Shown one piece after another: positions 1-24,000 of a DNA stretch of 24,000 nucleotides (the stretch's first letter is position 1; each line of letters starts with the position of its first letter). The notes under the pieces were generated by a model. The model searched no databases. It was not told the DNA's origin and was given only the letters and a program-made list of their open reading frames with translations. The stretch is taken from contig JBIIHL010000020.1 in assembly GCA_044235825.1 (NCBI GenBank), positions 4,494-28,493 of the forward strand. The letters are read 5' to 3'. Position numbers and translations under genes: made by a program. The stretch is from Alphaproteobacteria bacterium (GTDB lineage: Bacteria > Pseudomonadota > Alphaproteobacteria > JAJTHO01 > CANGYM01).

Positions 1-1
1 T

Positions 2-814
2 ATCGAAGTCGGACGCGGCACCCTGCGCCCCCACTGCGTCATGGCTCTGAGCCCCAGCGGAGAGCCCATCACCCTCACCGGTGAAGCCACCACCGATCCG
101 GCTTTTGGTTTACCGGCCATGTGGATTACCCAATCCGAAAGAGATGCCGCCACCCTCAAGGGCTACACGGTCGTTGAGCCCTCTGCCGTGCTGATGACCC
201 ATTTAACCGAAGTTGTCAAAGACCACATGCCGGACCTGCTTTCCTACGGCGAAACCCAAAAACTGCTGGATCAGATTCGGGAAGATCACAAAAAACTAAT
301 CGAGGACATCATTCCCGAAAAACTTTCCGTCACCATTTTGCAGCGGATTCTTCAGGCCCTGCTGAAAGAGCGCGTCAGCATTCGCGACCTGCCTGCCATT
401 TTAGAGGCGCTGGCCGAAGTGGCAGGACAGACCCGCAACATTGTGCTGCTGGTGGAACACGTGCGGCAGGCCCTTTCCCGAACCCTTTGCCAGGCCCACA
501 TCCAAGAGGATGGCACGTTATCCATCGTCGCCGTAGGGCCCCAGTGGGAGCAATCCTTCGAAGAAAGCCTAGTCGGCCAAGGCGATATGCGCACGCTGGG
601 CATGGCCCCCAGCCAGATGCAAAAATTTGTCAAAGTGGTCAATGAAACATTCGAAGATCAAATGCGCAAAGGCAACTATGCGGTCCTGATGACCTCTGCC
701 GGTATCCGGCCCTATGTGCGGATGGTGTTGGAACGCCTCAGCCCCTCAACCCCCGTGCTCTCTCAATTTGAAATCCATCCCAAAGTCAAAATCCGAACCG
801 TTGCCCAGATTTAA
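2..814 (+). CDS. flhA: Flagellar type III export protein FlhA, C-terminal portion (5' end lies upstream of the window)
   Basis: The frame is open from base 2 (IEVGRGTLRPHCV precedes the first ATG at 41). The translation DPAFGLPAMWI...GYTVVEPSAVLMTHLTEV...LLSYGETQKLLD and the C-terminal VLSQFEIHPKVKIRTVAQI match the conserved cytoplasmic FlhA domain. Stop TAA at 812-814. Confidence 0.9.
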   Translation: MEVGRGTLRPHCVMALSPSGEPITLTGEATTDPAFGLPAMWITQSERDAATLKGYTVVEPSAVLMTHLTEVVKDHMPDLLSYGETQKLLDQIREDHKKLIEDIIPEKLSVTILQRILQALLKERVSIRDLPAILEALAEVAGQTRNIVLLVEHVRQALSRTLCQAHIQEDGTLSIVAVGPQWEQSFEESLVGQGDMRTLGMAPSQMQKFVKVVNETFEDQMRKGNYAVLMTSAGIRPYVRMVLERLSPSTPVLSQFEIHPKVKIRTVAQI

Positions 815-834
815 TTTAAAATTCATTTTGAACT

Positions 835-862
835 TGATTTTCCTGAAAAATACATGTATAGT
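835..862 (+). promoter_or_regulatory. Candidate sigma70-type promoter (TTGATT-16 nt-TATAGT)
   Basis: TTGATT at 835-840 and TATAGT at 857-862 with a 16-nt spacer, in the AT-rich 246-bp gap after flhA. Sequence pattern only. Confidence 0.35.
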
Positions 863-882
863 CTTTGCTATTCTAAGATTGC

Positions 883-1045
883 TATAGTGTTTTCAATTTA
901 TTTTCGTGACTAAAGCCGAGAACAAGCCTAGCGGAGCGATGCCGAGTGAATCTCGGTGAGCGACGCTAGGCGCCGTTCGCAGGCCAGTACGGGAATAAAG
1001 TGGAAACACTATACAATCTTTCCCCCTAACCTTCGGGTTTTTTAT
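883..1045 (+). ncRNA. Candidate structured 5' leader or small RNA upstream of the orphan CDS at 1061
   Basis: Perfect 10-bp long-range inverted repeat, TATAGTGTTT (883-892) with AAACACTATA (1004-1013). It encloses a two-tier hairpin: outer stem GCCTAGCG 926-933 with CGCTAGGC 964-971, inner stem GCCGAG 941-946 with CTCGGT 952-957. An AACC-UUCG-GGUU hairpin (1028-1039) followed by a T-run sits just before the RBS. I cannot match it to any named RNA family. Confidence 0.3.
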
Positions 1046-1060
1046 CAGGAGATCTTATTT

Positions 1061-1837
1061 ATGAATCTACAAGACGATACCCATTTTGACGAAATCCCTT
1101 CAACCCCTATTGCTGAAGACACTTCATCATCCCCTACCCCCGCCCCCACAGAAACGCCGGCCAAAACCAAGCGGATCATGCGTTCTGACAATCCCATCGT
1201 TCAGGCCTGTTTGGGGGAATTGTTTCGATTTTCCTCCCCCAGTCAGATTGATACCCGCCTGCGCAGCCTTCGCCGTCAATTTATCTGTGTTGATGGGGAT
1301 GAACATGACAGCCTGATCCTGTGGGTCCACGGTTTTCAAATCACCAGCAACGAAGACACGCAGGGCTTTGTTGGGCATTTTGCCTGCATTTCCGCAAAAT
1401 CCTTGCCCGATGGAGGGTTAACGCTGAGCATCACCAAGGTGCCCATGCCCCTTTCCGACCATCCCCAAAAAAAACGTCCCAAACAACCCCATCCCAACGG
1501 CGCCCACCCCATCATGCGGCGCATCAACAAAGGGTACATCTACCCCACCGAAGACGAAGCCCTGCACGATTTGGCCACTTTGCACGCCGAATTTCCCGAT
1601 GTTTCCATTCCTGCCAGTCCTGAAAAACTCTATATCATCCTGTATGATCGCAGCGACAAAACCCGGGGCCCTGTGCGCAAAGTGGTTATGCGGGTCGTCC
1701 CTGTGGCGGACGAGAATGCCGATGAAAACACCCCTGCCCAAGGCTATAAAATTGTCATCAAAGACAACAACCGCCGCAGCGGCGGGGGAAAAGGCATCGC
1801 CGCCATGACGCTGGCAGGGGAACAAATGGGGCGGTAA
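1061..1837 (+). CDS. Hypothetical protein, 258 aa, no recognisable domain (acidic/Pro-Thr-rich N-terminus, basic patches)
   Basis: ATG at 1061 follows AGGAG (1047-1051) at 9-nt spacing. C-ending codon preference resembles the neighbouring genes. The track ORF starting at GTG 956 would read through the structured leader. I recognise no family motif. Confidence 0.65.
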   Translation: MNLQDDTHFDEIPSTPIAEDTSSSPTPAPTETPAKTKRIMRSDNPIVQACLGELFRFSSPSQIDTRLRSLRRQFICVDGDEHDSLILWVHGFQITSNEDTQGFVGHFACISAKSLPDGGLTLSITKVPMPLSDHPQKKRPKQPHPNGAHPIMRRINKGYIYPTEDEALHDLATLHAEFPDVSIPASPEKLYIILYDRSDKTRGPVRKVVMRVVPVADENADENTPAQGYKIVIKDNNRRSGGGKGIAAMTLAGEQMGR

Positions 1838-1852
1838 GCAGCAGGCTTAGAC

Positions 1853-2317
1853 TCAGGGCCCAAGGGACTCTAGAATCCCCTGCAAAACGTACGACGCGGC
1901 CAGTTGATCCACCACCTGCGCCCGCTTTTGACGGGACACATCGGCGTGGATCAGGCTGCGCTGCATGACAGAGGTGCTGAACCGCTCGTCCCAGAGCAAA
2001 ATTGGGCCGGTGTATCCGGCTTTGATGAAAAGATGCGCAAAGGCCTTGGTGGATTGGGCCATGGGGGTCACGCGCCCGTCCAGAGAAAGGGGCAAGCCCA
2101 CAACAACCCCCACCGCGGCGTGGGTTTTGGCGTAGGCCATCAGGGTATTTAGGCAAGCCGCTGTGGGGCTGCGGGCCACCTTGGTTTCAGGGGTGGCCAC
2201 CGTTTGCGTGGGATCGGACAGCGCCACACCAACCCACTTTGTGCCCACATCCAGCCCCATCAGGCGACCTTGCTGGGGCAGACGGTCTTTAAAATCCGAA
2301 AGAGTGGAGAAAATCAT
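1853..2317 (-). CDS. ruvX: Holliday junction resolvase-like protein RuvX/YqgF
   Basis: N-terminal GRLMGLDVGTKWVGVALSD and the overall ~155-aa length are typical of the YqgF/RuvX family. The track start at 2326 is GTG; the first ATG is at 2317, so the start is uncertain by 9 nt. Confidence 0.88.
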   Translation of the reverse strand: MIFSTLSDFKDRLPQQGRLMGLDVGTKWVGVALSDPTQTVATPETKVARSPTAACLNTLMAYAKTHAAVGVVVGLPLSLDGRVTPMAQSTKAFAHLFIKAGYTGPILLWDERFSTSVMQRSLIHADVSRQKRAQVVDQLAASYVLQGILESLGP

Positions 2318-2376
2318 GGGTTGCACCGCGGGCAGGTTTGGGGTATGGATAGAGACTCTTTCCTACCGTGTTTCGC

Positions 2377-2673
2377 ATGACCCTTCAACGTTCGGATATT
2401 CAGCGCCTTGCCAAAAAACTTGCCAAGATCCACTTGGATGATGCTGAGTGTGATGCCTTAACACTGGATATCCAGAAAATTATGGGCCTGATTGAACAAT
2501 TGGCCCCCGTTCATGTTGACGGCATCAGCCCCATGATTACCCCCCTATCCGAAATTCAGGCCCTGCGCCCTGATCAGGTCACTGATGGCAATCAGCAAGC
2601 CCAAGTGGTGGCCAACGCCCCGCAGGCCCGTCACGGATTTTTCGTGGTTCCCAAAGTTGTTTCCGCATCATGA
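2377..2673 (+). CDS. gatC: Asp-tRNA(Asn)/Glu-tRNA(Gln) amidotransferase subunit C
   Basis: ~98-aa protein reading LAKLHLDD..E...[18 protein letters not shown]. Its stop overlaps the gatA start (ATGA at 2670-2673). ATG at 2377; the track's 2368 start is GTG. Confidence 0.9.
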
Positions 2674-4112
2674 CTGATCTGACACATCTGACGTTAACGC
2701 AAGCCAAGGCCCTGCGCGTACGCGGTGAGGTTTCCGCCACCGATTTGGTGGATGCCTTTTCGGCGGCCATCGAAAAACAGCAGCCGGAATTGAATGCCTT
2801 CATCACCCTAACCCTAGAGCAGGCCCGTCAGCAGGCCGCTGCCATGGATGCCCAGAACAAACGGGATGGATTGCTGCCCGGCCTGCCCATTGGGGTTAAG
2901 GATTTGTTTTGCACCCAAGGGGTGAAAACCACGGCGGCATCGAACATTTTATCCTCTTTTGTCCCCCCCTATGAATCCACGGTAACCGCGAAGCTGTTTG
3001 CGCAGGGCGCTCTGATGCTGGGAAAAACAAATTTGGATGAATTTGCCATGGGTTCGGCCAACATCACATCGGCCTTTGGCCCTGTGAAAAACCCGAAAAA
3101 AGCCATTGGGGATACGACATTATGCCGCGTTCCCGGGGGATCCTCTGGGGGGTCCGCGGCGGCTGTGGCGGCGGATTTATGTTTGGCGGCCACCGGAACA
3201 GACACAGGGGGCAGCATCCGTCAACCCGCCGCCTTTTGCGGCATTGTGGGGATTAAACCCACCTATGGCCGCTGTTCACGGTATGGCATTGTGGCCTTTG
3301 CCTCCAGCTTGGATCAGGCTGGCCCCATGACAAAAACCGTGGCAGACGCCGCCCTGATGTTGCAGGCCATGGCCGGCCATGATCCCAAAGACAGCACATC
3401 CGTGCAGCGTCCTGTTCCCGATTGGTCCGCCGGTTTGGGGGACTCTGTGCAGGGAAAAGTCATTGGAATTCCCAAGGAATATGCCCCCGACGGCATTCAT
3501 CCCGATATTTTGGCATCATGGGAACGGGCCAAAACCATTTTGCGGGATGCGGGGTGTCGTTTGGTGGATGTATCGTTGCCCCACACGGCTTACGCCTTGC
3601 CGTGTTACTATATCATTGCGCCGGCGGAGGCCTCCAGCAACCTCGCCCGTTATGATGGCGTGCGCTATGGGGATCGGGAAGACGCCGAAACGCTAGAGGC
3701 CATGTATGCCGCCACCCGCTCCGCAGGATTCGGGGCAGAGGTCAAGCGTCGGATTTTGATGGGGACCTACGTCCTGTCCGCAGGATACTATGATGCCTAT
3801 TATAAACATGCCCAACGCGTCCGCCGTTTGATTTATAATGATTTTATTTCTGTTTTTGAGGGGGTTGATGCCCTTTTGGCCCCCACAGTGCCATCCAGCG
3901 CCTTTAAAATCGGGGAAAATCAATCGGACCCTGTGGCCATGTACCTGAATGATGTTTTAACGGTTCCCGCCAGCATGGCGGGGCTTCCTGCCCTATCGGT
4001 GCCGGCGGGGCTGGATAGCCAAGGCCTGCCGCTGGGATGGCAACTGATTGGGCGCCCGTTTGAAGAAGGCCCCCTTCTCACCCTCGCCCAACGTCTGGAA
4101 GAGGCTGTTTAG
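2670..4112 (+). CDS. gatA: Asp-tRNA(Asn)/Glu-tRNA(Gln) amidotransferase subunit A
   Basis: Amidase signature [13 protein letters not shown]...[15 protein letters not shown], 480 aa, immediately downstream of gatC. Confidence 0.95.
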
Positions 4113-4201
4113 AATGACGCAAGCCATTTTTAACACTCCCATGCTATTTTTTTCTTTTAACCCAAGGATTCATCCTCTTATGACACAAAGGAACCCGGCC
4201 T

Positions 4202-4708
4202 GTGGCTGACGAACTGCGCATCAATCACCAAATCACCATCAGTCCCGTTCGGGTCATTGATGAAGAGGGTCAGGATATTGGGGTCTTGCCCCTGCAGGAT
4301 GCCTTGCGGAAAGCCGAGGCTGTGGGCCTAGATTTGGTGGAAGTTGCCCCCCAAGCCCGCCCCCCTGTGTGTAAATTTTTGAATTACGGCAAATTCCGCT
4401 ATGAACAGCAGAAAAAGAAAGCCGAGGCCAAGAAAAAGCAAAAAGTGGTGGAGCTGAAAGAAATTAAAATGCGCCCCCACATCGAGGACAATGATTTCCA
4501 AGTAAAACTCCGCAAAGCCAAAGAGTTTCTGGAAGAAGGCGACAAAGTCAAATTCACCGTTCGTTTTCGGGGTCGAGAGATCCAAAGACAGGATTTTGCT
4601 GTGGCGGTTTTGAATCGCTTTAAAGAAGAGCTGAAAGACCTAGCCACCATTGAGTCGGAATCCAAAATGGAAGGCCGACAAATGAGCATGATCATAGGTC
4701 CGGCCTAA
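4202..4708 (+). CDS. infC: Translation initiation factor IF-3
   Basis: RINHQI...VRVIDEEGQ..GV....AL..AE..GLDLVEV...A.PPVCKFLNYGKFRYEQQKK is the canonical IF-3 N-domain and linker. GTG start at 4202 has AAGGA about 10 nt upstream, and an in-frame TGA at 4181 limits any extension. Confidence 0.93.
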   Translation: MADELRINHQITISPVRVIDEEGQDIGVLPLQDALRKAEAVGLDLVEVAPQARPPVCKFLNYGKFRYEQQKKKAEAKKKQKVVELKEIKMRPHIEDNDFQVKLRKAKEFLEEGDKVKFTVRFRGREIQRQDFAVAVLNRFKEELKDLATIESESKMEGRQMSMIIGPA

Positions 4709-4709
4709 G

Positions 4710-5483
4710 ATGGGACGCTACGATGCTTTGATTTATGTGATGCAGCGGGCCGCCGATAAAGCCGCCCGTCGTTTGCAGCGGGATTTTGGGGAGGTTGAAA
4801 ACCTGCAACCCTCCCGCAAGGGTCCCGCCGATTTTGTCACCGTGGCCGATAAACGCACCCAAGCGTTGCTTTATGAAGAGCTGATGCATGCCCGTCCTGA
4901 TTATGGCTTTATTGGCGAAGAATCCGAACCCGATCCCCGCGACATCAACTGGATCGTGGATCCCATTGACGGCACAACCAATTTTATTCACGGCATCCCC
5001 CATTTTTGCATTTCCATCGCCGTAGAGGATCGCGGCCAGATTGTGGCGGGTCTGGTGCATGATCCCATTAAACAAGAGGTATTTTGGGCCAGCAAGGGCG
5101 GGGGCGCGTTTTGCAATCAACGCCGCCTGCGTGTGTCAACCCGTAATCATCTGATGGACTGCGTGATTGCCACAGGATGCCCCTTTGCCGGTCATGGTCA
5201 AACAGCCCCTTTTTTAAAAAGCCTGAACCAAATTATGGGCAAGGTGGCGGGGATTCGTCGTTTTGGATCAGCCGCGCTGGATTTATGCTATGTGGCGGCG
5301 GGGCGCTATGATGGGTATTTTGAGGATCACCTGAAATCTTGGGACATCGCCGCCGGCTTGCTGATGGTAACAGAGGCTGGCGGTCTGGTCACCGACTTTG
5401 GGGGCAAAGACACCATGCTGGATTCTGGCCAGATCGTGGCGGGCAACAGTACGGCCCATGCCTTCCTGCAAGAGAATGTCTGA
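4710..5483 (+). CDS. suhB: Inositol monophosphatase family protein (SuhB-like)
   Basis: WIVDPIDGTTNFIHGIPHFCISIA and the DFGEVENLQ and WDIAAG motifs are typical of the IMPase/SuhB family. It starts 1 nt after the infC stop. Confidence 0.9.
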   Translation: MGRYDALIYVMQRAADKAARRLQRDFGEVENLQPSRKGPADFVTVADKRTQALLYEELMHARPDYGFIGEESEPDPRDINWIVDPIDGTTNFIHGIPHFCISIAVEDRGQIVAGLVHDPIKQEVFWASKGGGAFCNQRRLRVSTRNHLMDCVIATGCPFAGHGQTAPFLKSLNQIMGKVAGIRRFGSAALDLCYVAAGRYDGYFEDHLKSWDIAAGLLMVTEAGGLVTDFGGKDTMLDSGQIVAGNSTAHAFLQENV

Positions 5484-5498
5484 GCGGGCTTTACCCCC

Positions 5499-6572
5499 TC
5501 ACCCCACCCACCGCGCCAACGTTGGCTTTAAACTGGTCAGCAGTTCATAGGGAATGGTCCCCGCACTGTGGGCGGCGGCGATGATGCCCCCTTGTTCAGG
5601 GGCGTAAAAGATAACCTCGTTGGCCTCTGATACCACAGACTCCGGAACATCTGTCCCGTCCAACGTGGTGACATCCATGGAAACGCGGCCCACAACGGGC
5701 AAAGGAAACACAGACCCATCTTTGGCTCTGATGATGGCCTGCCCCACGTTGGAAAAGGACCGCAAATACCCATCCGCATACCCAAACCCCACGGTCATGA
5801 TCTGACGGGGACGGGGGGCGATGTAGCTGGCCCCGTACCCAACACTCTCGCCGGCGGCGATGACGCGGACCTCTAAAATGGGGGCATGAACTTCCGCCAC
5901 AGGACGCACATCAGGGTGCGCCATCCCTCCATAAAGGGCAATCCCTATACGAACAAATGTCCCATGATAAGACGGCCCCAGAAGTACCCCATGACTGGCC
6001 GCAATGCTGGTGGGAACGCCTGGAAAAAATCGCGTGATGGCCGCAAAAACCTCTTTTTGCTGAACGTTCAGGGGATGATCCGGCACATCCGCCGCCGCCA
6101 GATGCGTCATGATATGATGCAAACGCTTGGGGTCCAAACGGGAAACCTCCTCCGCCAGCGCGGGGGATAAACCACAGCGATGCATCCCCGTGTCCCACTC
6201 CACCACGGCGGGCCCACGATCCTCGGAAAACCAAGAGGATAACGCCTGCGACGTTTTTAACACCGGAATGATGCCGTGCTGCTGATAAACCGGCATTTCT
6301 TCTGCCAAATACCCATGAAACACCACAATCTCTGGGGTCAAAAACCCATGGTCCTGCAGCAGACGCCGCACCGCAACCCCCTCATCCAAACTGGCCACGT
6401 AAAAAAGAGAGCACCCCGCCCCCGCCAAAAGCGGCACCACGGGCGTCAAACCCAAACCGTAGGCATCCGCCTTCACCACAGCCCCGCACTGGGATGCGGG
6501 GGCTATGGCCTGCATGATACGATAATTATGAATCACAGACTCTGTATCAAGATAAACACGGGGCAGCCGCAT
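5499..6572 (-). CDS. alr: Alanine racemase
   Basis: PLP-lysine motif AVVKADAYGLG near the N-terminus, 357 aa, with a C-terminal ...IPYELLTSL... typical of Alr. Confidence 0.9.
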   Translation of the reverse strand: MRLPRVYLDTESVIHNYRIMQAIAPASQCGAVVKADAYGLGLTPVVPLLAGAGCSLFYVASLDEGVAVRRLLQDHGFLTPEIVVFHGYLAEEMPVYQQHGIIPVLKTSQALSSWFSEDRGPAVVEWDTGMHRCGLSPALAEEVSRLDPKRLHHIMTHLAAADVPDHPLNVQQKEVFAAITRFFPGVPTSIAASHGVLLGPSYHGTFVRIGIALYGGMAHPDVRPVAEVHAPILEVRVIAAGESVGYGASYIAPRPRQIMTVGFGYADGYLRSFSNVGQAIIRAKDGSVFPLPVVGRVSMDVTTLDGTDVPESVVSEANEVIFYAPEQGGIIAAAHSAGTIPYELLTSLKPTLARWVG

Positions 6573-6584
6573 GATGAGATCCTT

Positions 6585-6857
6585 TTAAGAAGCCCCCACC
6601 GTTTGCAAACGATCAAACAGCTTGATCGTATACTCCATCAACGTGGTGAGCATAAACGGAAACAGGAACACCAAGGCCGTGAACACAGACAGAATTTTGG
6701 GAATAAACGACAACGTCATTTCCTGAATCTGGGTCAGGGCCTGAAACAGCGACACCACCAGACCCACAATCAAAGCCACCAACAAAATGGGCAGGGATAG
6801 CTTGATGGTGACCCACAGAGCCTCGCGCATAATGTCGGTCACTTCGGTCACGGTCAT
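6585..6857 (-). CDS. fliQ: Flagellar biosynthetic protein FliQ
   Basis: The 90-aa membrane protein is near-collinear with FliQ: LPILLVALIVGLVVSLFQALTQIQEMTLSFIPKILSVF. Confidence 0.9.
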   Translation of the reverse strand: MTVTEVTDIMREALWVTIKLSLPILLVALIVGLVVSLFQALTQIQEMTLSFIPKILSVFTALVFLFPFMLTTLMEYTIKLFDRLQTVGAS

Positions 6858-6911
6858 GGTGGGCTTCCCCTAAAAAAGGTTTATGACGATGCGATCAACG
6901 AAACAGCCCTG

Positions 6912-7343
6912 TTAAGATGCGGCCTTGGTTTGCCGGCTTTGCTCTTGCCGTTGATGATACAAAGCAGCAAAATCAATGGGCTGAATAAAAACAGGGGGAA
7001 ACCCACAATGCAACGTGGCATCCACCAAAATCTGGCGCGTAAAGGGAAACAGATAACGGGGGGCCTCAATAAACAAAATCGGATGCTCCGGATCATTCAG
7101 GGCAGGGGCAAAATGAAAAACCCCCGCATACAGGGTATCCATGATGCAGATGGTCTGGTTCGCATCATCCATCATTTGCAGCGTCAGGCGCAGGGCCACT
7201 TCATGATGCTCCGCATCCAACGCTTGGGCCAAAACATCCCCCTGAATGGTCACTTGGGGCTGGGCCTTCAAGGCACTGAAAATATGGGGGGCCTTGGGAT
7301 TTTCCACAGAAAAATCTTTCAGGTACTGGGTTTTAATGGTCAT
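6912..7343 (-). CDS. secB: Protein-export chaperone SecB
   Basis: YLKDFSVENPKAPHIF...EVALRLT...LFIEAPRYLFPFTRQILVDATLHCGFPPVFIQPIDFAALY matches the SecB family. ATG at 7343. An in-frame GTG at 7364 sits 4 nt after GGAGG and is an alternative start. The track's 7457 start is GTG and improbable. Confidence 0.85.
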   Translation of the reverse strand: MTIKTQYLKDFSVENPKAPHIFSALKAQPQVTIQGDVLAQALDAEHHEVALRLTLQMMDDANQTICIMDTLYAGVFHFAPALNDPEHPILFIEAPRYLFPFTRQILVDATLHCGFPPVFIQPIDFAALYHQRQEQSRQTKAAS

Positions 7344-7395
7344 TTGAAAAGACGGAACAGTCACGAGACCTCCAAAAGGGCTAAACAGAAAGACC

Positions 7396-8496
7396 CTATT
7401 TTGAAAGAAATAAAGCCAAAAGGGAATCTTTAATTTGCCCCAAACGAGATAATCCACGATGGATCATGGGCCCCTGATCCAAAATATCTTGATAAAGCCG
7501 ATGATATTGGGCCACCGTAGAGTCCACGGTATAATCTTGCTTGTAATGATGAAAGCCATTGGCAACCAAGGACGCCCGCAAAACATCATCGGCCAAGATA
7601 CGACGAATGGCCTCAGCAAAAGCATCAATATCATCAATGGGCACCAAAAGGGCATCCACCATGTCTTGGGCCGTGGCACGGGGTCCGGCCGCCCGCGTCG
7701 CCACCAGAGGGATTTGGTGGGCCCATGCCTCGATCATCACCAACCCAAAGGGCTCGTAGCGCGAGGGAAGAACACAAACATCCGCCGTCGCATAAAGATC
7801 TGCCTGATCCTCGTGCCATCCCAAAAACCGCACACGATCAAAAACCCCTATGGATTTTGCAAAATTTTCTAAATCGGCTCTTTGTTCACCATCACCGGCC
7901 AACCAAAAATAGGCCTCTGGAATCTGCGCCAGCACCTGAATGACCGCATCAAAAGACTTATGCCAATGCAATCGCCCCAAACCCAAAATCACGGGGGCAT
8001 CCTGCGGGGTGTGATACGTGGATTTGGGCAACCGCTTACCCACCTTGGCCTCTGCAAAAGGCCGAACTTGGTGAATCCGCTCCGAAGGCCACCCTTGGGC
8101 CACAATCGATGACACAATGCCTTTGGTCAACGCGCACAAATGATCGCAATACCGGTAATCCTCCAAATGATGATACCCCCTTAGCCAGCCCAAACGGATA
8201 TAATCCCCCACCGGCATCATACGGCTGGCCTGAAACATCCAACTTTGCACAATATCGGGTGCAAAATTTTTGGCGTCTTGTTTTAAAATATCCTTGGTTT
8301 TTGCATCCAGAAATCCCTGAAACGGGGCCTCGGTCACCGTAACCCCTGCGGCCCTGAGCATCGCCATACGATGGGGATGCGGGCGCATCACAACATGCTG
8401 GTCCAAACCGCTTTGATGCAAAGCGCAAACCAAACGCACAAAGTGGCTCTCTGCCCCCCCAAACGTCTCCCCACCAATGGCATGCATGATTTTCAT
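7396..8496 (-). CDS. Glycosyltransferase family 4 (GT-B fold, group 1)
   Basis: N-terminal MKIMHAIGGETFGGAE and C-terminal ...ADVCVLPSRYEPFGLVMIEAWAHQIPLVATRAAG... (E-x7-E region) are typical of GT4 enzymes. The track start at 8505 is TTG; the first ATG is at 8496. Confidence 0.85.
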   Translation of the reverse strand: MKIMHAIGGETFGGAESHFVRLVCALHQSGLDQHVVMRPHPHRMAMLRAAGVTVTEAPFQGFLDAKTKDILKQDAKNFAPDIVQSWMFQASRMMPVGDYIRLGWLRGYHHLEDYRYCDHLCALTKGIVSSIVAQGWPSERIHQVRPFAEAKVGKRLPKSTYHTPQDAPVILGLGRLHWHKSFDAVIQVLAQIPEAYFWLAGDGEQRADLENFAKSIGVFDRVRFLGWHEDQADLYATADVCVLPSRYEPFGLVMIEAWAHQIPLVATRAAGPRATAQDMVDALLVPIDDIDAFAEAIRRILADDVLRASLVANGFHHYKQDYTVDSTVAQYHRLYQDILDQGPMIHRGLSRLGQIKDSLLALFLSK

Positions 8497-8669
8497 GGGA
8501 TTCAACTTTTGATTGTTTTTTAAAGGTCACCTAAACAGGGTGAATATGCAGCAAAAACCACCGATGTGCAACAGGATAATCCCCTGATTTTGAAAAGCAA
8601 AAACAACCTATGGTTGAATTTTGGGCACTGTCCTTTTTATGCTTTAAAAAATGATCGAAAAATTCTGCG

Positions 8670-9488
8670 CTAAACATAAAGACACGCACCTTCTTTGGCA
8701 AGACGAACGTGATGTCCCCATGTTTTTTCTAACGTCGCTTCCAAAGTTTTCAGATGATCATCTATGGCATCAGGGCTGTAATGAAACAGGAAAAATGTTT
8801 TTACGCCCGCTTTTTCCTGTAACCGAACCCCCTCTTGCCACGTGGAATGCCCCCACCCAATATAGGGGGTAAACTGCGTGTCGCAAAACATGCTGTCATA
8901 AATCAGACAATCACTGTTTTTGATAAAACCCACCAGATGTTCGTCGGTTTCCCCCACCGTGTGTTCGGTATCGGTGATATAACACAGGGACCCTGTCTCT
9001 GTGGGGATGCGATAGCCTGTGCTGCCCCCTGGATGATTCAGGGGGTGGGTGGCAATGGTGTGATTGCGTACTCTGACACTTTCCCCCTCGCCAAAGGCAT
9101 GAAAATGTAATGTGGCGCGAAAGGTCTCTGTGGTCACAGGGGAAAACGGGGGCGTGAGCATTTTTTTCAGCAGTCCATCCACCGTTTCCCCCGTGGCCGG
9201 TCTGGCATAAAAATGTACGGTATACGCCGGATCATACAGGGGGGCAAAAAAGGGAAGCCCCATAATATGATCCAAATGGGCATGTGATAATAAAATATGA
9301 ATGGTCCGATACCGCTTCACCAAATCCGAACGTCCCAGTTTTTGCAAACCGGATCCAGCATCCAAAATCAGCAAATCCTCCCCCAGCTCCACACTGACGC
9401 AGGACGTGTGCCCGCCGTAGTCCATAAAATCCGGCTCTGGACAGGGAATGGATCCACGCACGCCCCAAAAGGTCACGCGGGCGGTCAT
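8670..9488 (-). CDS. MBL-fold metallo-hydrolase (Lactamase_B_2-like), function unknown
   Basis: HxHxDH motif in LLSHAHLDHIMGLPFF and N-terminal VTFWGVRGSIPCP...YGGHTSCV. The ATG at 9488 overlaps the upstream gene's stop (ATGA at 9485-9488). Confidence 0.85.
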   Translation of the reverse strand: MTARVTFWGVRGSIPCPEPDFMDYGGHTSCVSVELGEDLLILDAGSGLQKLGRSDLVKRYRTIHILLSHAHLDHIMGLPFFAPLYDPAYTVHFYARPATGETVDGLLKKMLTPPFSPVTTETFRATLHFHAFGEGESVRVRNHTIATHPLNHPGGSTGYRIPTETGSLCYITDTEHTVGETDEHLVGFIKNSDCLIYDSMFCDTQFTPYIGWGHSTWQEGVRLQEKAGVKTFFLFHYSPDAIDDHLKTLEATLEKTWGHHVRLAKEGACLYV

Positions 9489-10984
9489 GCCGCAATCTCC
9501 TGCAAAACCACCTCGGTGGATTGATGGCCCCACAGACGGGGCCACGTGATCACACCCACATCGCTTTGTTTCTGCCGACGACGCACCTCTGATGTGGCAT
9601 CCGATGCATCCCCCGTCCGCTGATCCATTCTGGCCTCCGCCAAATCATCGGGGGCTTGCACCCAGAATCCGCGGAAAGCAATGCCTTCTTTTGTTAGCTG
9701 CTCTGCCAAAGCCTCCCTGCCCTCTGGCTGTAAAAAGGTTGCATCCAAAACAACATGTTGCCCCGTTTGCGCCAGCCCCAGGGCCAAGGTCTGCAGGCGA
9801 TGATAAACAGCCCTGTTTTTTTCATCGGTATAGGCCGTCTGGGGCAGAGTCTCCGTCACCGCCGCCCCATGCATCTGTTTACGCACATCATCGCTGGACA
9901 GCAAAACCGCCCCTGTTTTTTGGGAAAACGCTCGGGCCAGTGTTGTTTTCCCACTGCCGGCATAGCCCCCAAAGGCCGTCACAGAACCTTTGGAGGGTGA
10001 AATCAGAGACAGCGCCAAATCCAAATAAGCCTTGGCATCCCGCAAAAATCCCTCTTTCGCCCCTGCATCCGTCATGCCTTGGGCGATAGCCAAAGACACA
10101 TGAGAGCGAATGGCCGCCCGTATGGCCATAAACACGGGCATCAACAACAAACCCTCGATATCCCCTGTTTCCCGAATATATCTATGCTGAATCCAAAATC
10201 CCTCCCGCGCCATCCCCCGAAATTTCACATCCATCAGCAAAAACGCCAGATCATATCCCGTATCAATCTGGGCAAAGGCGTCATTAAATTCGATACAATC
10301 AAACAAAACAGGCTGGCCATCCGTGTCCACATAGATGTTTTTTAAATACAAATCCCCGTGACATTGCTTGATAAAACCAGCGGATCTCTGTTTTAAAAGA
10401 TCTTTATGCATCTCCAGCGCCGCCAGACATTGCTGCGTCAGTGCCCGTGTCTGATCGCGGGATAACGTATTGGGATAGGAGGCAAAACACCCATCATTCC
10501 CCTGCACCACCCCCACCATCATGGCGTAACCGTCAATGCCCGAAAGGGGCGCTTCGTTTTTATGAAACGCGGCAATCCCTGCGGCCAAACGTTCACACAC
10601 ATCCTCAGAAAAAGAAGCCTGTTCGGACAACAAACGGTGATCATCAAAACGATTCATCACAATGGCATAATCCACAACGGCATCCGCAGGATCCGTTGTA
10701 AAAAACAACGTCCCGTCAGGGTTCTGGGCAATCATCCGGATTTCCCGATACAGATGGGGGGCCGTGCGTTGATTCAGGGTCATTTCCCGAAAACACAGAT
10801 CGCGGCGTTTTTCTGGTGTGCTGTAATCCATGTACGGGAACAGAACCGGCTTTTTGACCTTTATGGCGATGTTGCCGCCAACGCCCACCCAAGCCCCATG
10901 GGTTTCATGAAGGGTGACAGGGCCACCGCCCTCATAATGACGGGGATCGTTTAAAAAAGCCCTCATGGCGTCTGACGTGTTCAT
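9485..10984 (-). CDS. Bifunctional aminoglycoside-phosphotransferase-like / P-loop ATP-binding protein
   Basis: The N-terminal half carries the APH/choline-kinase-like catalytic loop (CHGDLYLKNIYV). The C-terminal half carries a Walker A motif (GGYAGSGKTTLA). GAGGTG lies 6 nt upstream of the ATG at 10984. Confidence 0.85.
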   Translation of the reverse strand: MNTSDAMRAFLNDPRHYEGGGPVTLHETHGAWVGVGGNIAIKVKKPVLFPYMDYSTPEKRRDLCFREMTLNQRTAPHLYREIRMIAQNPDGTLFFTTDPADAVVDYAIVMNRFDDHRLLSEQASFSEDVCERLAAGIAAFHKNEAPLSGIDGYAMMVGVVQGNDGCFASYPNTLSRDQTRALTQQCLAALEMHKDLLKQRSAGFIKQCHGDLYLKNIYVDTDGQPVLFDCIEFNDAFAQIDTGYDLAFLLMDVKFRGMAREGFWIQHRYIRETGDIEGLLLMPVFMAIRAAIRSHVSLAIAQGMTDAGAKEGFLRDAKAYLDLALSLISPSKGSVTAFGGYAGSGKTTLARAFSQKTGAVLLSSDDVRKQMHGAAVTETLPQTAYTDEKNRAVYHRLQTLALGLAQTGQHVVLDATFLQPEGREALAEQLTKEGIAFRGFWVQAPDDLAEARMDQRTGDASDATSEVRRRQKQSDVGVITWPRLWGHQSTEVVLQEIAA

Positions 10985-11003
10985 AAAGGCACCTCTTGAT
11001 TCT

Positions 11004-11597
11004 TTAGGGATAGAGTAAGCGGGTTGTCCATGTCATGCTGCGACATTTGTCATAAACCAAACGGCGATGCAAACGGTGGGGTTGATCTTGCCAAAACTCC
11101 ATCGTTTCGGGAATTAACAAAAATCCCCCCCAATGTTCTGGACGGGGCACATCTTGGCCCCCAAAGGCCTGTGAAAAGTCAGCAAAACGTTGATTCAGAA
11201 CATCACGATGCGGCAAAGCCTGCGACTGCAAAGACGCATGCGCCCCCATTTGGCTTTCTCTGGACCGTGTTGCAAAATAGGCATCGGATACGGCGGCCTC
11301 TGTTTTCCTGACCATCCCCTCGATCCGAACCTGCAGGCGCAGGCTTTTCCAGTGAAAACACAGGCTGGCAAAGGGACGCGCCACCAGATGCTGGGCCTTA
11401 ACACTGTTGTAATTGGTGAAAAAAGAAAAACCATCTTTATCCACCTGTTTCACCAAAATGATGCGGCTGCTGGGGCGGCCCCGATGATCCACCGTGCACA
11501 GGTTGGCCGCATTGGGATCATTGATTTCGGCGGCTTCGGCGTGTTGATACCAGTTTTGAAACAGGGTAAAGGGACAGTCGGACTCTGAGATGATCAT
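11004..11597 (-). CDS. pdxH: Pyridoxamine 5'-phosphate oxidase
   Basis: RIILVKQVDKDGFSFFTNYNSVKA..L.....ASLCFHW..L..QVRIEG....E...SDAYFATRSRESQ..A.AS.QS and the C-terminal WGGF...P...EFWQ...HRLH.R matches PdxH. ATG at 11597 follows AAGGA. The longer track ORF (to 11678) would overlap the murA start. Confidence 0.92.
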   Translation of the reverse strand: MIISESDCPFTLFQNWYQHAEAAEINDPNAANLCTVDHRGRPSSRIILVKQVDKDGFSFFTNYNSVKAQHLVARPFASLCFHWKSLRLQVRIEGMVRKTEAAVSDAYFATRSRESQMGAHASLQSQALPHRDVLNQRFADFSQAFGGQDVPRPEHWGGFLLIPETMEFWQDQPHRLHRRLVYDKCRSMTWTTRLLYP

Positions 11598-11670
11598 GCT
11601 TATTCCTTGCGCTTTTGCTGCAAGAGTGTAGTGTGCATTCACAAAAGAATCAAAAGGAACTTCACCCCCC

Positions 11671-12993
11671 ATGACCATGGACCGTATGATGATTCAGGGC
11701 ACGGGAACCCCTTTGCGGGGTCAGGTGTCCATCAGCGGGTCCAAAAACGCCGCCCTGCCCATTATGGCGGCCAGCTTGCTGAGTGAAGAGCCCCTGAATC
11801 TGCTGAATGTTCCCGATTTGAACGACACCCGCGTCATGATGGACTTGCTGGGGGATATTGGGGTCCAAATCACCCTGAAACACCCCACAGATGGGGAACT
11901 GGCTCTGTCTTTAAAAGCCCCCCAAAACGCCCTGAATCCCCAATGCCCGATAGAGACCGCCCGAAAAATGCGGGCCTCTGTGATTGTGCTGGGGCCTTTG
12001 CTGGCACGCCTTGGTCGGGCCACCGTGCCTTTGCCTGGGGGCTGCCCCATCGGGGCCCGCCCTCTGGATGTTCACGAAGATGCCCTTACGGCCCTCGGGG
12101 CTGTCATTGAGTACAGGGATCAGGCCCTTTATGCTTTTTGTGAGACAGGGCTCAAAGGGGCCACCGTTCGCCTGCGCTTCCCTTCCGTTGGGGCCACGGA
12201 AAATGCCATGATGGCCGCCACTTTGGCAGAGGGGACCAGTGTTTTTCACAATGCGGCGAAGGAGCCTGAAATTGTTGATTTGGCAGATTGCCTGAATGCC
12301 ATGGGGGCCAAGGTTGAGGGGGCGGGCACAGATACCCTGACCATCCACGGGGTGCCCCGCCTGCACGGCGCCACCCACACCATCATTCCGGATCGGATCG
12401 AGGCCATGACCTATCTGATCGCCGCCGCCCTGACGCGGGGGGATGTCACGTTAACAGGGGCCAATAAGGATCATATTCAGGGGGAAATCGCGTGTCTTCA
12501 TGCCATGGGCTTTGATGTTCAGGCCATCGATGCCACCACCCTTCGCCTGAATGCAGCAGGGGCCCAGCCCAAACCGGCCCAATTCACAACCGCCCCCTAT
12601 CCTGGGTTGCCCACAGATGTTCAGGCCCAAATGATGGTGCTGATGACCAGCATTGCCGGCGAATCCCACATCACCGAAACCATTTTTGAAAACCGTTTTC
12701 AACATGTATCCGCCCTACAGGCCATGGGCGCACACATCACACAGCACGGGGAAACCTGCACCATTCAGGGTGGCTTCCCCCTGCATGGGGCGGATGTTGA
12801 GGCCACGGATTTACGGGCCTCGTCCTCTTTGGTGCTGGCAGGTTTAATGGCAAAGGGCACCACCACCGTGGGGGGCCTGCACCACCTGTACCGCGGGTAT
12901 GTGCGCCTGCCTGAAAAATTACAGGCCTGCGGGGCCAAGGTGGAGCGTCTCAGGGGGGACTCTAAGGATCACGCTGCTGGCTTAGGCTTCTAA
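11671..12993 (+). CDS. murA: UDP-N-acetylglucosamine 1-carboxyvinyltransferase
   Basis: [19 protein letters not shown]......L.NVPDL.D......LL at the N-terminus, ~440 aa and EPSP-synthase-like repeats. AAGGAA upstream of the ATG at 11671. Confidence 0.95.
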
Positions 12994-14000
12994 GAATCTT
13001 CCCGCAAAGTCCCCATCCCCAAATGACGAAAGGCGGCCTCTGCCAACATCCGCCCGCGAGGGGTGCGGTGGATCAGGCCCTGTTGAATTAAAAAGGGCTC
13101 AATCACGTCCTCCAGAGTGTCTTTGGCTTCGCCCAAGGCGGCCGCCAACGTTTCAATCCCCACCGGCCCCCCCTGATAATGCACGGCGATGGTGGATAAA
13201 TACCGACGATCAAAGGCATCCAGTCCCAAATCATCCACATCCAGCGCCCGCAACGTTTCATCCACATGATCCGCCGTCAAATGCGGCTGTCCGGACAGGG
13301 TATAAAAATCCCGAATCCGTCGCATCAAGCGTCCGGCGATACGGGGGGTCCCGCGTGAACGTCGGGCCACGGCCATGGCGGCCTCAGGATGCATGGACAA
13401 ATCCCACTTGGATGCGGCACGCTGCACAATGCGGCATAAATCTTGGGGTTCGTAAAATTCCAACCGGCACAAAATACCAAAACGATCCCGCAGCGGATTG
13501 GTCAGCAGGCCAGAGCGCGTCGTGGCCCCAACCAAAGTAAAGGGCTGAAGATCAATACGCAACGTCCGCGCAGAGGGCCCCTCACCCAAAACAATGTCCA
13601 GCTGAAAATCCTCCATGGCGGCGTACAAAACCTCCTCCACCTGAACCGGCAGGCGGTGGATTTCATCAATGAACAACACATCATGGGCCTGCAGATTCGT
13701 CAAAATCGCCGCCAAATCCCCACTTTTGGTCAGCAGGGGGCCCGATGTGGCTTTAAACCCCACCTCGCGCTCGTTTGCGATAATTTGGGCCAGCGTGGTT
13801 TTGCCCAAACCTGGGGGGCCATAAAATAACAAATGATCCAGCACATCCCCCCGTGCCTTCGATGCCTCAATGCAAACCTTCAGGTTATGGCACAACTGAT
13901 CCTGACCGATAAAATCCGACAAACGCTTGGGGCGCAAGGACGATACTTCATCGGGAATCTGAGGGTCCAACAGGGGGTTGCGGGCGGGGGCGGATGTCAT
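12990..14000 (-). CDS. ruvB: Holliday junction branch migration helicase RuvB
   Basis: [12 protein letters not shown], Walker [16 protein letters not shown], Walker [11 protein letters not shown], and the C-terminal [17 protein letters not shown]. Confidence 0.95.
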
Positions 14001-14269
14001 GGCACGCCCTTAATCTCAATAGACAACGCATGCACACGCTCTTTCAGCTCTTTTGCTAGGGCATCATAAATTAAACGATGTTGGGCCACGCGGGATAAAC
14101 CGTCAAAGGCGGGGGCGTTGATGGCAATATGAAAATGGGTCTCCCCCAAGGCATGGGCGCCGCTGTGGCCAGCGTGGTTGTGGGAATCATCCCGCACCAG
14201 CAAATAGGTGGGCTGAAACGCCTGCGTCAGGTTGTCCGTTATGCGCTGAAAATAGGGGGCGTCACTCAT
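13997..14269 (-). CDS. bolA: BolA family protein
   Basis: 90 aa with ...DDSHNHAGH.......[29 protein letters not shown]. typical of BolA. ATGA overlaps at both ends (14266-14269 and 13997-14000). Confidence 0.85.
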
Positions 14270-15282
14270 GCCAGATCAGACGCATAAACCGTTTTATCTC
14301 TATTGCTGTGGTGCTTATAATAATGAGCCATCATGGCCGCCACAGCGCAGGATCCAATGCGGGATTCCACCCCATCCGCACGGGACGTTAAGATAATCGG
14401 CACCCGCGCCCCCACAATCATCCCCACGGCGTAGGCGCCGGAAAGATAAATCAATTGCTTGGCCAAGATATTTCCGGCCTCTAGATCCGGCACCAGCAAA
14501 ATACCGGCATCACCAGCCACGGGGGAGAGAATGCCTTTGGTTTTGGCGGCCTCCAGATTCATGGCATTATCATAGGCCAAAGGGCCATCCAACAAAGCCC
14601 CCGTGATTTGTCCACGATCCGCCATTTTGCACAGGGCGGCAGCATCCAATGTGGATTGAATGCTGGGATTCACGGTTTCAATGGCGGAAAGAATGGCCAC
14701 CTTCACAGGGTTTTTATGATGGGTTTTAGGATGGTAATAGTGCCGCATAATATGGGCAAAATCAATGGCGTTTTGACAAATATCCCGCTTTGTCATCAGG
14801 TCTGGATAAATGTTCACGGCGGCGTCTGTCACGATAAAGGGCCGGTGATACCCATCCACAGACATCAAAAAAACGTGACTGATGCGGCGTTCGGTGCGCA
14901 GGCCGGTTTCTTTTTTCACAACCTCGCCCATCAATTCGTCGGTGTGCAGGCTGCCCTTCATGATGGCATCGATATTTCCCGCACGCACCAGTTCAACCGT
15001 TTTTTTGGCCGATGCATGGCTGTGGGACGTATCCACGATTTCATAGGGGCTCAGGTCAATATCGCATGCCTGCGCCACCTGATGAATTTTGGATTGGGGG
15101 CCAATCAGGATGGGTACGATCAGGCCCACCTCGGCTGCCTCGATGGTGCCCCGCAAAGAGGTTTCGCTGCAGGGGTGACACACTGCCGTGCGCACAGCCT
15201 CAAGACCTTGACAAAGGTCCATAAGCATTTCATATCCTCTTTTGGGATCATATCCTTTTAGGGATGTGCGTTTCATCGTCAT
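14266..15282 (-). CDS. Phosphate acetyl/butyryl-transferase family protein (PTA_PTB)
   Basis: ...AAEVGLIVPILIGP...I.......IDAIMKGSLHTDELM....ISHVFLM......RPFIVTDAAVNI.P......DI..NAI....... and the C-terminal ILLVPDLEAGNILAKQL...GA.AVGMIVGARVPIILTSRADG match the family. AAGGA upstream of the ATG at 15282. Confidence 0.85.
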   Translation of the reverse strand: MTMKRTSLKGYDPKRGYEMLMDLCQGLEAVRTAVCHPCSETSLRGTIEAAEVGLIVPILIGPQSKIHQVAQACDIDLSPYEIVDTSHSHASAKKTVELVRAGNIDAIMKGSLHTDELMGEVVKKETGLRTERRISHVFLMSVDGYHRPFIVTDAAVNIYPDLMTKRDICQNAIDFAHIMRHYYHPKTHHKNPVKVAILSAIETVNPSIQSTLDAAALCKMADRGQITGALLDGPLAYDNAMNLEAAKTKGILSPVAGDAGILLVPDLEAGNILAKQLIYLSGAYAVGMIVGARVPIILTSRADGVESRIGSCAVAAMMAHYYKHHSNRDKTVYASDLA

Positions 15283-15354
15283 GGGGATATCCTTGACTTT
15301 TTTCCCTTGGATCCCAACTATACTGGAAATTCATCGATCAGCAAGAGGTTATCC

Positions 15355-17697
15355 ATGGTTTTACGGGTTTTGGCATGGGCATTGCTCGGGATTGTTGTCC
15401 TGCTTGGCATCGGGCTTTACAGCATAAACGATGTGATCAAAGCCCCCTATATCCGCGATCAGATTGTGGCGCAGGTCCAAAAAGCCACCGGACGCACCCT
15501 GACCATAAACGGCGACATGGCCATTCATTGGGGACTGTCCCCACGCCTGAGCCTGAATGGCATAAGCCTGAGCAATGCCCCCTTTGACACCACCGGCCCG
15601 ATGGTGCAGGCTAAAACAATCGACCTGAACATTGCCTTTCTTCCTTTAATTTTTGGGGATGTGGTCGTTGATGGGCTGGATGTGGGGGGGATGACTGTGC
15701 GCCTGACCATTGATCCCAAGGGCAACACCAACTGGACACTCTCCCCCCCTGCCCCGCAACAGACCCCAAATACCGATGCCCAAGCCCCCGCATCCTCTGC
15801 AAAACCCCCCGCAGCCCCCCATCTGGTGATCCGCAATCTGTCCATTCGGGACAGCGTTGTTCTTTTCACCGATCAACGGACCAACACAACGACACAGGAA
15901 ACGCTGGACATTGCCAACCTGACCCTAGAGGGCCAGACCAAAGGGCACCGTTTCTCTCTGACAGGGGGATTGCGCCAAACCCCGCTGAGTCTTTCGGGGA
16001 CGATTCAGGACAGTCTGGCCCTGTTGTCCCGCACGGGACAAAGCCCCCTCACCCTGAAAGGCACGCTGGCCGATGTGGGATTTACGGCCGCGGGCATCAT
16101 CACAAAACATCTGGGGGCACTCAGCAAAGCCGAGGGCACCCTGACCCTGAACGCATCCGCTTGGCCCAAGGCGTTTCCGTCGCCGGATCTGCCGCCCATG
16201 ACCATGAAAACGGGGATTTTGTATACGCCGGAATCCGTGACATGGACGCAAGGGGAGATCACCAGCCTGGGGGCCACCGTCACCAGCAACGGCACGTACC
16301 GTTTGAAAGAGGGATCCTTTGATGGGGCCATTCAGGTGGCGTCTTCGGGATCTGCCGATCTGGCCACACGATTTCAGGTGCCTTTGTTGCAAAAGCCCCT
16401 GTCTGTCAAAGGCCGCCTTCAGAAAAAAGGGGACGTCATCACGTGGGGCAAGGTGAAGGGCACACTGGGCACCGCCACGACGGTTGAAAGCGACGGGACC
16501 CTGCGCTGGCCACAGGGGGCCGCCGTCCCCACGTTGGTGCAGGCGGATATACGCAGCCCTCTGGTGGTGCTGGCGGATCTGCAAACACCGGCCCCTGCCC
16601 CTGCTGCGCCCTCTGGGGCATCGGCGTTGCCTGAAAACGCCGCGCAAAACGATGCCGCCCCCACACCCAAGCCCGCGCCTGCCCCCGCCTCTTGGCGGCA
16701 GATCACCCTGTATCCCACCCCGTGGTCTGGTCTGCGCGGTGTGATCACGGTCAGTCTGGATCATGTTCGGGAAACGGCAGAGGCAGGGGATCTGTTGACC
16801 CAAGTCACCCTACGCGCCACCCAACAGGACGCCTTGGCCATGGAGGGTCGGGGGCGTTTTTATCAGGATGGGGGGATGACCTTTTCGGCCTCTTTAACGC
16901 CGCAGCCGCAGGGCCCCAAACCCACAACCCCACCCAAGGCAACCTTGGCCATGCTGCTGAATGTCACCCATCCCAATGTGGGGGCCTTGCTGAAAACAAC
17001 CGGCCTGACCTCTGCGATGCAGGGGGGGGGCAGTCACCTTTTGGCCAATGTCCAGGGCACCGGCCACACCCCTCAGACGGTGCTGGCCACCCTTTCTGGG
17101 GATGTCACCTTGGGCATGGGGCCGGCCACGGTTCAAAGCGAAGCCCTGCTTTCCTCCTTTGTGTCCGGTGATTTGGCGCGGGCTCTGCTGGGGGATCAAA
17201 AAACGCTGCCCCTCTCTTGCATCGCCACAAACTGGCCCTTTGTTCAGGGGGTGGCCACCACCCCCGTGACGCTGCTGGAAAGCCCCGCCGTGCGGGTATG
17301 GGGAACGGGCACCATCACTCTGGGCTCCAGCACCGTGGCCATGACCTTAACCCCCACGCCCAAAGACCCCCTGCTGGCGACCTTGGCGGTGCCGGTATCG
17401 GTTACGGGACCTTTGGATGCGCCCCGCGCCTCTTTGGGCAAGCAAGGGGTGGAAACCCTGACAAACACCGTGTTGTCCCTGATTCAAAACAAAGGGAAAC
17501 TGCCCGCCGCCCCCCTGCCCGCCAACGACGACATCTGCGCCAAGGTCCTGATTCCGCTGAAGGATGGGCGGTTTGAGGTGCGGGGGGTTAGTAACTCATC
17601 CCTCCCTCAAACCGCGCCTGAAGAACAGCCCTCTCAGAAGACCCACCCCCTGAAGAAGAAGGAGATTCTTGAGGGGTTGCGGGGGTTGTGGAGGTAG
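15355..17697 (+). CDS. AsmA family outer-membrane biogenesis/lipid-transport-like protein
   Basis: An N-terminal signal-anchor (VLRVLAWALLGIVVLLGIGLY) is followed by ...IRDQIVAQVQKATGRTLTINGDMAIHWGLSPRLSLNGISLSN, typical of the AsmA N-domain, then a long beta-rich body. ATG at 15355 has AAGAGG 6 nt upstream; the track start at 15307 is TTG. Confidence 0.8.
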   Translation: MVLRVLAWALLGIVVLLGIGLYSINDVIKAPYIRDQIVAQVQKATGRTLTINGDMAIHWGLSPRLSLNGISLSNAPFDTTGPMVQAKTIDLNIAFLPLIFGDVVVDGLDVGGMTVRLTIDPKGNTNWTLSPPAPQQTPNTDAQAPASSAKPPAAPHLVIRNLSIRDSVVLFTDQRTNTTTQETLDIANLTLEGQTKGHRFSLTGGLRQTPLSLSGTIQDSLALLSRTGQSPLTLKGTLADVGFTAAGIITKHLGALSKAEGTLTLNASAWPKAFPSPDLPPMTMKTGILYTPESVTWTQGEITSLGATVTSNGTYRLKEGSFDGAIQVASSGSADLATRFQVPLLQKPLSVKGRLQKKGDVITWGKVKGTLGTATTVESDGTLRWPQGAAVPTLVQADIRSPLVVLADLQTPAPAPAAPSGASALPENAAQNDAAPTPKPAPAPASWRQITLYPTPWSGLRGVITVSLDHVRETAEAGDLLTQVTLRATQQDALAMEGRGRFYQDGGMTFSASLTPQPQGPKPTTPPKATLAMLLNVTHPNVGALLKTTGLTSAMQGGGSHLLANVQGTGHTPQTVLATLSGDVTLGMGPATVQSEALLSSFVSGDLARALLGDQKTLPLSCIATNWPFVQGVATTPVTLLESPAVRVWGTGTITLGSSTVAMTLTPTPKDPLLATLAVPVSVTGPLDAPRASLGKQGVETLTNTVLSLIQNKGKLPAAPLPANDDICAKVLIPLKDGRFEVRGVSNSSLPQTAPEEQPSQKTHPLKKKEILEGLRGLWR

Positions 17698-18691
17698 GGG
17701 GTAATTCAGCCAATCTACCTTTTATTAAACTGACAAACGTAGGATAACTGGATAAAGGATTTTGGCTATCGGGGGCAATAACGTCCAAACAGCGCTGTAA
17801 AAAAAGCCTCCCTGTGTTTAATTTTTTATCCAAAATTCTAATAATATAATCCTCTAGTTTTGAACTCTCTAATGGTGAATTTTTGCATTGTGAAAAACTG
17901 TTCAAAATACTTCCCCGAACCCCTTGTTCGGCTGCGATATATGCTCCGTTTAAGGCCACGCTCTCACGGCGATAATTAATACTACCGAAATCTCTTTGGT
18001 CGATCTCTTGCAAAGCAGATGGATAATTCGTTCCCATCTGAGATCTGAAAGCATTTACAAAACTTTCTAACGCTTTTTGCTGGGCATCATATGGTCTATC
18101 GGGCGAATACGATGTCATGATCGCTGACATCAGGAAGGTTCTAGAAATATCAGAAACCTTAACGTTATCGTTAATTCTAAGCAATTGCTTAATGGCTTGT
18201 TTTAAAGGTCTTTTTTCTCCTTTGGGGGAATCCTGATGCAGTTCAGATTGTTCTAGTAGCAAAGCCTGTTCAAATTCTTCTGCTAGCAAAGCAACTAGAG
18301 CATCCACCCATTTTGGGTCAAGTTGATCTTTCTTTAAATTCACTATGGGAATAGCAAACAAACTATCGTTAGAATCCTTGCCAAGCCATCTAGCTTCAAG
18401 AAGGGCACTATCATACCGTTTATTAAAATCATCCAAGTCTTGCGAGTCTAAAAACGCTATCAAGTCAGGATCTTCCAAAGGAACCCAAGTGGCTCCTCTT
18501 TCTACTGCATTATAAACAAAAGATTTTACAAGATATTCTTTCAAAGCATGGTCCACATCAGAGCCCTTGGCGGTGACGGCTCTCATACTGTCGAGATCCT
18601 CTGGATTTAATCGAACTAATGCTTCGATACAGGATGCAAGATTTGCTTTTGCGCTTTCGAGGTCCTCTGGATTAACAATTCTAGTAATCAT
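17588..18691 (-). CDS. Orphan hypothetical protein, 367 aa, encoded on AT-rich DNA; no recognisable domain
   Basis: A long uninterrupted ORF with an ATG start, in a segment whose composition drops sharply. My hand counts of 60-nt samples give 60% GC at 17521-17580, 33% at 17701-17760 and 37% at 18301-18360. No competing ORF covers 17.7-18.7 kb. The last ~37 codons overlap the asmA 3' end on the opposite strand. Confidence 0.6.
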   Translation of the reverse strand: MITRIVNPEDLESAKANLASCIEALVRLNPEDLDSMRAVTAKGSDVDHALKEYLVKSFVYNAVERGATWVPLEDPDLIAFLDSQDLDDFNKRYDSALLEARWLGKDSNDSLFAIPIVNLKKDQLDPKWVDALVALLAEEFEQALLLEQSELHQDSPKGEKRPLKQAIKQLLRINDNVKVSDISRTFLMSAIMTSYSPDRPYDAQQKALESFVNAFRSQMGTNYPSALQEIDQRDFGSINYRRESVALNGAYIAAEQGVRGSILNSFSQCKNSPLESSKLEDYIIRILDKKLNTGRLFLQRCLDVIAPDSQNPLSSYPTFVSLIKGRLAELPPTSTTPATPQESPSSSGGGSSERAVLQARFEGGMSY

Positions 18692-18781
18692 AATTCACGT
18701 TCCATCTCTATATTTAACATTTTATAAAGTTACAAAAAAATTTTATTTCTACCGTAACAAATATCACATTTTCCCGCCAAA

Positions 18782-18804
18782 CCCAAAAAAATTTTTTGGG
18801 GGGG
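18782..18804. repeat. C3-A7-T6-G7 homopolymer palindrome in the divergent intergenic region
   Basis: CCCAAAAAAATTTTTTGGGGGGG read directly from the sequence. It lies between the divergently oriented orphan gene and the TA operon. Confidence 0.6.
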
Positions 18805-18825
18805 TGATGTTTTGGGATCAAAATC

Positions 18826-18854
18826 TTGACAAAAATCTCTATTATCGCTACACT
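18826..18854 (+). promoter_or_regulatory. Candidate sigma70-type promoter for the TA operon (TTGACA-17 nt-TACACT)
   Basis: Consensus TTGACA at 18826-18831, a 17-nt spacer, TACACT at 18849-18854, about 27 nt upstream of the antitoxin start. Confidence 0.4.
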
Positions 18855-18880
18855 TATAACCAATCATCCCATAGACTGTG

Positions 18881-19144
18881 ATGTTCATCATGACTGACAT
18901 TATATCCTCTCGAGACGCGCAAAACCACTTTGGGTCCCTTTTGGATCGGGCCCAGCATGCGCCTGTGATTATCAAGCGGCACAAGCGCGATTGCGTGGCC
19001 GTCATTTCCATGCAAGATTTTGCCCAGTGGCAGGCGTTAAAATCCCAAAATTTCCTGTCTTTGCGCCATGACCTTGCCGAAAAAGCAGCCCAGCGCGGCC
19101 TAACCCCTGAAATCCTGTCAGAGATTCTCGCCTCTGATGCTTAA
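18881..19144 (+). CDS. Type II antitoxin, Phd/YefM family
   Basis: Small (~85 aa) protein with ...ISSRDAQNHFGSLLDRAQHAPVIIKRHKRDCVAVISMQDF, typical of the Phd/YefM N-terminal fold. It overlaps the downstream PIN gene by 8 nt. Start is ambiguous (GTG 18878, ATG 18881, ATG 18890). Confidence 0.8.
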   Translation: MFIMTDIISSRDAQNHFGSLLDRAQHAPVIIKRHKRDCVAVISMQDFAQWQALKSQNFLSLRHDLAEKAAQRGLTPEILSEILASDA

Positions 19145-19550
19145 AAGGTTTGTTTTTGACACCAATGTCCTGATCAGTGCCTTCTTGGCCCCGCTTACGC
19201 CACCCTTTCAGGCGTTAACCTATGCCATCAAAGAAGGGATTTTGCTGCGTTCTCAAGAAACCGATGCGGAACTGACCTCTGTCCTCGCCAGACCCAAATT
19301 TCGCCGGTATTTATCAACTTCTGAAACACAGTCTTTGCTCGCCTCTTATCATGACGTTGCTGAACACATTCCCCATGTTCCCCCCATTGCTATATGCCGC
19401 GACCCCAACGATGATAAATTTCTGGCCTTGGCCGTGCATGGCCATGCGTCTTATGTGATTACGGGCGACCAAGACTTGCTGATTTTAAACCCCTTTTCAG
19501 GCATTCCCCTGCTAACACCTAGGGCATTTTTAACCACGTGTGGATTGTGA
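19137..19550 (+). CDS. PIN-domain toxin (the 'putative toxin-antitoxin system toxin component, PIN family' type)
   Basis: FVFDTNVLISAFL.........ELTSVLARPKF.RY......ICRDPNDDKFLALAVHGHASYVITGDQDLLIL....GIPLLTPRAFL matches this PIN subfamily, including the conserved acidic positions. Confidence 0.88.
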   Translation: MLKRFVFDTNVLISAFLAPLTPPFQALTYAIKEGILLRSQETDAELTSVLARPKFRRYLSTSETQSLLASYHDVAEHIPHVPPIAICRDPNDDKFLALAVHGHASYVITGDQDLLILNPFSGIPLLTPRAFLTTCGL

Positions 19551-19587
19551 TATTTTTCACCCCCCCAACACCTAAATTGCGGCAGGA

Positions 19588-19687
19588 CCCTCTCCCTAGC
19601 CCTCTCCCTGACAGGGAGAGGGAACACAACCTCCTCCCTCTCCCCCCCGGGGAGAGGGCTGGGGAGAGGGGCCGTCACAAAATCATA
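19588..19687. repeat. Left palindromic repeat block (extra hairpin unit plus a 57-bp unit shared with the right flank)
   Basis: CCCTCTCCCT occurs twice (19588-19597, 19600-19609) and pairs with AGGGAGAGGG at 19613-19622. CCCTCTCCCC (19636-19645) pairs with GGGGAGAGGG (19649-19658), and a second GGGGAGAGGG lies at 19661-19670. The tail is CACAAAATCATA. Confidence 0.85.
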
Positions 19688-19721
19688 GATTGATAACAAA
19701 ACATGCCTATACTCATAACTT

Positions 19722-20066
19722 ATGCCCCCCATCAAAGATCACGCCAAATATCTCCGATCCACAATGACAGAAGCAGAGCAATGTCTGTGGCGTGCATTGC
19801 GTGCCCAACGCTTTCATGGTTTTAAATTCCGAAGGCAACATATATTTGACCATTATATTGTTGATTTCGTTTGCTTAAAGAAAAAACTGATCATCGAAAT
19901 CGATGGGGGTCAACATGCAGATCAGTGGTTATACGATCAAAGACGAACAGAATTTTTAACGTCTCAAGGATACCGTGTTTTGCGTTTTTGGAATTCGGAT
20001 GTTCTGAATCACCTTGAATACGTTTTAGAAACTGTTTTGCAATCTCTTCGTCATGCTGAAGAATAA
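19722..20066 (+). CDS. DUF559 domain protein (Vsr-like / PD-(D/E)XK endonuclease fold)
   Basis: ...MTEAEQCLWRALRAQRFHGFKFRRQHIFDHYIVDFVCLKKKLIIEIDGGQH........D..R...L...GYRVLRFWN.DVL matches the DUF559 family. A hand count gives ~38% GC at 19861-19920. Confidence 0.88.
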   Translation: MPPIKDHAKYLRSTMTEAEQCLWRALRAQRFHGFKFRRQHIFDHYIVDFVCLKKKLIIEIDGGQHADQWLYDQRRTEFLTSQGYRVLRFWNSDVLNHLEYVLETVLQSLRHAEE

Positions 20067-20076
20067 TTTTCAGCCC

Positions 20077-20132
20077 CTCCTCCCTCTCCCCCTCGGGGAG
20101 AGGGTTGGGGAGAGATGCGCCACAAAATCATA
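20077..20132. repeat. Right copy of the ~57-bp palindrome-containing direct repeat
   Basis: CTCCTCCCTCTCCCC-CTC-GGGGAGAGGG-TT-GGGGAGAG...CACAAAATCATA. By hand alignment, 48 of ~57 positions are identical to 19631-19687, in the same orientation. Confidence 0.85.
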
Positions 20133-20147
20133 AACCCGTATTTTTTA

Positions 20148-20176
20148 TTGCCTCCAACCCCTGCGGGGATTATGAT
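20148..20176 (+). promoter_or_regulatory. Candidate promoter for ssb (TTGCCT-17 nt-TATGAT)
   Basis: TTGCCT at 20148-20153, a 17-nt spacer, TATGAT at 20171-20176. GGGGA lies 8 nt before the ssb ATG. Pattern only. Confidence 0.35.
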
Positions 20177-20218
20177 TCGGTTTTTGATTGATGACAACAC
20201 AGTGATGGGGATTCTTTT

Positions 20219-20728
20219 ATGGCCGGAAGTTTAAACAAAGTCATGCTGATTGGCAACGTGGGCAAAGACCCTGAAATTCGCACCTCCCAGGATGGGACCA
20301 AATTGGCGACGCTTACCTTGGCCACATCCGAAACATGGCGCGACAAACAATCGGGGGAGCGCAAAGACCGCACCGAATGGCACCGCGTGGTGATTTTTAA
20401 CGACAAACTGGCGGATATCGCCGAGCGCTATGTCAAAAAAGGCAGCCGCATTTTTATCGAGGGCCAACTGCAAACCCGCAAATGGACCGACCAAAGCAAC
20501 GTTGAAAAATACACAACAGAAATTGTCATTTCCCGCTTTAAAGGCGAGCTGACCCTGCTGGATACCAAATCCGACGGCGGCGGCGCCCGCGGCGGCAGTG
20601 GGTACGAGGGGGGATCCTCTCTGGCCGGCCCGGGTGACGGGGCTTTGTATTATGACAGCCCCGAAACGCGGCCCTCCGCCCCTGCGGTCCATTTGGAAAA
20701 AGAGCTTGATGACGAAATCCCGTTTTAG
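20219..20728 (+). CDS. ssb: Single-stranded DNA-binding protein
   Basis: LNKVMLIGNVGKDPEIR....G...A...LATSE.W.D...GERK..TEWHRVV.F......A..Y..KGS...IEG.LQTRKW, a Gly-rich linker and the acidic tail DDEIPF. Confidence 0.95.
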   Translation: MAGSLNKVMLIGNVGKDPEIRTSQDGTKLATLTLATSETWRDKQSGERKDRTEWHRVVIFNDKLADIAERYVKKGSRIFIEGQLQTRKWTDQSNVEKYTTEIVISRFKGELTLLDTKSDGGGARGGSGYEGGSSLAGPGDGALYYDSPETRPSAPAVHLEKELDDEIPF

Positions 20729-20740
20729 GGCCTGCCCATT

Positions 20741-21235
20741 ATGGACACACCCCATATCAAACCGGCCACGCCGGAGGATTTTCACGCCATCTGGTCTTTC
20801 TTTAAGCCCATCACCCGTGACGACAATGCCTTTTGCATGCCTGATGGCTTAGACTTTGACACCGCCAAGGCCATCTGGTTTTCCAAACACCACCAGATTT
20901 TCAAACTGGTTTTGGGGGACACCATCATCGGCACCATCATGCTGCGCCCTAACTTTGGGGGCCCGGGACGCCATCAGGTTGCCAACGCCACCTTTATCAT
21001 TGATCCCGCCCATCACGGACGCGGTTATGGCCGGACAATCGGCCAGTTTGCGCTGGATGAGGCCCGCCGCCAAGGCTATACCGCCATGCTGTTCAATTCC
21101 GTGGTCAGCACGAACCAACGGGCGCTGCATCTTTGGCAATCCTTGGGCTTTCGCATCATTGGAACGGTTCCCCGTGCCTATCGCCACCACACGCTGGGGT
21201 GGGTGGATACGCACATCATGCACCGCTTTTTGTAG
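20741..21235 (+). CDS. GNAT family N-acetyltransferase
   Basis: An acetyl-CoA binding-type motif (HHGRGYGRTIGQFALDEARRQGY) followed by ...NQRALHLWQSLGFRIIGTVP, 164 aa. Confidence 0.85.
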   Translation: MDTPHIKPATPEDFHAIWSFFKPITRDDNAFCMPDGLDFDTAKAIWFSKHHQIFKLVLGDTIIGTIMLRPNFGGPGRHQVANATFIIDPAHHGRGYGRTIGQFALDEARRQGYTAMLFNSVVSTNQRALHLWQSLGFRIIGTVPRAYRHHTLGWVDTHIMHRFL

Positions 21236-21246
21236 GAGTCGTTTTC

Positions 21247-22137
21247 ATGACGCGCTGGCACGCTTGGCGGGGTCCCCTGTGGATCCTGCTGTTTTGCTTT
21301 ATGATGAGCATCGTGGCCTCGTGCGTGCGCTGGCTGAGCGCGGATATGCCCGTCACCCAAGTGGTGTTCTGGCGTAACTTTGCCGCCCTGCTGGCCATGC
21401 TGCCCTGGGCCGCCCCAACATGGCATTATGCCAAAACCATCCGCGTGCGCATCCATGCCTATCGCTCGCTATGCGGGGTGGTGGCCATGCTGCTGTGGTT
21501 TTATACCATCGCCATGCTGCCCATGGCCGATGCCGTGGTCATCAGCTTTACCACCCCCATGTTTGCCACCTTGGCCGCCGTTTTGTTTTTGGGCGAAGTG
21601 GTCCGCTGGCATCGCTGGGCCGCCATTGGTTTTGGGTTTATCGGGGTTTTGATCATCATCAACCCTCAGGGGCCGCATCTGCTGCCTTGGCTGGGCGTGG
21701 CCAGCGGCCTTGCCTCCGCCGTTTTGGCCGCCATTTCCATCACCCTGATCAAGCATCTGTCGTTACGGCACCCCCCCATTTTGATGCTCAGCCTGATTGC
21801 CGCGTTTATGTTGATGTTTTCCATGCCCCTTTTGCTGCTGGGGCTGCAAACCCCGTCCCTCTATCAAATCGGCCTGATTGCCCTGATGGGGGTGACGGCG
21901 CAAATCGGTCAATACGGCGTGATTCGGGCCTTTGAAACCATGGAATCGTCAGAGGCCTCGCCGCTGGATTTTTTCCGCTTGCCCTTTGCCGCCGCCTTTG
22001 GATACATTTTTTTTCACGAGGTCGTCAGCCCCACCACCTGGATCGGGGCGGCCATCATTTTCCTCTCAAACCTCTACATCATCCGCCGCGAACACAAATT
22101 AAAACGCACCCAGGGCGCACCGGTGGTGAAGATGTAG
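21247..22137 (+). CDS. DMT superfamily (EamA-like) transporter
   Basis: About 10 predicted hydrophobic helices in two EamA-like halves (...VVFWRNFAALL..., ...FLGEV..W.RW.A...GF.GVL.II.P). ATG at 21247 has AGGAG 9 nt upstream. The track's longer ORF overlaps the GNAT gene. Confidence 0.85.
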   Translation: MTRWHAWRGPLWILLFCFMMSIVASCVRWLSADMPVTQVVFWRNFAALLAMLPWAAPTWHYAKTIRVRIHAYRSLCGVVAMLLWFYTIAMLPMADAVVISFTTPMFATLAAVLFLGEVVRWHRWAAIGFGFIGVLIIINPQGPHLLPWLGVASGLASAVLAAISITLIKHLSLRHPPILMLSLIAAFMLMFSMPLLLLGLQTPSLYQIGLIALMGVTAQIGQYGVIRAFETMESSEASPLDFFRLPFAAAFGYIFFHEVVSPTTWIGAAIIFLSNLYIIRREHKLKRTQGAPVVKM

Positions 22138-22156
22138 GGGGGGAAAGGCCCCCTAC
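22134..22156. terminator. GC-rich hairpin spanning both stop codons of the convergent transporter and rnj genes
   Basis: GTAGGGGG (22134-22141) pairs with CCCCCTAC (22149-22156) in a perfect 8-bp stem with a GGAAAGG loop. There is no flanking U-tract on either strand, so terminator function is uncertain. Confidence 0.3.
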
Positions 22157-23796
22157 CCCTCCATCAAAACCACATCAATACGGGGGTTTCTGCCGATTTC
22201 TTCGCGCAGCATCTGGCGCAGGGCCTTTTTCATCATGGCGATGATGTGGGGTTTTTTGGCGCCCTCTTCCAAATCCAGACAGGCTTCCATCAAACAGCCG
22301 TGAAAATCGGCCTCCATCTCCTGAAATTCATCATCATCCAGCAGGTTGACATGAAAAAACACAGGGGGTTTGCTGATGGTTTGTTTTTTCGTGTGAAACG
22401 GAACACACACCGCCAGATACCCATCCTGCAACACCTGATGCAAACGCTTGTGACGTTGGCCAAACAGGGGCATCAGACGGGATCCATGAACCCCCATGCG
22501 GGACACATCCATCTGGCTGGTGATGGTGGGGTGATCGCCCTCCAGCTTGATGATGGCCCCGTTGTGGGCCACCAGACTGTGGGGCACGCCGCAGGTTTTG
22601 GCAAAGGCCGCATGTTCGCGGATATGACGGGGCTCTCCGTGGACCGGAATGGAGCTTTTGGGGCGAACCCAATCGTACAGCGTTCTTAAATCATCCCGTG
22701 ACGGGTGCCCTGACACGTGAATCATGGCGTCTTTTTCCGTGATGATTTTTGCGCCGCGCTCTGAGAGTTGATTTTGCAGGGCATAAATGGATTTTTCATT
22801 CCCCGGAATCACGCGGGATGAAAAAATCACCGTATCGCCCTTTTGAACCGCCACATCGGGATGTTCCCCGCGGGCAATTTTCCCCAAAGCCGCCCGCGAT
22901 TCCCCTTGGGACCCTGTGGCGATATAAACCAACTTGTGACGGGGGGCCAGACGGGCTTGCTCGCTGTCCAAAAACGGGGGGATGTGTTTCAAATACCCAG
23001 TATCCCGCGCCGCTTTGTCAATGCGCCACATGGATTTCCCAACCAAGGCCACCGCGCGATCACAGGCCAAGGCGGCCTCAGCAATGCTTTGCACACGGGC
23101 CACGTTGGTGGCAAAACATCCGACAAACACCGTTTTTTCGCATGATTTCATGACATCAATCAGGTTTTTGGCCACATCGGCCTCTGACCCCGTGCTGCCT
23201 TCACAAAACACGTTGGTGGAATCACACACCATGGCCAGCACGCCCTCTTGGCCCAGAGACCGCAGTCTGGCTTCGTCAGAGGTCTGGCCCACCCGTGGAT
23301 CTGGATCCAGTTTCCAGTCCCCCGTGTGCAGCACCGATCCGGCCTTTGTGGTGATCAAAACCGCGTTGGGCTCTGGTATGGAATGGGTTAAGGTAATCAA
23401 TTCAATGGTAAAAGGGCCAATGGTGCAGGTGCCGGAAAGGGGCAATTTTTTGATGGGGGGATTTTGCACCACACCCAGCAATTTTTGCCGCACCAACGCC
23501 GCCGTGAAATCCGTGGCATAAATGGGGCATTCCAGTTCTGGCCAGACATAGGGAATGGCCCCGATGTGATCTTCGTGACCGTGGGTACACACCAAACCCA
23601 CAATTTTATCGCGGTTATCCAGCAGATACCCAGGATCCGCCACAATCAAATCAATGCCTGGCGTTGTGGCATCGCCAAAGGTCACGCCGCAATCCACCAC
23701 CAAAAGTTTCCCCTTGTAGGCATACACATTAAGATTCATCCCGATTTCCTGACATCCCCCGAGAGGAATAAAGGAAAAAGCCTGAGGTACCGTCAT
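22153..23796 (-). CDS. rnj: Ribonuclease J (beta-CASP MBL-fold RNase)
   Basis: FIPLGGCQEIGMNLNVY.......VDCG..F........D.I..D..YL.......GLVCTHGHEDHIGAIPYVW, beta-CASP motifs (..HTGDWK.D, HVSGH), 547 aa. Confidence 0.92.
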   Translation of the reverse strand: MTVPQAFSFIPLGGCQEIGMNLNVYAYKGKLLVVDCGVTFGDATTPGIDLIVADPGYLLDNRDKIVGLVCTHGHEDHIGAIPYVWPELECPIYATDFTAALVRQKLLGVVQNPPIKKLPLSGTCTIGPFTIELITLTHSIPEPNAVLITTKAGSVLHTGDWKLDPDPRVGQTSDEARLRSLGQEGVLAMVCDSTNVFCEGSTGSEADVAKNLIDVMKSCEKTVFVGCFATNVARVQSIAEAALACDRAVALVGKSMWRIDKAARDTGYLKHIPPFLDSEQARLAPRHKLVYIATGSQGESRAALGKIARGEHPDVAVQKGDTVIFSSRVIPGNEKSIYALQNQLSERGAKIITEKDAMIHVSGHPSRDDLRTLYDWVRPKSSIPVHGEPRHIREHAAFAKTCGVPHSLVAHNGAIIKLEGDHPTITSQMDVSRMGVHGSRLMPLFGQRHKRLHQVLQDGYLAVCVPFHTKKQTISKPPVFFHVNLLDDDEFQEMEADFHGCLMEACLDLEEGAKKPHIIAMMKKALRQMLREEIGRNPRIDVVLMEG

Positions 23797-23807
23797 GAAA
23801 CATCCAA

Positions 23808-23850
23808 TCTTTATAAAACAAAGAGGCTCTTATACGCGAAAAGAGCGTCT
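23808..23850 (-). terminator. Possible intrinsic terminator upstream of rnj (read on the minus strand)
   Basis: On the minus strand, AGACGCUCUU (23850-23841) pairs with AAGAGCCUCU (23831-22) at 9 of 10 positions across a 9-nt loop, followed by UUGUUUUAU. This would terminate an unresolved minus-strand ORF ending at 23884. Confidence 0.3.
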
Positions 23851-24000
23851 TTGGCCATGATTCTTTAAAGGACACAGGGTCATTCAATAAACCTTTGTTA
23901 GGATTTGGATGGCTTTGTAGGTTTTTCGTTGGAAGAATTGGATGCCTTCGGTGAATTTTCCGATGGTTTTGTCCAAGATATGAACGACCAAGCCATTGAT

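Follow-up and report, generated by a model that had tools for sequence, protein, structure and literature searches.

The closest described counterparts of the locus analysed here are the replacement flexible genomic islands of aquatic prokaryotes (Lopez-Perez, Martin-Cuadrado & Rodriguez-Valera 2014, PMC4033161), which lie at a fixed position between core genes, differ by non-homologous content in very close relatives, are devoid of mobility genes and have a divergence peak at the boundary as a signature. These islands comprise clusters of several genes devoted to exposed structures, among them O-chain and glycosylation genes. Besides, two individual parts of the locus resemble other known systems, namely the type II toxin-antitoxin (TA) pairs made of a Phd/YefM antitoxin and a VapC-like PIN toxin, and the PF04480 fold family, to which belong Vsr, the Caulobacter VsrA of the unlinked ScmA/VsrA pair (PMC12907096) and the 'endonuclease-like protein' of PDB 3hrl.

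The window, i.e. the whole stretch of 24,000 nucleotides analysed, comes from a metagenome-assembled genome (MAG) in 79 contigs, referred to as G000, and was set against six congeners as well as about 15 metagenome contigs; the relatives are all either MAGs or short contigs of metagenomic origin, in which some absences may be assembly gaps. Between an asmA-family gene (15307-17697, plus strand; PF05170, 104 bits) and ssb (20219-20728, plus strand; PF00436, 125 bits), which form the conserved left and right flanks, the window carries a variable interval with borders at 17698-17702 and about 20132-20139. With a probability of roughly three in four, this asmA-ssb interval is a hypervariable mosaic of long standing, made of three independently evolving units, and not one acquired island. 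It shares with the replacement islands the fixed position between core genes, the non-homologous content in very close relatives without mobility genes, the boundary divergence peak and the aquatic host with a small genome. It differs from them in that the replaced unit comprises only one gene (about 1-3 kb), in that one of the alternatives is a divergent PEP-carboxylase (PEPC), and in that no signal peptide was seen by eye in the slot-product sequences.

Regarding gene content, the initial annotation had described an orphan gene and a TA pair together with a DUF559 gene flanked by repeats, and the ORFs, domains and repeats confirm this description: a 367-aa ORF (17588-18691, minus strand, convergent with asmA) is followed by phd (18878-19144), a PIN_3-family toxin gene (19137-19550) and the DUF559 gene (19722-20066), all three on the plus strand. 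Its three hand-counted GC values of 60%, 33% and 37% proved exact upon recount (0.600 at 17521-17580, 0.333 at 17701-17760 and 0.367 at 18301-18360), and the low-GC stretch is indeed unusual, the 1-kb genome window of the orphan gene (GC 0.398) ranking 15th lowest among 2767 windows whose mean is about 0.526 with a standard deviation of 0.042. However, the composition does not return to backbone style only at ssb, as had been proposed: the deviation is restricted to 17698-18877 (GC 0.35-0.39) and to the DUF559 gene (GC 0.40), the GC3 being 0.33 in the 367-aa and DUF559 genes versus 0.65-0.70 in the flanking genes, whereas phd-PIN, with a GC of 0.49-0.52 and a GC3 of 0.50-0.60, is near the genome mean (about 0.525). 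The reported absence of mobility features agrees with our searches, which detected no tRNA or tmRNA in the window, no integrase or transposase among its ORFs and no direct repeat pairing its two outer borders.

The order asmA-orf367-phd-PIN-DUF559-ssb was found again on a Logan run assembly contig (8414 nt, 100% identity) and on a JGI metagenome contig (8131 nt, 99.9% identity), two contigs of separate collections (L061 and L062) that may nonetheless stem from the MAG's own sample, while individual junctions recur separately in L027, L046 and G005. A chimeric join arising from assembly or binning via dispersed hairpin repeats could be imagined in view of the 79 contigs of the MAG, the 21 sites of the hairpin unit, which are spread over 11 of these contigs, and the fact that contigs of relatives often end at such repeats (L046 ends at 19607), but the recurrence of the gene order and of its junctions makes such an artefact hardly conceivable.

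The first unit of the mosaic would be a single-gene replacement slot (17703-18744, GC 0.386), i.e. a replaceable low-GC cassette for which at least three unrelated low-GC families alternate. Its left breakpoint is located just past the asmA stop codon, all relatives aligning up to 17699-17702, and its right breakpoint precedes TAACAAATATCACATTT in the window as well as in L022, L046, L049, L050 and L054, the identical pair of breakpoints being found in at least six lineages. The right flank of the slot (18745-18877), a divergent promoter region conserved in relatives, contains a palindromic sequence within 18745-18807 and a promoter-like TTGACA-17-TACACT site upstream of phd (18826-18854); from 18755 onward, identity amounts to 94-98% in L049, L050 and G005, to 91% in L046 and to 83%, over a partial alignment, in L054. 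In close relatives, the slot is occupied by family A, to which the 367-aa protein belongs, by family B or by a divergent PEPC, which are unrelated and low in GC. For instance, G005, whose AsmA is 96% identical at the amino acid level, harbors a 1004-aa PEPC-like gene, G003 a different PEPC-like gene that is about 21-23% identical to the former (its slot being split across two contig ends), and G001 the family-B orf310. In the same line, family B is present in L055-57, whose ssb (99-100%) and phd (99%) are nonetheless almost identical to those of the window. At the right end of the variable interval, homology resumes at 20128 in L027, 20139 in G005 and 20141 in G003, and the ssb protein is 95-100% identical in relatives with any slot allele. 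The comparison of the asmA-ssb junction in related genomes, put forward earlier to define the borders of an insertion, thus revealed an interval that varies among congeners and allowed its borders to be placed, but did not uncover a single islet.

L049 is 96% identical to the window in the AsmA protein, yet its family-A allele is only about 37% identical; the dS between the two is 1.7 in the slot versus 0.06 in asmA. Pairs of family-B genes show a dS of 0.10-0.22 and a dN/dS of 0.75-1.02, compared to a dS of 0.02-0.03 and a dN/dS of 0-0.15 in the flanks, while the dN/dS of family A is 0.42-0.57. A value near 1, as in family B, is also expected under relaxed constraint. Between the window and strains with a different slot allele, asmA identity remains at 0.95-1.00 across most of the gene, and the final 150-nt bin shows values of 0.93 in L049, 0.87 in G005 and 0.71 in L055; as read from these alignments, the last ~150-300 nt of asmA co-travel with the slot allele. 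This divergence peak in the asmA tail, together with the shared breakpoints, suggests that alleles are swapped via homologous recombination in the conserved flanks, which would account for the absence of an integrase or att site. Transposition may also contribute to slot turnover, given the IS1595-family transposase lying exactly at the right boundary of the slot in one relative (L063). Finally, the same slot houses family-A genes in L047 and L054, where identity at the AsmA C-terminus drops to 63%, which indicates a gene family that is old at this position and whose GC remained low.

The 367-aa protein has no match in Pfam, NCBIfam or PADLOC, and when 1.84 billion representatives were scanned in full with HMMER, six matches were returned, i.e. 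the window's own gene, four true relatives and P0005, the latter sharing only the antisense tail. All the family-A members that were fetched lie directly downstream of asmA in the same slot. Their alignment displays conserved N- and C-terminal modules, the long forms carrying in addition an insert of ~120 aa, and these modules share 32 invariant positions in 7 sequences, whose identity to that of the window is 28-47%. While the short forms retain their own C-terminus and stop codon, the final 35 codons of the window's gene are antisense to asmA, so that, by comparison, this protein has lost its native C-terminus. In the AF2 model built with the alignment, the pLDDT reaches 84-94 over large parts of the ranges 11-70 and 241-320 and drops to about 30 at 331-367; the protein is predicted to be alpha-helical with few short strands, and no match was retrieved by a fold search of the PDB and BFVD.

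These features raise the question of whether the ORFs of the slot, the 367-aa gene among them, are in decay or devoid of function and turn over as junk under relaxed selection and AT-biased mutation, which their low GC and high dN/dS would reflect. The dN/dS values of both families, the run of the window's gene into antisense asmA, the presence or absence of the insert among family members and the lack of a family or fold match would be in agreement with this idea. Nevertheless, frames of 225-1004 codons are open in DNA of about 40% GC in every lineage, whereas a 331-codon open frame has, by our own estimate, a chance of about 2.5e-10 in 39% GC DNA, and a nucleotide divergence of 10-15% occurring at random would yield several stop codons. 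Since the invariant positions and the modules predicted to fold with high pLDDT also speak against decay, this explanation is considered unlikely.

The second unit of the mosaic, phd-PIN_3, would be an ordinary type II TA operon that resides in the clade and whose toxin is being lost in some lineages. As in known type II TA pairs, the antitoxin gene comes first and overlaps the toxin gene by 8 nt (ATGCTTAA), pointing to translational coupling, and both domains score above curated cut-offs: PF02604 reaches 43.4 bits on Phd versus a cut-off of 29.8, TIGR01552 matching too, while the toxin, a predicted VapC-like RNase, scores 68.8 bits with PF13470 and 77.4 bits with TIGR00305. The acidic residues D8, E41/E45, D92/D93 and D111/D113 of the latter appear at the expected PIN active-site places, and nothing in the sequence of the pair looks unusual; a structure search gave no close solved structure for phd-PIN. 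The two genes are enclosed by short inverted repeats (18754-18768/19546-19560 and 18796-18807/19557-19568). The phd gene has a GC of 0.52 and a dN/dS of 0.15-0.24, and its product is 98-99% identical in G005, L055 and L057, and 93-94% in L027 and L046. PIN is intact in L046 (96% identity) and L063 (protein-identical), and remnants of it persist in L027 (first 19 codons) and G005 (first ~15 nt). The remnants, with their different deletion junctions, reveal an ancestral phd-PIN whose toxin was lost twice, i.e. by separate deletions in no fewer than two relatives, leaving an orphan antitoxin as in other type II systems.

The third unit, the DUF559 gene, would be a strain-specific gain within a dispersed double-hairpin repeat. 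Its product matches PF04480 with 146 bits over profile positions 4-108 of 109, and PDB 3hrl with an E-value of 7.7e-31, in line with a Vsr-like PD-(D/E)XK endonuclease fold; unlike Vsr, it is no Vsr equivalogue, TIGR00632 giving 20.7 bits versus a cut-off of 97.85. As in the unlinked ScmA/VsrA pair, the one C-5 cytosine methyltransferase of the genome is encoded at a distance from the DUF559 gene. This methyltransferase is found in five of the six congeners, all without DUF559, and the two genes therefore do not co-occur. The DUF559 gene is single-copy and specific to G000 among the seven genomes of the genus. On either side of the gene, which encodes about 110 aa, lie G-rich hairpin repeats belonging to the GGGAGAGGG / GGGGAGAGG type. 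The repeat element opens on the left with a long imperfect hairpin (19585-19673) consisting of two copies of a CCCTCTCCC-loop-GGGAGAGGG unit, with arms of 39 nt that are 85% complementary. Two plus-strand direct repeats, R1 (hairpin and CGTCACAAAATCATA, 19630-19687) on the left and R2 (20076-20132) on the right, match each other to about 93-95% and are spaced 446 nt apart, the end of R2 being the right end of the variable interval. Once joined, the DUF559 flanks show a collinear alignment, in 84-86 of 110-112 columns, with four copies of the element that lack the gene; this alignment places the gene at the middle of one double-hairpin repeat copy of ~125 nt. An exact pattern search recovered 18 hairpin sites in this genome and 1-11 per genome in the six congeners; as the latter keep the repeat without the gene, the nuclease is dispensable for repeat maintenance. 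Most of the DUF559 homologues from nine other alphaproteobacterial genomes have similar hairpins on both sides, and two metagenome contigs join the DUF559 unit head to tail, which points to a tandem array or circle. The DUF559 gene could be either a selfish mini-element or a passenger of the repeat.

The initial annotation had left undecided whether the orphan gene, Phd/PIN and the DUF559 gene form one TA-stabilised or nuclease-based defence locus or are independent insertions. Cooperation in one anti-phage or stabilisation locus is evoked by the adjacency of the genes, by a variable low-GC interval between core genes that looks like a defence hot spot, and by weak PADLOC matches of DUF559 to DpdF (E = 4e-6) and to a homing endonuclease model (E = 1e-4), but PADLOC gave no system-level match for the locus and every partial combination of the modules occurs: family A with phd, without PIN or DUF559, in L027, family A with phd and PIN in L046, phd only beside family B (L055, L057) or the PEPC-like gene (G005), family B alone in L056 and the PEPC-like gene alone in G003. 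Moreover, the proposed co-occurrence check turned out negative, none of the 11 DUF559 homologues of other genomes having a Phd, PIN or 367-aa homologue nearby. One cooperating locus is hence very improbable.

Scarcely more credit can be given to a single islet that a low-GC donor would have contributed in one insertion between asmA and ssb, its mobility genes having since been lost. While the sharp composition break at the asmA stop and the low GC3 of the orphan and DUF559 genes are in favor of it, the near-average GC of phd-PIN, the age of family A at the site, the presence of phd at 93-99% identity in relatives devoid of the other parts, some of them with another slot gene, and the separate gain of DUF559 inside a resident repeat are not. 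In addition, no donor with contiguous orf367, phd-PIN and DUF559 was found, the four family-A relatives of the HMMER scan all lying here.

Taken together, these data suggest that the asmA-ssb interval would be a recombination hot spot in a small bacterium of a freshwater alphaproteobacterial genus, in which three units with separate histories are juxtaposed. From what their sequences tell, these units probably do not work together, although a functional link between the slot gene and the TA pair may exist. Deeply divergent alleles on near-identical backgrounds, whose frames are open despite high dN/dS values, would fit balancing or frequency-dependent selection, which might speculatively be exerted via phage or another biotic interaction.

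The window belongs to a genome (G000) of 1.44 Mb in 79 contigs (98% complete, GC 0.525), in which it occupies positions 4494-28493 of contig C78. The GC content falls from 0.60-0.65 in the 3' part of the asmA-family gene (15307-17697, plus strand) to 0.32-0.43 between 17700 and 18900, and the hand counts of the initial annotation (0.600 at 17521-17580, 0.333 at 17701-17760, and 0.367 at 18301-18360) turned out to be exact. The 1-kb window holding the orphan gene ranks 15th lowest in GC out of 2767 (mean 0.526, sd 0.042). The genes named at that stage were all recovered by ORF and domain searches: an ORF of 367 aa without family match (17588-18691, minus strand), a Phd/YefM gene (18878-19144, plus strand, PF02604) and a PIN_3 gene (19137-19550, plus strand, PF13470 and TIGR00305), and a DUF559 gene (19722-20066, plus strand, PF04480) with its flanking repeats. 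Together with asmA, ssb (20219-20728, plus strand), and a GNAT gene, they account for all sizeable ORFs in 15307-21235. Foreign composition had been proposed to extend up to ssb; this holds for the cassette of the 367-aa gene (GC 0.39, GC3 0.33) and for the DUF559 gene (GC 0.40, GC3 0.33), which are the sole deviant parts, whereas the phd-PIN genes, with a GC of 0.49-0.52, lie near the genome mean. The reported lack of mobility genes and attachment sites was borne out, given that no recombinase domain was detected by domain search among the ORFs of 15307-21235, no tRNA or tmRNA within the window, and no direct repeat linking the border at ~17700 to that at ~20135.

An assembly artefact was rejected, since the gene order of the window is reproduced by a Logan contig (100%, 8414 nt) and by a JGI metagenome contig (99.9%, 8131 nt). 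Those relatives that public records name are listed as MAGs of an 'Alphaproteobacteria bacterium'; one comes from Lake Mendota, another is designated RE-18aug17 and is apparently from the Rimov reservoir. Among the six congeners, the asmA...ssb synteny is kept in G005 (asmA 96% identical at the amino acid level) and G003 (83%), while asmA is directly followed by dnaB in G006 and has another neighbour in G001. Homology to the window ends at 17699-17702, directly past the asmA stop, and resumes at 20139-20141 in G005 and G003 and at 20128 in the relative contig L027, thereby delimiting a variable interval from 17703 to ~20135, close to the 17588-20135 initially ascribed to a single integrase-less islet of possibly cooperating modules. 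The variability of this islet and its lack of integrase stand, but not its unity, as it resolves into three units with separate histories. We favour, with a probability of about three in four, a hypervariable-locus mosaic made of a recombination-driven single-gene slot, a resident and decaying toxin-antitoxin (TA) pair, and a DUF559 gene that is embedded in a repeat and specific to this strain.

The 367-aa ORF (family A) is a real gene, as indicated by its 331 open codons, its conserved columns, and its confidently predicted modules. By our own estimate, the chance of 331 open codons at 39% GC is ~2.5e-10. Six relatives, 28-47% identical to the 367-aa protein, emerged from a word-indexed search combined with a full HMMER scan of 1.84 billion representatives; one is a long form and five are short forms devoid of the central ~120 residues. 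In the N- and C-terminal modules, 32 columns are invariant across the seven sequences, and AF2 supplied with this alignment gave a usable model (pLDDT 67 overall, 84-94 in the modules), the single-sequence prediction being poor (pLDDT 41). All family-A relatives with a fetched contig are located directly downstream of asmA, in convergent orientation. In the window, the convergent overlap with asmA amounts to 110 nt (17588-17697), in the way that the last 35 residues of the protein, predicted to be disordered, correspond to the asmA tail read in antisense; the short members terminate ahead of asmA with an end of their own ('...LWNMMRANIR'), which argues that the gene of the window lost its native 3' end. 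The antisense origin of the tail also accounts for the match to P0005, a 396-aa protein returned by both searches whose common part is limited to the last 36 residues. A functional signal in the C-terminal tail was rejected on these grounds, namely its antisense origin, its predicted disorder, and the different C-terminus of the short forms. The unrelated slot genes of G001, L027, L046, L055, and P0005 likewise enter this antisense frame of the asmA tail, while those of G005, G003, and the short family-A forms end directly before it. Pfam, NCBIfam, and PADLOC gave no match for the 367-aa protein, nor did a profile search against PDB sequences, and Foldseek found no fold match for the model, with a best E of 0.24 and TM <= 0.16 in PDB and a best E of 0.33 in BFVD.

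The position occupied by this gene, a low-GC cassette at 17703-18744, behaves as a one-gene slot. Its breakpoints, at 17699-17702 and before 18745, are common to G005 and to the contigs L046, L049, L050, and L054, the right one lying in all of them, as in the window, directly before TAACAAATATCACATTT. In G005, which is 98% identical to the window over the phd upstream region and phd (18755-19151), the place between asmA and the phd region is taken by a low-GC ORF of 1004 aa with a PEP-carboxylase domain (L022:4162-7176; PF00311, E = 1.5e-35), and in G003 by another PEPC-like ORF (L023:1-2043 with L012:1-627; PF00311), ~21-23% identical to that of G005. No further PF00311 match was found across the seven genus genomes; a homologue 41% identical to the PEPC-like gene, on a 1.87-Mb contig of another assembly, lies amid transposase genes and does not adjoin asmA, so that the idea of the PEPC-like gene as an ancestral occupant of the slot gained no support. 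In G001, the slot gene is an unrelated 310-aa ORF (orf310), which forms, together with P0005 and the slot genes of three extra contigs (L055-57) retrieved by using the right-flank sequence as a search pattern, the weak family B (23-33% identity). Families A, B, and PEPC-like display no detectable mutual similarity except for the asmA-antisense tail, and a remote homology between A and B was rejected because this tail is all that they have in common. Comparing the occupants of this one position therefore gives at least three unrelated families. As a separate observation, one metagenome strain (contig L063) carries an IS1595-family DDE transposase (76-765, TIRs GGCTCTAGACTAG) inserted precisely where the slot ends on the right (equivalent of window 18745), with no homologue in G000.

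The slot flanks are 89-100% identical between close relatives with differing slot content. Between the window and L049, the dS is 0.06 for asmA and 1.7 for the family-A gene, whose products share 37% amino acid identity; pairwise comparison of L055, L056, and L057 gives a dS of 0.10-0.22 and a dN/dS of 0.75-1.02 for the slot gene, and 0.02-0.03 and 0-0.15, respectively, for ssb and phd. Judged by these divergences, the slot alleles are much older than their genomic backgrounds. Besides, compared with strains bearing other alleles, identity over the terminal 150 nt of asmA takes values of 0.93, 0.87, and 0.71 and is mostly 0.95-1.00 further upstream, while the right flank starts at 0.93 in its first bin and reaches 1.00 by the third. 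The same divergence signature at the boundaries characterizes replacement flexible genomic islands exchanged by homologous recombination (PMC4033161), which the slot further resembles by its fixed core-gene position, shared breakpoints, and non-homologous content; with regard to the exposed structures and phage targets encoded by such islands, no obvious signal peptide was seen by eye in the sequences. We infer that the cassette would be swapped by recombination within the conserved flanks, which would account for the missing integrase.

It seems improbable that at least one of two further-reaching views holds, namely that the slot is a balanced polymorphism and/or that the DUF559 unit is an autonomous mini-element. 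According to the former, the three unrelated families, including one divergent PEP-carboxylase, would be alternative alleles serving one ecological function, for example in resisting or recognising phages or other biotic partners, and frequency-dependent selection would keep these alleles while homologous recombination swaps them.

Next to the recombination-driven slot lies the second component of the mosaic, the TA pair. Both domains score above the curated thresholds (Phd: PF02604, 43.4 for a cut-off of 29.8; PIN: PF13470, 68.8 for 27, and TIGR00305, 77.4 for 29.15), the Pfam match of PIN covers positions 1-114 of 115, and the acidic residues D8, E41/E45, D92/D93, and D111/D113, read by eye, are candidates for the conserved PIN active site. 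As in type II Phd/YefM-PIN systems, the antitoxin gene comes first in an overlapping bicistron, phd ending at 19144 and PIN starting at 19137 (8-nt overlap, ATGCTTAA). The dN/dS of phd is 0.15-0.24. PIN is intact in L046 (96% identity) and its protein identical in L063; only its first 19 codons are left in L027, followed by a jump to window ~20132, and it is reduced to ~15 nt in G005, followed by a different repeat-like insert. Intact PIN genes in relatives, together with these differing remnants, indicate that the pair is ancestral in the clade and that deletion removed the toxin on at least two occasions. In L055 and L057, phd stands beside a family-B slot gene; PIN is missing from L055, the L057 contig ends at phd, and neither gene is present in L056 and G003. 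On sequence criteria, phd-PIN is thus a predicted ordinary type II TA pair, independent of the slot gene. Short inverted repeats bracket the pair (18754-18807 and 19546-19568), GTAACAAATATCACA with TGTGATATTTTTCAC and TTGGGGGGGTGA with TCACCCCCCCAA, and C17:11412 and C54:1144 hold similar motifs of the form TCACCCCCCCAA...TGTGA. The other repeat-like insert of the PIN-less relatives (L022:3555-3677 in G005, L055:2749-2994) contains GCGCTCGCAATGACAA, translates as ...LRCARNDKG..., and suggests that a second dispersed repeat family is active at the locus.

The third component, the DUF559 gene, is single-copy in G000 and present in only this one of the seven genus genomes. Its product is akin to the DUF559/Vsr-like PD-(D/E)XK endonucleases by its full-length PF04480 match (146 bits, positions 4-108 of 109) and its match to a solved member (PDB 3hrl, E = 7.7e-31). 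Assignment to Vsr proper was rejected (TIGR00632, 20.7 bits for a cut-off of 97.85), as was a link with C5-cytosine methyltransferases, with which no co-occurrence exists in the genus: the single PF00145 gene of G000 lies on a different contig from DUF559, and five of the six congeners, all devoid of DUF559, have members of this family too. The methyltransferase gene of G000 and a low-GC ORF of 300 aa and unknown family, whose 3' end it overlaps, possibly form a restriction-modification pair (G000:C57:25946-27741, L042:1408-3296); four of the five congeneric matches score nearly the same as the C57 gene.

The gene is flanked by hairpins of the form CCCTCTCCC-loop-GGGAGAGGG, which occur at 21 sites on 11 contigs of G000 and belong to a double-hairpin element of ~125 nt. 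This element consists of CCCTCTCCCGCTTGCGGGGGAGGG, a core with TTGTTCGATAACAA, and then CCCTCTCCCC-N3-GGGGAGAGGG, and often sits between inverted arrays, where tandem GGGAGTR heptamers face their reverse complement across the element, which gives it a MITE-like look. Copies are found on contigs C9, C39, C59, C67, and C75 (e.g. C67:5800-5960 and C75:26600-26760), and in Rfam the long hairpin gives only sub-threshold microRNA-like matches. When joined, the flanks of the DUF559 gene are collinear with gene-less copies over 84-86 of 110-112 columns (~76%), so that the gene sits at the centre of one element copy. In the same line, most DUF559 homologues from nine other alphaproteobacterial genomes have similar hairpins on both sides; the co-occurrence of the modules anticipated for a joint islet failed to appear there, since no Phd, PIN, or family-A gene was found near them. 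The exact hairpin pattern occurs at 18 sites in G000 and at 1-11 in each of the six DUF559-less congeners, indicating that the nuclease is not required for the persistence of the repeat. REP/RAYT-like repeat-plus-nuclease elements thus offer a parallel in that a gene is nested in a genome-dispersed repeat, but differ in that here the repeat is present independently of the DUF559 gene.

Two metagenome contigs assembled by MEGAHIT (k141), L059 (705 nt) and L060 (587 nt), originate from two ENA assemblies and correspond to window 19571-20132, with a DUF559 unit 98% identical to that of the window. The ends of each are identical over 141 nt, thereby closing to loops of 564 and 446 nt, respectively, via one hybrid R2/R1 repeat, which is the expected product of recombination between the 58-nt direct repeats R1 (19630-19687) and R2 (20076-20132). 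Such closed contigs may reflect units arrayed in tandem or else an excised circle, and arrays appear plausible in the light of a head-to-tail fragment upstream of the DUF559 homologue in the genome G007. According to the mini-element view, the second of the two considered improbable, the DUF559 unit would excise or amplify via its flanking hairpin repeats, and the ~125-nt double-hairpin repeats would be its non-autonomous derivatives.

In PADLOC-DB 2.0, family A, Phd, PIN, the PEPC-like gene, and family B gave no match, and DUF559 gave weak single-domain matches only. Under the favoured mosaic reading, each of the three parts is of a known kind, the slot being a small case of unusual clarity that involves three uncharacterised families. 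The reading is thereby corrected: a GC break, a TA pair, and a nuclease resemble a defence island, but the pieces are unrelated and of different ages. New data are brought for DUF559, in that congeners devoid of the gene retain the repeat and head-to-tail closed contigs exist. Of greater use is the finding of a precisely bounded one-gene replacement slot in an abundant, uncultured freshwater lineage with small genomes, where deeply divergent alleles, and even unrelated families, are carried upon near-identical backgrounds. The slot thereby draws attention to three uncharacterised gene families and offers a ready marker with which time series from lakes could be used to follow selection and the dynamics of strains.

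Follow-up and report, generated by a model that had tools for sequence, protein, structure and literature searches.

A small nuclease gene of the DUF559 (YcjD) family is bracketed by palindromic repeats in the window (the whole 24,000-nt stretch of DNA analyzed here), and we found that the pairing of such genes with such repeats is conserved across phyla. Judged by their sequence architecture, the repeats are members of the BoxC/PIT/TM class of intrastrand triplex motifs rather than a new kind. Repeats of this class, known since the 1990s, are present in hundreds of genomes, where they mark loci that are unstable; to our knowledge, they have been linked to no protein, and neither their origin nor the way they spread has been explained. 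Likewise, we know of no function assigned to the DUF559/YcjD family, although one member is a y-gene of E. coli K-12 and a structure has been solved. The link between the repeats and the gene appears to be unreported, and it gives the TM repeats a first candidate partner enzyme.

The first-pass annotation of the window had described a DUF559 open reading frame bracketed by palindrome-bearing direct repeats, an extra unit on the left flank, and Phd/YefM, PIN, and ssb as neighbors. All of this was confirmed: the gene lies between two same-orientation copies (start-to-start spacing, 446/445 nt), and the extra unit, composed of two CCCTCTCCCT and one AGGGAGAGGG, is inverted (Table 1). Its hand count of 48 identical positions out of ∼57 proved low, as alignment gave 51 of 57 with one 1-nt gap. 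Each copy holds a perfect 10+3+10 hairpin, CCCTCTCCCC-N3-GGGGAGAGGG (19636-19645/19649-19658 and 20082-20091/20095-20104), a further G-rich half-site (19661-19671 on the left, 20107-20114 on the right), and the common tail CACAAAATCATA. The composite units are ∼118 nt long and variable in tandem number, and every copy in the window is intergenic. Allowing at most one mismatch, the 10-mer has 10 matches in the window versus 3.3 ± 1.9 expected, 8 of them at the DUF559 locus. Watson-Crick folding of the left composite as single-stranded DNA (19580-19690) predicts one long hairpin (−39.9 kcal/mol; z = −7.1). An Rfam search of positions 19400 to 20300 returned only subthreshold matches to eukaryotic miRNA hairpins, which we rejected as an RNA family, since they reflect the long palindrome. 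The string GATAACAAAA-ATG is shared with the upstream region of the N. gonorrhoeae gene.

Table 1. Features of the DUF559 locus, in window coordinates
Feature	Position	Strand	Remarks
PIN toxin gene	19137..19550	+	Context only; left border of the variable region; Phd/YefM at 18878-19144
"x" leader of the composite repeat unit, CCTAAATTGCGGCAGGA	19571..19587	+	Same leader and unit found in L002, L005, L130, and L132; diverged form in the L134 empty site
Long composite palindrome (H0 + 13-nt spacer + R)	19585..19673	.	Inverted pair of triplex-motif units; arms of 39 nt, 85% complementary
H0, triplex-motif unit in C-C-G orientation, CCCTCTCCCT-AG-CCCTCTCCCT-GAC-AGGGAGAGGG	19588..19622	+	Inverted copy of the R type; placed on the minus strand by the three-block detector; blocks CCCTCTCCCT 19588-19597, CCCTCTCCCT 19600-19609, AGGGAGAGGG 19613-19622
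Left copy of the direct repeat (R-left + tail CCGTCACAAAATCATA)	19630..19687	+	51/57 identical to the right copy
R-left, triplex-motif unit in C-G-G orientation, CCCTCTCCCC-CCC-GGGGAGAGGG-CT-GGGGAGAGGGG	19636..19671	+	Block architecture as for TMECO in Table 1 of PMC4666352
Leader from repeat to start codon, GATTGATAACAAAAC...	19688..19721	+	Conserved with the gene in L006 (another locus; protein 71% identical)
DUF559 gene, YcjD clade, Vsr-fold PD-(D/E)XK nuclease, 114 aa	19722..20066	+	PF04480 match
Right copy of the direct repeat (R-right, CCCTCTCCCC-CTC-GGGGAGAGGG-TT-GGGGAGAG, + tail ATGCGCCACAAAATCATA)	20076..20132	+	Pairwise alignment with the left copy
ssb	20219..20728	+	Context only; right border; protein identical in all strain variants

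Intrastrand triplex motifs of the BoxC/PIT/TMECO type (Hoyne & Maher 2000; Holder et al. 2015, PMC4666352) consist of a C-rich pyrimidine block, a complementary purine block, and a second purine block, with stems of 6 to 15 nt and loops of about 1 to 6 nt (PMC4666352). The window units are built in the same way: 19636-19671 resolves into 10 + 3 + 10 + 2 + 11 nt, 20082-20114 is arranged likewise, and 19588-19622 fits in the complementary C-C-G form. Near-identical sequences occur in the two sets (window CCCTCTCCCCCCCGGGGAGAGGGCTGGGGAGAGGGG, TMECO CCCTCTCCCTGTGGGAGAGGGCCGGGGTGAGGGC), and GGGGAGAGGGG reads as a mirror repeat, compatible with a triplex. The units are also intergenic, multicopy, dispersed, and found as inverted pairs, based on a further locus (L001), at least 120 metagenome loci, and the H0 + R pair. 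We rejected a G-quadruplex reading of the G-G blocks because NMR excluded a quadruplex for TMECO (Holder et al., PMC4666352). TM repeats are described as dispersed, intergenic, and tied to genome instability, with no known partner protein, and the main study states that a function in mobility has never been detected in their vicinity (PMC4666352).

The product of the window gene matched PF04480 (DUF559) with an E value of 5e-43 (145.8 bits versus a threshold of 20.6; profile positions 4 to 108 of 109) and is 50% identical to both E. coli YcjD and the N. gonorrhoeae protein 3HRL. The family is very large, with more than 8,000 close homologs in one search. Matches in the PDB were 3HRL (E = 8e-31) and 3R3P (E = 0.011), the latter being the homing endonuclease I-Bth0305I, to which the protein is related by a similarity that is weak but specific. 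The predicted catalytic residues are intact (D48/E59/D61/Q64/H65), with D48, E59, D61, and H65 matching a Vsr-like core, and the 114 residues form a bare core with no extra DNA-binding domain. The protein is not a YcjD equivalog, because its 114 bits fall below the NCBIfam cutoff of 218, and it scored only 20.7 bits against TIGR00632 (Vsr; cutoff, 97.85). PADLOC placed it in no defense system and gave only weak nuclease-domain matches (HEase, E = 1e-4). The gene is under purifying selection (dN/dS of 0.09 versus P0002). As remarked at first pass, it is AT-richer than its surroundings (GC of 0.40 versus 0.536 for the window), and this low GC content suggests horizontal acquisition.

Pairing of repeat and gene was found both in loci chosen by the motif and in loci chosen by the gene. 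A metagenome scan by motif yielded at least 120 loci (672 kb in the listed loci). Among the matches listed, 7 of 120 carried a DUF559 gene, in all seven cases directly adjacent to the motif (<120 nt); no DUF559 was found elsewhere in the 672 kb, and the other 113 listed loci had none alongside. DUF559 was the top recurring neighbor family in these 120 loci. When their open reading frames within 1 kb of the motif were grouped, by sequence clustering only and with no Pfam scan, none of the recurring families was a transposase or RAYT-like. In the gene-centered samples, comprising YcjD-clade DUF559 loci selected without regard to the motif, nearly every gene sits beside or between TM repeats. Repeats were present at 11/11 IMG/VR loci (8 distinct), 11/12 named replicons, 3/3 further replicons, and 3/3 metagenome homologs, although these loci are partly nonindependent (several from IMG/VR are one syntenic site) and confounded with taxonomy. 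A strict three-block detector was positive at 20 of 27 DUF559 loci, with a background of 3 to 5 per 50 kb that includes the copies beside the gene, and hairpin density was 2.56/kb near the gene versus 0.25/kb at distal positions within the loci. Examples include E. coli ycjD, located 167 nt from TMECO #9; the gene for the N. gonorrhoeae 3HRL protein (NGO0050), which lies between ∼110-nt direct repeats and adjoins an array (281 bp × 3.1) of TM-bearing units; and genes in Sphingomonas, Azospirillum, Deinococcus, and cyanobacteria. Two expectations of the first-pass annotation thus held. The repeat is strongly enriched beside DUF559 genes, being neither unique to this locus nor unassociated with the gene (7 of the 120 listed loci and the gene-centered samples), and flanking palindromes recur at orthologs and paralogs elsewhere (IMG/VR, named replicons, and metagenome homologs).

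The TM repeat family is also dispersed at sites without a DUF559 gene. Only 1 of the 18 TM sites of E. coli K-12 adjoins ycjD, the other 17 being without DUF559, and ycjD is missing from ∼38% of complete E. coli genomes, which still keep TM copies. In L001, the same composite units lie between tRNA genes with no DUF559, and the exact 39-nt pattern matched one other metagenome-assembled genome in a scan of genome contigs. Where two motif copies lay far apart at another locus, the genes between them were large, ordinary ones and not cryptic DUF559 genes. We considered and rejected the possibility that TMECO sites are decayed ycjD cassettes: no ycjD remnants were found at the other TMECO sites, and the ycjD 3′ end occurs at most twice in any genome, each time locally.

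Repeat orientation relative to the gene was read from the sequences by eye, since the palindromic hairpin core makes the automatic detector unreliable in this respect. The usual layout in homologs is a matched inverted pair, with C-G-G upstream and C-C-G downstream. The direct arrangement in the window is one of several strain variants and has an inverted unit further to the left; the initial description of the flanks as direct repeats is therefore correct for the window but not as the general layout. The two repeats flanking a given DUF559 gene match each other, and they differ from those at other loci. This is seen even within one Sphingomonas genome, where three paralogs (47 to 50% identical) have arms that match within each paralog and differ between them. 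These paralogs are inserted between sufB and sufC, pntAA and pntAB, and gatB and dnaG. The first two insertions carry their own matched repeats, unlike the solo repeats nearby, suggesting that repeats travel with the gene and were not already in place. No target-site duplication was visible at the sufB/sufC and pntA insertions or in the window.

Between strains, the cassette and its repeat units have been gained, lost, and changed in copy number at the window locus. Strains with an identical SSB have zero, one, or several repeat units, with the DUF559 gene present or absent, in at least five configurations upstream of that SSB. An empty site with PIN leading directly into ssb had been predicted and was found in one contig (L134), which keeps one hairpin and tail; these match the last half-site and tail of the right copy. 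The empty allele could equally be a deletion product. Three short contigs (L002, L003, and L005) are self-closing, the units measuring 564, 446, and 563 nt, respectively, and the 446-nt unit corresponds to the gene plus exactly one repeat; the other short homolog contigs tested, L180 to L184, do not close. Self-closing contigs represent tandem or circular junctions and may have arisen as minority duplications or as chimeras in the library. Beyond this, the stretch upstream of ssb is hypervariable in further ways, with Phd/PIN present or absent independently of the cassette, another palindromic element, and an IS1595 nearby.

Our best reading, which we put at about even, is that the DUF559 gene nested in a TM cluster is a small, horizontally acquired cassette that recombines readily and encodes a nuclease acting on the cassette's repeats. 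From the observed association of gene and repeats, we infer an enzymology for a cassette ordered repeat, leader, nuclease gene, repeat. The nuclease would recognize its own repeat, either as an interrupted palindrome in the duplex or as an extruded hairpin or triplex, and would cut it. The break would be repaired by recombination between copies of the repeat, and the gene would be moved or copied in the process; the same repair would also yield deletions, forms that are tandem or circular, and repeats left solo or in pairs. Cutting followed by recombinational repair would account for the instability reported around TM repeats. We hold more tentatively, at somewhat short of an even chance, the broader proposal that BoxC/PIT/TM repeats have their cognate nucleases in the DUF559 proteins of the YcjD clade, the two making up a second system of repeat and resident enzyme beside the mechanistically unrelated REP/RAYT. 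The target of its minimal Vsr-fold nuclease would be an interrupted homopurine palindrome or a folded hairpin/triplex, and cuts made there would drive both the spread of the nuclease, via circular or tandem intermediates, and genome instability at the repeats. Several observations count against the best reading. Most repeat copies have no gene, E. coli lacking ycjD retains TM copies, and the other TMECO sites bear no trace of ycjD; TMECO loci are mostly fixed in position among strains, and a stable triplex was not seen in vivo (Holder et al., PMC4666352). The 114-aa protein has no added DNA-binding domain, and the gains and losses could result from the host's own homologous recombination acting on 52-nt repeats, no dedicated enzyme being needed.

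The gene may instead be a selfish homing-type endonuclease for which independently spreading TM repeats or pairs are a multicopy neutral landing site, cut when empty and then filled by copying during repair. We consider this unlikely. The similarity to I-Bth0305I (3R3P and PADLOC HEase matches, and the grouping in PMC3424549), the presence or absence of the gene with a hairpin kept in the empty allele, the gene-less inverted TM pairs of E. coli (PMC4666352), the persistence of TM repeats without the gene, and the Sphingomonas insertions without target-site duplication are all consistent with homing. However, the gene is usually single copy although potential targets number in the dozens, a domain that could recognize a long DNA target is missing from the protein, and the sufB/sufC and pntAA/pntAB insertions have matched repeats of their own. 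Alternatively, TM repeats may simply be hot spots of recombination and instability where a small, often-transferred gene accumulates, or which it carries as structural baggage, the target of the nuclease being unrelated. Rearrangements between E. coli strains are indeed more common at TM loci (PMC4666352), sequence upstream of ssb is hypervariable apart from the cassette, and identical 52-nt direct repeats suffice for host-mediated deletion and duplication. Such passive association is nonetheless unlikely in our view, given that only DUF559 recurs specifically among open reading frames within 1 kb of the motif at the 120 listed loci, that the association spans Proteobacteria, Deinococcus, and Cyanobacteria with different arm sequences, that arms are matched within each cassette even inside one genome, and that other pairs of motif copies bracket large ordinary genes rather than small mobile ones.

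It is improbable that the repeats are cis-regulatory parts of DUF559 expression (a ribosome-binding purine block, an mRNA stabilizer or insulator, or an autoregulation operator), with the solo copies as unrelated look-alikes. At five loci (L181, L180, L107, L177, and L014), the upstream C-G-G unit ends 7 to 40 nt before the start codon, such that the GGAGAGG block within it might serve as a Shine-Dalgarno sequence; the downstream unit in Sphingomonas places GGAGGA 8 nt before the ATG of the next gene, and cassettes are mostly co-oriented with their neighbors. In the window, however, R-left ends 50 nt 5′ of the start codon (19671 versus 19722), a promoter/terminator scan found no sigma-70-like site upstream of the open reading frame on the gene strand and no T-tailed terminator at the repeats, and PIT elements are reported to lack promoter or terminator activity (PMC4666352). 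Regulation would also leave the downstream copies, the tandem arrays, and the dispersed family with identical composites (L001) unexplained. We give hardly any credence to an integron-like cassette, in which a promoterless open reading frame with one palindromic recombination site would be excised as a circle by a recombinase encoded elsewhere. The 446-nt self-closing unit, the imperfect palindrome of the repeat, and co-orientation with flanking genes resemble such a cassette, but neither the window nor related contigs encode an integrase, the repeat has no attC features, and the cassettes are single at scattered loci rather than arrayed beside intI.

A conserved physical link thus ties an unexplained repeat class to a nuclease family without known function and poses a concrete and cheap question for each side, namely, whether YcjD or NGO0050 acts on the neighboring repeat. 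If the nuclease binds or cuts the repeat, these cassettes would form a class of their own, novel small elements that are selfish or manage repeats by means of a restriction-like fold, and one source of bacterial genome plasticity would be explained.

The window repeats share with BoxC/PIT/TM the three-block C-G-G structure with short loops, intergenic multicopy distribution, frequent inverted pairs, and local rearrangement; they differ in their conserved extras (the x leader and the tail, within long composites) and in the consistently embedded nuclease family, whereas the literature has no associated gene or mobility function. Vsr repair endonucleases have the same fold and part of the active-site region, and many sources name these proteins "very-short-patch-repair endonuclease," but the window protein is far below that family's threshold, and no cytosine (Dcm-type) methyltransferase gene adjoins it, its neighbors being PIN and ssb. 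I-Bth0305I (PDB 3R3P; EDxHD/Vsr-like) belongs to the same catalytic fold clade, the VSR/DUF559/DUF2726 group (PMC3424549), and is similar in its selfish-gene behavior, presence/absence polymorphism, and insertions between operon genes. That enzyme is intron encoded in phage recA and has an added DNA-binding region, whereas the window protein is a bare core, chromosomal, and bracketed by repeats. Insertion sequences and MITEs likewise have terminal inverted repeats around a single enzyme gene and gene-less inverted pairs elsewhere, but here there is no transposase fold, no target-site duplications were seen, and there is usually one gene copy per genome. The first-pass likeness to REP/REPIN-RAYT holds well as an analogy: one enzyme gene has dispersed palindromic repeats of the same genome on either side, typically inverted; repeat doublets form long hairpins; and the repeat sequence varies between gene lineages. 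Flanking repeats of this kind were found in homologs, and the immediate flanks in the window are direct. The two differ in that the repeats here are homopurine/homopyrimidine triplex motifs whose units lack a GTAG/CGTC head, and the enzyme has a Vsr-like PD-(D/E)XK fold (PF04480) in place of an HUH/Y1 (IS200/IS605-like) transposase. The logic of the proposed system would resemble that of REP/RAYT or IS/MITE, built around an unrelated enzyme fold.

The DUF559 gene in the window lies between two repeat copies in the same orientation, 51 of 57 positions identical with one 1-nt gap in the alignment, which bears out the first-pass annotation that palindrome-bearing direct repeats bracket the gene. 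Both copies (R-left and R-right) begin with the perfect hairpin CCCTCTCCCC-N3-GGGGAGAGGG, followed by a further GGGGAGAG(GGG) block and then the tail CACAAAATCATA. An extra unit on the left flank, H0, is the same three-block motif in reversed orientation, and together with R-left it makes a single long palindrome (-39.9 kcal/mol, z -7.1; computed fold). With at most one mismatch, the 10-mer of the hairpin occurs 10 times in the window (expectation, 3.3); 8 of these occurrences are at the cassette locus. The GC content of the open reading frame (ORF) is 0.40 versus 0.536 for the window, and its neighbors are a Phd/PIN pair on one side and ssb on the other.

Coordinates of repeats, genes, and neighboring elements in the window and in compared loci
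Feature	Sequence	Coordinates	Remarks
Extra unit H0, left flank	Window	19588-19622	C-C-G; CCCTCTCCCT-AG-CCCTCTCCCT-GAC-AGGGAGAGGG
R-left	Window	19631-19687	Direct-repeat copy
DUF559 ORF, full-length domain	Window	19722-20066	Bracketed by repeats; E 5e-43
R-right	Window	20077-20132	Direct-repeat copy
Repeat tail AATCATAAACCC	Window	20126-20137	Complementary to GGGATTATGATT
Arm GGGATTATGATT	Window	20166-20177	28 nt further on, just 5' of ssb; in sequence common to all strain variants
367-aa ORF	Window, - strand	17588-18691	GC ~0.40; no Pfam, NCBIfam, or PADLOC match
Composite triplex-motif units	L001	6230-6760	Among three tRNA genes; no protein gene nearby
TMECO #9	E. coli K-12	1,351,239-1,351,204	ycjD-fabI spacer, 167 nt from ycjD
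Duplicated ycjD end	L175 (E. coli K-12)	3800-3990	ycjD-fabI spacer; final ~40 nt of ycjD plus following hairpin in tandem 3' of gene
Array, 281 bp x 3.1	L186 (N. gonorrhoeae)	23631-24490	Triplex-motif blocks in both orientations per unit; ~80 nt from DUF559 gene
Array, 278 bp x 8.4	L186 (N. gonorrhoeae)	31757-34108	Triplex-motif blocks in both orientations per unit; gene-less, 7 kb off
Other palindromic element	L128, L129, L131	~2290-2440	GTCATTGCGAGC...GCTCGCAATGAC, ~100 nt, 5' of ssb; strains without PIN and cassette
IS1595-family DDE transposase	L139	76-765	Directly 5' of Phd/PIN pair; one strain variant

The window repeats matched no Rfam family. By block order (C-rich block, short loop, complementary G-rich block, two bases, second G-rich block), they are of the BoxC/PIT/TM architecture, a repeat class already known, first named BoxC in E. 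coli, then PIT (potential intrastrand triplex), and then TM or TMECO (Holder et al. 2015, PMC4666352). The window sequence CCCTCTCCCCCCCGGGGAGAGGGCTGGGGAGAGGGG is close to the TMECO sequence CCCTCTCCCTGTGGGAGAGGGCCGGGGTGAGGGC, an example from Table 1 of that study, which reported TM repeats in >260 genomes and 23 TMECO copies in MG1655, all intergenic and five as inverted pairs. Triplexes form in vitro, with none detected in vivo, and the genes flanking TM were explicitly found to have no common function, with no mobility function nearby (PMC4666352). The family is dispersed and also occurs without the DUF559 gene. A metagenome scan with a 28-specified-base core returned at least 120 soil, groundwater, and freshwater loci, and a related Lake Mendota alphaproteobacterial MAG (L001) has two clusters of the window-type composite unit between tRNA genes, with DUF559 absent beside both.

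We searched the 120 motif loci listed with a DUF559 profile built from 120 homologs; 7 of them contained DUF559, always within ~120 nt of the motif, and the profile found none elsewhere in their 672 kb. When all ORFs no more than 1 kb from the motif at these loci were clustered by sequence comparison only, the family that recurred most was DUF559, and no family resembling a transposase came up repeatedly. At loci picked by DUF559 homology rather than by motif, C-arm/G-arm hairpin repeats flanked 11/11 IMG/VR homologs (8 distinct loci; 37 to 56% identical) and were missing from the flanks of three more distant phage-borne homologs. Flanking hairpin repeats were likewise present in 11 of 12 named replicons (N. 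gonorrhoeae, E. coli, two Azospirillum, Shinella, Sinorhizobium, Sphingomonas, Novosphingobium, Methylobacterium, Deinococcus, and Picosynechococcus), the twelfth being P. aeruginosa with a truncated DUF559 copy, and in all of 3 more replicons and 3 more metagenome homologs. A strict three-block detector was positive at 20 of 27 gene-centered loci (background, 3 to 5 units per 50-kb stretch in Sphingomonas and Azospirillum, gene-adjacent units counted in), and at the same loci hairpin density was 2.56/kb up to 300 nt from the gene versus 0.25/kb farther off. These loci, modest in number and partly non-independent, show at the sequence level a conserved cassette-like pairing in which matched triplex-motif repeats accompany the gene of a predicted functional nuclease. 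The systematic link of TM repeats to DUF559 appears unreported: we found no paper connecting DUF559, COG2852, or ycjD to triplex repeats in the searchable literature outside subscription journals.

Read along the gene, the usual arrangement is an inverted pair, C-G-G on the upstream side and C-C-G on the downstream side, with the extra G block toward the gene; often there are 2 to 4 downstream units. The window layout, (C-C-G)(C-G-G)-gene-(C-G-G), is one variant of this common theme; the direct orientation stressed in the first-pass annotation is not a conserved feature. At another locus (L006), a homolog with 71% identity retains the upstream half-site, tail, and leader and has 2.5 units downstream. 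Repeat arms are alike within a locus and unlike between loci. Sphingomonas parapaucimobilis YK209 carries three DUF559 paralogs, mutually only 47 to 50% identical, one in the gatB/yqeY-dnaG interval, one between sufB and sufC, and one separating two pnt subunits; every paralog has its own matched arms (TCCCCTCCCGC, CCCCTCCCCT, and CCTCCCCG), and solo units 2 to 12 kb off the sufB-sufC cassette bear a different paralog's arms. Because arms are matched per paralog and solo units differ, the repeats act like the boundaries of a discrete cassette and not like any nearby host repeat. No target-site duplications were seen at the sufB-sufC and pnt insertions or in the window. Within S. parapaucimobilis operons (L176, L177, and L185; sufB-sufC or between pnt subunits), the cassettes run in the operon's direction, and the last G block of the downstream repeat brings GGAGGA to 8 nt upstream of the ATG of the following gene, as though in place of that gene's own ribosome-binding site.

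Three short contigs from three metagenome samples, all with the identical DUF559 gene, close on themselves through overlapping ends: L003 (587 nt, exact 141-nt terminal overlap; 446-nt unit of gene plus one repeat), L002 (705 nt, exact 141-nt overlap; 564-nt unit of gene, R, and one composite unit), and L005 (587 nt, exact 24-nt overlap; 563-nt unit). Since the closing junction (gene 3' end-R-gene leader) exceeds the 52-nt identical repeat, it requires real molecules with tandem or circular cassette copies, or library chimeras. Other organisms offer similar hints. In N. gonorrhoeae, the 3HRL-encoding DUF559 gene lies between ~110-nt direct repeats. TMECO #9 is listed beside ycjD, without comment, in Table S2 of Holder et al. 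(PMC4666352). The duplicated ycjD end and hairpin look like what is left of a further copy of the cassette. ycjD itself is polymorphic (3378 of 5426 complete E. coli genomes); at the sapF-fabI site it occurs in exactly those lineages without the eefRABCD efflux operon, the two being mutually exclusive (PMC12817139). Homology to an eef-carrying strain restarts ~15 nt past TMECO #9.

Contigs with identical SSB have at least five configurations 5' of ssb: PEPcase-ssb with no repeat (L133, L135, and L136); Phd, a different palindromic element, and ssb (L128, L129, and L131); Phd-PIN, one simple hairpin plus tail, and ssb (L134); composite unit-gene-R (window, L004, and L137); and one or two composite units-gene-R-composite unit (L132 and L130). 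L134 is the empty site that had been predicted, PIN and then ssb without the gene. Every variant carrying the DUF559 gene has it 100% identical. At this locus the cassette and repeats have been rapidly gained, lost, and altered in copy number, and everything from AsmA to ssb forms a hypervariable islet. The other palindromic element looks like another dispersed alphaproteobacterial repeat. In place of the 367-aa ORF, strain variants have ORFs of other sizes (332 to 422 aa), also without called domains.

N. gonorrhoeae NGO0050 (PDB 3HRL, E 8e-31) and E. coli YcjD each share 50% identity with the window protein. Residues D48, E59, D61, Q64, and H65 are conserved and intact, and dN/dS is 0.09 against the 71%-identical homolog. 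Vsr identity was rejected (20.7 versus a cutoff of 97.85 bits), and the gene had no methyltransferase or other conserved partner gene.

The most likely reading, held at slightly under even confidence, is that the nuclease has its own repeats as its substrate. Its target may be the interrupted homopurine/homopyrimidine palindrome, cut by a dimer of the protein, or else a hairpin or triplex once extruded. Repair by recombination from one repeat copy to another would then relocate or duplicate the cassette and would also give rise to deletions, to tandem or circular forms, and to repeats that are solo or paired. One rival is a pure homing gene merely targeting pre-existing TM pairs; the protein has weak similarity to homing endonuclease I-Bth0305I in the latter's catalytic domain (3R3P, E 0.011; PADLOC "HEase," 1e-4), and DUF559-type proteins and I-Bth0305I have been placed in one PD-(D/E)XK clade (PMC3424549). 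Another is passive association at recombination hot spots; TM loci are rearranged more than control sites (PMC4666352). The repeats might also have a cis-regulatory role, or the whole might be an integron-like cassette. Against a simple repeat-spreading enzyme stand the single gene amid many repeats, the TM repeats retained by ycjD-less E. coli, and the positional stability of TMECO loci.

With the link between them, two long-standing unknowns, the BoxC/PIT elements and DUF559/YcjD, become one directly testable question. The first-pass annotation had likened the locus to REP/RAYT; within the theme of a repeat family with a resident enzyme, DUF559/TM would be a new variant.
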